From Microcoleus sp. (GTDB lineage: Bacteria > Cyanobacteriota > Cyanobacteriia > Cyanobacteriales > Microcoleaceae), in the NCBI GenBank assembly GCA_042408215.1, contig JAYFMW010000005.1:320001-384000 (forward strand): a stretch of 64,000 nt of DNA. Reading direction: 5' to 3'. Position 1 is the stretch's first letter. Each line of letters opens with the position of its first letter. The notes below the pieces were generated by a model that saw only the letters and a program-made list of their open reading frames with translations, was not told the origin of the DNA and did no database searches. Of this stretch, positions 1 to 64,000 are shown piece after piece. The translations under genes and the position numbers were made by a program.

Positions 1-42
1 TCAAAAACTTTAAGAAAGGGCTGATAGCTGGTAAAAGTATAG

Positions 43-1380
43 TCATTTATAGGCATGGGAGGCTTCAAGTCCCTCCCCCTTCACTTTTACTTTGAGCGGA
101 TTAACCCGCCTCGGCTGAACTACGCAGCTCTCTATCCCATCGCTGAAGGCATTTGGGATTGCTTTTCTGAGGATATTGTACGAAGCGTTGATATCAGAAT
201 TAATTAACTGACCAGTCGATGTTTTGTACAAACCTCGCTTAATACGCTTACCAGTAAACATTGGCTCTTTTTCTGTTTTCCCGTAGACAGGGATTGGGTC
301 TAGACCCACGAAGTTGGCCCGCGATGTGTAGGATTCTTCCTGTACAATTACTGTGATTCCTACCAGCCGAGCTTTGTATTCTAACATCTCAATTAATCGA
401 GAGTGAGGAATACTGACAAAATTTTGATTGGTTTGCTTACCTAGATTGATATCGGTTTTCCACTGTGGATTTTTGCCGATTACCAGCGTTCCAATTTGGT
501 TCACTACCAAATGGTCAACAATCACACGACTAGCATGATGCAAGTAATTATCAACTTTCTGATTACGACAGCGAGTTAATCGCTGAATTCTGGGTGAGGT
601 TTGACGATTCCCTTTCAATTGGGATTGTAATCGGGATTTGCGTTTGTTGTAGAACTGGTTAATCGATTTTAATGGTCGCCCGTTAATCAACAAAGGAATA
701 AATCCCGGTTGATTTGAAGTTAACGCCACTAAGTTATCCAGTCCCAAATCAATACTAGCTACAGAGTTGGCATTGCCAAGGGTGGACTCCGGTTCACTTC
801 GACTACGCTCAGTACAAGCATCATAAATCACCTCAATTACATAGGAATCACATTTCGGAACCAGTCTAACTTGACAAATCTGGTTGGGATTGACTTGGGT
901 TTTAATTGAAAGTTCAGTGCCGGAAAGTTTGATAATTCCTTTCTTTAACTGTTTGCTACTAATTGCTTGAATCGTGTAGACGAGAAGGTTTCGCCCTTTG
1001 ACTTTATTTTTGTACTTTGGCAGCTTTGGGCGACCCGTGAATCTTGAAGAGTCAGCTTTGTAAGCTTTAACGGCTTCAAAAAACGATTTCCAATTCTTGT
1101 CTAGCACCATCAAGATTTGCTGACTTACTTTAGCAGGCAAAGCCTTATATGCTTCGTGAGACTTCATCAATCGGTTCATTTCGTTGTAATTGACATAGCC
1201 CCACCCATAAATAAAACTCTGACGAATGACGTAATTGGTGGCATTGTAGAGGTTTTTGGACTTGAAAGCTAATTCGTCAATCTGGACGAAACGATGTTCC
1301 GTTGATTTAATGATGTGCCTCTCTGTTAGCTGCATTTGAGACTTCCGTTCTTTGGGCTGTGCGTATTTCTTGTTCAACAC
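43..1380 (-). CDS. tnpB: TnpB RNA-guided endonuclease (IS200/IS605 family, IS1341-like, no tnpA)
   Basis: RuvC-like motifs SIDLGLDN, QEESYTS and NSDINAS; typical N-terminus MQLTERHII; left-end hairpin at about 1489-1526. Right end not clearly seen. Confidence 0.9.
   Translation of the reverse strand: MLNKKYAQPKERKSQMQLTERHIIKSTEHRFVQIDELAFKSKNLYNATNYVIRQSFIYGWGYVNYNEMNRLMKSHEAYKALPAKVSQQILMVLDKNWKSFFEAVKAYKADSSRFTGRPKLPKYKNKVKGRNLLVYTIQAISSKQLKKGIIKLSGTELSIKTQVNPNQICQVRLVPKCDSYVIEVIYDACTERSRSEPESTLGNANSVASIDLGLDNLVALTSNQPGFIPLLINGRPLKSINQFYNKRKSRLQSQLKGNRQTSPRIQRLTRCRNQKVDNYLHHASRVIVDHLVVNQIGTLVIGKNPQWKTDINLGKQTNQNFVSIPHSRLIEMLEYKARLVGITVIVQEESYTSRANFVGLDPIPVYGKTEKEPMFTGKRIKRGLYKTSTGQLINSDINASYNILRKAIPNAFSDGIESCVVQPRRVNPLKVKVKGEGLEASHAYK
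796..819 (-). repeat. 24-nt small dispersed repeat inserted in frame in tnpB (encodes ACTERSRS)
   Basis: GCTTGTACTGAGCGTAGTCGAAGT; the core CTGAGCGTAGTCGAAG recurs at 21182-21197 (+) and about 28409-28424 (-). Confidence 0.75.
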
Positions 1381-1762
1381 TCATAGCGATATGATACCAT
1401 TATTGTTTATAATTGCTTATAAACTCAACGAAGTTTTACAATACCAAACACTACAATATATTCTGATGAAAATATAGTATGATATTTTGCCCTAGAAGGG
1501 CGACGCTTGAAACCCAATTTTTTGGTCAGGAGCTAAATCGCCTGGATTAAGTATCATTTGTCATATTTGTCAATAGTTTGTTGATTTTTTTTTAGCTTGG
1601 CCTGTAGCCTGCTATGATTTACAAGTCACGCTGTCTGTTAGATGTATTCCTGAATTCAGGAATATTAGTTATGATGACAGATCGCAGGTAAAGCCGAAGT
1701 AAGGCTTAGAGGCTGCTTTGACAGCAGCCGTTTTATTGTTGTTTATTAGTGATGAGGTCAGA

Positions 1763-1954
1763 ATGGCTAAACGCCGTAATCTCAAGAAAGAGAAGGCACA
1801 ACGAAATCAAGCATACGCCCGCAAGTTTCGCAAGCGCAGAAATCAAGATATGTTCTCTAACAAGAGAAGACGATTTGACGGAGGCAACGGTGGTGGCATG
1901 GGCGCCATGACTGGCGGCGGCAGAGACAAAGATATGGCTGCCGCTGAAGATTAA
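1763..1954 (+). CDS. small basic hypothetical protein ([15 protein letters not shown]...)
   Basis: ATG preceded by GAGG; Lys/Arg-rich N-terminus resembling a small cyanobacterial protein family. Confidence 0.7.
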
Positions 1955-3339
1955 TCGCTGAGCCGATCGCGCGCAGCAATCAGTGATTTCCTCACTTGTT
2001 CAAACCCGGTACCCCCGTAACTATTGCGAGCCGCTACCACTTGCTGAGGTGCGATCGCGCTGTAAATGTCTGTCTCAAAAGCTGGGTGCAATTCTTTCCA
2101 CTCCTCAAGTGTCAAATCTTTGAGGAGTTTGCCCCCCAACAGGCAAGTTTTGACAACTTTGCCCACGAGGTTGTAAGCTTCCCGGAAGGGAACGCCTTTA
2201 GTTGCTAGGTAGTCTGCTACATCTGTAGCATTAGAAAAGTCTTCTGTAACAGCCGCGGCGAGGCGATCGCTGTTAAACGCGATTCCTTCCCGCAGCAAAA
2301 TCGTCATTGCTTCCAAACAAGCTTGTACCGTTTTCACGCTGTCAAACAAAGCTTCTTTATCTTCTTGCAAATCTTTGTTATAGGCCAAAGGCAGTCCCTT
2401 CATCACTACCAGCATAGCCTGCAAGTGACCGAAAACTCGCCCCGCCTTACCCCGCACCAATTCTGGAACGTCAGGATTTTTTTTCTGGGGCATAATGCTC
2501 GAACCCGTAGCGCAGCTATCTTTGAGCGAGATAAACCCAAATTCGTGAGACGACCAGAGAATCATTTCTTCTGACAAGCGGCTCAGGTGTACCATAATCA
2601 GACTGGCTGCTGCGAGAAATTCGATCGCAAAATCTCGATCGCTAACTCCATCTAAGCTATTAGCATAAACTTTGTCAAAATGCAATAGTTCGGCGGTATA
2701 ATGTCGGTCGATCGGGAAAGTCGTCCCCGCCAGAGCACTCGAACCCAGAGGCGAAATATTTACCCGCTTGTAGACATCGCCGAGGCGTTCCCAGTCGCGA
2801 TCGCTCATTTCAAAATAAGCTAACAGGTAATGAGCCAAACTAATCGGCTGAGCGCGCTGCAAGTGCGTGTAACCAGGGATTAAAGTTTCCACGTTCAGCT
2901 CAGCAATATCTAGCAAAACAGCTTGAAATTCTCGTAATTGCTCGCGAATTTGTGTGATTTGGTCGCGCAAATACAAGCGAGTATCAGTACCAGCTTGATC
3001 GTTGCGCGATCGAGCCGTGTGCAGCTTTTTTCCTGCATCGCCGACGATTTCCGTCAGCCGCTTTTCTACTGCAAAATGAACGTCTTCTGAGTCAATTCCC
3101 GGTACAAACAGTCCTTGTTGATATTCCCGACGAATCTGTTCCAAACCATTGACCAACTGTTCGCCTTCTGCTGCTGAAATAATCCCAGTTTTCGCCAGCA
3201 TCTTAGCATGAGCGACGGAACCAGTCAAGTCGTACTCAATCAGTTCAATGTCAAAGCCAATACTAGCATTAAATCGTGCGATCGCTGGGTGCAGCGCCGA
3301 TTCAAATCTTTGACTCCAGGTTGTTTGTGGTGTTGTCAT
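1951..3339 (-). CDS. argH: argininosuccinate lyase
   Basis: Fumarase-superfamily signature [12 protein letters not shown]; also HTARSRNDQ and PGYTHLQ. Confidence 0.98.
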
Positions 3340-3396
3340 TTGTGAATGTAAAACTAGATGATCTCTTTGACAAAAGGCTATGAAAACCTTTCTGTA

Positions 3397-4769
3397 TTGA
3401 CACTCCTCGGCTATCAGGCACGAGGATTCTTGGTTCAGTCAGTCGGCTTGCCCGTTGATGTCATCACCAACGAGTAGAGGTCGTTCTGTCCCCAAGCGTT
3501 AATTCCGGTGTGCCCCACCGTATTTAGATTAATTCCTGCACGGGCTTTCAATCCTTTTGCCAGAATATTCAAAGCTGCATTATGGTCACGGTCTAATACC
3601 GCCCCACATCCGCAAATATGAGTTCTGACCGACAACGATTTTTTAACAGTATTGCCACAGGCTGAACAATCCTGGGAAGTGTACTGAGGAGCAACAGCAA
3701 CTACTGTTTTACCGTACACTTTTCCAAAATATTCTAACCATTGAGCAAACTGTGACCAAGCTGCATCGCTAATTGATTTTGCAAGCTTATGGTTTTTCAC
3801 CATATTCCGCACCTGAAGATCTTCGTAGGCTACGAAATCGCTAGATTTCACTACGCACAACGCCGTCTTTATGGCGAAGTCTTTGCGTTGCCTACTGACT
3901 TTTAGGTGTTTCTTTCCTAACTTGTTAATTGCCTTCTTACGATTACTAGAACCTTTCTTTTTTCGAGAAACTCGTTTCTGTATTCGCTTTAAAGCTTTTT
4001 CACTTTTACGGAGATGTCGAGGATTTGGAACTGTTGCCCCGGTACTATCGGTGTAGAAATGGTTTAAACCTACATCTATTCCAATAGCTTTGCCAGTAGT
4101 AATAGATGCCTCTGTCCGTTCTACATTTATACAAAACTGAGCGTAATAGCCGTCGGCACGACGAACTACCCTGATTCGCTTAATCTCGTCAGGTGAATAA
4201 AAGTGCAAGTCTCGACTACCGAGTAACTTGAATTTTCCAGCAGCGAAGCCGTCTTTAAACGTCAAACATCTTTTGTCGTTAGAAAGCGACCAACCGGACT
4301 GTTTGTACTCTACGGAACGAGTATGTTTCTTGAACTGTGGGTATCCTTTTTTCCCTGGTTTTTTGGCTTGGCAATTAGCAAAAAAACGTTGGATAGCAAA
4401 AATAGCACGCTCCGCCGAAGCTTGACGTGCTGTTGAGTTAAGTTTACCTGCCCATTCAAACTCTTTCGCCATGATGGCGCATTGTTTGTATAGATCGACT
4501 AGCTTAACTCCTTGATTGTCGATCCAGTGCCTAAGAGTTTTATTTCGGACAAATTGCGCTGTGCGGATCATTTCGTCGATCATCCGGTATTGCTGCGATT
4601 TGCCTTTTAATTTAAACTCTAGTACAATCATGCTATTATTCTCTCGTTTTTCCAGAGCATTGTATTCACAAAGTGCATATATTTAAGAATTGTTTACACT
4701 TTGTGGAAATTAAAGCCGTCCTAGAAGGACGGGGCTTTAGCCCTCCGCTACGCTCCGCCCAAATTTTTG
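3397..4769 (-). mobile_element. IS200/IS605-family element (tnpB only)
   Basis: Left end follows TTTAC (4770-4774, minus strand) with a GCCCCGTCCTTCTAGGACGGC hairpin; right end is ...GAGGAGTGTCAA at 3397; related copy at 18999-20374. Confidence 0.85.
3435..4631 (-). CDS. tnpB: TnpB RNA-guided endonuclease, apparently intact
   Basis: GIDVG, AYEDL, CSACG/CGCG zinc finger and DRDHNAA motifs. Confidence 0.95.
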
Positions 4770-4957
4770 GTAAAGACTTTAATCCTGACTACGGTTTGTA
4801 GTCAAGACTACATTCCTGGCTATTTTGTGATGTAATAAAGGACTAAAGTCCTGACTACCAACTTTAGAGATTTTGGCGATCGGCTCCTTTCACTAATAAC
4901 TCACAACAGTCCTTACCGTCTACCCTTGCCTAATACTTCCAATTCCCAACCACAAAT

Positions 4958-5200
4958 CTAATGTCTGATAATCCCTTTAATGAACCAGCCGATAAAAATA
5001 CCGATAAAAAAAGCTCCTATTTGACCGGTAGAAACAAAATGGTTCCAAGCTTTTTGGAAATTAGTAAAAATCTCGTAGCTTTGACCCAACAGCACTGTCG
5101 AACTTAAATGAGATTTCCCAACTAACAAATGAGCCAGATCGTTCCCATGAATCGAACCAGTCAATGCAACAGTAATTTCCGGCATTAAATTAACTATCAT
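4958..5200 (-). CDS. small membrane hypothetical protein
   Basis: ATG overlaps the end of the upstream phosphatase gene; C-terminal AWNHFVSTGQ followed by a hydrophobic helix. Confidence 0.6.
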   Translation of the reverse strand: MIVNLMPEITVALTGSIHGNDLAHLLVGKSHLSSTVLLGQSYEIFTNFQKAWNHFVSTGQIGAFFIGIFIGWFIKGIIRH

Positions 5201-6677
5201 TTTTATTTTCTTCTGTGGAATTTTTAACTCTGAGTACAACCAGAGTCATGTCATCTTCATTACGGTTACCGATGCCGATAAACTGGTGAACGCGATCGAA
5301 CAAATAATCCAAAATTTTTTCAGAGTCCTGATAATTTTGACAAGCCCACTGAAAAGCAGCCGTCAAGTTTTCCTCATCAAAGCGATCGCCCCTTTGATTA
5401 GCAGCATCCGTAAAGCCATCAGTGTAATAAATAATAGTATCTCCAGGCTGCAATTGCACTTGTGCTTCTTGGTAGCGCGAATCAGCATCCAAGCCAATTA
5501 GCATCCCTTCGAGAGTATCGAGCCGCTCAATAGAATTAGTTGCAGCTTGCCAAAGCAAAGGTGGGTGATGAGCCGCATTGCTGTAAGATAAAACGCGAGT
5601 TTTGGGGTCATACTCCGAATAAAACAGAGTCACGAAACGGTGAGAATTTTCCAAATCCGCGTGCATTACCCGGTTTAAATGTTGCAGAATTATCGACGGC
5701 GAATGGCGGTTCAAAACCTCCGCCCGCAGCATCCCCCGGGTCATCGTCATCAGCAGGCCTGCTGGCACGCCTTTGCCCATGACATCACCGATCGCAATAC
5801 TCCAGCGACCCTTGTCGATTTTGGACTTCAGATTTTGGATCGGGGATGGGGGGTTTTCACCCTCACGATCCTGACCTATGGGGTCATAGTCAGCGGGAAT
5901 AAAATCATAATAATCTCCGCCAACTCTGCTAGCTGGTAGACAGCGAGCAGCCACATCAAGGCCGGGAATTTTCGGGCAGCTACGGGGCAGCAGTCGCACT
6001 TGAATTTCAGCGCCAATTTCCAATTCTCGGTCTAAGCGCTCTTTCTCGCCCAACTTAGCAGTAAGTTCGTCTTTCGAGATAGCGACTGCGGTTTGATCTG
6101 CCACTAGGCGGACTAATTTTTGTCTCCCTGGCGTCCACACATATTGCGGGTCACTGCTAAAAACATAAAGCCGTCCCCGTTCCAAATTCTTCAGCAAAAT
6201 TGGTGCCCCAAACAAGTGAACGTCCTGGCCCAAATAGCGACTGACGTGAATGTCGAGACTAGATATTTGCCCAGAGGTTTCGGAAATAACTTCTGCTGCG
6301 CTGGGCGAATTTGCTGTAACTTGCCTCGTTGCGATTTCCAGCGCTTTTCGCATATCTTGGCACTGCCGTCCTTCCTGACAGTGCAACTGCTGGAATCTGA
6401 CTTGACCGTTGGGCTTGAACAGCACCAAAGCTCCCCCATCGGCATCGGTAATCCGAGTAGCCACCAAAGGAACCAACTCCAAAAATTGGTTGAGATTGTT
6501 AAAACTTCGCAGGGCAAAGGAGAGCGAACTCAACATATCTTGAACGTTGTGCTGGTATCGATGCAAGCGCGCCACCAGTTCTTTGAGTGCGAAGACTGGC
6601 GTCACGTCGGTCGAATTGCGACCGGGAGGGCGGTCAGCAGGTTGAGGTGAGGAGCGAGACAAAGGCACAGCAGTCAT
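5190..6677 (-). CDS. GAF + SpoIIE/PP2C-type (RsbU-like) serine phosphatase
   Basis: Motifs VGGDYYDF, IGDVMGKG, YTDGFTD and DDMT. Confidence 0.92.
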   Translation of the reverse strand: MTAVPLSRSSPQPADRPPGRNSTDVTPVFALKELVARLHRYQHNVQDMLSSLSFALRSFNNLNQFLELVPLVATRITDADGGALVLFKPNGQVRFQQLHCQEGRQCQDMRKALEIATRQVTANSPSAAEVISETSGQISSLDIHVSRYLGQDVHLFGAPILLKNLERGRLYVFSSDPQYVWTPGRQKLVRLVADQTAVAISKDELTAKLGEKERLDRELEIGAEIQVRLLPRSCPKIPGLDVAARCLPASRVGGDYYDFIPADYDPIGQDREGENPPSPIQNLKSKIDKGRWSIAIGDVMGKGVPAGLLMTMTRGMLRAEVLNRHSPSIILQHLNRVMHADLENSHRFVTLFYSEYDPKTRVLSYSNAAHHPPLLWQAATNSIERLDTLEGMLIGLDADSRYQEAQVQLQPGDTIIYYTDGFTDAANQRGDRFDEENLTAAFQWACQNYQDSEKILDYLFDRVHQFIGIGNRNEDDMTLVVLRVKNSTEENKNDS

Positions 6678-6679
6678 TC

Positions 6680-6780
6680 AATTTTGGATTTTGGATTTTG
6701 GATTTTAGATTGTCCCCATGAATGAATCCAGGGGCTGGCAAATTTGGGATTTTAGATTTTGGATGAGATTTTAGATTCAA
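6680..6780. repeat. heptamer tandem repeats (TTTTGGA/TTTTAGA), STRR type
   Basis: Direct tandem 7-mers in an intergenic region. Confidence 0.8.
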
Positions 6781-6867
6781 GGATTTTAATTGGTCTTAGT
6801 CCTGAGATTGCGCTCCCGTGTGTCCGTCCCAAGAATTTGGGACGGCTGCATCCTCTCAATCAAAAAT

Positions 6868-8616
6868 CTAAAATCTAAAATCGAGCAGGGCTTCAACAAA
6901 CTCGTAACTAGAAAACGGGCGCAGGTCTTCGATGCTTTCCCCTACTCCAATAAAGCGGATCGGCAGGCCTAGTTGCTGCACCACTGCTAGAGCAACACCA
7001 CCTTTAGCAGATCCATCGAGTTTTGTCAAGACTACTCCGCTCAATTTTGCAGATTCTGCGAAAACTTCCGCCTGTCGCAAACCATTTTGACCCAGTGTGG
7101 CATCCAAGACCAGTAGAGATTCTACGGTAGCACTAGGAGCTTTTTTATCTACAATGCGACGGATTTTGCTTAGTTCGTCCATGAGATTTTTTTTGTTTTG
7201 CAGGCGGCCGGCGGTGTCTACGATCAGCAGTTCTGTGCCTCTGGCGGTGGCGGCGGCGATCGCATCAAATACGACAGCAGCCGGATCGGTATTTTTCCCC
7301 TCGTTGGCAATAATTTCGACACCGCTACGACTTCCCCAAACTTTTACTTGTTCGACGGCGGCCGCCCGGAAAGTATCGGCGGCGGCAATTAAGGTTTTGT
7401 AGCCGGACTTTTGGGCAATGTGGGCCAATTTGCCGATCGTCGTAGTTTTGCCAGCACCGTTAACTCCTACGATCAACCAGATATTAAACGTATCTTTTTC
7501 TGGGGCAAAAGTCAGGCTGTAAGCGGGATTGCCGATCGCGCTTTGGGCACAGGGTGCATCGAGGATGTCGCGCAGAATAGTTTTGAGGTAGGCTAGGGCC
7601 TGTTCTGGCGGTAGCACTTCTTCTCTGAGTCTGGCTTGGAGGCGACTGATAATAATGTCGGTGGCTGCGACTCCGACATCGGCTTGCAGCAACAAAGTCT
7701 CAATTTCCGCCACTGCGTCTTCATTCAGCGGGCCTTGACCGACGATCGCCTTGAGTCGATTAATTAAGCTGCGGCGAGTTCTTTCTAAACCTTGGCGCAG
7801 CTTTTGCAGCCAAGTGATTTCTTCGACAGATACTTGATCGGGGCGGCGGCCTTGACTGGCCAAGATTTCCGAAGACCAGAGGAAGCCTTCATCAAAGGCA
7901 AAACCGGGAATTTCTTCGATAATTGCTGCTCTGGCTGCCGCTTCTGCAATTACCTCTGGTTCTTCAATGGCGGTTTCTTTGAGGCGTTCGATGCGTTCCA
8001 TTCGATCGGCCTGAGCTCTTGCCCAAAATGGCAGGGGTTCAGCATCGGAGGCGATATCAGGGGCGATCGGTGTTTCTGCGACTGTGGTTACAGGTTCGGA
8101 AATTTCTAAATTTTGTTGTATAGGAACTTCTATTTTTTCAGCAACTGGACTGGCAATTTCGGGCGACGAAGCTGCTGTTTCGGGAATTTCTGGAGTTTTT
8201 GGGGTTGGTTCGGCTTCTGTCGCTATTGGGGCTTCTGGCGGCTCTGCAATTGGTAGAGCTTCCGAGTCGAGGGCTGCGGGTTCGGCAGCAATTTCCACAA
8301 CTTCGGGTTCTGTAGTTTCTGAAACTTCTACTGCGACTGCTGTTTCTGCTGGCGGAACGGGGGTTTCTGCTGTCTCGGAAACTTCTGCTTCGGGTTTTTG
8401 CTGTTTTTGAATATTTTTGTAAGCAGCTTTAGCCCAATTGAGATAATCTTCGGCTACGGCGGGAGAGCTTGGCTCTGCTGCGGTTGGTGTGGCTGCATCT
8501 GTTTGAGGATCAACCGGAGGGGATTTGGCCGGCGAGTCTTGGAGTTGTTCGGGTGCTGTCTCTTTTTCAGAAGATCCGCTTTCACTGTATTGACGACGAA
8601 ACCAATTAAAAACCAT
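6868..8616 (-). CDS. ftsY: SRP receptor GTPase FtsY with acidic N-terminal domain
   Basis: GVNGAGKTT, DTFRAAA, DTAGR and TKLDGSAKGG motifs. Confidence 0.98.
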   Translation of the reverse strand: MVFNWFRRQYSESGSSEKETAPEQLQDSPAKSPPVDPQTDAATPTAAEPSSPAVAEDYLNWAKAAYKNIQKQQKPEAEVSETAETPVPPAETAVAVEVSETTEPEVVEIAAEPAALDSEALPIAEPPEAPIATEAEPTPKTPEIPETAASSPEIASPVAEKIEVPIQQNLEISEPVTTVAETPIAPDIASDAEPLPFWARAQADRMERIERLKETAIEEPEVIAEAAARAAIIEEIPGFAFDEGFLWSSEILASQGRRPDQVSVEEITWLQKLRQGLERTRRSLINRLKAIVGQGPLNEDAVAEIETLLLQADVGVAATDIIISRLQARLREEVLPPEQALAYLKTILRDILDAPCAQSAIGNPAYSLTFAPEKDTFNIWLIVGVNGAGKTTTIGKLAHIAQKSGYKTLIAAADTFRAAAVEQVKVWGSRSGVEIIANEGKNTDPAAVVFDAIAAATARGTELLIVDTAGRLQNKKNLMDELSKIRRIVDKKAPSATVESLLVLDATLGQNGLRQAEVFAESAKLSGVVLTKLDGSAKGGVALAVVQQLGLPIRFIGVGESIEDLRPFSSYEFVEALLDFRF

Positions 8617-8639
8617 AGCAGGAAATGGGGAATAGGGAA

Positions 8640-8865
8640 TAGTTATTAGTCATGAGTCATGAGTCATGAGTCATTAGTCATTGGTCATTGGTCATTGGTT
8701 ATTGGTCATTGGTTATTGGTCAGTTGCTACCAATAACTAATAACTAATAACTAATAGACATCTCCTAAAAAGCCTGTCACAAACAGGCAGGATGCCTGTT
8801 CCACAAGAAATATGGGAGATGTCTAATAACTAATGACTAATAACTAATGACTAATGACTATTGAC
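8640..8865. repeat. heptamer STRR arrays (GTCATTR / TAATRAC) in inverted arrangement
   Basis: Tandem 7-mers between nusB and ftsY. Confidence 0.85.
8755..8825. mobile_element. 71-bp MITE-like element within the heptamer array
   Basis: Terminal inverted repeats TAGACATCTCC / GGAGATGTCTA; internal hairpin ACAGGCAGGATGCCTGT. Confidence 0.6.
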
Positions 8866-9497
8866 TAATGACGAATGGCTTCTGCATTAATTTTATCGAC
8901 TACTCGGCGGAGGACTCCGTTGATGAACCGATGTCCTTCGTCGCCGCTGTAGCGTTTGGCTAGTTGGACGGCTTCGTTGACGCCGACTTGTTCGGGTAAG
9001 CCGAGAAATAGGATTTCGGCGATCGCGATTCTCATGATATCTCGATCGATCCTGGGCAACCGTTCTATTTGCCAGTCTACGAGGGATTCTTTGATCAATT
9101 CGTCAATTTGAGGGCGATTGCTGCTAACTTTCCCGAGGATTTGCAAAGCATAGGTGCGAACATCTTGCTGGTTGGCTAGCTGGATGATTTCGGGAAACTC
9201 CATCGCTGCGGCGAGACGGTCGATCGCGGTTTCGGTGAGTTCGACGGCTTCGCGCACCATTGCTCTAGCGCTTTGGACGTCAGGGGCGCGGATTTCGCTG
9301 GCGAGGAGCTTGTCGCTACCCCGCTGCACTTCGGCGGCGGCGGTTGAGAGGGCTTCTTGAACTTCAGTAGTCAGGGTGCGGATGGCGGCGAGGACGACAT
9401 CTTGCAGTTTCTTGGCTTCTAATAGTTCTGGATTGGCTGGAAGTTGGCTGATGCCGAGGAGTGCTAGTTCGCGTGCGATTTCGCGGGCTTTTTTCAT
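8865..9497 (-). CDS. nusB: transcription antitermination factor NusB
   Basis: ARELAL N-terminus; IDRDIMR; NEAVQLAKRY...FINGVLR. Confidence 0.96.
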   Translation of the reverse strand: MKKAREIARELALLGISQLPANPELLEAKKLQDVVLAAIRTLTTEVQEALSTAAAEVQRGSDKLLASEIRAPDVQSARAMVREAVELTETAIDRLAAAMEFPEIIQLANQQDVRTYALQILGKVSSNRPQIDELIKESLVDWQIERLPRIDRDIMRIAIAEILFLGLPEQVGVNEAVQLAKRYSGDEGHRFINGVLRRVVDKINAEAIRH

Positions 9498-9703
9498 AGT
9501 TTTTAGAGTTTTTAGATAAGAATTGGGGATTTAGGAATTTTGGAGATTCGTAGGCGCTGGTTTAGCGCATAGACTTGAACTTTAGCAGAAAAATTATGCA
9601 CAAAGACCGCCCTCTCTCTCAGTCGGGGCTGGTTTTGGACAAGTTTTATCTTTTATTAGAAAGTTTACCCGCTCAAAGGGCCCCTACGGGTTTAGATATT
9701 GCT

Positions 9704-10429
9704 TTAATCTTCTTCTACTGGTACGGGCTGGTATCTTGATTCAGATACTAAGGGTTCGAGTATCTTACCCGTGGTGTTGTCGGTAGTTACTGGTATTGAG
9801 TTGTTGGGGTTGACGATTCCACCGGAGATGATGACTTTAAAGGCATCTTCGATCGACATCGAAAGATTGACCACATCGGCTTCTGGAACAATAGCGTACC
9901 ATCCGGTGGTGGGGTTTGGTGTGGTGGGGATGAAAATGCCGATCGGAGTTTCGCCGGCCAGGTGAGAGGGCAGATCGTTACTCTCGATCGTACCGGTCAC
10001 AAATGCCAAAGTCCAGATTCCCCGGCGGGGATACTCCACTAACACCACCCGACGAAATTTGTCGTTTGATTTGAGGATGGTTGCTAGCAGTTGTTTTAGG
10101 GTTTTATAAACCGATCCCGCTAGGGGAATTGCCTGCAACAGCCGTTCACCAAAGTCTAGCAGCCACTTCCCGAAGATGTTGCGGGCCATGAGACCGATGA
10201 CTAAAATGCTCAGCAGGGGTACAGCCAGCCCTACTAAGAAATTCAGCAGATTCACCAAAATCGGATGGAGTCCGTCAAAGGGGTTGATCTGCTTGGGAAT
10301 TTTCGTGAGAAAATTGATCACCCAACTGGCGATCGTAATTGTCAGCCAGATGGTGGTAGCTAAGGGGATCACTACCAGCAGACCTGCGATGAGGTCATTT
10401 TTTAAGTCTTGTTTGATGCGTTGGAGCAC
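9704..10429 (-). CDS. DUF502 family membrane protein
   Basis: AGLLVVIP, VLVEYPRRG and FIPTTPNPTTG motifs. Confidence 0.9.
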   Translation of the reverse strand: MLQRIKQDLKNDLIAGLLVVIPLATTIWLTITIASWVINFLTKIPKQINPFDGLHPILVNLLNFLVGLAVPLLSILVIGLMARNIFGKWLLDFGERLLQAIPLAGSVYKTLKQLLATILKSNDKFRRVVLVEYPRRGIWTLAFVTGTIESNDLPSHLAGETPIGIFIPTTPNPTTGWYAIVPEADVVNLSMSIEDAFKVIISGGIVNPNNSIPVTTDNTTGKILEPLVSESRYQPVPVEED

Positions 10430-10831
10430 GGGTGGTCAACTCTCCTCGTAACTGGCTGCAAATAACGTGAACAAACCTGAGACTAAAGAAACTGCACGGG
10501 CGAAGAGTAGAAGTCGCCATTTTTATTGTCTTCTATCCCGTCTATGCCACGCCCTTTCCTCAAGGAAGAGTTAGGGGTCGGTGGTGCTGTACTGATATTG
10601 TAAAGAATTATTGCAACTTGGCCGCTGCCTGTTAAGTGTATATTTTAAGACATTTTGGCTCGGAATTTACAAGTGAGCCAAGAGGGGAGAGGCGGCGCGG
10701 GTTGGGGATGTCCTACAGGGTTGCGAGTGTGGCGAGTGCAGGGGATTAATTGAGCGATCGAGATTTTCCAGACTATAGCTTGAGTTGAACTTGCGCTCCT
10801 CCTAATGTACTGCTGAAATCTTTGACTTTAA

Positions 10832-10931
10832 CAGGACTTACGCATGGGGGCCAAAAACCCGGTTTCTGCGTCAATACTTATCGAAAAAGTGACGATTTTT
10901 GTCAGAAACCGGGTTTTTTGCGTAAGCCCTA
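10832..10931. mobile_element. 100-bp MITE
   Basis: TIR CAGGACTTACGCA / TGCGTAAGCCCTA; flanking 5-bp TTTAA duplication; internal AAAAACCCGGTTTCT / AGAAACCGGGTTTTT inverted repeat. Confidence 0.7.
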
Positions 10932-12917
10932 TTTAAGTAAGCCCACCTAAAAACCCATATCCCCGCAGGCTTTAAGAAGTCGGGGATCTAACAGCTATGG
11001 GATTTTACGTTTAATTAGAGCGATCTACTTATCGTAGGATTAATTTGTGGTTGTGAAAGTGTCAGAAAATTAACTTATGTTGAGTGCAGAAAGACTGTCA
11101 GAACAAGGTGTTTTTCCCGGAACGGTTGCGGGGATTTCGGCGGGAATTCCTGACCTCTTGGTTCCCAAGGAAGATCTGTTAAATCAGATGGCTGGAATCA
11201 AAGTCGGAGCCACAATGGCTGCGATAGATGCCAGGGATGATTTGACTCAAAAATCAGATTTTGGGGCTGCTGCGACGGTTGGTTCGATCGCCCTTTCTGA
11301 CAGTTTCTCCGATTTCGGCTTGCTGGTTCTAGGCGGCGACTCTCCTCAATTTGAAAATAGTCTCAAATCCCAGCCAGATATCTCCGGGAAAGTTCAACGA
11401 GACGAACTTACAGGGATGGATTTTGCGGTGGGCGATGGGGTTGGTGAACAATTGCGATCGGCATCCCGAACTGCTTCGCTAATCCCTTCAGAAAATGGGT
11501 CTTTTGATTTTCAAGATTATACCATCGAACACCAAGGTTTAAACACGCTCAACATCAAAGTTGATTACGAATTAAAACCGGGAATCGCCCAAGCAGAATA
11601 TCCCGATACTTGCTGCTATTTTATAAAAGTATAAACAATTTCCTAGTTAACTACCCGAACGAAACAGATTTCTGGGAAATTCTTAACAAAAATCTGACTC
11701 AAAAGGTGCTAGATGAAAATCCAGCACTGACAGATGTTGGCATTCAACTTGAAGTTTTGCCGACGAATCGATTACCTTACGATCGCACGAGCACAGTTTT
11801 CCGCAGCCGAGGGGGTAAATTACAGGAAGATTGGAATTTATCCTTGAACGACTACATCATAAATCACCAAGGATTGAACCAGATAAATCTCGATGTCAAT
11901 TACCAGTACAATCCGGGAATCACCACAGAAGAATATCCCGATACTTGCTGCTATTTTACAAGAGCATTGATAACTTTTTAACCAAATATCCGAAGGAAAC
12001 AGATTCCTGGGAAATTGTCAATAAAAAATTGACCAAAAATATCCTAGATGAAAATCCCGCCTTGGCGGCGATCGACATTAATTTAAGCGTTTTGCCAACC
12101 CCAGGATTGCCCTACAACCGTACCAGTAAAGTGAGCCGCACTCAAGCCAGCAATCCTCAAGGAACTTTTCTTGTCGGGAATACCAGGGGAAATAATGTAC
12201 TGCGATTTGACGGCAAAAATGGCAACTTTTTAGGGGAATTTATAACAGCGGGAAGTGGCGGTTTGTCAAATCCCGATACGATAATTTTCGGCCCAGACGG
12301 TAACGGTGACGGCAAATCCGACATTTACATTGCTAGCGGTGACAAAGCGGGAAATTCCGGCGAAGCCGCAGCATCTGCTGTGTTGCGGTACGACGGCATT
12401 ACAGGAGCATTTATTGACAAGTTTGTCGGCGACAATCCGAACACGGCGATCGATGAAACAGGCGGATTGTTTCGCCCTTATGGTTTAGCTTTTAGCCCGG
12501 ATGGGAATTTGTATGTCAGCAGTTTTTTGACTGACAAAATTCTCCGCTACAATGGCAAAACCGGGCAGTTTATTGATGTATTTGCTTCGGGAAATCAGCA
12601 AGGGGGAGGATTGAATGGGCCGAATGGTTTGTTGTTTGCTCCTGATGGCAATTTGTACGTGACAACGGAGGGGAGTATTGCTCGCGAGGGTCAAGCTGAT
12701 TTCAGCGCAAATTTACCCAGTCAGGTACTACGTTACAACCCGCAAACCAGGGAGTCAAGTATTTTTGCTTCCCCCGATCCTTCGCCTCGGAGTCAGGGTT
12801 TTGCGAGTCTTTTGGGAATGGCGATCGGGCCTGTTGATGGCGACATTTATGTGAGCGATTTTGCTAACGATATCAGGCGTTATAATCTAAAATTTGGGGA
12901 ATTAGTAGAGGTTTTAT

Positions 12918-14465
12918 AAGAAATACCCTGAAAACCCTGTGACTTTAGTCCAGGGATGAAAGGGCGTGGCAGGATAAATCCTGCCTGTTCGTAAGTTTCA
13001 AGATAACATAATGTTTAACCGTCCCCGGACAAATCCTTCTAGCAATTGAGACCAAGGTAAAGATTTGTTGAGGATTAATTAACTTGTTAATTCACGATAT
13101 ATACTAAACCTAGTATCATAACAGCCAGTAAATTAAATGTACGCAGTACAAAAAGATGTTTGGCATTTAAAAGGACTCGACAAAACCATTGTCGAACAAC
13201 TACTAAGATGGTCAAATAATCTGTTCAATGTCGGCACCTATGAAAGTCGGCAACAATACTTTAAGAACCCAAGCGTAGTTAAATATCCAGATTTGTATAA
13301 AATAGCCAAGACCAACGAAAATTACGGGTTGCTATACTCTCAAGTTGCCCAACAATCTCTTAAATCTGTCGCAGAATCTTTTACTTCTTTCCGAGCCTTA
13401 GAGAAGTTGGCAAATCAAGGAGAAATCCATCAAAAACCGAGAATACCAAGGTACAGAACCAAAGGGGGAATGTACCCCGTTTCATATCCCGGTCAAGCAT
13501 TAAAGGTAATTGGAAATAAAGTCAGATTACCCCTGGGGAAAAAAGGAAAAGAATACTTTGGGAAAGATGCGATTTGGGTGCCGCTACCTGAACGTATCAA
13601 GAATTGCCAGATCGAAGAACTCAGGTTAATCCCTAGAAATGGTGAGGTCTGGGTCGAATATGTCCACGAATCCCTGACTGAACAAGCCCCTAGTTGCAGC
13701 TTGGAAGTGACAGGGGTTCTGGGCATCGATCGCGGCATCAATAACTGGTTAACTTGTGTCTCTAGCAATGGTAAACCTTTCATCATTGATGGACTTAGAC
13801 TCAAGTCTTGGAACCAATGGTTTAATAAAGAAAAAGCGAGAGTTCAATCAGAACACGCAATACATAAACTGCCTAAAGGTTTCTCGTCAAAAAGATTGCA
13901 GCAGTTGTCGGAAACTCGCACTAGAAGGATGAGAGATGCTGTCAACAAAGCAGTTAGAACCATCGTAGATTATTGCGAAAATAACCAAATAAACGTCTTA
14001 GTCTTTGGCTGGAACAAGGCACAGAAGCAAGAGGTTAATATGGGGGTCGTAACTAATCAGAATTTTGTCCAAATACCCACAGCTAAAGTCAAAGATAGAC
14101 TCCAGCAAGAATGCGACTTAAGAGGGTGGCGATTTGTTGAACAAGACGAATCTTACACATCAAAAGCAAGTTTTTTAGACCGAGACATTTTGCCAGTAAA
14201 AGTCGGTGAAAAACCTGACAATTGGCAACCATCGGGTAAAAGAATCAAAAGAGGATTGTACTGTTCTAGCGCTGGGTTGTTAATCAATGCAGATGTTAAC
14301 GGTGCAGCCAATATCATTAGAAAGTCAAAAGTAGCCATAGACTCAATTCTTGAGCGAGTGGGTAGGGGGTTTCTGACTAACCCTTTAAGAATTAAACTTT
14401 GGGCGGATTCATCCCCCAAAGTTTGTCCTTAAGAATCCCCGTGTCTTTAGACCGGGGAGTGTCAA
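12918..14465 (+). mobile_element. IS200/IS605-family element (tnpB only) inserted in the propeller gene
   Basis: Follows TTTAT (12913-12917) and ends GGGGAGTGTCAA; removing it restores GTT TTA T|CT ACT AAT (VLSTN) in frame, with no target duplication. Confidence 0.9.
13137..14432 (+). CDS. tnpB: TnpB RNA-guided endonuclease
   Basis: GIDRG, QDESYTSKAS and NADVNGA motifs. Confidence 0.92.
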   Translation: MYAVQKDVWHLKGLDKTIVEQLLRWSNNLFNVGTYESRQQYFKNPSVVKYPDLYKIAKTNENYGLLYSQVAQQSLKSVAESFTSFRALEKLANQGEIHQKPRIPRYRTKGGMYPVSYPGQALKVIGNKVRLPLGKKGKEYFGKDAIWVPLPERIKNCQIEELRLIPRNGEVWVEYVHESLTEQAPSCSLEVTGVLGIDRGINNWLTCVSSNGKPFIIDGLRLKSWNQWFNKEKARVQSEHAIHKLPKGFSSKRLQQLSETRTRRMRDAVNKAVRTIVDYCENNQINVLVFGWNKAQKQEVNMGVVTNQNFVQIPTAKVKDRLQQECDLRGWRFVEQDESYTSKASFLDRDILPVKVGEKPDNWQPSGKRIKRGLYCSSAGLLINADVNGAANIIRKSKVAIDSILERVGRGFLTNPLRIKLWADSSPKVCP

Positions 14466-15424
14466 CTACTAATTATACTGAGACTTTACCCAGCAGCAAT
14501 TATCTGGGCGGTTTGGCTTTTTCGCCGATCGGCAATTTGTTTGCAGTTGGCTTCGACAACCGCGCCAATGCTAACGGTGCCGGTGCAGTTTTGCGCTACA
14601 ATGGCAAGACGGGCGACCCGCTGCCATTAGTTGCGAATCCTGGAACATTTCCCAGTCCTATTTTTGTCTCTCCCGACAGCAAGTTACAGCGTCCGATCGC
14701 GATTTCGTTCTTTCCGTCCGATGCTACATTGACCGAAAAGTGGAATTTTCCGATCGCCAATTACCCAATTAATCATCAAGGGTTAAAAAACCTGAATTTA
14801 GATGTAAATTACAAGTATCAAGATGGAATTAAAAATTTCCAGCATCCAGATTTTGTGCCAATTTACAAAACCCTTGACAATCAGTTAGTTAATTCCCAGA
14901 ATGAAACTGATGTTTCGGAAATAGTTAATAAAAAATTGACCCAAAAAGTGATAGAGTCAAGTATCCTAAACTTGACTCTGTGACTGTGAATTTGGATGTT
15001 TTGCCAACCCACCGATTACCTTACAATCGCAACAGTACAGTTACTCGCACTCAAGATGGTAAATTAGGGGAAGCCTGGGATTTCAAGTTGGCTAATTACT
15101 CGATCGATCGTCAGGGTTTGAACAACCTAAATATTGATGTCAAGTATCAGTACAAACCAGGAATTACCCAGGATGAATATCCCGACACTTGACTCTGTTT
15201 TACAAAAGCATTGACAATTTCTTGGCTAATTACCCCAATGAAACGGATGTCTGGGAGGTAGTGAATCAGAATTTGACCCAAAAGGTGCTAGCTGAAAATC
15301 CGGCTTTGGATTCGCTGCAAATTGGCCTTGATCTGTTGCCGACCAATAAATTACCTTACGACAGGGCAAGTATTGTGGCGATCGCTTAGCAACGGATCGG
15401 TGCTACTATATCAAACAGGACAAG

Positions 15425-15452
15425 GGCCCAATATTTGTTGGGCCTGTTTTTT
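15425..15452 (+). terminator. putative intrinsic terminator
   Basis: GGCCCAA...TTGGGCC stem followed by a T tract, just after the stop at 15389. Confidence 0.55.
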
Positions 15453-15874
15453 GGGGTGGTTGTGGCTAGAATCAACTTGTAGGGTGCTCTACTGCATTGT
15501 TGATTTCGATTTCAACAGGTTTGGACGCTCCGGAACACCCTACGCAACCAAGAAGCAGGAAGAAAACACGCCGATCTAGTCGCACGTCCAGATAAGTCGG
15601 GCTTTCTCTGAGCTGAGGTAAGTTTTTTAGAGTGGCGGAGGCAAAAGTGTATCTTTGGATAGATGTTTATTATACCAAAAAATATTTTATCCAGAGATGT
15701 ACACTGGCGATCGACTAGCAAATTGTGGCCGCAGGTAAAGCAGGCCACGAGACAAATTTTCACTTGTTTGTTGATGAACGATCAAAATTTAAGAAATAAT
15801 GGAAGTATTAGAGCTCGTTTGAATAACAGAACGCTTCCTCCTCCTATTTAAGTCAAAATATTTAAGTCAAAGGA

Positions 15875-18703
15875 TTGATTGTGAAAACCCTAAATATCCT
15901 CTTGGTAGAAGACAGTCCGCTGGATGCTGAACTGATTCAAGTCTATCTAATTGATGGTGGGATCGAGTACGATCTGCTGTGCGTGGAAACGCGGGAAGAG
16001 TTTGTCGCGGCACTGGAAAACAACAGTTTTGATATTATTTTGGCAGATTATATGCTGCCTGGGTTTAACGGGATAGCAGCGCTGGAAATAGCCCGGGCTA
16101 CTTGTCCGCAGCTACCGTTTATTTTTGTATCGGCTCCCTTTGATGAACAACTGGGCGAAGAAGTGGCGATCGAAACTTTGAAAAGTGGTGCTACAGATTA
16201 CGCGATCGAACCCCGTTTGACGAGGCTGGTGCCTTCAATTCAGCGGGCCATGCGGGAAGTTCAAGAACGGATGGAACGCAAGCAAGCCGAGGCACAGCGC
16301 CAAGACAGCGAAGATAGATTTCGGATCGTCGCAGACACCGCGCCGGTGATGATTTGGATGTCTGACACTGACAAACTTTGCGATTACTTTAACGAAGTTT
16401 GGCGATCGTTTACGGGCAGAACTTTGGAACAAGAAATGGGCAACGGTTGGATGGAAGGGGTACACCCAGACGATTTGCAACACTATCTGGAGACGCGCTC
16501 TGCTGCTTTCGAGGCCGAAGCCGAGTACCGCGCGGAGTACCGTCTGAGGCGCTTTGACGGCGAGTACAGGTGGGTTTTGGGTACGGGGGTACCCCGGTAC
16601 AGACCCGATGGCACTTTTGCAGGTTACATCGGTTCCTGCATTGATATTGGCGATCGCTTCCAAGCAGAACAAGAAGGCACCGCCACCTTGGTAAGAGAAC
16701 AAGTAGCCCGCGCCCAAGCGGAAGCGACAGCACAAGAACTGCTTGAGGCTAACTGGCGCATTACTAACATTCTCGAAACCATTAGCGACAGTTTTGTCAG
16801 CGTCGATTTGGAGTGGAAGTACACCTATGTCAACCGCAAAGCTCTTGAATTTTTGGGCAAGTCGAAAGCTGAGTTGATCGGCAAAAATATGTGGGAAGTG
16901 TTTCCTGATGCAGTTAATACCCCTGGTTACAAAATGGCTCAGAAAGCACTTGCCGAAGGCTTAACCCTGGAATATGAAGAATTCCATCCATTTCCGAATC
17001 AGTGGTTGGCAGTGCGCTGCTATCCGTCGGAGTATGGTTTGTCTATTTATTTCCAAGACATTACCGATCGCAAGCAAACAGAAGCAGCACTAAAAGCTAG
17101 CTCGGCCAAGCTGAGGTGTTTAGTAGAAGCTAACTTGATCGGAATTCTGTTCGGCGATGTTGACGGCGACATCAGCGAGGCAAATGACGAATTTTTGCGT
17201 ATGGTTGGCTACAGGCGGGAAGACTTGCAGGGCGGGAAAATCCGCTGGATTGACATTACGCCGCCGGAGTACCTGTCTCTCGACGAGATCAAGATTGCAG
17301 AGGCAAAAGCAACGGGGATTTGCACTCCTTACGAAAAGGAATACCTGCGGCCCGACGGCAGCCGAATTCCGGCGTTAGTGGGGTATATTTTGTTGGGGGA
17401 AAATCGGCAAGAATCTGTAGCTTTCATTCTCGATTTGAGCGAGAGAAAGCAGTTAGAAATAGAACTTCAGAATCGAGCCGAGGAGTTAGCCCGCGTCAAC
17501 CGGATTAAAGACGATTTTCTGGCTACTTTGTCCCACGAATTGCGGACACCGTTGAATGTCATCCTGGGGTGGACGCAACTGCTACGCTATCAGAAATTTG
17601 ACGAAACAACTACTGTTCGGGCTCTGGAAACGATCGACCGTAATAGCAGAGCCCTGGGGACACTAATCGAGGATTTGCTAGATGTGTCCCAGATTATTAC
17701 TGGTAAGTTACCTCTGAATTTCCGGTGTGTGGATTTGAGGCCAAGCATTCAGGCGGCGATTGACACTTGTGCACCCGCCGCTAGGGCAAAAAATATTGAA
17801 ATTGTCACCGAATTTGACCAGACAATCGGGCCAATTTACGGAGATTCGGAGCGCTTGCAGCAGGTGGCGTGGAATTTGATCTCGAACGCGATTAAGTTTA
17901 CTCCCCATGGCGGGGTGGTGGCAGTTGCTGTGAGGAAGGTGGAGGGCGCCTTTGCTACCAAGCTCCCAGAAAGGGAAAATTTGTTGCCAGCTGTTGTCGA
18001 AATTGAGGTAGAGGATACCGGAGGAGGGATTAGCCCGGAATTTTTACCTCGGGTTTTCGAGCGCTTCAGCCAAGCTGACAGTACGACAACCCGATCGTAC
18101 AACGGATTGGGCATGGGTTTGGCGATCGTCCGCCATTTGGTGGAAATGCACGGCGGTACGGTGAAAGCCGAATCTGCTGGGAATGGAAAAGGAGCGAGGT
18201 TTTTGGTGAAGCTGCCGATGCAACAGACAAAGGACGACTTTGCCTGTGTTGTGGCTGAGCCTGGGGAGTTTTTGATGCGACAAAAAAGCGCGATCGCGCC
18301 TGTAGATGAGTTGTTTGTCAGTACCAATCTTTCGGGAGTGCGGGTGTTGGTAGTCGATCGGGACGAAGATACCCGGAATTTTGCCCGTGCAGTCCTCGAA
18401 GATTGCGGAGCCGAGGTGGAGACCGTTGTCTCGGTAGCGGAGGTCTTGGAGGCGATGGAAAGGCTGAATCCTGATGTATTAGTGAGCGATATCGGGCTGC
18501 CGATGGCAGACGGCGACGACCTGCTCCGCCAGGTGCGATCGATTTGTGGCTGTGCCAAAATTCCGGCGGTAGCCTTCACAGCTTATGGCAGAGTTGAGGA
18601 ACGGGTTCGAGCCTTGCGAGAAGGCTTTCAACTTCATTTACCCAAGCCGATCGATCCTGCTGAGTTGGTGGCGGCTGTGGCAAGTTTGGTCATTAGTCAT
18701 TAG
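15875..18703 (+). CDS. hybrid sensor histidine kinase (REC-PAS x3-HisKA-HATPase-REC)
   Basis: LLVEDS receiver; PAS/PAC motifs; SHELRTPL, NAIKFT and GLGMGL; C-terminal receiver. The start may be GTG 15881. Confidence 0.95.
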   Translation: MIVKTLNILLVEDSPLDAELIQVYLIDGGIEYDLLCVETREEFVAALENNSFDIILADYMLPGFNGIAALEIARATCPQLPFIFVSAPFDEQLGEEVAIETLKSGATDYAIEPRLTRLVPSIQRAMREVQERMERKQAEAQRQDSEDRFRIVADTAPVMIWMSDTDKLCDYFNEVWRSFTGRTLEQEMGNGWMEGVHPDDLQHYLETRSAAFEAEAEYRAEYRLRRFDGEYRWVLGTGVPRYRPDGTFAGYIGSCIDIGDRFQAEQEGTATLVREQVARAQAEATAQELLEANWRITNILETISDSFVSVDLEWKYTYVNRKALEFLGKSKAELIGKNMWEVFPDAVNTPGYKMAQKALAEGLTLEYEEFHPFPNQWLAVRCYPSEYGLSIYFQDITDRKQTEAALKASSAKLRCLVEANLIGILFGDVDGDISEANDEFLRMVGYRREDLQGGKIRWIDITPPEYLSLDEIKIAEAKATGICTPYEKEYLRPDGSRIPALVGYILLGENRQESVAFILDLSERKQLEIELQNRAEELARVNRIKDDFLATLSHELRTPLNVILGWTQLLRYQKFDETTTVRALETIDRNSRALGTLIEDLLDVSQIITGKLPLNFRCVDLRPSIQAAIDTCAPAARAKNIEIVTEFDQTIGPIYGDSERLQQVAWNLISNAIKFTPHGGVVAVAVRKVEGAFATKLPERENLLPAVVEIEVEDTGGGISPEFLPRVFERFSQADSTTTRSYNGLGMGLAIVRHLVEMHGGTVKAESAGNGKGARFLVKLPMQQTKDDFACVVAEPGEFLMRQKSAIAPVDELFVSTNLSGVRVLVVDRDEDTRNFARAVLEDCGAEVETVVSVAEVLEAMERLNPDVLVSDIGLPMADGDDLLRQVRSICGCAKIPAVAFTAYGRVEERVRALREGFQLHLPKPIDPAELVAAVASLVISH

Positions 18704-18990
18704 TCATTAGTCATTAGTTATTAGTCATTAGTCATTAGTCATTAGTCATTAGTCATTAGTCATTAGTCATTAGTCATTAGTCATTAGTTATTGGTTAGTT
18801 GTTAGTTGTTAGTTGACGGTTGACTGTTGACTGTTGACTGTTGACTGTCTTAATGCCCCATGCCCCATGCCCCATGCCCCATGCCCCATGCCCCATGCCC
18901 CATGCCCCATGCCCCATGCCCCATGCCCCATCTTTGTTATTTGTTATTTGTTGGTTGTTCCTTCTAATAACCAATAACTAATAACCAATT
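18689..18990. repeat. compound heptamer STRR array (GTCATTA, GTTGACT, TGCCCCA)
   Basis: Long perfect tandem 7-mer runs. Confidence 0.95.
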
Positions 18991-18998
18991 CCCTTTAC

Positions 18999-20374
18999 CA
19001 AAAATTTGGGCGGAGCGTAGCGGAGGGCTAAAGCCCCGTCCTTCTAGGACGGCTTTAATTTCTACAAAGTGTAAATAATTATTAAACCTACGCACTTTTT
19101 GAACACAGTGCTTTGTGAAAATGATAGAATAATTGGCATGATAACATTAGAGTTTAAATTAAAAGGCAAATCGCAGCAATACCGGATTATCGACGAAATG
19201 ATCCGCACAGCGCAATTTGTCCGAAATAAAACTCTTAGACATTGGATCGACAATCAAGGAGTTAAGTTAGTCGATCTATACAAACAATGCGCCATCATGG
19301 CGAAAGAGTTTGAATGGGCGGGTAAGCTTAACTCAACGGCACGTCAAGCTTCGGCGGAACGTACCATTTTTGCTATCCAACGTTTTTTCTCAAATTGCCA
19401 AGCCCAAAAACCAGGAAAAAAAGGATACCCGCAGTTTAAGAAACACACCCGTTCCGTAGAGTACAAACAGTCCGGTTGGTCGCTTTCTAACGACAAAAGA
19501 TGCTTGACGTTTAAAGACGGCTTCGCTGCTGGAAAGTTCAAGTTAATCGGTAGTCGAGATTTGCACTTTTATGCGCCTGGTGAAATCAAACGAATCAGAG
19601 TAATCCGTCGTGCCGATGGCTACTACGCTCAGTTTTGTATCGACGTGGAACGGACAGAGGAAACAATTCCTACTGGCAAAGCCGTAGGGCTGGATGTAGG
19701 TTTAAACCATTTCTACACCGACAGTGCCGGGGCAACGGTTCCAAATCCTCGACATCTCCGTAAAACTGAAAAAGCTTTAAAACGAACACAGAAACGAGTT
19801 TCCAGAAAAAAGAAAGGTTCTAGTAATCGCAAAAAAGCTATCAACAGGTTGGGGAGAAAACACCTAAAAGTTAGTAGGGAACGCAAAGACTTCGCCATCA
19901 AGACGGCGTTGTGTGTAGTAAAATCTAACGATTTTGTAGCCTAGGTCGACCTTCAGGTAAAAAATATGGTGAAAAACCATAAGCTTGCAAAATCAATTAG
20001 CGATGCAGCTTGGTCGCAGACTTGATCATTATTTGCAATACTTTGGAAAAGTGTACGGTAAAACAGTAGTTGCTGTCAATCCTCAGTATACTTCCCAAGA
20101 TTGTTCAAGTTGTGGGAATCGTGTTAAGAAAACGCTATCAACTAGAACCCATATTTGCGGATGTGGGGCGGTATTAGACCGTGACCACAATGCAGCTCTG
20201 AATATTCTGGCAAAAGGATTGAAAGCCCGTGCAGGAATTAATCTAAATACGGTGGGGCACACCGGAATTAACGCTTGGGGACAGAACGACCTCTACTCGT
20301 TGGTGGTAGCATCAACGGGCAAGCCGACTGACTGAACCAAGAATCAAGAGTGCCTGATAGCCGAGGAGTGTCAA
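18999..20374 (+). mobile_element. IS200/IS605-family element, degenerate paralogue of 3397-4769
   Basis: Same left end after TTTAC (18994-18998); right end GAGGAGTGTCAA. Confidence 0.85.
19138..20335 (+). pseudogene. tnpB: tnpB pseudogene
   Basis: TAG at 19942-19944 with loss of the RuvC-II Glu codon, plus a +1 frameshift near 20020 relative to the intact copy. Confidence 0.9.
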
Positions 20375-20499
20375 AGAGGCGGATTTGTCAAGCCCCAAAA
20401 CTTTTAAACTTAACGGACGTTCCCAAAAAGCCAACTCCAGCCCCGTGCTTTCACACCTGGGTATGTCAGCAATTCGCCGATGGGAATGCGACTGAAGAT

Positions 20500-20694
20500 T
20501 CAACGGCTAGCTACCAGTTGAATCCTGCCTGCATCCATTTCATCCATCAATAACTCTAAAGCCTCATAATCAACATCAGAGATGTGACCGCTTCGGGTGA
20601 GTTCGTAATTGATTTCATTCTCAATGTCAGGCGTCAGCCGCTTGATGTAGAGAGCTTTTTCTACAAGTTTACGAATAGCATGAGTTGCTTGCAT
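20500..20694 (-). CDS. small hypothetical protein
   Basis: ATG start; IRKLVEKAL...DYEALELLM pattern resembling a small cyanobacterial protein family. Confidence 0.65.
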   Translation of the reverse strand: MQATHAIRKLVEKALYIKRLTPDIENEINYELTRSGHISDVDYEALELLMDEMDAGRIQLVASR

Positions 20695-21385
20695 AGTAGA
20701 TCATAGAACTCCGTATATTTCAATTTTCCTATGAATTCTCAATCCGGCGCGTGATCTGAATCAGAAGTAACAAGTGATTTCAATTACATTCTTGAAGTTT
20801 ACCGAAAGCATCCAGGGTAAAAAGCCCCCAGATTTATTCCTTCGCAGACTCAGGAACGGGTCGCTTTCTTTAATCTAAAATCTCAAATCTTAAATCGAAG
20901 TTACCTAACAGCTAGGGCAACTCTTGGCATTTTTGACAACGGCCAAGAGTAAATATCCGGCGATGAGTAAGAAACAGTAAGTAGAAGGAAGAAGGAAGAA
21001 GGAAGCAGGAAGAAGCAAGCAGGAAGAGTGCTTATATAGCAAGCTTTATTGCCATCTGTATCTGACGTTTAATGAGGTGGATTTACTGATTGAGTATTGG
21101 TTGAAAATGTACTAGGATCGGGATGATTCTAGAACTTAGTCAACTTGACAGAGTTTTTGAGAGATTTGATAATGCAGTGCGCTGAGCGTAGTCGAAGTGT
21201 CGAGATCTTTGAAGCTGAAAACCAGTGCCTAAACAGCCACGAGTAGAGGCGAGGCGAATTGGACAAGCGGGCAACAAAACCGATCGAATTCGGTGAAACG
21301 CCTGAAAATACAAGAACTACTCATGGCGTATTGGCAGATTTTAAGGTAAGCTCTTAGACAGTCGCAATTATTAGCGAGTCGAGCC

Positions 21386-24316
21386 GTGGCAGTAGCAATC
21401 GAAGAATTACTTACATCCGAAATCAAGCAGCCAGCTCGTTATCTGGGAAATGAGTTGGGGGCTGCACATAAGCCTTGGGATGGGGCAAGAGTACGCTGGG
21501 TGCTGACTTACCCAGAAGTGTATGAAGTTGGTGCTTCTAATCTGGGGCACATCATCCTTTACAATATTTTGAATGCTTTGCCGAGACAGTTGTGCGATCG
21601 AGCTTATTTGCCGGCACCTGACTTAGCAGCAAAACTTCGATCGACTCAAACTCCCTTGTTTGCGGTAGAGTCGAGGCGATCGCTCACAGAATTTGATATT
21701 CTGGGCTTTAGCCTCAGCTACGAACTGGGAGCAACAAATATTCTGGAAATGCTGGATTTGGCCGGCATTCCCCTAACTTGGCAAGCAAGAGCGAAAAATT
21801 CCGAACTGCCGCTGATTTTTGCTGGCGGACAAACAGCAACTTCCAATCCCGAACCCTACGCTGACTTTTTTGACTTCATTGCTTTGGGAGATGGAGAAGA
21901 ATTGCTGCCGGAAATTAGCTTGGTTTTGGCAGAAGGCAAAACTAATGGTTTGAGTCGCGAAGCTTTGTTACTGGATTTGGCGCAAATTCCCGGCGTTTAT
22001 GTCCCGCAGTTCTACGATATGGCCGCAGATGGTTCTGTCCATCCCAATCGCCCCCAAGTTCCAGAACGAATTTTGCGCCGGGTGGCGACTCCCATTCCAG
22101 CTTATTCGATCGGCTTGGTTCCCTACGTTGAGACAGTACACGATCGACTGACAGTAGAAATCCGCCGGGGCTGCACTCGTGGATGCCGCTTCTGTCAGCC
22201 GGGAATGCTGACTCGCCCCGCGCGAGATGTCGAACCTCAACAAGTGGTAGAGGCGATCGTTCAAGGCATGAAAACTACCGGACAAAGCGAGTTTTCCCTG
22301 CTTTCCCTGAGTTGTTCCGACTATCTGGCACTCCCAGCAGTCGGGATGGAAATCAAAAACCGCCTTCGAGATCAAAATATTTCTCTGTCTCTTCCCAGCC
22401 AGCGGGTAGATAGGTTTGATGACAACATTGCCGACATTCTCGGTGGCACGCGCCAGAGTGGCTTGACTTTTGCCCCGGAAGCTGGTACGCAGCGGATGCG
22501 GGACATTGTTAACAAAGGTTTGACGAATGAGGAATTGCTGCGGGGTGTCAAAACTGCTGTCGATCGCGGCTGGGATAAAATCAAACTGTATTTTATGATC
22601 GGTTTGCCTGGGGAAACCGATGCTGATGTTGTGGGAATTGCCGAAACAGTCCGCTGGCTGCAAAGGGAATGCAGGCTAGATGGCCGGCGCAAACTGATTT
22701 TTAATTTGACAATTTCTAATTTTACGGCTAAGCCTCACACTCCGTTTCAGTGGCACTCTGTTTCTACGACGGAGTTTTCGCGCTTGCAAAAGCTATTGAG
22801 GACTGAATTGCGATCGCTCAACAATCTTAAGGTGAATTTCACCGATGTGCGGATTTCGGCAATGGAGGATTTTGTCGGGCGGGGCGACAGGCGTTTAAGT
22901 TCAGTAATCCGCCGTGCTTGGGAACTCGGAGCCGGTATGGATGCGTGGTGGGAAAGCTTGGATCAGGCTCACAAGGCCTGGACTCAGGCGATCGCAGAAT
23001 CCGATCTTACCTGGAAATATCGCCAAGTCGAAAACGGTGAGTGGAATTTGTTTGAAAAGAAAGAGGGGCACGACACGGATTCGGACAGGGATACAGGGAT
23101 GAATTTAACTGTGTCTCCCAAGTCTCCCAATCTCCCACTCCCCCCCTCTCCCACTCTCCCCCTCCCCCCTTCTCCCCAGGGCGGTTTCATTCTCACCAAA
23201 AACGAGGTTTTTGTAGGGGTAGTGCCCCCGTGCCTACCCCCGCCACCAACGATCGAATGGGGGTTTCAGGCCAAAAGGGCCGGCACGGGGGCACGGCCCC
23301 TACCAAGAATGAAACAGCCCTGCCCTTCTCCCTCTCTCCCATTCCTAGATCGACCTTTGCCGTGGGATCATATAGATACAGGAATCGACAAAAACTGGTT
23401 GAAAAATGACTTGCAAAAGGCTTTAGAAGCCGCAACAGTTCCTGACTGTTCCTTTGAAGGCTGTTCTCGCTGTGGCGTGTGCGGTACTGACTTCGGACAC
23501 AATGTAGTTGTAGCACCTCTGCCAATTCCTGAATTTGCCGGAGAGTTTGTGCCTCATAGCGATCGCAAACAGCGATTTCGGGTTTGGTTTGGCAAACTCG
23601 GTGACATGGCTTTGGTCGGTCATTTGGATTTGCTAAGATTGTTCGATCGAGTAGTCCGCAGAGCCGATTTGCCGATTTCCTTTACCGGTGGCTTTCACCC
23701 ACTCCCCCGAATTTCTCTGGCAAATGCCCTGCCTTTGGGTGTCACCAGCACGGGGGAAATTGTGGACTTTGAGCTGACTGAGTTTATGGATGCTACCCTG
23801 TTTCGGGAAAAATTGGTGGCTCAGCTCCCGGAAAATATGCCTATTTACAGGGTAGAGTCGATCGATGTCAAGGCTCCTTCTGCTAATCAGTTGTTAGAAG
23901 CTGCGGAGTACGTGATTACTGTGGCTGTAGCGGGTGCGTTGGCAGAAAATGAGATATTTGACATGGAGAATGCTGCTCCTGTCTCCGTCGCTCCTGATGC
24001 CCACTGGGAAGCTTGGGTAAAGGCGATCGTCGAGACAGAGGCTTTTTGGTGGGAGCACACTACTAAGTCGGGTAAGACGCAGCAAGTTAATTTGCGCGAT
24101 CGACTGCAAAAATTAGAACTTGTAGAGCCCTCTTCAGACACCCAGGCTGAAGGTAAAGCCGAAGATAGAGCCGTCTTGCGCTATACGGGTAGCTGTCGCA
24201 ATGACGGTAATCTGCTGCGAGTAGAACATATTGTGTTGATGCTTGAACAAGTCAGTCAGCAGGAAGTTCAGCTCCTACAAGTTCAGCGCCGTCAGCTTAT
24301 CCTCGGTTATGGTTAG
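21386..24316 (+). CDS. TIGR03960-type radical SAM protein fused to a TIGR03936/DUF2344 domain
   Basis: CTRGCRFC cluster motif; PARYLGNE; C-terminal GGFHPLPRIS region. Confidence 0.92.
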   Translation: MAVAIEELLTSEIKQPARYLGNELGAAHKPWDGARVRWVLTYPEVYEVGASNLGHIILYNILNALPRQLCDRAYLPAPDLAAKLRSTQTPLFAVESRRSLTEFDILGFSLSYELGATNILEMLDLAGIPLTWQARAKNSELPLIFAGGQTATSNPEPYADFFDFIALGDGEELLPEISLVLAEGKTNGLSREALLLDLAQIPGVYVPQFYDMAADGSVHPNRPQVPERILRRVATPIPAYSIGLVPYVETVHDRLTVEIRRGCTRGCRFCQPGMLTRPARDVEPQQVVEAIVQGMKTTGQSEFSLLSLSCSDYLALPAVGMEIKNRLRDQNISLSLPSQRVDRFDDNIADILGGTRQSGLTFAPEAGTQRMRDIVNKGLTNEELLRGVKTAVDRGWDKIKLYFMIGLPGETDADVVGIAETVRWLQRECRLDGRRKLIFNLTISNFTAKPHTPFQWHSVSTTEFSRLQKLLRTELRSLNNLKVNFTDVRISAMEDFVGRGDRRLSSVIRRAWELGAGMDAWWESLDQAHKAWTQAIAESDLTWKYRQVENGEWNLFEKKEGHDTDSDRDTGMNLTVSPKSPNLPLPPSPTLPLPPSPQGGFILTKNEVFVGVVPPCLPPPPTIEWGFQAKRAGTGARPLPRMKQPCPSPSLPFLDRPLPWDHIDTGIDKNWLKNDLQKALEAATVPDCSFEGCSRCGVCGTDFGHNVVVAPLPIPEFAGEFVPHSDRKQRFRVWFGKLGDMALVGHLDLLRLFDRVVRRADLPISFTGGFHPLPRISLANALPLGVTSTGEIVDFELTEFMDATLFREKLVAQLPENMPIYRVESIDVKAPSANQLLEAAEYVITVAVAGALAENEIFDMENAAPVSVAPDAHWEAWVKAIVETEAFWWEHTTKSGKTQQVNLRDRLQKLELVEPSSDTQAEGKAEDRAVLRYTGSCRNDGNLLRVEHIVLMLEQVSQQEVQLLQVQRRQLILGYG
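23177..23322. mobile_element. 146-bp MITE inserted in frame in the radical SAM gene
   Basis: 17-bp TIR CAGGGCGGTTTCATTCT / AGAATGAAACAGCCCTG; 10-bp duplication CCCTTCTCCC at 23167-23176 and 23323-23332. Confidence 0.85.
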
Positions 24317-24660
24317 AATTAGGAAAGCTCAAGGTGGAATATTCCGCCTTTGGCTTTCGATCGGGATGTGTCGTTTCATGCTATAATGGCTTGTCAAGGA
24401 AGCCGCTGCGGATCGAGGGCAATATGTCCCTCGTCGCCAGAGTCAACCAGCAACGCGGGCTGGGTGCAAATTGCTTCTGTTCAAGACTTCAAGCCTTTTT
24501 GTACATTGTTGGCTAAATAAGTGCGCCAAACCCGCACCAGGGGGGTCAGAACTAAATTTAGTGGTTAATCCGATCGATCGACAGCAAGTCGATCGTTGGC
24601 TTACCAAAAATCTCATGGTTCAAGCCGCTCTGCGGGTGTTAAACAATAGATGTTTTTCAC

Positions 24661-25032
24661 CTAAAAAATGGGCGGAGCGAAGCGCAGGGGCCCAAGCCCC
24701 GTCCTTCTAGGACGGCTTTGTTAGAATTTAGAAAGGCAAGAAAGGCAAGTAAGAACAACCATCTACGTGTTGAAACAATTTCATAAGGTGAGACTCCTGG
24801 GTTGGATCGCTACTCGGCAATGCCGAGCCTGTCCAAACAAGCAATAGTGAATTGTTGAGCGTACCTAACTGGCTGATTGATGGACTCAGAAAGCAATCTA
24901 AAAACAAAAGTAAGCGCAATTGCAATACTTCTCGTACCAGTAGTTGTTTTGAGCGTGTAGAGGCGATTTGACAGCGCCTTTAAGACTCAAGTCTTAAGAA
25001 TCTCCGTGGCGTTGATTCCCGGAGAGTGTCAA
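24661..25032 (+). mobile_element. non-coding IS200/IS605 derivative A (tnpB-less)
   Basis: Left-end hairpin like that of the 18999 element, following TTCAC; right end AAGAATCTCC...GGAGAGTGTCAA; no transposase ORF. Confidence 0.8.
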
Positions 25033-25136
25033 AGGGTTCTACGGTTGGTATAGAGGAAGTCGCAGTCGAATGGGAAGAGTCAGGTGAGTTGAGTTCGATC
25101 GCACTCATAGTTCAACAAAAGTCTAGGCGCTTTCAC

Positions 25137-25546
25137 CGAAAGACGAGCGGGAAGCCCCGCCTTTCAAGGCTGGGGAGGAACGCGGTTGCGACTTATTTAG
25201 TCACCTAAAAACTATGGCACGGCTTAAGGCAAAGCGGTATACTAATTACAGCGATTAAGAATAACCATCTACGTGTTGAAGCATTTTAGTCTCGGTGAGA
25301 TTCCGGCACAGTAAGCAACTACTGCTTTTGAGCAGGAAGCCTATTTAACTGACAAGAAATATCAAAATGTGGAACGTACCTATCTCAGGCTAAGTGATGG
25401 ACTCCGAAAGCATAAAAAAGCTAAAAGTATACGCAAGGTTTGGATTTGTCTAAGCTAAGTGGGTAGAGGTGCCTTGATAACGCCTTTGAAAGTCCCTTTG
25501 TGGTCTTAATCAAGAATCCCCCCGATTCATCGGTGGGGAGTGTCAA
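25137..25546 (+). mobile_element. non-coding IS200/IS605 derivative B (tnpB-less); left boundary approximate
   Basis: GAAGCCCCGCCTTTCAAGGCTGGGG left-end hairpin; right end AAGAATCCCC...GGGGAGTGTCAA; shares internal blocks with element A. Confidence 0.75.
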
Positions 25547-25827
25547 TCTTACTTACTTTCTCTCGAAACCAGCCCTCAACCACCACTTCGCGGAGTTATC
25601 AGTTCGTAGTATTGAGTTGTGTGTTAAGAAATTGGTACGGTGCCACTGAATTGATGCGCTGAGTTCAAATTAAGAGTTACAAGTGTTGATTTTTGAGTAT
25701 TGAGTTCGCAATTCTCCACTCAAAAATCGAGATTACTAACTCGATAAAAGCATCCTCATTTCTATCTCCCAGATTAAGCTGCGGGGTCGAAATCATAACT
25801 CTGTACGAGCGGGTTTAACCACATCTG

Positions 25828-25932
25828 TAACAGTTAACAGTCAACAGTTAACAGTTAACAGTCAACAGTTAACAGTTAACAGTTAACAGTTAACAGTTAA
25901 CAGTTAACAATCAACAGTCAACAATCAACAGT
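25828..25932. repeat. heptamer STRR array (ACAGTTA/ACAGTCA)
   Basis: Tandem 7-mers upstream of rne. Confidence 0.9.
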
Positions 25933-26058
25933 TTTTTCACCCTGCGCCAACTCACAGCGAATAACTCTTGAAGCTACTACCAATTAACGTCCAAGTCATA
26001 GGCACTGTGAGTGCGTAGGTGTCTCCAACTTGCAGCAAAATTTTTTCGAGGAAAGTGA

Positions 26059-28377
26059 ATGTCAAAGCAGATAGTTATAGCAGAGCAGCATCGGATTGCT
26101 GCCGTCTTTTCAGAAGATCAAATCCAAGAACTCGTGGTAGCCACAGGGAGCCATCAAGTTAGCGATATTTACTTGGGAGTTGTCGAAAATGTATTACCTG
26201 GGATAGATGCCGCCTTCGTAAATATTGGCGATCCAGAACGCAACGGGTTCATGCACGTCACGGATCTCGGCCCACTGCGGCTCAAACGATCGGCAGGGGC
26301 AATTACAGAACTCCTGACTCCGCAGCAGAAAGTTCTGGTACAGGTGATGAAAGAACCGACGGGCAGCAAAGGGCCCCGGTTGACAGGCAATATCACTCTG
26401 CCGGGGCGCTATTTGGTGCTGATGCCCTACGGTAGGGGAGTTAATCTCTCTAGGCGGATTAAGGCGGAAAACGAGCGCAACCGCCTCAGAGCACTGGCTA
26501 TTTTGGTTAAACCGGCGGGGATGGGGCTGCTGGTACGCACCGAGGCTGAAGGGATGACTGAAGAAGCCATCATGGAAGATTTGGAGGTGCTGCAAAAACA
26601 GTGGGAAGCTGTTCAACTTGAAGGCGGTTCTACGCGGGCACCGGCACTGCTGAATCGCGACGACGATTTTATCCAGCGGGTGCTGCGGGATATGTTCAGC
26701 GGTGATGTGAATCGGATTGTGGTGGACTCGCAAAATGGGATTAAGCGGGTGAAGCAGCAGTTGATGAGCTGGAATGGGGGCAAACTGCCTGCGGGAGTTT
26801 TGATCGACCATCACCGAGAACGGACCTCGATTTTGGAATTTTTCCGTGTCAACGCTGCCATTAGAGAAGCTCTGCGGCCGAGAGTAGACTTGCCTTCTGG
26901 CGGTTATGTGATTATTGAGCCGACGGAGGCGCTGACGGTAATTGATGTCAACTCTGGCTCGTTTACTCGATCGGCCACGGCTCGCGAAACGGTACTTTGG
27001 ACTAATTGTGAAGCGGCAACGGAAATTGCTAGACAACTGCGATTGCGGAATATTGCTGGGGTGATTATTGTTGACTTTATCGACATGGAGTCACGGCGCG
27101 ATCAGTTGCAGGTGCTGGAACATTTTAATAAGGCTCTCAAGGCTGATAAGGCTCGCCCGCAAATCGCTCAACTGTCTGAATTGGGGCTGGTAGAACTGAC
27201 TCGCAAGCGCCAAGGTCAAAATATTTACGAGTTGTTCGGCCATAGTTGCCCGACTTGCAGCGGGTTGGGCCATCTGGTGCACTTGCCTGGGGAAGAGGAT
27301 ATGGGGGCGGGTGTCCGGGAATCGGGCGATCGCACTGTTGCCACCTCGAACCGCGTTTTGTTGACTTTGCCAGAAGGAACGGAGCGTGCGCCACGCTTGA
27401 CGCCGACGGCTGCTGCAACGACATCACCAGTTCGGGAAGAACGCCCCGCCGAAGCGCAGCGGGCTGCTTGGGAATCTCAGAACGAAACCTCGGATTTTGA
27501 TGCGGGCAATATGTCAGCATTTTTGGGCTCGTCTTTGGACTTGCTCAACCATCCTAGCTATCAGGATTTGGGTAACGGTACTCGACGCCGCCGCCGCCGC
27601 CGGATCGGTGAAGAGGCTTTTGTCATCACCCCAGAGGAGGAACCGGTACGCAGCAAGTTGCGACTGCCGAATACTTCGGGTGTTCCCATCGCGGATGTGC
27701 GATCGGAGTATCTCGCACCCCCTGGCATCCGGGCGGCTTCTGAGGGCTTCGGGCTGGTAAATATGACTGCCGGCAGACGGGAGGATTTCGATCGGGTGCG
27801 TCCAACTAAGTCGGAGTTGATGAAGCCGATGGTGGAGCCTCCAGAGGTGATTTCGGTAGAAATGACAACGGAGGAGCAGGATGTTTATGCTTTGATGGGG
27901 GTTTCTCCTTTGGTGCTCGCGGATCGGAGCCCGAAAAATCCGAAAAATACGATCGTTTCGGTAACGCTTCCGGGCTCTGGCCCGGCGAAGCCTCCTTTCG
28001 AGCAGCTAGAACTTGAATTTGAACCGACGGCGGCACCGGAGGACGTTGAGGAACAGGATGATTATGCAGAGATGTCTGTAGCCGAGAATGCCCGGCCTGA
28101 TTTTTTTGAGGAGGTTGAGGCGGATATTTACGACGAAAGTTCGATCGACGAATCTGATTATTTTGATCCCATTTCGGAGTCGGAAATCAGCGATCGGGCG
28201 ATCGAATCAATGGAATCAATGGAATCGATCGAATCAATGGAATCAATGGAATCGATCGAATCAATGGAATCAATGGAATCAATCGAATCGATCGAATCAA
28301 TGGAATCAATCGAATCGGAAGAGCCGGCGATCAACCGCCGCCGTCGTCGTCGCTCCTCTGCCCTTTTGGATGAATGA
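26059..28377 (+). CDS. rne: ribonuclease E/G
   Basis: S1 region, IDVNSG and IVDFIDM motifs, CPTC; cyanobacterial C-terminal RRRRRRSSA. Confidence 0.97.
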   Translation: MSKQIVIAEQHRIAAVFSEDQIQELVVATGSHQVSDIYLGVVENVLPGIDAAFVNIGDPERNGFMHVTDLGPLRLKRSAGAITELLTPQQKVLVQVMKEPTGSKGPRLTGNITLPGRYLVLMPYGRGVNLSRRIKAENERNRLRALAILVKPAGMGLLVRTEAEGMTEEAIMEDLEVLQKQWEAVQLEGGSTRAPALLNRDDDFIQRVLRDMFSGDVNRIVVDSQNGIKRVKQQLMSWNGGKLPAGVLIDHHRERTSILEFFRVNAAIREALRPRVDLPSGGYVIIEPTEALTVIDVNSGSFTRSATARETVLWTNCEAATEIARQLRLRNIAGVIIVDFIDMESRRDQLQVLEHFNKALKADKARPQIAQLSELGLVELTRKRQGQNIYELFGHSCPTCSGLGHLVHLPGEEDMGAGVRESGDRTVATSNRVLLTLPEGTERAPRLTPTAAATTSPVREERPAEAQRAAWESQNETSDFDAGNMSAFLGSSLDLLNHPSYQDLGNGTRRRRRRRIGEEAFVITPEEEPVRSKLRLPNTSGVPIADVRSEYLAPPGIRAASEGFGLVNMTAGRREDFDRVRPTKSELMKPMVEPPEVISVEMTTEEQDVYALMGVSPLVLADRSPKNPKNTIVSVTLPGSGPAKPPFEQLELEFEPTAAPEDVEEQDDYAEMSVAENARPDFFEEVEADIYDESSIDESDYFDPISESEISDRAIESMESMESIESMESMESIESMESMESIESIESMESIESEEPAINRRRRRRSSALLDE
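28201..28317 (+). repeat. 9-bp coding tandem repeat (IES/MES) in the rne tail
   Basis: AT(C/G)GAATC(A/G) units. Confidence 0.9.
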
Positions 28378-29137
28378 AATGAAGGAAGAAGGAAGAGGGA
28401 AGAAGGCCCTTCGACTACGCTCAGGAACCGGGAAGAAACAAGAGGGCAGAAACAAGGAGGAAGAAGTAGAAATTTTTACTCTCTTCCCCTCTTTTCATCT
28501 CCCACTCCCGCCCTCTTCCCCTCTCCCCCTCTCCCCCTTTCCCTCGCCCTCTCCCTCTCCCCACTCCCAGATCATTGCAGGTGTGGATGAAGTCGGGCGG
28601 GGGGCTTTGTTCGGGCCCGTGGTGGCGGCTGCTTGCATTTTGCCCAGTTCGCTTTTGGATGAGTTGGCAAGTTGCGGGGTGCGAGATAGCAAGCAGTTGA
28701 GCGCCACCAACCGGAGTCGGTTAGCTGTGAAAATCCGGGAGGTGGCTGTTGACTGTCAAATTGGTGTGGCTTCGGTTACGGAAATCGATCGCCTGAATAT
28801 TTTGCAGGCTTCTTTGTTGGCGATGAAGCGGGCGATTTTGAAGCTGAAGGTTACTCCTGATTTGTGTTTGGTTGATGGGAATCAAAGGATTCCCAATTTG
28901 TCGATCGAGCAAGAGACGATGGTGAAGGGTGATTCGCGATCGATTCAGATTGCTGCTGCTAGTATTGTGGCTAAAGTTTGGCGCGATGAATTAATTGTGC
29001 GCTTGGCTGTTAAGTATCCTGAATATGACTTGACAAATAACAAGGGATATGGTACGGCTAAACATAAATTGGGGTTGGAGCGTTATGGGCGATCGGCTTT
29101 TCACCGATTATCATTTAGCCCTTGTCGAAAATCTTAA
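28370..29137 (+). CDS. rnhB: ribonuclease HII with repeat-derived N-terminal extension
   Basis: GVDEVGRG, DSK, LVDGN and AASIVAKV motifs; ATG overlaps the rne stop; exact start uncertain. Confidence 0.92.
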   Translation: MNEMKEEGRGKKALRLRSGTGKKQEGRNKEEEVEIFTLFPSFHLPLPPSSPLPLSPFPSPSPSPHSQIIAGVDEVGRGALFGPVVAAACILPSSLLDELASCGVRDSKQLSATNRSRLAVKIREVAVDCQIGVASVTEIDRLNILQASLLAMKRAILKLKVTPDLCLVDGNQRIPNLSIEQETMVKGDSRSIQIAAASIVAKVWRDELIVRLAVKYPEYDLTNNKGYGTAKHKLGLERYGRSAFHRLSFSPCRKS

Positions 29138-29198
29138 AATAATGACGCACAACCTAGCTAAACAATCTTAATTTAACCTCTTCACCATCACTGATAAT

Positions 29199-32100
29199 AT
29201 GTTAACAATTCCCGGCTATCGCATCATTGAGCAAATCTATAATGGCTCTAAAACCCAGGTTTATCGAGGGATTTCTGAGTCAAACAACACATCAGTAGTA
29301 ATCAAACTGCTCAAAAGCGAGTATCCGACTTTTAGCGAACTCGTGCAGTTTCGGAATCAGTACAGCATTACCAAAAATCTTGACCTGACGGGAATTGTCA
29401 AACCTATTGCACTCTTAAACTACCGCAATGCTTTTGCTCTGGTAATGGAGGATGTTGGTGGTGTTTCTCTTGCTGAGTATACTGCTAATGCAGACAGGAA
29501 TGATTCGGGGGATTCATCAAGTAATTCTGAGGTTTCCTCCCCCCAGATTTCGCCCCTACTGCTAGATGAGTTTTTGCCGATCGCAATTCAGGTTGTCCAA
29601 AGCATAGAAGGACTATATCACAACCGAATTATTCACAAAGATATCAAGCCTCAGAATATTATCATCAACCCCCAAACTAAAGAAGTCAAATTAATTGACT
29701 TTAGCATTTCCTCACTTTTACCCAGAGAAAACCAGGAAATCCAAAATCCAAACGTCTTAGAAGGAACCCTAGCTTATATGTCCCCTGAACAGACGGGACG
29801 CATGAATAGGGGACTCGACTACCGCACCGACTTTTACTCGCTGGGAGTCACGTTTTATGAACTGCTAACAGGACAATTACCCTTTAACTCGATCGAGCCA
29901 ATGGAGCTAGTTCACTGTCATATTGCCAGGATGCCAACTTCTCCAATAGCTCTGGTTCCAGCTATTCCGGTGATGCTGAATAACATGATTATGAAATTGA
30001 TGGCAAAAACTCCAGAATTACGCTATCAAAGTGCTATTGGACTGCGATATGACTTAGAAAATTGCTGGCAGGAATGGCAAGAAAATGGGAAGATTAGGGA
30101 GTTTGCCTTGGGGACATCGGGATATTTGCGATCGCTTCGTCATTCCCGAAAAACTCTACGGTAGAGAAACAGAAGTTAAAGCCCTATTAGAAGCCTTCGA
30201 TCGCATCAGCGAAGGCAGCAGCGAAATCATGCTAGTGGCGGGCTTCTCCGGCATCGGTAAAACCGCTGTAGTGAATGAAGTTCACAAACCCATTGTCCGC
30301 CAACGGGGTTACTTCATCAAAGGAAAATTTGACCAATTCAAGCGCGATATACCCTTCTCTTCCTGGGTGCAAGCATTCCAGAATTTAATCCGACAATTAC
30401 TTACTGAAAATGCTGCCGAAGTGCAGAAATGGCAGGTAAGAATTGTAGAGGCTTTGGGCGAAAATGGTCAGGTAATTATGGATGTAATTCCCGAATTAGA
30501 ACGACTAATTGGCAAGCAGCCAGAAGTGCCAGAACTAGAAGGAAATGCCGCTCAAAATCGCTTCAATCTTTTATTTCAAAAATTCATCAGAGTGTTCGCC
30601 ACAAAAGAACATCCTTTAGTGATTTTCTTGGATGATTTGCAATGGGCAGACTCGGCTTCATTGAAGTTAATGCAATTATTGATGAGTGAAACAGATACCA
30701 GGTATCTGTTGTTAATGGGAGCGTATCGGGACAATGAAGTTTTTCCAGCCCATCCATTGATGCTAACTTTGGATGAGATTCGCAAAGAGTCGGCGACAGT
30801 CAATCAAATTACTTTATCACCCTTAGACCAGCCTTCTCTAAATCGCCTGATTGCCGATACCCTGAGTTGTCCACCAGAAAGGGCGATTCCTCTGACAGAA
30901 TTAGTATTCGCTAAAACCAAAGGCAATCCTTTTTTTGCGACTCAATTCCTCAAATCTTTGCAGGTCGATGGATTAATTTCATTTGATTTTAATAGCGGAT
31001 ATTGGCAATGTGATATTGCCCAAGTCAAGGCCCTAGCTTTGACCGATGATGTGGTAGAGTTTATGGCGATTCAGTTGCAAAAGTTGCCTGTAAATACTCA
31101 GGAAGTTTTGAAATTAGGAGCTTGTATTGGCAACGAATTTGACTTGGCAACTCTAGCAATTGTCCATGAAAAATCTCAGGCTGAAACAGCTGCCGATCTG
31201 TGGAAAGCTTTGCAAGAAGGGTTAGTTATTCCGATTACTGAAGTTTACAAGTTTTTTCACGACTCGGAATCAGTTGCAGTTGCACAAGCGTCTGATTTAT
31301 CGGTTCCCTACAAGTTTTTGCACGATCGAGTGCAGCAAGCTGCTTATTCTCTGATTCCCGAATCCCAAAAACAGTCAACCCATCTCGAAATTGGGCGAAT
31401 GCTGTTGCACAAGGGCGGACCAGGGGGTACCGCCCCTACGGAAGCAGAAAGAGAAAATAAAATTTTTGATATTGTCAACCAGTTGAATATTGGTAAAGAG
31501 TTAATGACATATCGAACTGAGCGAGATGAACTAGCTCAATTGAATTTAATTGCAGGGCGCAAAGCTAAAGCTTCAACTGCTTATGCTGCTGCCCAAAAGT
31601 ATTTAACTGTGGGTTTGGAACTCATAGCTGCTGATAGCTGGGAGAGTCAATATGGCCTAACATTAGCTCTGTACGAGGAAGCGGCAGAAGCGGCGTACTT
31701 GAATGGTCACTTCGACGAAATGGATAAATTGGTTGATATTGTGCTACAAAAAGCCAAAAGTTTGCTTGAAAAAGTGAAAGTATATAGTGTCAAAATTCAA
31801 GGTACTGTGGCACAGGGAAACCTAAAAAAAGCGATTAAAATAGGGCTTAAAGTATCAGAATTGTTAGGGGTAATATTACCAGAAGAACCGAGTCAGTTGG
31901 ATGTTCAAAGAGGACTGGAGGAAACCGCTTCACTTTTGGAGGGGCAGGAAATTGAAAACTTAATTAACCTGCCGGAAATGACAGATCCCCAAAAATTGGC
32001 AGCTATAAATATCCTAACGAGTATAACTTCTGCTGCGTTTATAGCTGCTCCCGATGTTTGTTGGCTGGTGGTATTATCAAAGGTTAATTTATCCATCAAA

Positions 32101-34806
32101 TATGGCAATGCCACCTACTCAGGATATGCTTATGGTGCTTACGGTATATTTTCACGAGCGGCCCTCCAAAATATTGAGTCAAGTTATAAATTAGGCAAAT
32201 TAGCTTTAAGTTTGGTGGAACGGTTAAATGCCAAGAATGTCAAAGCTAAGGTACTCTTGTCATTTGGCGGGCACCTAAGACACTGGAAAGATCATTTGAG
32301 GGAAAGTATACCAGTTTTGATTGAAGGTTATCAAAGCGGAGTGGAAACCGGAGATTTTCAATATGCTGGTTATTGTGCCGCTTATGTGTGCGAATGCTCG
32401 TATTTGATCGGTCACGAACTTACAGGATTAGAACAACAGATAACTATCTACAGTAAAGCTATCAATCAAATCGGGCAGGAAGGCCCTTTTAATTGGACGG
32501 CGATTTTTTGGCAGGTAGTCCTCAACTTGCTGGGTAAAGCTGAAGATCCCATCCGTTTAATGGGGGATGCCTATAATCAGGAACAAGCGTTGCCCCGGGC
32601 TATCAAAGTCAATAACCGAATAGAACTGTTATTTATTTATTCAAATCAACTGATATTGTGCTATTTGTTTGGGGAGGTGCAGCAAGCCGTGAACAATGCA
32701 ACGCTTGCCAAGCAATATCTAGAAGGGTTGGCGGGAATGCCAGTTGTAAGTGCCATCTATTTGTATGAATCTCTGGCATATTTGTGCCTATTTGTTGAAG
32801 CTTCGGATGCTGAAAAAGAAGCTTTGCTTAATCGGGTTAATGCCAACCAGGAAAAGATGCTTCAATGGGCGGATCATGCTCCAATGAATTATGTCCACAA
32901 ATTTTATTTGGTAGAAGCTGAACGGTATCGAGTTTTAGGTGAAAATATGGAGGCGATGGAAATGTACGATCGCGCCATTAAACTCGCTCAAGAAAATGAG
33001 TACATCAATGAAGAAGCCCTCGCCAACGAACTCGCCGCCAAGTTTTATTTAGACTGGGGTAAAGAGAAAATTGCTCAAGTCTACCTAACTGATGCTTACT
33101 ACGCTTACGCGCGTTGGGGTGCAAAGGCAAAAATTGACGATTTAGAAAAACGCTATCCTCAATTACTTGCGCCTATTTTAAATCAGAAAACTAACTTAAA
33201 GACAGGCGAAACAATTGCTCAAATGATGATAACTGGAACTGTTGCAAGTACCAGTTCTGGTGTTTCAGAAATTCTGGATTTGGCAACAGTAATCAAAGCA
33301 TCTCAATCGCTGTCAGGAGAAATCAATCTCGATAAGTTGCTCTCCACTTTGATGCAAGTGATGATTGAGAATGCGGGAGCAGAAACAGGAGCTATGATTT
33401 TGATAGAAAGAGATTCATTCTTGCTGGCTGCTCAATGTGCGATCGGCAAATCCTACAATCTACACTCAACTCCCGTTGTTGACTCTCAGGAAATTCCGAT
33501 CGCCATTATTAACTATGTCTCGCGCACCCAAGAAACCTTGGTAATAAATGATGCCACTACTGAGGCTACCTTTGCTGCTGACTCTTATATCATCCAGCAT
33601 CAACCAAAGTCGGTTTTGTGTCTGCCGATTCAACATCAAGGAAAGCCGATCGCCATTCTGTACCTAGAAAATAATCTCGTGACAAATGCCTTTACTCCCG
33701 ATCGCTTGGCAGTCTTAAATATCTTAGCCTCTCAAGCGGCAATTTCGATTGAAAATGCCCAACTTTATGCTAATTTAGAAACTAAAGTAGAAGAACGTAC
33801 TCAGGAACTTTCAGAAGCTTTAAACAATCTCAAATCTACCCAAGAGGAACTAATTCAATCAGAAAAAATGGCAGCATTAGGACAACTGGTGGCGGGAGTG
33901 GCCCATGAAATCAATACACCTTTGGGAGCAATCTGTTCCTCCGTGGGTTATATTAGCGATTTCTTGAATCAAAATCTCAATCAATTACCCTCGTTTTTTC
34001 AATCACTATCCCCACAACGCCAACAGCAATTTATCGAGATGTTGGAGCGATCGCAACAAAATACTACCACTGTATCGGGCCGAGAACGTCGCCAACTCAG
34101 GAAAGCTATTGTCAGCCAGCTACAAGCTCAAGGCATGACTGAGGCTGATTCTGTGGCGAATCTGCTGCTAGATTTGGGCATTTGCGATCGGCTGGAGCCT
34201 TTGATCTCGATATTCCAAGATGCGGAGTGCGAAAACTTCCTCAAAACTGTGCGCCAGTTTGTCCGGTTACAAGAAAGCACGCGAGACATTAAAATTGCTT
34301 CTGAAAGAGCGGCAAAAATTGTTTTTGCACTAAAAACCTATGCCCGATTTAACCAAACGGGAGAAACGGTTGAAGCGAATATTATTGATGGAATTGAAGT
34401 TGTTTTAACCCTATATCAAAATCAACTTAAACAGGGAGTCGAGGTAATTCGTAAGTATCAAGATTTGCCCCGGATTCGCTGCTACTTTGATGAACTCAAT
34501 CAAGTTTGGACGAATTTAATTCATAACGGATTGCAAGCCATGAATAACCGGGGAATTTTGACTATTGAGGCCAGGGAGCAAAATGGCTCTATACTGGTGA
34601 GTGTTACTGATAGCGGTGAGGGAATTCCTGAAGAAATTAAGCCGAAAATATTTCAGCCTTTCTTTACTACTAAACCACCCGGAGAAGGTAGTGGTTTAGG
34701 ACTGGATATTGTTAGGAGGATTGTGGAAAAACATCGGGGTATTATTGAATTTGAATCTATTCCTGGTCAAACTACTTTTACTGTCTCTTTACCGATAAAT
34801 AGCTAG
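29199..34806 (+). pseudogene. Ser/Thr kinase-AAA ATPase-GAF-histidine kinase multidomain sensor split by one frameshift
   Basis: Kinase HKDIKPQN in 29199-30164; GFSGIGKT, FLDDLQW and AHEINTP in 30085-34806; one extra base near 30114-30117 (GGG ACA T CGG GAT). Confidence 0.8.
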
Positions 34807-34829
34807 CCCATAATAAATGTCGCTTGTAG

Positions 34830-35055
34830 TCGAGTCTCGATCCCCCCTAGCCCCCCTTAATAAGGGGAGTAGGGGGTGGGACAAGAGCATTCAAAGTCCC
34901 CCTTTTTAAGGGGGATTTAGGGGGATCGAGACTCGACAATCATCTCGATCCCCCTAGCGAGAGGGCGGGCACGGGACACCGCCCCTAGGAAGGGGGGGAC
35001 AAGAGTCCGATCAAAGTCCCCCTTCTTAAGGGGGATTTAGGGGGATCTAGACTCA
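34830..35055. repeat. cluster of REP-like GC-rich hairpins
   Basis: Repeated AAAGTCCCCCTT..TAAGGGGGATTTAGGGGGATC and inverted copies. Confidence 0.8.
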
Positions 35056-35235
35056 GGTAAAAACGATATTTATCAAGGCTTTCAGGCTTAAGTTGACACC
35101 AATAGGCACGCGCTTAGTGTCCCTACCCCAAAATAATCAATCTTCTTCGCTCGGATGTAACCATCGCCCGATTAATTGTAGGGATACGGCACTGCCGTAT
35201 CCTGATTGGAATTAACAACTTCTAAAGAACCCAAA

Positions 35236-35631
35236 ATGTCTAAACTATCCATTTTATGTGTTGATGATGAAGTGATTATTCTCAATAGTCTGCTACGACA
35301 ACTGCAAGCCGCATTTGGCGATCGCTATGTCTATGAGACTTCAGAAAATGCGGAAGAAGCCCTCGAAATTATTGAAGAATTACAACAAGAAAAGACCGAT
35401 GTGATTGTCATAGTTTCTGACTGGTTAATGCCAGGTATGAAGGGTGATGAATTTTTGATTGAAGTTCAAAAAAAATTCCCCAATGTGGTTAAAATATTAT
35501 TGACGGGACAAGCGGATGAAGCAGCGGTAGAACGGGCTAAAGAACAGGCGAATCTTCATCGCTATCTCCAAAAGCCTTGGAGCGAACAGGAATTAATTGC
35601 TTGTATTCAAGAAGGATTGGGAAAATTATGA
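35236..35631 (+). CDS. single-domain response regulator
   Basis: ILCVDDE, VSDWLMPG and KPW. Confidence 0.93.
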   Translation: MSKLSILCVDDEVIILNSLLRQLQAAFGDRYVYETSENAEEALEIIEELQQEKTDVIVIVSDWLMPGMKGDEFLIEVQKKFPNVVKILLTGQADEAAVERAKEQANLHRYLQKPWSEQELIACIQEGLGKL

Positions 35632-37541
35632 TGAAACCTGTGATTATTTGTATTGACGACGATCGGACGGTGCTGGATAGTTTGATGAGGGAATTATCAG
35701 TAAATTTCGGAGATCGGTTTGAGATTGAAACCGCTATGGGCGGGATTGAAGCTTTAGAATTAGTGTCAGATTTGCTCGTCGATGAATGCGAAATTGCTGT
35801 GGTAATCGCTGACTATATTATGCCCGATATGAAAGGGGATGAAGTTTTAAAACGTATCCATGAGCGATCGCCCAATACGCTCAAAATTATGCTAACCGGT
35901 CAAGCTACTATAGAAGGAGTCAGCAATGCAGTCAATTCTGCTCAACTCTATCGCTATATTGCCAAGCCTTGGGAAAGTACACAACTCAATTTAACCCTCC
36001 AAGAAGCGCTAAAAATTTATTGGCTAGAGCACCAGTTGGCAGAACAAAATGCCCAACTTAGAGCCAGTGAGCATCGTCTGGCTCAGTTTTTGGAAGCGAT
36101 ACCTATAGGGGTATCTGTCCACGATGCAACGGGAAAAACAACCTACGCCAATCGTAAAGCAAAGGAATTATTAGGAATTGAAGTGTTACCTCTGGCGACA
36201 ATCGAGCAGTTGTCTCCAGCGTATCAAGTTTATCGCACTGGTACTGGACAATTGTATCCTAATGATGAGTTGCCGATTGTGCGATCGCTCGCGGGAGAAA
36301 CGGTGCGTGCGGAAGATTTGGAATTGCATCAACTGGATCGGATTATTCCCTTGGAGATTTCGACGACACCAATCTCCAACGAAACTGGAAAGATTACTTA
36401 TGCAATTTGTACTTTCCAAGATATTAGCGATCGCCAACGAGCAGAATCCGATCGGCTGCGTCTCGCCCAAGAAAGGGAAGCTAAGAATGTTGCTTTGCGG
36501 ATGAATCGAGAAATTGAGGCAAAAAACCAAGAATTAGCCAATACTTTACAACAATTGCAAGCCACTCAGCAACAATTAATCGAGTCGGAAAAAATGGCAG
36601 CACTGGGACAATTGGTTGCTGGAGTTGCCCATGAAATCAATAACCCTATAGGTGCTATTCGATCGTTAGCGGGGAGTATTTCCAGTTTCTTGAGTCCAAC
36701 CCTAGAACAGTTGCCGGCACTGTTTCAAACCCTTACCGAAGAGCAAGGGCAAGACTTCCGGGCGTTACTTGGGCGATCGCTCCATCAAGAATTAACACTA
36801 TCTACCAAAGAAGAGCGCAAATTGAAGAAAGCTTTAAGGAGTCAACTGCAAGATTTGGAATTCTCTGAGACTGATGCTGAAAGTGTTGCTGATACATTAG
36901 TAATCATGGGAATTTATAACGAAATTGATTTCTTGATTCCCCTATTAACCAGACCCGATGGTTTTGATGTATTAGAAATCGCCTCTAAAATTTCACAAAT
37001 AAAAAGAGGTATGACGACTATTCAAACAGCCACAGAGCGAGCCTCAAAAGTGGTGTTTGCTTTGAAAACCTATGCCCATTACGAACATTCTGGTCAAAGG
37101 ACTCAAGCCAATTTAACTGAAGGAATTGAGACTGTCTTAACTCTCTATCAAAGTCAATTGAAACAAGGAGTTAATGTCATCAGAAACTATGCCGAATTGC
37201 CACCCATACTGTGTTATCCAGACGAACTGAATCAGGTGTGGACAAATCTGATTCACAATGCCTTGCAAGCGATGGATAATCGAGGCACTTTAACTATTGA
37301 TGTTACTACTATTGACTTGCAGGCAAAAATTAGCTTTACTGATAGTGGCAAAGGAATACCTGAAGAGATTAAATCGAAAATATTCGATCCTTTTTTTACC
37401 ACTAAACCCCCTGGAGAAGGCAGCGGATTGGGACTAGATATTGTCAAGAAAATTGTCGATAAACATCAGGGAAAAATAGAATTTGAATCTCTGACTGGTC
37501 AAACTAGATTTAATGTTTTCCTGCCCATTGCCAGACTCTAG
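35628..37541 (+). CDS. hybrid REC-PAS-histidine kinase
   Basis: ICIDDD receiver; AHEINNP; GSGLGL; ATGA overlap with the upstream gene. Confidence 0.93.
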
Positions 37542-37573
37542 TAATCGGAAAAGTAAATATATCTCATCTCATT

Positions 37574-37678
37574 ATATCGTTTCCGGTTGCATCGGAATGA
37601 TTTAACCGCAGAGAACACAGAGGACACAGAGGGAGAGAATAGAGCTCTGAATAATTCCGATGCTACCGGATTTGATAT
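37574..37678. mobile_element. MITE-like element
   Basis: Imperfect 25-bp TIR ATATCGTTTCCGGTTGCATCGGAAT / ATTCCGATGCTACCGGATTTGATAT. Confidence 0.6.
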
Positions 37679-37707
37679 TAAATGTAAAATAAGTCGGAAA
37701 AAAAATC

Positions 37708-38103
37708 ATGTCTAAACCTGTAATTTTGTGTGTTGACGACGAGAGAATGGTCTTAGATAGTCTCAGGATACAGCTCTCCACAGCCTTCGGAACTTGCTAC
37801 ACATATGAAGGAGCTGAAGATGCCTATGAAGCTTTAGATTTAATAGAGGAACTCGATGGCGATCGGATTAGTGTTATTGTGATTATTTCTGATTGGTTAA
37901 TGCCCGGTATTAAGGGCGATGACTTTTTGATTCGCGTCCACGAGCGATTCCCCAAAGTTATTAAAATTATGCTGACGGGTCAAGCGGATGAATTAGCTAT
38001 TGATCGAGCAAAAAAACAAGCAAATCTCCATTGTTGTTTGTTGAAACCTTGGTCGGAAACCGAGTTGCTAGAAACTATTAAGTCTGCTTTGTCCAAACTA
38101 TAA
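37708..38103 (+). CDS. single-domain response regulator
   Basis: ILCVDDE, ISDWLMPG and KPW; paralogue of the gene at 35236. Confidence 0.93.
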   Translation: MSKPVILCVDDERMVLDSLRIQLSTAFGTCYTYEGAEDAYEALDLIEELDGDRISVIVIISDWLMPGIKGDDFLIRVHERFPKVIKIMLTGQADELAIDRAKKQANLHCCLLKPWSETELLETIKSALSKL

Positions 38104-38184
38104 TGTAAGGGGAATTGGTCATTGGGAATTGGGAATTGGTCACAAATAACCAATAACCAATAACCAATAACCAATAACCACTGA

Positions 38185-41172
38185 CTACTGACTAATTTGT
38201 TCGATCGGGATTTCAATGATAAACTCCGCTCCTTGACCTGGTGCTGAAACACAACTGAGTTTCCCACCGTGTTCCTGCACAACTTTGTAGGAAATTGACA
38301 GGCCCAAACCAGTACCTTTACCAGCGGGTTTGGTGGTAAAAAACGCCTCAAACAACTGCTGGCTGACTGCTTCGGGCATACCGGAGCCGTTGTCAGAAAT
38401 CCGAATTATAGCATTCGAGTTTTGGACTTCTGTCTTAATTTTAATTTTACTGCGATTAGCTTTAGCTTCAGCAACAGAGCGCCCCTGATTGTAATCCTCG
38501 ATCGCATCGATCGCATTGCCGATCAAATTCATAAATACCTGATTAACTTTGCCAGCATAACACTCCACCAAAGGCAAGTTTCCATACTCCTTAATTACGG
38601 CAATTTCAGGATAGCTGCCGCGCGCTTTCAGACGACTTTGCAGAATCAGCAGGGTTCCTTCTATTCCTTCATGTAGGTTAACCTTACTCATCTGAGTATC
38701 ATCTTTGCGGGAGAAATTTCGCAGGGAACGCACAATTTCCCGAATGCGATCGGCTCCTACCTGCATGGAAGACATTGCTTTTGGCAAATCTTCTACCATA
38801 AAATCTAGTTCAATATCCTCAATTTTAGCTTCAATTTCTGCTGATGGCTGCGGACAGTGCTGCTGGTACAAATCGATCAAATTCAGCAAATCTTCGGTGT
38901 AGTGACCGACATGAACTAGATTGCCGCAGACGCTGTTTACCGGATTGTTAATTTCGTGAGCAACACCGGCCACCATTTGACCGAGTGTAGACATTTTTTC
39001 CGTGTGAATTAAGAGGGCTTGAGTTTGCTGCAATTCCTGCAAAGTATTTTCAAGTTGCAGCTTTTGCTGGGTCAATTCAGTTTGCGATCGCAGCAAAGCT
39101 TCTTCACTACGTTTCTGCTCGGAAATATCAGTAATTAATCCTTCTAAAGCTATCAATTCTCCAGACTCAGAAAACACCCCTAAACCTTGTTCCCAAACCC
39201 ACTTTAATTCGCCAGATTTAGAAGTAATGCGGTAATTAAGCTGATAGGGTCGATGTTCCAAAACGGCAATCTGTACGGCATTCCACAAAACATCGCGGTC
39301 ATCAGGGTGAGTCAATTCCGAGATAGAAACTGTCGAAGTTCCGAGAAACTCTTCAGGAGAATAACCAGCTAATTGATAGCAACCCTCGCTCACAAACTCC
39401 ATACTGCGATCGGCATCATTGCGAAAACGGTAGGCCATCCCCGGCAAATTGCTCATCAGCGTAGCCAAGGCCCGCTGGCTTTCCCGTAGGGCTTCTTCTG
39501 CGTGTTTGCGATCGGTAATATCCGTCATCACCGCCACCATACAGAGTTCGTCTCCCAAATTAATCAACTCAGCCGAGAGCAAACAAACCACCACCGCACC
39601 CGACTTCATTTGAAACTCGCACTCGCGGTTGCGAACAACACCTTGCTCATCCAAAATTCGCCTAAAAGTCGCTCGTTCTTCTGGTCTTACCCAAATATTC
39701 AATTGTGGCACTGTCTGACCAATTACCTCTTGCTGAGAGTAACCAATCATCGACAAAAAACTATCATTAACATCGATAAACATTCCGGTAGCAAAAGTAG
39801 TAATAGTCATCGAATCTGGACTAGAGCGAAAAGCCTTAGAAAACTTTTCTTCCGACAAACCCAACTGTTTAATAGCTGACTCTAACTGACTTGTCCGCTT
39901 TTTAACCCGACATTCCAACACTTCATTAGCCTGCTTCAAAGCCTCCTCTGCTTGCACCCGATAAGTAATGTCCCGCACCACCGCTTGCAGCCCCATTTTG
40001 CCGCCAATATCCATAGAAGTAAGCAGCACCTCCGCCGGAAACTCCGAACCGTCTAACCTACAGTGCAGCCAGTCAAAACGGCAACTTCCTGCTGCAAAAG
40101 CCTCATTGATTCGCTCTTGCGACAGACTCATAGAATCTTGCCCGTTTGGTTGCATTTGCGGGCTAAATTCCGAGGGATGCTTGCCACAAAACTCTGATTC
40201 AGTGTTGCATCCAAACAATTTTAAAGTAGCCGGATTGCAGTCCAAAAAACCTATTTCATCTAGCAACATTACCGCATCAGTAGTCGATTCGTACAAAGTG
40301 CGAAACTTCCTTTCCGACTCCTGCAAAGAAGCAATCAACTGCATCTTTTCCTCTGCCGCCTGCTTTTGCTTAGTAATGTCCTGCATTACTTGAGAAAATC
40401 CGCGCAACTCTCCGCTTTCATCGCGCAATGCAGTCACAATAATATTCGCCCAAAATCGCGATCCATCCTTGCGAATCCTCCAGGCTTCATCCTCATATCT
40501 ACCTTCTGCGATCGCTGTCGCTAATTTTTGTTGAGGCTTACCAATAGCAATAGCTTCCTGGGTGTAAAAACACTCAGAATGTTGACCGACTACTTCATAA
40601 GATTGATAGCCAAAAATGCGTTCTGCTCCACAATTCCAGCTAGCTACATATCCGTCAGTATCTAACATGAATATAGCATAATCTTTAACGCCTTCAATTA
40701 CTAAGCGCAGGCGTTCTTCGCTTTCTCGAAGTCCAGACTCGGCTTGCTTGCGCTGGGTGATATCTTCCACAAAACCTTCGTAGTAGAGCAATTCGCCATT
40801 TTCATTGCAGACAGCCCGCCCATTTTCTGAAATCCAAATTACTGTTCCGTCTCGGCGATAAATCTGCGACTCAAAATCCGACACGATGCCGTGTTCTTGC
40901 AAAGTAGAAATAAACTCGTCGCGTCGCTGGATATCGACATAAAGCTGGTGGCCGATATCAGTCAAACTGAGCATCATTTCCTCTGTGGAATTATACCCGT
41001 AGATGCTAGCCAGAGCTGGGTTAGCGCTGATGTAGCGCCCTTCAGGCGTTGTTTGAAAAATACCGGAAATAGCATTTTCAAATATACTATAATATTTGGC
41101 TTCCATTTGCTGTAGCGCCTCCTTAATGTTCAGGCTGTCCATTGCTTTGTGTTCCATTTTTTGCTTTCTCAC
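38185..41172 (-). CDS. multi-PAS sensor histidine kinase
   Basis: Five PAS/PAC-like repeats; AHEINNP; GTGLGL. Confidence 0.95.
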   Translation of the reverse strand: MRKQKMEHKAMDSLNIKEALQQMEAKYYSIFENAISGIFQTTPEGRYISANPALASIYGYNSTEEMMLSLTDIGHQLYVDIQRRDEFISTLQEHGIVSDFESQIYRRDGTVIWISENGRAVCNENGELLYYEGFVEDITQRKQAESGLRESEERLRLVIEGVKDYAIFMLDTDGYVASWNCGAERIFGYQSYEVVGQHSECFYTQEAIAIGKPQQKLATAIAEGRYEDEAWRIRKDGSRFWANIIVTALRDESGELRGFSQVMQDITKQKQAAEEKMQLIASLQESERKFRTLYESTTDAVMLLDEIGFLDCNPATLKLFGCNTESEFCGKHPSEFSPQMQPNGQDSMSLSQERINEAFAAGSCRFDWLHCRLDGSEFPAEVLLTSMDIGGKMGLQAVVRDITYRVQAEEALKQANEVLECRVKKRTSQLESAIKQLGLSEEKFSKAFRSSPDSMTITTFATGMFIDVNDSFLSMIGYSQQEVIGQTVPQLNIWVRPEERATFRRILDEQGVVRNRECEFQMKSGAVVVCLLSAELINLGDELCMVAVMTDITDRKHAEEALRESQRALATLMSNLPGMAYRFRNDADRSMEFVSEGCYQLAGYSPEEFLGTSTVSISELTHPDDRDVLWNAVQIAVLEHRPYQLNYRITSKSGELKWVWEQGLGVFSESGELIALEGLITDISEQKRSEEALLRSQTELTQQKLQLENTLQELQQTQALLIHTEKMSTLGQMVAGVAHEINNPVNSVCGNLVHVGHYTEDLLNLIDLYQQHCPQPSAEIEAKIEDIELDFMVEDLPKAMSSMQVGADRIREIVRSLRNFSRKDDTQMSKVNLHEGIEGTLLILQSRLKARGSYPEIAVIKEYGNLPLVECYAGKVNQVFMNLIGNAIDAIEDYNQGRSVAEAKANRSKIKIKTEVQNSNAIIRISDNGSGMPEAVSQQLFEAFFTTKPAGKGTGLGLSISYKVVQEHGGKLSCVSAPGQGAEFIIEIPIEQISQ

Positions 41173-41436
41173 TTTTTAATACCCTGTGTCCTTCTTTGAA
41201 TTCAAGATTTGGTAATGGTTGTTAGTAATATGTAAAATTGCCACAACACAGGGGCCATAGTTGTATCAAAAAATTCATATTGAGCAGCAGTGTACAAATT
41301 CTGTAGCGGTGCTGACATTTGGGCAGAAGTTTGGGGGTTTCGGTGTAAAATGCGGCCGGGAAGTCTGGTAAAATCCCGATCGACTCTCGGTTTTGTTGAC
41401 AAGCTCGATCGGCCTAAATTTGACTATAACTAATAA

Positions 41437-42552
41437 ATGACTTATTCTCCCGTACTCGTAACACCAGAGTTATCCGCTGCTTCAACCCTGACAGCAGATT
41501 CTCCTCTGTGGCCCAGTTTGCTGCAACAATTGTTAGACAGACAATCTCTCGATCGCACCCAGGCGGCCAACTTAATGCAGGGATGGCTGAATGAAGCCAT
41601 TCCCCCCGTACTTTCCGGCGCGATTTTAGTCGCCCTCCAAGCCAAAGGCATTTCGCCCCAAGAATTAGCCGGCATGGCTCAGGTATTGCAGTCTCAGTCC
41701 CTCGCAGGAGATTTCGGCTCGATTTCGCCCTCTGAACTTTCTGCGCCGACCGTACCTTTAATCGATACTTGCGGCACAGGTGGCGACGGCGCTTCCACCT
41801 TTAACATTTCAACTGCTGTCGCTTTTGTCGCCGCCGCCGGCAAAGTGCGAGTCGCCAAACACGGAAATCGATCGGCATCAAGTAAAGTAGGTTCTGCTGA
41901 CGTCTTGGAAGCACTGGGAGTCAACCTCAACGCCGATTCCCAAAGAGTAAAGGCGGCGGTAGACGAAGTAGGTATCACCTTTTTATTTGCGCCTGGGTGG
42001 CATCCCGCACTCAAGGCTGTAGCGTCGCTCCGGCGCACTTTGAAGGTGCGGACTGTTTTTAACCTTTTGGGCCCCCTCGTCAATCCTATGCGCCCTACAG
42101 GCCAGGTAATCGGGGTGTTCGATCCGAGTCTGGTATCAACCATTGCCGAAGCTTTGGGCGAGTTGGGGACTAAGTTGGCTGTAGTTATTCATGGCAGAGA
42201 AAAGTTGGATGAAGCGGGTTTGGGAGATGTTTCAGACTTGGCGATTTTGTCGAATGGCAAAGTAGAAGTAACTACTTTAGATGCTACCAAAGTAGGATTG
42301 ACACGTTGTGCGATCGACTCTTTAAAAGGGGGAAATGTTGAGGAAAATTCCGAGATTTTGCGGAATGTTCTTCAGGGTAAGGGAACGCCGGCACAAATGG
42401 ATGTTGTGGCTTTGAATGCGTCTTTGGCACTTCAGGTGGGAGGTGCAATTCCTTTGGGCGATCACGCAGCAGGGGTTGTTTTGGCCTCTGAGATTTTATT
42501 GAGCGGCGAACCTTGGTTGAAGTTGCAGCAGTTGGTTGATTTTTTGAAATGA
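41437..42552 (+). CDS. trpD: anthranilate phosphoribosyltransferase
   Basis: [20 protein letters not shown] and GSADVLE. Confidence 0.98.
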
Positions 42553-42722
42553 AGTCAGTTCGGCAACGGATTATGTAACGGATGTAACGGATGTAACGGA
42601 TGTCAGGGAAGGAAGAAGGAAGAAGTCAGTGGTTATTGGTTAATTGTTATTTGCTGGTTCTAATAACCAATGCCCTGTTTGGCCAAGACCCCATCCCCAA
42701 TCTCTTTACTTCTTCCTTTTTG

Positions 42723-43370
42723 TTAGGAGCGCGATCGAAATTCAATCACATCTTGCTTAATAGTTATGTCTTTATCACCAAAAAAGTCATGACCCAACAG
42801 TCCGATATCTAGGGACGGCGAAATCGCCACAACTACATTTTTAACCGCCAGCCCCCCAGCTTCCATAGAAGTCAAACGACCTGTAGGAAAAGTAGCATCT
42901 CCGTTGGGAGTTTTTGCTTTCACTGTTCCTTGAGGAACCACCCCCAAAGCTTTAGCCATTGCTGGTGTAATTACAGTGCCACTAGCTCCAGAATCTACCA
43001 TCATATCGAACTTTTCTTTGCCGTTAAACGTGACTTCTATGACCGGGATATTAGCCTCTCTGCGTTTAATTTTTGCTTGAAAAACTCCAGACTTGGCCAC
43101 CGGCGAAGTGGCGGGAGTCCATTCTTTGGGGAGAAAACCGCAGATGGATTGGCTCAAGTTGACAATTATGCCGGAGGAGTTCCGCATGAAGCAGCCCTCG
43201 CTTTCTTGAGCCACCACTCGCGAGGAGTTGGGCCCGCTGTCAACTAAAATTGAACTGCTCACAGAAATAACTGCTGTTAAAACCACCAGTAAAGGTTTGC
43301 GTAGCTTGGGAACTTTCACTTGATGCTTGTATAGGTTTGAAATTAAAGGCTCTTGAGATTTGCTAGCCAT
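42723..43370 (-). CDS. retropepsin-like aspartyl protease, probably exported
   Basis: MVDSGASGT catalytic motif; GLLGHDF; N-terminal hydrophobic segment. Confidence 0.88.
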   Translation of the reverse strand: MASKSQEPLISNLYKHQVKVPKLRKPLLVVLTAVISVSSSILVDSGPNSSRVVAQESEGCFMRNSSGIIVNLSQSICGFLPKEWTPATSPVAKSGVFQAKIKRREANIPVIEVTFNGKEKFDMMVDSGASGTVITPAMAKALGVVPQGTVKAKTPNGDATFPTGRLTSMEAGGLAVKNVVVAISPSLDIGLLGHDFFGDKDITIKQDVIEFRSRS

Positions 43371-43571
43371 AGTTGGGTTAAATGCTATGGGTCGATCGTA
43401 ACAGCGACAACTCCCTTTTGGTATATATTTAGACTTTCTGCTCTGTTTTCGATCGGATTTAGCTACAAAATGTCAAATAAAATACAGCAGTAAATGACTA
43501 TCGAACCCAAAACTAAAATAGGATTTTTATTTTGCTGGCGATCCAGAAGTCCCTGTTAGGGATAAAAATAA

Positions 43572-43898
43572 GGTTGATTAACAGTCAGACTTTTTCTGAC
43601 ATTTGCTAACAATCACTTACATTGGCCCGAGGTCTTTATGGCACTGTAGAATGAATTTAGCCGCTCGGATTTAGGTGAAAAACCTTGGTAGTAAGCAACC
43701 TCTATCTAAATAAGTTGCCTCTACAGTATCAAAGCAAATAAAATCAAGATTGGCTAAATGCGGTCACGCGAAAACCAAGCTGAACGCTCATAGTACAAGT
43801 GCTTGTAGAGATTTCTACGGGCATTGGTTGATACGCCTTAGTTGAGAACTGAGCTCAACTTATGTATTTGTTAGCAAACGTTAGCAAAAAAGTATCGG
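43572..43898 (+). mobile_element. IS607-derived non-coding element, copy 1
   Basis: Starts GG|TTGA and ends AAAGTATCGG; the 3' ~90 nt match the IS607 right end at about 49605-49689. Confidence 0.88.
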
Positions 43899-43942
43899 TA
43901 ACAATCAAGAGCAAAAATCAGCGAAAAGTAATTAAGGATGCC

Positions 43943-45100
43943 ATGTCACTTTCAACTGCACAACCCGCTCTCCTAGTCCTGGCTGATGGTACTGCTTACC
44001 GCGGCTGGTCCTTTGGCGCTGACGCCACCGTCGTCGGCGAAGTAGTATTCAATACTGGGATGACGGGCTATCAAGAAGTCTTGACCGATCCCAGTTATTC
44101 GGGACAAATCGTAACTTTTACTTATCCAGAATTGGGTAATACCGGGGTAAATCTCGAAGATGAAGAGTCTTCGCACCCCCATATTCGAGCAGCGATCGCT
44201 CGTAATGTATGCAGTCGCCCTAGCAACTGGCGATCGTCCCAATCTCTGCAAAACTACCTCAAACACTACAATATCCCAGGAATTTACGGCATCGACACCC
44301 GCGCCCTGACTCGCAAAATTCGCACGGTGGGAGCAATCAACGGTGGTATTTCTACCTCGATTCTCGACCCTGCTGAGCTTTTGGAGCAAGTACAAGACGC
44401 GCCCAGCATGGACGGGCTGAATCTTGTCCGGGAAGTCACCACCCGCGAGGTTTATGAGTGGTCTGAAGCCACAGAATCGGTTTGGGAATTTAGTCCGACA
44501 GTCAAACCAGCCAAGGGTGAAATGTGGACAGTAGTGGCGATCGATTTTGGGATCAAGCGCAATATCCTGCGGCGTTTGGCCAGTTATGGCTGTCGGGTAA
44601 TTGTTGTCCCCGCTGACACAACGCCAGAGGAAATCCTCAAGTACAACCCGGATGGCATTTTTCTCTCCAACGGCCCTGGAGACCCCTCGGCGGTAACGGA
44701 AGGGATTGAGACTGCGAAAGCTTTGTTGAAGTCGGACAAACCTGTGTTCGGTATCTGCATGGGACACCAAATTTTGGGACTTTCCTTGGGTGCGGAAACT
44801 TTTAAACTCAAGTTTGGCCACCGGGGATTGAATCACCCGGCCGGTTTAACTCAGCAGGTGGAAATTACTAGCCAAAATCACGGTTTTGCGATCGACCCCG
44901 ATTCGCTAGTTCCCGAACTAGAAATTACTCACCTCAACTTGAACGATCGCACCGTAGCAGGATTGAAGCACAAAACCCAGCCCCTGTTCTCAGTCCAGTA
45001 CCACCCCGAAGCCAGCCCCGGCCCCCATGATGCCGACTATTTGTTCGATCGATTCGTCCAGTCGATGCGAGAAAATCAGAAAGTAGTCATTAGTCAGTAG
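43943..45100 (+). CDS. carA: carbamoyl-phosphate synthase small subunit
   Basis: [28 protein letters not shown] and QYHPE. Confidence 0.98.
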
Positions 45101-45300
45101 TCATTGGTCAATAGTCAGCGGTCATTATCCTAGCAAGCTGTTTGTGCAGATAACCGATCGCCAATAACCAATAACTAATGACTAATGACCAATGACTAAT
45201 GACCAATAACTAAAAACAGTAGACAAAAAGCCAAAAATATCGTATAATGAATCCTCGACTTTAAGCAATATCTAGCTAGGAGGGTGTCATTTCTGAGTCA

Positions 45301-45657
45301 TTGACCCTGACCGTTAGCCTCAGAGGCACTCGCGAAGTCAGGAATAACTATCAGCTATTTCGCCTGACGGGCCTACTGGACGCTTTTTCCGAAGCAACTT
45401 TTCGGAAGGTACTGACCAAATGTATCGACGACGGCCCAAAACACGTAATTTTGGACTTGTCTAAAATTGACTTTGTGGATAGTTCAGGCTTGGGTGCACT
45501 TGTGCAACTTGTCAAAAAAGCCCAAAGTTTGGAGGGGACATTGCAAATTGTTTCCAATCCCCGCGTAACTCAGACTGTTAAACTGGTTCGCTTAGAGAAA
45601 TTTTTGTCTTTGCAGCTGAGTGTGGATGCGGCCGTAAACAACGTCAAGGATGCTTGA
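45301..45657 (+). CDS. STAS-domain anti-sigma factor antagonist
   Basis: LDLSKIDFVDSSGLGALV. Confidence 0.92.
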   Translation: MTLTVSLRGTREVRNNYQLFRLTGLLDAFSEATFRKVLTKCIDDGPKHVILDLSKIDFVDSSGLGALVQLVKKAQSLEGTLQIVSNPRVTQTVKLVRLEKFLSLQLSVDAAVNNVKDA

Positions 45658-45812
45658 CGCCAAAGTTGATTAAATTCGCTATCCGGTTCTCAACGCTGGA
45701 TAGCAAATTTTTATGTTGGTGCTGGTAAAAAAGTATCGCTATAATTAATCAAGTGATGAACTAACTAAGTGACTTGACAAACCAAGCTGTGCGGAATTTT
45801 TATTAAAAAAGT

Positions 45813-46268
45813 ATGTCGCCGATCGCAGATGACCAGCCAAAGCTGAGTCTCATTGATATCAGTTTAAATCGATTACATCCTGGGATGGCGACATCAGCAG
45901 AAATAGAAAGGCTTTCGCCAGCAGCGTGGGCGTATTTGGGAGATGCAGTGTACGAACTCCATGTTCGGAGTTCGTACCTAGTGCCGCCCAAAAAAATGCA
46001 AGCTTATCACGAATTGGTGGTGGGACAAGTACGAGCCGAAACTCAAGCGCGTCACTTGCGATCGATCTCTCCCCACCTGAACAGCACAGAATTAGCAATT
46101 GTCAAGCGCGGCCGCAATGCCGCCGCCGGCCGTTCCAAACGAGCCGATCCCGATTTATATCAGCAAGCAAGCAGCTTAGAAACCTTGGTGGGATACTTAT
46201 ACCTCACCAATCCAGAAAGATTAAGGCAACTTCTGGCACTTTTAGAACTTGACACTCAAACAATTTAG
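45813..46268 (+). CDS. mrnC: mini-ribonuclease III
   Basis: AYLGDAVYEL, KRGRNA and YQQASSLETLVGYLY; lies upstream of rlmB. Confidence 0.92.
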   Translation: MSPIADDQPKLSLIDISLNRLHPGMATSAEIERLSPAAWAYLGDAVYELHVRSSYLVPPKKMQAYHELVVGQVRAETQARHLRSISPHLNSTELAIVKRGRNAAAGRSKRADPDLYQQASSLETLVGYLYLTNPERLRQLLALLELDTQTI

Positions 46269-46409
46269 CAGTAGCCAGTTGTGCACCTCGATCGATTAAA
46301 AACTCCAGCACAGCCAACCTCAAAAAACCTTGCGGTAGATTGGGAGTTACTCCCGAACCGCCAGAAACATAACTATTCCCGAAGCAACTCACTCCTCGAT
46401 CGTCAAAAA

Positions 46410-47948
46410 ATGAGAAAATTTCCTAAACCAAACCCCCAACGTCAACAGCGCGACAGCAAGCCCTTCAAAAGCGAGAGCCGCGATGATGACTCCAGACCGT
46501 CTCTGCGTTTTGAACGGAAGCCCCGTCCCGATACTCGCGGCGTCGCCGGGCCTCAAAAGCGATCGTCCTTCGCCCCCCAATCCCAAGAAATGCCCGTGCG
46601 AGCAATTTTTAAACGCAGTGTTCAACCCGACAGCCAACCGGAACTGCGAAAAAATAATCATTTCAGAGACAGAGACAGAGACAGAGACAGCAGCCCCCAG
46701 GAATCTCGCGGCAATCATTTCAGAGACAGAGACAGCAGCCCCCAGGAATCTCGCGGCAATCATTTCAGAGACAGAGACAGCAGCCCCCAGGAATCTCGCG
46801 GCAATCATTTCAGAGACAGAGACAGCAGCCCCCAGGAATATCGCGGCAATCATTTCAGAGACAGAGACAGCAGCCCCCAGGAATATCGCGGCAATCATTT
46901 CAGCAACAGAGACAGCAGCCCCCAGGAATCTCGCGGCAATCATTTCAGAGACAGAGACAGCAGCCCCCAGGAATCTCGCGGCAATCATTTCAGCAACAGA
47001 GACAGCAGCCCACAGGAATCTCGCGGCAATTCTTACAAAAACAGAGACAGCAGCCCCCAGGAATCTCGCGGCAATCATTTCAGCAACAGAGACAGCAGCC
47101 CCCAGGAATCTCGCGGCAATTATTACAAAAACAGAGACAGTCGCCCGGTTGAGAATGCGAACACTACCGTCGTCCAAGCAGAAGCAGACACAGACATGAT
47201 TTACGGCCGCCATGCAGTGCAGGCCGCTTTAGAAGCAAACCAAGTGCTCAACCGGATCTGGGTTGTGCCACATCTGCGCTACGATCCCCGCTTTCACAGC
47301 TTGCTAACCGAAGCTAAATCCAACGGTAGCATCATTGACGAAGTGGACGATTTGCGCCTCGACTACATCACGCGCAAGGCCAACCACCAAGGTGTCGCCG
47401 CTCAAGTATCAGCCTACGAATACCTCGATTTGAGCGAACTAATCGCCAAGGCTAAATCTGCTTGCGAACATCCCGTACTCGTAGTAGCAGAAGGACTCAA
47501 CGATCCCCACAATTTAGGGGCGATTATTCGCACCGCAGAAGCATTAGGCACTCAGGGCGTAGTGATCCCGCAGCGGCGAGCCGTTGGGATTACGTCTGCG
47601 GTGAGAAAAGTGGCAGCAGGGGCATTGGAAAGCCTGCCAGTGGCTAGGGTTGTCAATCTCAGCCGCGCTTTGGAAGAATTGAAAGAGGCTGGATTTTGGA
47701 TTTACGGCACTGCTGCTGATGCCGGTCAATCGGTAGAGACAGTCAATTTCTCCGGTCCCACTGTTTTAGTTGTGGGCGGTGAATCTGACGGTTTGAGCCT
47801 TTTGATACAGCGCGGCTGTGACGGATTAGTTTCAATTCCACTCAGGGGCAAAACTCCTAGCCTGAATGTGTCCGTAGCAACGGGCATGGCTTTGTACGAA
47901 ATTTACCGCCAACGCGGGCCCAAGAAATTTCACGTACACGGAGGTTGA
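46410..47948 (+). CDS. rlmB: 23S rRNA Gm2251 2'-O-methyltransferase RlmB with repeat-expanded N-terminus
   Basis: [24 protein letters not shown] and SLNVSVA SPOUT motifs. Confidence 0.95.
46656..47141 (+). repeat. 45-bp coding tandem repeat, ten units plus a partial
   Basis: [15 protein letters not shown] units with minor variants. Confidence 0.95.
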
Positions 47949-48011
47949 CATACAGTGGTCAATTCTCTAACAATCATTCACATATGCTACCAGATGTGAG
48001 AGCGTTAGTGA

Positions 48012-48587
48012 ATGGCATACATACCGCTTAGAAAAGCAGTCGAATTTCTAGGCTTGCATCCAAACACGTTAAGGAAATACGCAGATGAAGGGCAGATTAA
48101 ATCAATCAAAAATGGAGCAGGGCAACGCCTTTACGACGTTGAGTCTTACCAAAAAGATGGAAGCATCTGCTCAGTCATCTGCTACTGCCGAGTCAGTAGT
48201 GCCAAGCAAAAAGACGACCTTGCTAGACAAGTCGAGTTCATGCAACAGCGATACCCCGACTCGGAAATCATCCAAGACATCGGCTCTGGACTTAACTTCA
48301 AAAGAAAAGGACTGCAAGCCTTACTGGTCAGATTTATGCGCGGAGATCAGCTCACGATTGTTGTTGCCTGTAGAGACAGGCTCTGCCGATTTGGATTTGA
48401 ACTTTTCGAGTTCATGGCAAAACAAAACGGTGGAGAAATCGTGGTTCTCTCAAATCCTGTTCACTGCCCAGAATCCGAACTTACAGCCGATCTTCTTGCC
48501 ATCCTTCACGTCTTTAGTTGCCGAATGCACGGACTCAGGAGCTACCGCCAGAAAATCAAAGAAGATCCGACTATTCCTAAGCCCTGA
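48012..48587 (+). CDS. tnpA: IS607 serine recombinase TnpA (MerR-like HTH + resolvase)
   Basis: LGLHPNTLR, YCRVSS, DIGSGLN and DRLCRFG. Confidence 0.95.
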   Translation: MAYIPLRKAVEFLGLHPNTLRKYADEGQIKSIKNGAGQRLYDVESYQKDGSICSVICYCRVSSAKQKDDLARQVEFMQQRYPDSEIIQDIGSGLNFKRKGLQALLVRFMRGDQLTIVVACRDRLCRFGFELFEFMAKQNGGEIVVLSNPVHCPESELTADLLAILHVFSCRMHGLRSYRQKIKEDPTIPKP

Positions 48588-49665
48588 GCAAAAAGCAATA
48601 CTCAAACAATGCTTTGGAGTTAGTCGTTACGTCTACAACACAACTATCAAATACTTGCAGCAACCAGACACTAAAGCCAATTGGATGTCAATCAAAACGG
48701 ACATACTTAATGGATTACCTGATTGGGCAAAGCCTGTACCATTTCAAATTAAATCTATTGCCATTAAAGATGCTTGCACGGCTGTCAAAAAAGCCCAAGC
48801 AGATTTCAATAAAACTGGCAAAATTTGGAGCGGCAAATTTCGCAGTCGCAAAGACACAAAACAGTCTCTTTATATTCCGAAGTCTGCCCTTGGGGCGAAA
48901 GGAATTTATCATACAAAATTGGGTCAGTCAAAGCTGAAAGAGGCATTACCCAAAGGCTTCAGTGATGGACGATTGACCCTTGCCTATGGCGAGTATTACA
49001 TTGTTGTATCTGAAGAAGTGCAACCACGTCAGACCGATAACCAAGGTCGCGTGGTTGCCTTAGACCCCGGTGTTAGAACGTTCATGACTTTCTTTTCTGA
49101 GTCATCCTATGGATGGCTTGGGAATGATTCTAATCTTTGGATTCAAAAGTTTTGTTTCAGGTTGGACAAGTTGATCTCAAGGATGAGTAAAACGAATAGC
49201 CCGCAACGCAAAAGACTCAAAAAAGCAGCGGACAGATTAAAGTCTAAGATTCAACATCTTGTCAAAGAGTTGCATCACAAGACTGCTAAGTTTTTAGTTG
49301 ATAATTTTGACGTGATATTACTTCCATCGTTTGAGTCTTCTCAGATGGTGAGCAAGTCACGTCGCAAGATTCGCTCTAAAACTGTTCGTCAAATGCTTAC
49401 TCTGAGTCATTATCAGTTCAAAAAGCATCTAGAGTGGAAAGCTTGGGAGCAAGGCAAAGTTGCTTTAACTTCTATCAACGAAGCTTACACTTCAAAGACT
49501 GTTTCATGGACTGGAGAAATCAAAAAGATTGGTGGTAGCAGAACGATTAAAGATTCTGATGGAAATCAGATGAACCGGGATCTAAATGGTGCTCGTGGGA
49601 TTTTCCTTCGGGCATCGGTTGATACGCCTTGGTTGAGATCGAATCTCAACTTATGTATTTGTTAG
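48085..49665 (+). CDS. tnpB: IS607 TnpB, Fanzor2-like type; start uncertain, overlaps tnpA
   Basis: ALDPGVRTF, ILLPSFE, NEAYTSKT and NRDLNGA. Confidence 0.9.
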   Translation: MKGRLNQSKMEQGNAFTTLSLTKKMEASAQSSATAESVVPSKKTTLLDKSSSCNSDTPTRKSSKTSALDLTSKEKDCKPYWSDLCAEISSRLLLPVETGSADLDLNFSSSWQNKTVEKSWFSQILFTAQNPNLQPIFLPSFTSLVAECTDSGATARKSKKIRLFLSPEQKAILKQCFGVSRYVYNTTIKYLQQPDTKANWMSIKTDILNGLPDWAKPVPFQIKSIAIKDACTAVKKAQADFNKTGKIWSGKFRSRKDTKQSLYIPKSALGAKGIYHTKLGQSKLKEALPKGFSDGRLTLAYGEYYIVVSEEVQPRQTDNQGRVVALDPGVRTFMTFFSESSYGWLGNDSNLWIQKFCFRLDKLISRMSKTNSPQRKRLKKAADRLKSKIQHLVKELHHKTAKFLVDNFDVILLPSFESSQMVSKSRRKIRSKTVRQMLTLSHYQFKKHLEWKAWEQGKVALTSINEAYTSKTVSWTGEIKKIGGSRTIKDSDGNQMNRDLNGARGIFLRASVDTPWLRSNLNLCIC

Positions 49666-49766
49666 TGAAAGTTAACGAAAAAGTATCGGTTGAAGCTGTA
49701 AATAACTAAGGCGTAGGCTTGGCCTGCATCACTCTGGAAAAAACGTCAAATACATTACAAAAGCAC

Positions 49767-50030
49767 GTCAGTAACTCCGCCTTAAAGGGACTGAGCTTGC
49801 ACTTCGACTCCGCGAGCGTGACCGTTGAGTTTCGTCAAGCTATACTGACCAGCTATCGTCTTAACTGACTCCGTTATTTGAGTCACGACACTCCTTGAAT
49901 GCGACGCTAGTTTTGGGCTCAGTCATCTGCAATTAAACAGTTCTCAAGTCACGCTTTACAGTGTTGCAGGTTGAAAAAGCTCTTATAACAAAGGCGCGCG
50001 CGAAAATTACCCGCAAGGGATTCGGAGACA
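49767..50030 (+). ncRNA. HEARO/IscB omega-RNA-like scaffold without iscB
   Basis: GTCAGTAACTCCGCC...GCTTG start, then TGACCAGC, CGTTA, GACAC, TTAAACAG, CAGTG, AAAAGC...TAACA and ATTACC blocks in HEARO-like order. Recognised by eye, not by covariance model. Confidence 0.65.
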
Positions 50031-50162
50031 ACCAGATCTCCACTCTGGGGCAATCATACCCCTCCACCCCCACCAGGGGAATCACTCTTGACTGAAGTCC
50101 CCCTGAGAGTTTCTCTCTCTTTCTCTGAAGCCTCTGAGTTTCCCACTTACCGAACTTTTTTT

Positions 50163-50441
50163 ATGAAAGAACTCTTGATTAGCTTACTCAACTTTTTCGG
50201 ATTGGCTTGGTGGGTTGAAGTTAAAACTTCAACGCCGCGGTGCATTTACTATTTTGGCCCGTTCATGAGGGCTAAAGAGGCGGAAGCTGCAAAAGCAGGA
50301 TATATAGAAGACATCGAAAATGAAGGTGCTCAAGGTATTAAGGTTTTGATTCAACGCTGCAAACCGATTGATTTGACGGTTGCAGAAGATTTGGGAAAGC
50401 TTGGTGACGGAGGGATGTTGCCTGTTTTTAGCGGCCAGTAG
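50163..50441 (+). CDS. DUF1816 family protein
   Basis: WWVEVKT..PRCIYYFGPF...GYIEDIENEGA. Confidence 0.88.
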   Translation: MKELLISLLNFFGLAWWVEVKTSTPRCIYYFGPFMRAKEAEAAKAGYIEDIENEGAQGIKVLIQRCKPIDLTVAEDLGKLGDGGMLPVFSGQ

Positions 50442-50533
50442 CGATGGTCGAGCAGAAGTTTTGAGTTTTGAGTGAGCGAGTTTTGATTTTTAAATTCAAA
50501 ACTATTGACTTTTGGGCGATTAGTTGCTTCGGG

Positions 50534-50860
50534 GGTTGATTAACAGTCAGACTTTTTCTGACATTTGCTAACAATCACTTACATTGGCCCGAGGTCTTTA
50601 TGGCACTGTAGAATGAATTTAGCCGCTCGGATTTAGGTGAAAAACCTTGGTAGTAAGCAACCTCTATCTAAATAAGTTGCCTCTACAGTATCAAAGCAAA
50701 TAAAATCAAGATTGGCTAAATGCGGTCACGCGAAAACCAAGCTGAACGCTCATAGTACAAGTGCTTGTAGAGATTTCTACGGGCATTGGTTGATACGCCT
50801 TAGTTGAGAACTGAGCTCAACTTATGTATTTGTTAGCAAACGTTAGCAAAAAAGGATCGG
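50534..50860 (+). mobile_element. IS607-derived non-coding element, copy 2
   Basis: Same 327-bp sequence as 43572-43898 except a change near the right end (AGGATCGG). Confidence 0.9.
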
Positions 50861-50870
50861 AACTCAAAAC

Positions 50871-51707
50871 TTAAGACTCGTAATTCCCAACTACCTGCGG
50901 GAGGGTATCGATCCATCGATCGATGTCTGCGAGTACCCGATCGGGAATTTCCCAGGGGAACAAGTGGGCTGTATTGGGATAGCACTGCCACTGACTGTTG
51001 TGGAGGTGGCGGGCTGTTTCTAAGCTCGATTGTGAGGTGATGTGCCGATCGGCCTCTCCGGCCAGCACTAAGCAGGGACAATGAATGTCGCCGAGGTGGG
51101 CAAGCCGATCGTATCGGGCCCTCAGAGCGGTATTTAGGGCCTTGGTAGCCCTGCGGTCGGTCTGTAGGTAGGCGGGGGTACCGGCGGCGGCTAGGTAGCG
51201 GTAAGGGGTGGCTGTATGCTGCTGTATCAAGTAGCGAAAGAGCGATCGCTTGCCAAAAGTATCAATATTCCACTGCCACCCCGGTATCGCCCAATTGATA
51301 ATTCCGGCTAAACCGGTGTATAGGTGATCTGGCCAAGAGATGGGAGGGTGACTTCCTGTTGGTTTGGCGGCGGACGCGAGTAGAATCAAACCTGTGACTC
51401 GCTGGGGATATTTCATGGCTAATTCGAGGGCTAAAATCCCTCCTAAAGACCATCCGATTACCAAACATCGATCGATTCCAAATCGATCGAGAAGTGCTTC
51501 TAGATCGAGGAGGTGGTCGGTCATTTCAAAGGGGACAGAGGTGCGGCTGTTGCCGTATCCGCGTAAGTCTGGGGCGATCGTTTGGAAGCGTTTTGATAGG
51601 TGTTCTGTGAAGACGGACATACAGTAGCCGGAACCTGGATGGCCGTGCAAGCAGAGAATGGGAAATCCTGTTCCTTTGACAGAAACGCTGAGTTTTGTGT
51701 GTGGCAT
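50871..51707 (-). CDS. alpha/beta fold hydrolase
   Basis: LHGHPG, DLRGYG and GWSLGG nucleophile elbow. Confidence 0.92.
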   Translation of the reverse strand: MPHTKLSVSVKGTGFPILCLHGHPGSGYCMSVFTEHLSKRFQTIAPDLRGYGNSRTSVPFEMTDHLLDLEALLDRFGIDRCLVIGWSLGGILALELAMKYPQRVTGLILLASAAKPTGSHPPISWPDHLYTGLAGIINWAIPGWQWNIDTFGKRSLFRYLIQQHTATPYRYLAAAGTPAYLQTDRRATKALNTALRARYDRLAHLGDIHCPCLVLAGEADRHITSQSSLETARHLHNSQWQCYPNTAHLFPWEIPDRVLADIDRWIDTLPQVVGNYES

Positions 51708-51792
51708 TTTCTGATTACTGTAATAAGCCCCCGGATTGCTCCGTGGGGTTGCTTTCTTCAATTCTTCAATTCTCCAATCTCAAGTCTAAAAT

Positions 51793-53130
51793 CTAAAATC
51801 TAAAATCGATAAAGCTGGGATTCCGGCTAATGTAATCGGCAATTTTAGAAATAGACTGACGCATTTCTGTATCGCTGCCACTGCTGCTGTCAATTACAGT
51901 AATCACATAGGCTTCGCCGTCAATGCTCATCGCTAAAGTTGTGCCGAGAACTAGGGAATTTTCGCCGGTTTTTTCGCCCAGCCACTGAGCTTGAGTGCCT
52001 TTGAGAGCGGCAAATCCTATATTGCGATCGTATTGGCGGTTTAGGGTTTCTACTAAGAATTTAGCACCGGGTGTTTCGCCATTGTAAATTTGCACCATCA
52101 TTTCGGTGAGTTCGTTGACAGTCACGCGGTTACGGCCAGAACCGGGGTTGGTAGGCATAATCTTTTCCCCCATTAATTTGAAGTTGACGCGGGTGACTTG
52201 GTAGCCGCTATTTTCTAAGACTTGATTGATGTAATCGGCACCCAAATAATCAATAAGTTGATTGGTCGCAATATTACTGCTGCGATCGATCATTTCTTCT
52301 AACAGTGTCTTGAGCGGATAATTCTGCTTGGACTCAATTTTCGTCGATGAGTCTTCGGTGAAATTGCCCGGAGTCACATAGACTTTCTTGTCGAGACTTA
52401 TTTGTTCTTTGGCGACTTTGTTCATCAGGGCGACAGCAATGGGAAGTTTAATTAAGCTGGCTGGACTGACAGGAGGTACATCGCCCCGGAGGTGTAAGCA
52501 TTCTCTAGAAAGGCGACAAATGCCGATCGAAGCTTTCCCAGACAAGCCGCTTTCCCGGGCAATCGATCCCAAAAGCTCTGATTTGGCTTGCTGTAGTTGA
52601 GAGGTTGCTGCTGTTAAATTTTCGCGGTATTCTTGAATTTTTGAGGCAGTTAGAGGGGCTAAAAATGAATTTTGAGGAATTTCTTGCAAGTTGTTGAGGG
52701 CTTGCTGCCACAGAAATTGAGTTTGCTGCCCAGATTCGATCGACTGATTTGATGTAAGTCCAGCTTCTACGGCTTGGTTGGCTAAACGTACTGCTTGTTG
52801 CAAGTTGTCGTTAGCTCTTTGTTCTACTAATATTTGTACCTCTACTGCTTGCAAATCCTGTATCAGAGTTTCTTGAGGATTGGTGGTGGCGGTTACTAAG
52901 CGATCGAGCAGGGTTGGTTCTGGGGAGGGCGAGGGGGGTGTTTCTAATTGGGTGATGATGCGATCGCGGATTTTGTAGAGTTGATCGAGGGAGCGGAGGT
53001 TGGATGATTGAGAAAATGAACTGGCGATCGTTAACACCTGAAACAATCCGATCCCAGCTACTACTGCCAAAGTCTTGTTTATGGCAGGCGAAAAACGCCG
53101 AATCCCCAGCATAGTTAACATCCTCAACAC
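51793..53130 (-). CDS. serine hydrolase, class A beta-lactamase/PBP-like
   Basis: SxxK (PASLIK), SSN and KTG motifs; N-terminal signal or membrane segment. Confidence 0.88.
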   Translation of the reverse strand: MLRMLTMLGIRRFSPAINKTLAVVAGIGLFQVLTIASSFSQSSNLRSLDQLYKIRDRIITQLETPPSPSPEPTLLDRLVTATTNPQETLIQDLQAVEVQILVEQRANDNLQQAVRLANQAVEAGLTSNQSIESGQQTQFLWQQALNNLQEIPQNSFLAPLTASKIQEYRENLTAATSQLQQAKSELLGSIARESGLSGKASIGICRLSRECLHLRGDVPPVSPASLIKLPIAVALMNKVAKEQISLDKKVYVTPGNFTEDSSTKIESKQNYPLKTLLEEMIDRSSNIATNQLIDYLGADYINQVLENSGYQVTRVNFKLMGEKIMPTNPGSGRNRVTVNELTEMMVQIYNGETPGAKFLVETLNRQYDRNIGFAALKGTQAQWLGEKTGENSLVLGTTLAMSIDGEAYVITVIDSSSGSDTEMRQSISKIADYISRNPSFIDFRF

Positions 53131-53232
53131 AATAATATTTACAGCGAAGCCCTATGCGATCAAAGAGGTTATCCAAGAGAAAGAGGGCTATTGCAGTTTA
53201 GCAATTAACGCCCTCTAAATATTGGGTAAAAT

Positions 53233-53688
53233 CTACTTTCTGCGCCGGCGTCGCCAGTTAACACCCAAGCGCTTGAGGTAGTCCCAGCCGCGTTGGGGCC
53301 AGACATGAGCCCGGCCGGTCTTTTCGGCAATCCAGCGAGCTACTTTGGGGCCCGTCCAGTCTCCGCCGTCGGGGGCTGGGTTTTGCAGCGCTTGTCGCAG
53401 TTCTGCTTGCTGTTCTGGATTGAGTAAGGATTTAGCGGGAGGGGGCTGGCGGTCTCTGCTGCGGTTTTTGACAGAGTTGGGCCCTTCTCGGTTGTAGCGC
53501 TGGACAATTTCTTTGGCGTAGTCGTAGTTGAGGCCTATGACTTGGGCTGCTTGTTTGATAGTCCAATTTCTGGAAACTAATAGCAGCAAGTGCCAGCGGC
53601 GTGACTCTGTGGTGTTTTGTGCCTGCCGGTAGCGAATTCTGATTTCCTCTGCCGTCAGGTGAGATTCTAGGTGGGCTTTAGGTGGCAT
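53233..53688 (-). CDS. helix-turn-helix protein resembling the N-terminal half of IS630-family transposases
   Basis: HLTAEEI..RYRQA, RYNREGP, APDGGDWTGPKVARWI and QRGWDYLK; no DDE domain follows. Confidence 0.75.
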   Translation of the reverse strand: MPPKAHLESHLTAEEIRIRYRQAQNTTESRRWHLLLLVSRNWTIKQAAQVIGLNYDYAKEIVQRYNREGPNSVKNRSRDRQPPPAKSLLNPEQQAELRQALQNPAPDGGDWTGPKVARWIAEKTGRAHVWPQRGWDYLKRLGVNWRRRRRK

Positions 53689-54727
53689 ACCTCCATCGGG
53701 GCATCGGGAAGTTCTTACCATATTTCTCTCGGTTTGGGGAGAATCCCGGATAGTATTTTATCAAAGAGTTTGATTCTGGCGATCGGGGAGGCAAATACAA
53801 AGCTTTTTTTACCGCAGATGTCGGCGGCTGGACGCGGATTGACGCGGATGAAGCAAGTGTGAAATTTACAATTTTCAATGTACGGTCAGGCGATTTGCTG
53901 AAGTGGGGGATTGGAGTCGGCCTGTGCCCTAAAGCAAAGCCGGGGCTGGTGGTGAGTGTTCTGATTCGCCGCCGTCAGGGACAAGCTGCGATCGCCCCTG
54001 TTGTTAAACCGGGCCAATAGATTGAGGTATGTTCGATCGCTCTTTTGTTCGCAGGGGGATCAAAGGGCGATCGATCTTTTTCAACGGCAGATGACTCACA
54101 GGGGGGACGCTCGTGCCACAATAAATGGGGATTGGAGAGGGCGATCGCTGTCAGGTAGCAGTAGGAAAAGAAAACCTACAGCTAGGTTGTTTCATCTTTG
54201 ATTTTTGTCAAATTTGCATTATGTACAGACTGATGATTTTTTTGAGTTTTTCATGAGCTTCTATGGCGATCGCCGCTCCTAAATCTGGACGAACAACCCA
54301 CCACCAAACTAGGGTTTCTAAATGATTGGGGGTGTCATCGTTGGGACACTATTCAATAGTATTTTCGTTGACAACAATAATATTGGCACAAAGAGCGTTG
54401 GCAATGGCAACGCGATCGTCTAGTTTTTCAAACTGTACGATGTCTTGCCAGGGAATTTTATGGGGAAGAGAATTGAGAATTGATTGAATATCTAGAGTCA
54501 GCATTATGGGAGTAATAAATAGAGGATTTTAATCTCCGATATTAACATTTAATAAGTTCGAGCGAAAAAGCCGATCGCCCCCTCGAACTTTCGCCACAAA
54601 AATAATCGCTCCGTAGAACTACGCGAACCCACCAGGCGTGCAGACTTTGCCTTCGGACTGTAAGCAGGTACAATTGCCAGCTATATTGGCTGTATTGTCT
54701 CAAAGTAGAAATAATAAAGGTACGAGC

Positions 54728-56188
54728 ATGGCATCCATCCGCGAGTTGCACCGACAACTGGTTAATAAAGAACGCTCTGCTGTGGAAATTACTCAAGAAG
54801 CATTAAACCGCATTACCCAGCTAGAGCCGAAGTTGAAAAGCTTTCTGTGCGTGACAGCAGACAGCGCATTGGCGCAGGCCAGGAAAGTGGATGCACAAAT
54901 CGCCGCCGGAGAGGAAATTGGGCTGTTGGCCGGTATTCCGATCGCCGTTAAAGACAATATGTGCACCGAAGGCATTCCCACAACCTGCGCCTCTCGGATT
55001 TTGGAGAATTTTGTGCCTCCCTATGATGCAACTGTTGTCTCGAAACTCGCAGCAGCAGGCGCTGTGATGGTGGGTAAGGCAAATATGGACGAGTTTGCAA
55101 TGGGAAGTTCGACGGAAACTTCTGCTTATCAAGTTACGGCGAATCCTTGGGATTTGGAGCGCGTGCCCGGCGGGTCTTCGGGTGGTTCGGCGGCCGCAGT
55201 AGCAGCCGGAGAATGCGTTGTGGGCTTGGGTTCGGACACTGGGGGTTCGATCCGTCAACCAGCTTCTTTTTGTGGCTTGGTGGGGCTAAAACCGACCTAT
55301 GGATTGGTTTCTCGCTATGGTTTGGTGGCCTATGCTTCTTCTCTCGATCAAATCGGGCCCTTTGGCCGGACTGTTGAGGATACGGCGATTTTGTTGGGGG
55401 CGATCGCGGGTTACGATCCGAGAGATTCCACGAGTCTCAATGTCCCAATTCCTGATTACGCTCAAGCTTTGAGACCCAATTTGCGACCGAAAGGTCAGAT
55501 TAGAATTGGGGTAATTAAAGAAACTTTTGGCGTCGGGTTGGACTCTGAGGTGAAAGATGCGGTAACAAAGGCGATCGAACAATTTCAAAAATTGGGAGCA
55601 GAAATTCAAGTAGTTTCTTGTCCCCGGTTCCGCTACGGTTTGCCTACTTACTACATTATTGCTCCCTCGGAAGCTTCGGCAAATTTGGCGAGATATGATG
55701 GAGTAAAATACGGTTTCCGGTCTCCTGATTCCGACAATCTTTTGGATATGTATGCCAAAACTCGCGCTCAAGGGTTCGGTGCTGAAGTTAAACGCCGGAT
55801 TGCGATCGGCACTTACGTTTTGTCGGCTGGATATTACGACGCTTATTATCTAAAAGCTCAAAAAGTTCGCACTTTGATTAAAGAAGACTTTGAGAAAGCT
55901 TTTGCTCAAGTTGATGTTTTGGTCAGTCCGACAGCTCCGACTACGGCTTTTAAGGCAGGGGAAAAAATTGACGATCCGTTGAGTATGTATTTGTCCGATT
56001 TGATGACTATTCCAGTCAATCTTGCTGGTTTGCCAGCTTTGAGTTTGCCTTGTGGTTTTGACGATCGAGGACTGCCTGTGGGCATACAACTGATTGGTAA
56101 TGTTTTGCAAGAATCTCGGCTGTTTCAAGTGGCTCATGCCTACGAACAGTCTACAAATTGGCACTTGCACAGCCCGGAATTGCATTAA
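54728..56188 (+). CDS. gatA: Asp-tRNA(Asn)/Glu-tRNA(Gln) amidotransferase subunit A
   Basis: Amidase signature [19 protein letters not shown] and SANLARYDG. Confidence 0.98.
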
Positions 56189-56232
56189 TTTTTGAAATTC
56201 GGCGGAACGCACCGGCGGGAGTTAGTAATAGA

Positions 56233-56268
56233 TAATGGCTAATTATGTGAATTAATAATTAGCCATTA
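56233..56268 (+). terminator. perfect 14-bp stem-loop after gatA
   Basis: TAATGGCTAATTAT / ATAATTAGCCATTA followed by GCTTTT. Confidence 0.55.
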
Positions 56269-56314
56269 GCTTTTGACTGGTCTCTAATTATCCCCGTGCA
56301 ATTTCCGATCGTTT

Positions 56315-57334
56315 ATGAACAAATTGATTGTATTTATTTTGCCGAAATCGCTAGTAGCTATTGGGATGTTTTTGGCGATCGCCTATGCTGGTGCTTGTGT
56401 ATTTCTATTTGCAGCGCAAAGCAAGTTTATCTTTTTTCCGACGCGGGCGATCGCAGCTACGCCCGACGATGTGCAGTTGGGATATCAAGATGTTGTGCTG
56501 CCAATTTCCAGTAAAAATGGCGCGCCCGAAAGCGTACACGGGTGGTGGATTCCAGCCTCGCATACCCCCCCCAACCCCCCCTTGCCAAAGGGGGGAGAAA
56601 GAGGAGCCGTTTTGACCCCGCAAAGCGAGGGAGGGACTGCTCCGGTTCCCCCCCAAAGTGAGGGAAGGCCCACTCCGATTCCCCCCCTTAACAAGGGGGG
56701 GTTAGGGGGGGTAGTTTTGTACCTGCATGGGAATGGTTTAAATGTGGGGGCCAATGTCGAACACGCTAATCGATTTCATCGGTTAGGTTTGTCGGTGTTT
56801 TTAATAGATTATCGCGGTTACGGACAAAGCCAGGGCGATTTTCCGACAGAATCTCAGGTTTATGAAGATGCTCAACTTGCTTGGGATTATTTGGTGAAAA
56901 AACGGGGAATTAACCCGAATCAAATTTATATCTACGGTCATTCTTTGGGAGGGGCGATCGCGATCGATCTAGCAGTGCGCCACCCGGAGGCGGCGGGGTT
57001 AATCGTGGAAGGCTCTTTTACTTCGGCGCGGGCTATGGTGGACTTCCAAGCCGGGGTGTATCGGATGTTTCCGATAGATTTGTTGCTGATACAGCGGTTT
57101 GATTCGATCGCTAAAGTCGATCGGCTGCAAATGCCTGTGCTATTTATTCACGGAACTGCTGATACTGTAGTTCCCGTTGAGATGAGCAAAAAACTGTTTG
57201 ATAGCGCGCCTGAACCCAAACAGTTGTACATCGTTCCTGATGCCGGTCATAATAATTTGGCAGAGTTTGCGGGCGCTGAATATCTGCTCATGGTGCGCCA
57301 ATTTTTGGAACATACCAACAAAATTAAAAATTAA
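56315..57334 (+). CDS. alpha/beta hydrolase with in-frame REP-like insertion
   Basis: LYLHGNG, DYRGYG, GHSLGG, HGTAD and GHNN. Confidence 0.92.
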   Translation: MNKLIVFILPKSLVAIGMFLAIAYAGACVFLFAAQSKFIFFPTRAIAATPDDVQLGYQDVVLPISSKNGAPESVHGWWIPASHTPPNPPLPKGGERGAVLTPQSEGGTAPVPPQSEGRPTPIPPLNKGGLGGVVLYLHGNGLNVGANVEHANRFHRLGLSVFLIDYRGYGQSQGDFPTESQVYEDAQLAWDYLVKKRGINPNQIYIYGHSLGGAIAIDLAVRHPEAAGLIVEGSFTSARAMVDFQAGVYRMFPIDLLLIQRFDSIAKVDRLQMPVLFIHGTADTVVPVEMSKKLFDSAPEPKQLYIVPDAGHNNLAEFAGAEYLLMVRQFLEHTNKIKN

Positions 57335-57366
57335 ACCGGGGAAAGAACAGCAGCCAAAGTTGTCGG

Positions 57367-58113
57367 CTAAAAAATGTTAATCCATTGAGGTTCGGTATAG
57401 ATAGCATGGCAATAATTGCAGTAATTATTCATCTGAAAAACTGCTTGTGGTTCTCCCTTAACTGGGCAGCCTCGCCGAGATTTTGAGCGGTTCGGCATCA
57501 GCGCGCCACAGAGATTAGCATCTTTAAGAATAGCTTTGTTTAATCTAGCATCGCTCAAGTCAGCTTCTCTGAGGTCGGCACCGCTGAGGTTTGCACCACT
57601 CAAATCCGCTGCTGTGAGGTCGGCACCGATGAGATTTGCACCAGTTAAATTGGCATTTCTTAGGTCGCTCTGACCTAGTTTAGCACCGCTCAAATTAGTA
57701 CATTTTAAGTTAGCCAACTGGAGGGATGCGTCTTTCAAAAAACTGGCGCTGAGGTTAGCATTTTCTAAGTTGGCTCCCCTGATATCCGCCCTGCTGAGGT
57801 CTGCTCTACTGAGGTCAGCATCGCTCAAAAAGGCGTTTCTCATGTTGGCGTTGTTTAAATTAGCTTCCATTAAATCAGCCGCTGTCAAGTCGGCATCAAT
57901 CAGGTCTGCTCTGCTGAGGATGGCACCGCTCAAGTTGGCGCCAAATAAGTCTGCACGGTTCAAGGAAGCGCCGAATAGGTCACATCCCGGACATCCTCTT
58001 GTTTCTAACAGTCGCTTGAGTAGAGGCAAATTTTGAGCTTGTAGGGGAACTGCTGCGAAAAATGGCAGTAGCAGTATCGCTGCTGTGAGCATTGTCAGTT
58101 TGATTTTGGTCAT
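57367..58113 (-). CDS. pentapeptide repeat protein with signal peptide
   Basis: A(D/N)Lxx repeats; LLETRGCPGCDL. Confidence 0.95.
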   Translation of the reverse strand: MTKIKLTMLTAAILLLPFFAAVPLQAQNLPLLKRLLETRGCPGCDLFGASLNRADLFGANLSGAILSRADLIDADLTAADLMEANLNNANMRNAFLSDADLSRADLSRADIRGANLENANLSASFLKDASLQLANLKCTNLSGAKLGQSDLRNANLTGANLIGADLTAADLSGANLSGADLREADLSDARLNKAILKDANLCGALMPNRSKSRRGCPVKGEPQAVFQMNNYCNYCHAIYTEPQWINIF

Positions 58114-58513
58114 GTTGCTTAAGTTGCTGTAGCTGGCCTTGATCGGTGAGTTTTCACTCTACTTTAATCTCGACTCTTGGGGATTAACCCAAAGCAATTT
58201 GCTCACAAGCCCCTGAATTTATCAAGATTGAGTAATTCTCAAATCTCAAATCGGCTGACAGCAAATGAGTATTTGTACTCTGTGTAGTGTAATTTTGGTA
58301 CGGAGGGCGATCGTCCTCCGTACAGGTGCTTAGTGATTAAGCCAATTGGCTTATACTGTTAAGACATATTGCCGATGTGCTGCGTTCTCTAACAAGATAG
58401 CATCTTGATGTGAGCGACGAAAAAATACTGAGTTACTAAGTATAAAAAAATACACTAGCTCTCCGGTGGATGTGGAAATTGGGATAGTCAACACTTGCAG
58501 AAGCGGAAAATAA

Positions 58514-59164
58514 ATGTCTAAGAGCATAGATGAACTGGCAGAAGGCGGCAGAGGGGTTAAACTGATGTGGCAGATTGCAGACGAGCTAAGTTATACCCGG
58601 ACTCTCGACGGTCGCAATTGTTTGTTACTGACTAAAAATTATCAAGCAGAAATTTGCGATCGACCTAAAAATATTAAAAAAGCTAGTGCTTTAGATGAGT
58701 TACTGAATTTGTTAAACCAATGGGACTGGCTGGCTCAAGAACAGCAAGCAGAAGAGTTGAAGGAAAGTCGCGTTCAAAAAATTAGTCTACAAGTCAATAA
58801 TCATCTGAATGCTTTAACTGAAGTTTTGGAGTGGTTTGAGCAGTTGGAGGATTTATCGCTTCCCAATCAGGTGTGGTGGGGGTGTCAGCTAGCTTTAGCT
58901 GAAGGTTTCACTAATGCAGTTCGCCACGCTCACAAAGATCTGCCACATTCAACTCCTATTCAACTGGAAGTTACGGTGTTTAAGGGATACTTGGAGTTGA
59001 GAATTTGGGATGGCGGACAATATTTTGATTTGAATGCTAAGCTCAGGGAAATTATGGCAGCAGAAATAAAAAGCTGCTTAGATTTAGATGATTTTAGCGC
59101 TCCTTGCTTAGTACCTAGCAGAACGGAAAAATTGGAAGAGTCGCTGTTGCTAGTCGCTGGGTAG
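58514..59164 (+). CDS. RsbW-like (HATPase_c_2) anti-sigma kinase with permuted motif order
   Basis: EGGRGVKLM..IADELSY at the N-terminus; AEGFTNAVRHA and IWDGG downstream. Confidence 0.75.
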   Translation: MSKSIDELAEGGRGVKLMWQIADELSYTRTLDGRNCLLLTKNYQAEICDRPKNIKKASALDELLNLLNQWDWLAQEQQAEELKESRVQKISLQVNNHLNALTEVLEWFEQLEDLSLPNQVWWGCQLALAEGFTNAVRHAHKDLPHSTPIQLEVTVFKGYLELRIWDGGQYFDLNAKLREIMAAEIKSCLDLDDFSAPCLVPSRTEKLEESLLLVAG

Positions 59165-59320
59165 TGCTGTTATGTATAGAAATCAACTGACTGACACAGT
59201 TGTCCAGGTGTTAGAACAAAATCGGTGTTTAGGGGACGAGTTAGTGGTGTTGTCTGTAGATGGGTTTTAAATACTGCCTTCGTGCTGTATCATAGTATCT
59301 GGTCGCTATACCAATTACTA

Positions 59321-59638
59321 ATGATTTCCAAGGAAACTTTATTTGTTCTGTCTCTATTCCCTTACTTGGGATTTCTGTGGTTTTTGACTCGATCGGGAAA
59401 AACACCGCGTTTAGCTCTGATTGGATTTTATGGAACTTTGGTTTTTGTGGCGGTGACTATTCCCGCAGCAATTTACGCAAAAGTAGTCTACAACGAATCC
59501 CTAGCAAATGTCGATTGGCTGCACGGCGGTGCGGAATTATTCTTAACACTTGCCAATATTTTAGTAGTTTTAGGCTTTAGGGAATCGGTGATTAAAGCCA
59601 AACAATCATCCCAAATCCCCAATCCCAAATCCCAATGA
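59321..59638 (+). CDS. DUF3593 family membrane protein
   Basis: LFVLSLFPYLGFL...LANVDWLHGGAE. Confidence 0.88.
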   Translation: MISKETLFVLSLFPYLGFLWFLTRSGKTPRLALIGFYGTLVFVAVTIPAAIYAKVVYNESLANVDWLHGGAELFLTLANILVVLGFRESVIKAKQSSQIPNPKSQ

Positions 59639-59671
59639 CAGCCCCCGCATCGGCAAAAATTCCTCCCAACC

Positions 59672-61267
59672 CTAAAAGGGAGGATCTGTTGTTTTCGATG
59701 ATTCTGTGAGATAGTTCAGATACCGAGAAATGCGATCGGGTTCTGTGTCAAGTAAACGGCTAGCCCAAGAGTGTAAATTTAGTCGATCGCGCATTTCTCG
59801 AAACACCAGAACATCCGGGTTATGATGGAGAGGAAAAACACAAGCATCAAAGCCAGCAGACTTGAGACGACTGACTGTTTCCTCACCATCTTGCACCCAC
59901 AATTGGCGATTAATGCGAACAGGTTGACAGGAATATTCACCTAGGACAATTCCCCCCACAGACACGCTAGCATCTTCTCCACGATTTGAAAGTTCTTGCA
60001 AAATAGCTTTGAGATGCTTCATTTTTTCAGTGTCTTTTACTAGCTTTCGTGTAAACTTGACAATCACCATTTGTAAAACTGCTACAGGTTTTGCTACTTG
60101 TACAATCTTCACTGGTTCTGGGTACAAAACCTCTGCCTCTTCAGTGTCCAATGGCTTGATTTCCTCTGCCATCTCTACCTCTTTTATTGGCTTTGCATCG
60201 TCTACAATTATCTGAATTTCCTCCCCGTCTTTCTCGATTTTTCCACTAATCAGTAAGACAGCATTCTCTGTAATATGTGAGCCAACTTGTTCATAAGTCT
60301 TGGGAAACACAACAGCTTTGATTTGATGTGTTAAATCTTCTATTTGCAAAATTGCCATCTTCTCCCCTTTCTTTGTCACTACAGGTTTGATAGCACCGAT
60401 CATCACAATAACTGATACTTTCCCTTTTTTATCTGCTAGTTGTTCGAGAGTAACAACATCTGGGTCTTGGTTCATTTGAAGCAAATTTTTCAGGGGATGT
60501 TCTGATACATAAAAGCCCAGCAATTCTTTTTCTAATTGCAACTTTTTCTGTGGATCGTAATCTTTGACTATTTTAGATTTTGGCGCAGACTCATACTTAT
60601 TCGCAGACTTCCCAAAGCTCATCCCACCTAACAAGTCAAATAGATTACCTTGACCGCTTTCTCGGTCTTTTTTCCGGTCTTGTGCCCATTTAATGACCCC
60701 TTCCATGTCCTGGACTAATTGATTGCGGTTGCTCTCAATTTTATCAAAAGCTCCGCATTGAATTAATGCTTCCAAAGCGCGACGGTTGACAGCATGAAGA
60801 TTTACGCGATCGCACAAATCTGGTAAAGATTTAAACTTACCCCCTTCCTGTCGCGCCTCCAAAATATTTTCAATTGCGCCCTCACCCACATTTTTAACCG
60901 CCGAAATCCCAAACAAAATTTTATCTTTAGATCCGGTCATCTTGAGCGGCGTAAAAGTAAGTTCAGAGCCATTAATATCAGGCGGCTCAACCTCAATACC
61001 CAGCTTGAGACAATTGGCGATATATCTCTGTACTTTATCCTGGTCGCCACTGTTAGCAGTCAACAGTGCAGCCATGTATTCTACAGTAAAATTTGCCTTT
61101 AAATAAGCAGTTTGATAAGTGATATAGGCATAGGCCATTGAATGGGATTTATTAAAGCAATTAGATACCACCAGACTATTTTCTAGCGTAAAATTATGGT
61201 CTTTTTCAACACCAATGTCATATACCTCTTGAGTTCCTATTGATTTTCTACTAATAATTTTAACCAT
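59672..61267 (-). CDS. dnaE: DNA polymerase III alpha C-terminal part with IntC (dnaE-c)
   Basis: MVKIISRK...HNF...VSN|CFNKSHS..YQTAYLKAN; LGFYVSEHP; OB fold; AGGAG ribosome-binding site upstream of ATG 61267. Confidence 0.97.
   Translation of the reverse strand: MVKIISRKSIGTQEVYDIGVEKDHNFTLENSLVVSNCFNKSHSMAYAYITYQTAYLKANFTVEYMAALLTANSGDQDKVQRYIANCLKLGIEVEPPDINGSELTFTPLKMTGSKDKILFGISAVKNVGEGAIENILEARQEGGKFKSLPDLCDRVNLHAVNRRALEALIQCGAFDKIESNRNQLVQDMEGVIKWAQDRKKDRESGQGNLFDLLGGMSFGKSANKYESAPKSKIVKDYDPQKKLQLEKELLGFYVSEHPLKNLLQMNQDPDVVTLEQLADKKGKVSVIVMIGAIKPVVTKKGEKMAILQIEDLTHQIKAVVFPKTYEQVGSHITENAVLLISGKIEKDGEEIQIIVDDAKPIKEVEMAEEIKPLDTEEAEVLYPEPVKIVQVAKPVAVLQMVIVKFTRKLVKDTEKMKHLKAILQELSNRGEDASVSVGGIVLGEYSCQPVRINRQLWVQDGEETVSRLKSAGFDACVFPLHHNPDVLVFREMRDRLNLHSWASRLLDTEPDRISRYLNYLTESSKTTDPPF
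61160..61267 (-). other. split DnaE intein C-fragment (36 aa)
   Basis: Block F VYDIGV..DHNF; ends SN before the +1 Cys of CFN. Confidence 0.97.
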
Positions 61268-62039
61268 GTTTATAACTCCTGAGAATAGCCTCAATTTTAG
61301 TCTTCTTTCGTTGCAGTCCCAATTGGGGATATTGATACACAAAATCATAAAATGCTTGTATGTTTTTCCGACTAAATATTCTCCAGTAATAAACTTTTTT
61401 GAATAGATGCTCTTGTACAGAGCCCATGCCTAGGTGCATTGCTAGTTCGCAGGCAAATTCAAAAGAACCGACGATGCACACTAAACCGCCACTTCTGCCC
61501 TTGTTTGCATAAGCACAGCCGTCGCCATCAAAGTAGCCTAACACATAAGACGCTAAATATTTTGAGTTTGGGAAATAAGTAACTCCCGAAAAAGTCCTTC
61601 CTGGTATGATGCCGTAGCCGTGTAAAGAGCTTGCCAGTTGTTCAGAAGAAAAATTTATTCGGTAGTGAGGAGCGTAATTTTGAGGCTGAACAACTCTAAT
61701 TTCACCAGAGTATTGTAGCTCTATTCTGAGCATTTCTGTGAGTTCTTTGTCAATAGATTCAAATGCTACATAATTAGTGTTAGTAACGCAGCCATCAGCA
61801 GCTATTAACCCTAACAAATAAGCTTTAGATTGAGAGTCAATTACATCAAAATAGCTTTCATTTAAATAATATCGGTTTCGCCGCTTAGTATTAATATCAG
61901 CTTCTTTTAAAACTCTTGAAACCGCTCTTTCACTCACGCCAAGGTAGTTAGGAATTTCTCGGCACTCCATACCACGCTCAAAAGCAGAAATGATTTGTTG
62001 CTTGTGTTCCGATTTTAATTTCCTATAGTCGAGATACAT
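61260..62039 (-). CDS. free-standing LAGLIDADG homing endonuclease with N-terminal HTH
   Basis: Two motifs, YLLGLIAADG and YVLGYFDGDG; N-terminal helix-turn-helix (IPNYLGVSERAVSRVL); C-terminal LQRKK. Confidence 0.9.
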   Translation of the reverse strand: MYLDYRKLKSEHKQQIISAFERGMECREIPNYLGVSERAVSRVLKEADINTKRRNRYYLNESYFDVIDSQSKAYLLGLIAADGCVTNTNYVAFESIDKELTEMLRIELQYSGEIRVVQPQNYAPHYRINFSSEQLASSLHGYGIIPGRTFSGVTYFPNSKYLASYVLGYFDGDGCAYANKGRSGGLVCIVGSFEFACELAMHLGMGSVQEHLFKKVYYWRIFSRKNIQAFYDFVYQYPQLGLQRKKTKIEAILRSYKHG

Positions 62040-62040
62040 T

Positions 62041-62352
62041 TTATATATCTGAGCGGGGGTTGATTTGTTTTAATTCTAATCCTTTTTCAAAGATTTCGTC
62101 AATGGGCAGCATTTGACCGTCAGCAGTCATAAACTTGTGTTCTTTTGTGGCGCGAATTATCGACCCATCTTCCAGGCAATACTCAAAAACCTCCTGCGGC
62201 CCCCGGCGATGCCACTGTGCAATTGACTGTGTATAAATATGACCATTACTATCAACACTGTAAACACTGCATTGAATTTCTTCCTCAACGATTTTACCAA
62301 TGGCCATCGGCCCATATTCCACAGTCAATATCTGCGTGTCATAGCTCAAGCA
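62041..62352 (-). other. split DnaE intein N-fragment (103 aa)
   Basis: AEY|CLSYDT block [10 protein letters not shown] block B (TxxH); then a stop codon. Confidence 0.97.
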
Positions 62353-64000
62353 ATACTCTGCGAATTGTAGCATCTGCGCGAACAAATCTTCGGCAATTTT
62401 TTGAGGGACACCATTCTTAGTTGCCCCATCAATAAATGTTTCCTTTTGTTTCTGCATTTCATCAGCCTTCTTCTTACCCATTGCGCGGCGCAGCAAGTCA
62501 GCTTGACCCAAAGAATAGCCAGCCAAATCTTGAGCCATCCGCATAATTTGCTCTTGAAAACAAAGCGTTCCGTAAGTTTCTTTTAAAATTGGTTCTAACA
62601 GCGGATGGTCGTATTTAACCACCTCTCTGCCGTGTTTGCGATCGATAAATTGTGGAATCAAACCAGCATCCAGCGGGCCGGGACGGTAAAGTGCGAGAAT
62701 AGAAGAAATATCATCCAGACAAGAAGGTTTGATTTTTTTTACTACATCCAGCATCCCAGAAGATTCCAACTGAAAAATACCTTCTAAATCTCCTTTTTCT
62801 AAGAGTTTGTAAGTTTTTTCTACATCTTCAGGCAACTTTTTGTTCCTGGAAAATATCTCTTGAGCTCTGCGTTCTATATCAGAAGGTAAGCCTTCGGCAT
62901 CGATGGTTATATCTTGCGTTTGCTTAACATAATCAACGGTTTTTTGGAGCGTTGTTAAATTCTTGAGTCCCAAAAAGTCCATTTTTAGTAACCCCAAAAA
63001 TTCCAAATCTTCCATGAAATATTGGGTAATCACAGCACCTTCGTTATTCTTTTGCAGCGGTACAATTTCATCTAGGGGCTGGGAAGAAATCACCACACCT
63101 GCGGCGTGAACGCCATAGGTTTTGTTGGTTCCTTCTATGCGAATTGCCATGTCAATCCACTGACGGACTGGGACTTCGGTGCCAGTTTCTGCATTTATGC
63201 AAATTGTATTTTCGTAGTTGTCTCTAAATTCCTGTGCAGGTGTTTCACCGGAAATCATCACTTTGAGTTTTTCCGGTTTTCCTCGCGACACCGGAATCAT
63301 TTTTGCCATCTCGTCTGCTTTTTTGTAGGGAATGCCTAAAACTCTGGCAACATCTTTCAAGACAGCTTTTGATGTCATTCTGTTAAACGTAATAATTTGC
63401 GCTACGCGATCGGTGCCATATTTTTCAGTAACGTATTTAATCATGTCGTCCCGTCTGTCTATGCAGAAATCGCTATCAATATCTGGCATAGATTTGCGTT
63501 CGGGATTGAGAAATCGCTCGAATAGTAGTCCGTGGTGTACGGGGTCTATATTGGTAATTTTTAGGACGTAGGCAACTAGAGAACCTGCGGCAGAACCGCG
63601 TCCTGGCCCTACGGGAATATGGTTATCTCTAGCATATTTTATGTAGTCCCAAACCACTAAAAAGTATTCAGAAAAGCCCATCTGCTGAATCATTTTTAGT
63701 TCGTATTCTAGCCTTTGTTTGTAGATAGGTGGAATTTCATTGCGGGTGCGGGATTTGAGGCGTTCTAATAGTCCTAGCCAGGATATTTCTTCTACATAGG
63801 TATCGGCGGTATGTTCTGGGGGAATTGGGATTGTGGGAATCCGGGCTTCTCCTGTCAGTTCATATCTTGATACTTTATTTGCGACTTCTAGGGTATTTTC
63901 GATCGCCTCTTCGATCGCATCAGCATCTAAATGGTCTTGAAACAGTTGCGCCATCTCGTCAGCGGACTTAAGATACTCAGTGCCGCTGTAGCGCATCCGC
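62041..64000 (-). CDS. dnaE: DNA polymerase III alpha N-terminal part with IntN (dnaE-n), 5' partial
   Basis: [31 protein letters not shown] and RPGP; the gene starts beyond the window edge. Confidence 0.98.

Follow-up and report, generated by a model that had tools for sequence, protein, structure and literature searches.

A LAGLIDADG endonuclease gene between adjoining halves of the split DnaE intein in Microcoleus: a probable already-split mobile cassette

Dassa et al. 2009 (PMC2677866) raised, as a problem then unsolved, the question of how an essential replicative polymerase gene can be split without passing through lethal intermediates; in the text available, they place the cyanobacterial split DnaE halves at separate loci and ascribe them to one irreversible break. 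The cyanobacterial site corresponds to insertion point a of PolIII-alpha in Novikova et al. (PMC4760082), where all known inteins are called split in the accessible part of the article. The dnaE locus of Microcoleus sp., contained in a stretch of 64,000 nucleotides that was analysed as a whole (the window), raises this question again: the two intein halves lie side by side around an endonuclease gene, and the arrangement could be a relic of the split or the agent of it. Our literature searches found no publication on a LAGLIDADG-bearing split cassette at the classical cyanobacterial dnaE site.

Layout of the dnaE locus

All features of the locus are encoded on the minus strand. The 3' part of dnaE-n (62353..64000), which specifies the N-extein with its Pfam DNA_pol3_alpha and finger domains, ends in FAEY and belongs to an ORF of 887 aa that starts beyond the window, at C5:384704. 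It continues into IntN, the N-terminal half of the cyanobacterial DnaE split intein (62041..62352; 103 aa, coding 62352-62044, with the stop codon at 62043-62041), which begins CLSYD and carries Cys1 and the block B TxxH. A single base separates this stop from the ATG (62039) of a free-standing gene for a monomeric LAGLIDADG endonuclease of 259 aa with an N-terminal helix-turn-helix (61260..62039; Pfam and homologue alignment). The last codons of this gene (RSYKHG-stop) form an overlap module (61260..61280) that contains a GGAG ribosome-binding site and the start of IntC, whose ATG at 61267 overlaps the endonuclease 3' end by 8 nt. IntC (61160..61267; 36 aa, with a Pfam Intein_splicing C-terminal match) ends in ASN before Cys+1, and is followed by the C-extein (59672..61159; CFNKSH..., Pfam HhH and OB domains). 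The intein halves lie 774 nt apart on one strand in two separate ORFs, the endonuclease ORF is out of frame with both of them, with stops and frame changes at both junctions, and the whole cassette measures 1193 bp (61160-62352). An in-frame ATG at 61348 would give a longer mechanical ORF; we favour 61267 by homology and by its ribosome-binding site. The coordinates and the gene order dnaE-n/IntN, endonuclease, IntC/dnaE-c had been given in a first-pass annotation, and all of them held when the sequence was re-read.

IntN matched solved DnaE inteins with an E value of 4.5e-49 (phmmer), and the catalytic residues Cys1, block B TxxH, terminal Asn and Cys+1 are all present in the two halves. In tblastn searches of the whole genome, dnaE-n, dnaE-c and the endonuclease were each single copy, and a second dnaE locus, for which the annotation had advised a check, was not found; the sole dnaE sits on a 708-kb contig of the 7.36-Mb genome, in a context that is chromosomal and not phage or viral. 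Homology to the Npu and Ssp DnaE inteins, the intact catalytic residues and the position in the only dnaE of the genome suggest that the halves trans-splice into a whole DnaE. Sequencing error as a source of false junctions was considered and excluded, because the same split layout with the endonuclease recurs in 15/36 congeneric genomes and in many cyanobacterial lineages, and because contigs of two independent public runs (X2 and X10) span the stretch unbroken, with no indel at either junction.

No terminator was found within 61100-62500. A weak, putative sigma70-like promoter match (10/12; 62073..62102, minus strand) lies within the last part of the IntN coding sequence, 34 nt ahead of the endonuclease ATG; matches of at least 9/12 were seen in 13/33 endonuclease-bearing, 3/15 linked and 3/47 other inteins, counts in which kin are not independent and in which the DNA is also constrained by the encoded protein. 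Upstream of the endonuclease start, no RNA hairpin rose above shuffles in any of the six loci folded (z -1.14 to +1.38), and none before the endonuclease or IntC start exceeded shuffles in 7 folds. One RNA run yielded a lone 240-nt contig over the endonuclease/IntC overlap, which has no bearing on transcription.

The endonuclease and its relatives

The endonuclease gave a Pfam LAGLIDADG_3 match of 41.4 bits (cut-off 22.5) and a weak N-terminal HTH match. Alignment with homologues places Asp82 at the catalytic position of the first LAGLIDADG motif (LLGLIAADG; 61791..61817) and Asp173 at that of the second (VLGYFDGDG; 61518..61544), residues kept in 23/23 and 22/23 aligned homologues, respectively. 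The AlphaFold model (pLDDT 89) is predicted to adopt the two-domain alpha-beta-beta-alpha-beta-beta-alpha LAGLIDADG fold, with I-Tsp061I (E 2.5e-8) and E-DreI (E 5.9e-8) as best Foldseek matches and the bI3 maturase and the intein endonucleases PI-PfuI and TliVMA also matched. The gene is intact and under purifying selection (dN/dS 0.15 among 14 congeners). A single scan recovered 59 cyanobacterial endonuclease loci (45 with an open frame, 11 interrupted and 3 cut by contig ends), so that a layout supposed in the annotation to be known mainly from phages and metagenomes turns out not to be rare. The cyanobacterial endonucleases form one clade (support 100/100), and the GGAG spacing and the overlap with the IntC start are the same in nearly all intact cyanobacterial loci.

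Relatives of the endonuclease at 31-35% identity occur in Clostridium and viral dnaE, inside introns located 4 nt downstream of the intein site. At one of these loci, L080, the endonuclease is 35% identical over 273 columns, and an Rfam group I core (75 bits) directly follows its gene; such a core was found after the gene at 1/6 loci searched at a relaxed threshold for this site and at 0/7 more, the other introns being called by exon-junction logic. Outside the split-intein group, the relatives that we identified appear to be endonucleases that group I introns carry at this dnaE site. The split layout and the endonuclease overlap, including the GGAG spacing, are shared by the dnaE of L418, a 4.6-kb metagenome contig that is phage-like by gene content only, at identities of 41% for DnaE, 53% for IntN, 46% for the endonuclease and 58% for IntC. 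Two viral contigs (L576 and L577) have the same intein split around filler genes, without this endonuclease. No close copy of the endonuclease was found in viral_contigs (best 34% identity) or in GenBank phages (33% for the best among the matches listed), and neither a P0122 query against viral_contigs nor an IntN query against GenBank phages gave a match. Tails compatible with an out-of-frame IntC start, in a register picked by eye, occur in 8/9 of the next-closest endonuclease homologues; the reading of the 'ENCWK'-like tails of P0121, P0127 and P0130 as group I intron core sequence was dropped, because these tails fit such a start.

Allele states and spread of the cassette

Intact, intein-free dnaE was present in 14/36 congeners and in 128/221 genomes of a class-wide draw. 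In 14/80 endonuclease-less split genomes, the halves are still found in order, separated by 0.7-4.2 kb that contain filler genes; Uma2 is one of the fillers seen between adjacent halves, and two linked loci (G093 and G232) retain GGAGTT at a similar place. The gap of another genome, G014, retains the last codons of the endonuclease, which was therefore lost there. No clear endonuclease remnant was detected upstream of IntC in 30/30 endonuclease-less loci from other families, so that the descent of the unlinked alleles from the cassette is something that we infer. The 120 long matches listed include 4 that are cis at this site, all of them mini-inteins of 133-136 aa; a contiguous intein with an in-frame endonuclease was not found at this site among them.

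The dnaE state changed 9 times among the 32 scored rows of the rpoB tree, 10 times among the 34 rows of the distal dnaE-n tree, where a single clade of the 14 empty alleles was rejected (p-AU 8e-128), and 37 times among 148 hand-picked cyanobacterial rows, in which the empties are native sisters of local split alleles; these counts are unpolarised and do not distinguish gain from loss. One genome scored as unlinked in the trees, G016, has both of its pieces at contig ends, and the intein trees are short (97-131 columns) and poorly resolved. Within one clade of 8 genomes, mean dS was 0.047 for the endonuclease and 0.068 for IntN, as compared with 0.21 for the distal N-extein, 0.24 for the C-extein and 0.21 for rpoB (rpoB values involving G000, implausibly high at up to 2.8, were left out), so that divergence in this clade is roughly fourfold lower in the cassette than in its flanks. 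The dnaE of G029 is nearest to two empties, and its cassette is near-identical to those of other carriers. In the single-contig genome G069, the exteins are sister to the empties G094 and G112 and the endonuclease and IntN group with Trichodesmium/Okeania (100/99 and 99/78), a grouping that the extein data reject (p-AU 0.0003); these trees indicate that the cassette has crossed between distant lineages at least once. Cassette and precise empty allele also coexist in one metagenome: in run X7, a contig skipping exactly 1193 nt (depth 83) occurs beside a cassette contig (depth 9) with shared flanks, the latter having 1 difference from the window in 1300 nt. The X7 pair may represent two strains with merged flanks.

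We counted against homing that most empty alleles carry the same site sequence as carriers and that ~90% of the X7 population is empty. In addition, the rpoB and dnaE trees reject each other and the genus recombines freely, so that disagreement between trees does not by itself single out homing; both alleles could also be carried by ordinary recombination. The flanking sequence shows a co-conversion signal of modest size (proximal/distal diversity 0.55 vs 1.20; values as low in 1.2-2.4% of subsets) in a window picked post hoc, with the data already seen, and the proximal diversity dip of G029 is also present in an empty allele.

Origin of the split and comparison with known systems

On this evidence, we consider it probable that 61160-62352 is an already-split mobile homing cassette, one that breaks native dnaE genes time and again, decays after each invasion and seems still to be entering intact alleles. 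A single transcript would be translated, with coupling from one cistron to the next, into three proteins, namely DnaE-N-IntN, the endonuclease and IntC-DnaE-C (for the last of these, the ribosome-binding site and start codon are seen in the endonuclease's final codons), and trans-splicing would restore the whole polymerase. When carrier and non-carrier DNA meet, the endonuclease would cut the uninterrupted FAEY-CFNKSH site of intact dnaE, and the copy of the entire cassette made during repair would split the native gene in a single event; the population data point indirectly to such cleavage and homing, and the distribution and divergence of the alleles are consistent with it. Arriving pre-split, with its own stop, ribosome-binding site and start codon, the cassette would remove the problem of lethal intermediates. 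Once it is fixed, the endonuclease would decay, and the gap would then shrink, fill with unrelated genes, let the halves unlink (the classical Ssp/Npu state) or close to a cis mini-intein; each of these states was seen, in an order that we infer. The cassette may have originated, probably in a phage, from an intein at this site that was invaded, out of frame, by an endonuclease gene whose family already used the same target from within group I introns. A broader proposition, that every cyanobacterial split DnaE intein, those of Ssp and Npu included, descends by decay from one pre-split cassette of phage origin, which independently fractured native intact dnaE dozens of times, is still invading living populations, and took its endonuclease from a group I intron lineage targeting the same few codons, seems to us an even bet.

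In the account given in the literature, as Dassa et al. 2009 (PMC2677866) present it in the text available, dnaE was split once, in a cyanobacterial ancestor; the present locus would then be a vertical relic, and intact alleles would have been restored repeatedly, through precise loss or through recombination with an intact copy. That all cyanobacterial halves belong to one intein family at one site, that the endonucleases form one clade, that the state changes lack polarity and that cis mini-inteins provide a path to loss all agree with this history. We nevertheless hold it to be unlikely, because it requires dozens of precise reversions leaving native exteins, also where the halves are far apart, and leaves unexplained the purifying selection on the endonuclease, the low within-clade dS and the foreign cassette in the native exteins of G069. 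It is improbable, too, that the intein was split and endonuclease-free to begin with and became mobile when an endonuclease entered the gap between adjacent halves. The endonuclease provides the IntC ribosome-binding site and start in nearly all intact loci, its orthologue in the distant L418 locus overlaps the IntC start in the same manner, the tails of 8/9 next-closest homologues fit an out-of-frame IntC start (register by eye), the leftover codons of G014 indicate loss, and endonuclease-bearing and endonuclease-less inteins are mixed on the poorly resolved IntN tree (10 changes); such a late entry would fit the 14/80 endonuclease-less genomes with ordered halves and fillers, the viral versions with fillers instead of this endonuclease, and the 30 loci lacking remnants upstream of IntC.

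Endonuclease domains of inteins normally occupy the position between the splicing regions, as the endonuclease does here, and the fold matches include PI-PfuI and TliVMA. The first-pass annotation had suggested a contiguous, endonuclease-bearing intein broken into three cistrons, which we regard as very unlikely: two simultaneous frame breaks would be needed, the protein begins with an HTH of its own, those relatives that have been characterised are encoded by free-standing ORFs within introns, the cis forms among the long matches listed are mini-inteins, and a weak search for in-frame fusions of the endonuclease among longer proteins gave none (5 weak matches, at most 32% identity). That halves once unlinked were later brought together again would be a less economical reading, because in L418 the layout is shared by the same intein family and an orthologous endonuclease. 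The annotation's idea of a surviving intermediate stands in the sense of an intermediate stage in gene splitting and, in the sense of a relic, says too little, since empties are common in close kin and the cassette bears signs of recent transfer; the mobile homing unit that it also proposed is the behaviour that allele distribution and divergence favour.

The already-split cassette provides the model of Dassa et al. with an instance at the classical site and calls into question that dnaE was split just once, long ago. Donor alleles, empty recipients and decay products occur within one genus, and both alleles in one sample, which makes the proposal testable. If it is true, the best-known natural split intein would have split dnaE many times and not once, the single irreversible break would give way to a repeatable cycle of invasion and decay in an essential chromosomal gene, split-intein homing would take place in a cellular chromosome, a single endonuclease family with a single target would connect the mobility of inteins with that of group I introns, and split dnaE, where present, would have to be interpreted differently as a phylogenetic marker. 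The locus and its relatives also offer a compact LAGLIDADG family whose target can be predicted, as well as naturally occurring cis forms of a DnaE intein in wide use.

The intein is of the same family as the split DnaE intein of Ssp PCC6803 and Npu, with the same FAEY-CFNK junction, half lengths and catalytic residues; the classical form occupies separate loci without an endonuclease, whereas here the halves adjoin on one strand around an endonuclease gene. At insertion point a, where all known inteins are described as split in the accessible part of Novikova et al. (PMC4760082), we find that empties, linked forms and cis mini-inteins also occur. The fractured genes of Dassa et al. 2009 (PMC2677866), as described in the available text, have in common with this locus the layout and an out-of-frame free-standing endonuclease, whose 3' overlap with the downstream half is 8 nt here and 6-69 bp there, and steps II, III and IV of their model are all seen here at one site. 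The endonuclease type is different, being GIY-YIG or Vsr-like in their set, with 0 occurrences of 'LAGLIDADG' in that text, and LAGLIDADG here, as judged from Pfam and from the fold. The DnaE positions interrupted in their set are not the one used in cyanobacteria, and their loci come from metagenome fragments of phage-like character, whereas the present gene encodes the only replicative polymerase of a chromosome and population data speak for the mobility of its cassette. The RNA hairpin preceding their endonucleases has no conserved counterpart here. The HTH-LAGLIDADG endonucleases of Clostridium and phage dnaE introns (L079-L087, L116 and L497; PHROG 4645) share the protein family and the host gene, 4 nt from the intein site, but those host genes contain no intein and are made whole by RNA splicing, a task that would here fall to protein trans-splicing. 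The nrdA/mobE arrangement of Aeromonas phage Aeh1 differs in lacking an intein, in an enzyme that works as two chains and in an HNH-type endonuclease. As cited in Dassa et al. 2009 (PMC2677866), it has in common with the present locus a free-standing endonuclease that splits an essential gene and overlaps its downstream half.

The endonuclease gene and its junctions

On the minus strand, dnaE-n ends in a 103-aa IntN (62352-62044, stop codon to 62041), followed after a single spacer base by a 259-aa open reading frame (62039-61260), whose end shares 8 nt with the start of dnaE-c (61267), itself opening with a 36-aa IntC. The 259-aa protein belongs to the Pfam LAGLIDADG family, with a weak N-terminal helix-turn-helix match, and a structure search with its AlphaFold model (pLDDT 89) returned monomeric LAGLIDADG endonucleases. 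Both catalytic-position aspartates are conserved among the aligned homologues, and the gene is under purifying selection (dN/dS 0.15; 14 genomes). Whole-genome searches found no second dnaE locus and no second copy of the endonuclease ORF. The junctions are not errors, as they recur in other genomes and in single contigs from two public sequencing runs. The split DnaE intein with an endonuclease gene between its halves is real, as read in the first-pass annotation.

Distribution and states of the locus

Sixteen of 36 congeneric genomes carry the endonuclease, 15 of them in the full layout; this tally includes G016, in which the pieces sit at contig ends, and G024, which has one empty (intact, intein-free dnaE) and one filled allele. 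Intact intein-free dnaE occurs in 14 congeners, and in three more the halves are neighbours but the endonuclease is missing; 123-320 nt separate them, and one of these gaps retains the last codons of the endonuclease. One congener, G020 (assembly 84% complete, other frameshifts present), has a contiguous cis mini-intein, and two yielded no usable locus. In other families of the order (n = 24) we found the endonuclease or a remnant in two genomes, empty alleles in eight, halves 6.2 kb apart in one, and halves distant or on separate contigs in 13. In one genus (G100, G118, G132, G145, G179, G190, G227, G266), the two genes share a strand but are only partly unlinked, with dnaE-c ~14 kb upstream of dnaE-n.

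Cis mini-inteins of 133-145 aa occupy the same dnaE site in G020 (L194:4364-4798) and in four further protein clusters (P0277, P0278, P0279, P0280), and may be ancestral or re-fused; a previous report (PMC4760082) states that known inteins at this site are all split.

When 221 genomes were sampled evenly across the class, dnaE was contiguous in 128 and split in 93, counts that are not natural frequencies. The endonuclease was found in 9 of the 93 (surroundings checked for 8), and in 14/80 endonuclease-less split genomes the halves keep their order at a distance of 0.7-4.2 kb, the space between them taken by filler genes, Uma2 among them. In L207, L209, L210, L212, L213, L220, L225 and L229, all from endonuclease-less cyanobacteria, the gap contains co-oriented nuclease-like genes, including Uma2.

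A scan of species genomes retained 78 endonuclease loci. Every one of the 59 cyanobacterial loci adjoins at least one intein half, and 50 adjoin both. The frame is open in 45, interrupted in 11 and truncated by contig ends in three. Locus titles, which are record labels as given and for bins possibly wrong, include Kamptonema, Chroococcidiopsis, Aerosakkonema, Laspinema, Okeania, Trichodesmium, Leptolyngbya, Chamaesiphon and a Gloeobacterales bin. At L068:5492-8001 (a Microcoleus vaginatus record), a 2.5-kb insertion breaks the endonuclease gene and both intein halves are intact. Eight endonuclease-bearing loci (L048, L055, L058, L061, L062, L072, L074, L075) have 1-3 more insertions in dnaE-n, some intein-like, at N-extein residues ~480-535, at most 70 codons upstream of the intein site. 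A distant homologue of the endonuclease with a 360-aa open frame lies at another locus (L203; G083:C1:4834900-4836000) of a genome with intact dnaE.

Empty and filled alleles: probable mobility

On the rpoB tree (9 state changes, 32 rows) and the distal dnaE-n tree (10 changes, 34 rows), empty alleles are intermixed with filled ones. A class-wide extein phylogeny built from 148 hand-picked cyanobacterial rows shows 37 changes, with empties as the native sisters of nearby split alleles; these changes carry no direction of gain or loss. A single clade of empties is rejected for distal dnaE-n (p-AU 8e-128). As a caution, the rpoB and dnaE topologies disagree as well. In an 8-genome clade, dS is 0.047 for the endonuclease versus 0.21-0.24 for exteins and rpoB. 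Genome G029 has a cassette (IntN, endonuclease gene and IntC) nearly identical to that of other carriers, yet its dnaE is closest to two empties. In G069 the endonuclease and IntN group with Trichodesmium/Okeania, although the exteins are 84-92% identical to those of its empty congeners; the extein data reject the grouping of the cassette. In sequencing run X7, a depth-83 contig omits exactly the 1193 nt that a depth-9 contig contains, with flanks common to both, a comparison of contigs from which strains cannot be phased. Diversity dips modestly in the cassette flanks, over an extent delimited after the fact. Of 15 empty alleles, three (L177, L183, L190; genomes G002, G015, G035) differ synonymously in the two codons that precede the site, as do none of 21 intein alleles; the numbers are small, and the change may confer resistance to cleavage.

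Origin, mechanism and relation to known systems

The cyanobacterial endonucleases form a single clade (support 100/100), to which the nearest outsiders are nine proteins (P0121-P0133) known without genomic context and L418. This 4.6-kb contig from a metagenome encodes a divergent DnaE (41% identical) with the same split intein at the same site, IntN and endonuclease being followed by an overlapping IntC; a metallophosphoesterase gene comes next. Further out (100/99) are homologues from dnaE genes of Clostridium, viruses and metagenomes. These genes have no intein: the reading frame breaks off behind the same codons, the endonuclease comes next, and ~300 nt further on the frame is taken up again. 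Junctions of L079, L080 and L116 agree with insertion, 4 nt downstream of the intein site, of an intron showing the exon U and the terminal G, and in L080 Rfam places a group I core immediately after the endonuclease gene, as in none of the other loci searched. Apparent group I introns with endonuclease relatives occur in L079-L085, L087, L419-L421, L497-L499 and L116 (Clostridium, metagenome, viral); several of these dnaE genes have more introns upstream (Rfam matches in L080, L085, L087, L116), and one limited literature search found no report of such introns with this endonuclease family.

The enzyme family therefore appears to have been aimed at these dnaE codons before it joined the intein. 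The first-pass annotation had suggested an endonuclease-bearing intein broken into cistrons, a reading that the data do not uphold: we found no in-frame fusion of this endonuclease among longer proteins, and its identified relatives beyond the split-intein group are apparent group I intron endonucleases at this dnaE site. For these same reasons, out-of-frame invasion of an intein, as in step II of the model of Dassa et al. 2009 (PMC2677866), fits better. Among the next-closest homologues, eight of nine endonuclease tails, the L418 control included, could accommodate an IntC start in another frame, as could at most 0.9% of null windows, with the register chosen by eye. In viral contigs (L576:2840-4543, L577:4001-7892, L578-L580), DnaE is split at the same site by the same intein family around filler genes, long and structural-looking. 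Because the intein trees are poorly resolved, a phage origin of the cassette is no more than plausible.

The layout, the overlap module, intact catalytic residues, empty targets and every decay state are read directly in sequence. We propose that dnaE-n/IntN, the endonuclease and IntC/dnaE-c would be co-transcribed and translationally coupled, that the intein halves would splice in trans, and that the endonuclease would cut the empty site, with homing following. The cassette would then pass through endonuclease decay and filler or deletion to unlinking. The passage to classical unlinked alleles is the weakest step, since 30 endonuclease-less loci of other families contain no clear endonuclease remnant upstream of IntC.

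A full-text search of openly available papers found no report of split DnaE halves flanking an endonuclease gene, and within that literature the arrangement is apparently unreported. Its intein is the same as the classical cyanobacterial DnaE intein, from which the cassette differs in linkage and, probably, in mobility. It would work like the fractured genes of Dassa et al. 2009 (PMC2677866), but it differs from them in endonuclease class, in site and in its chromosomal setting.
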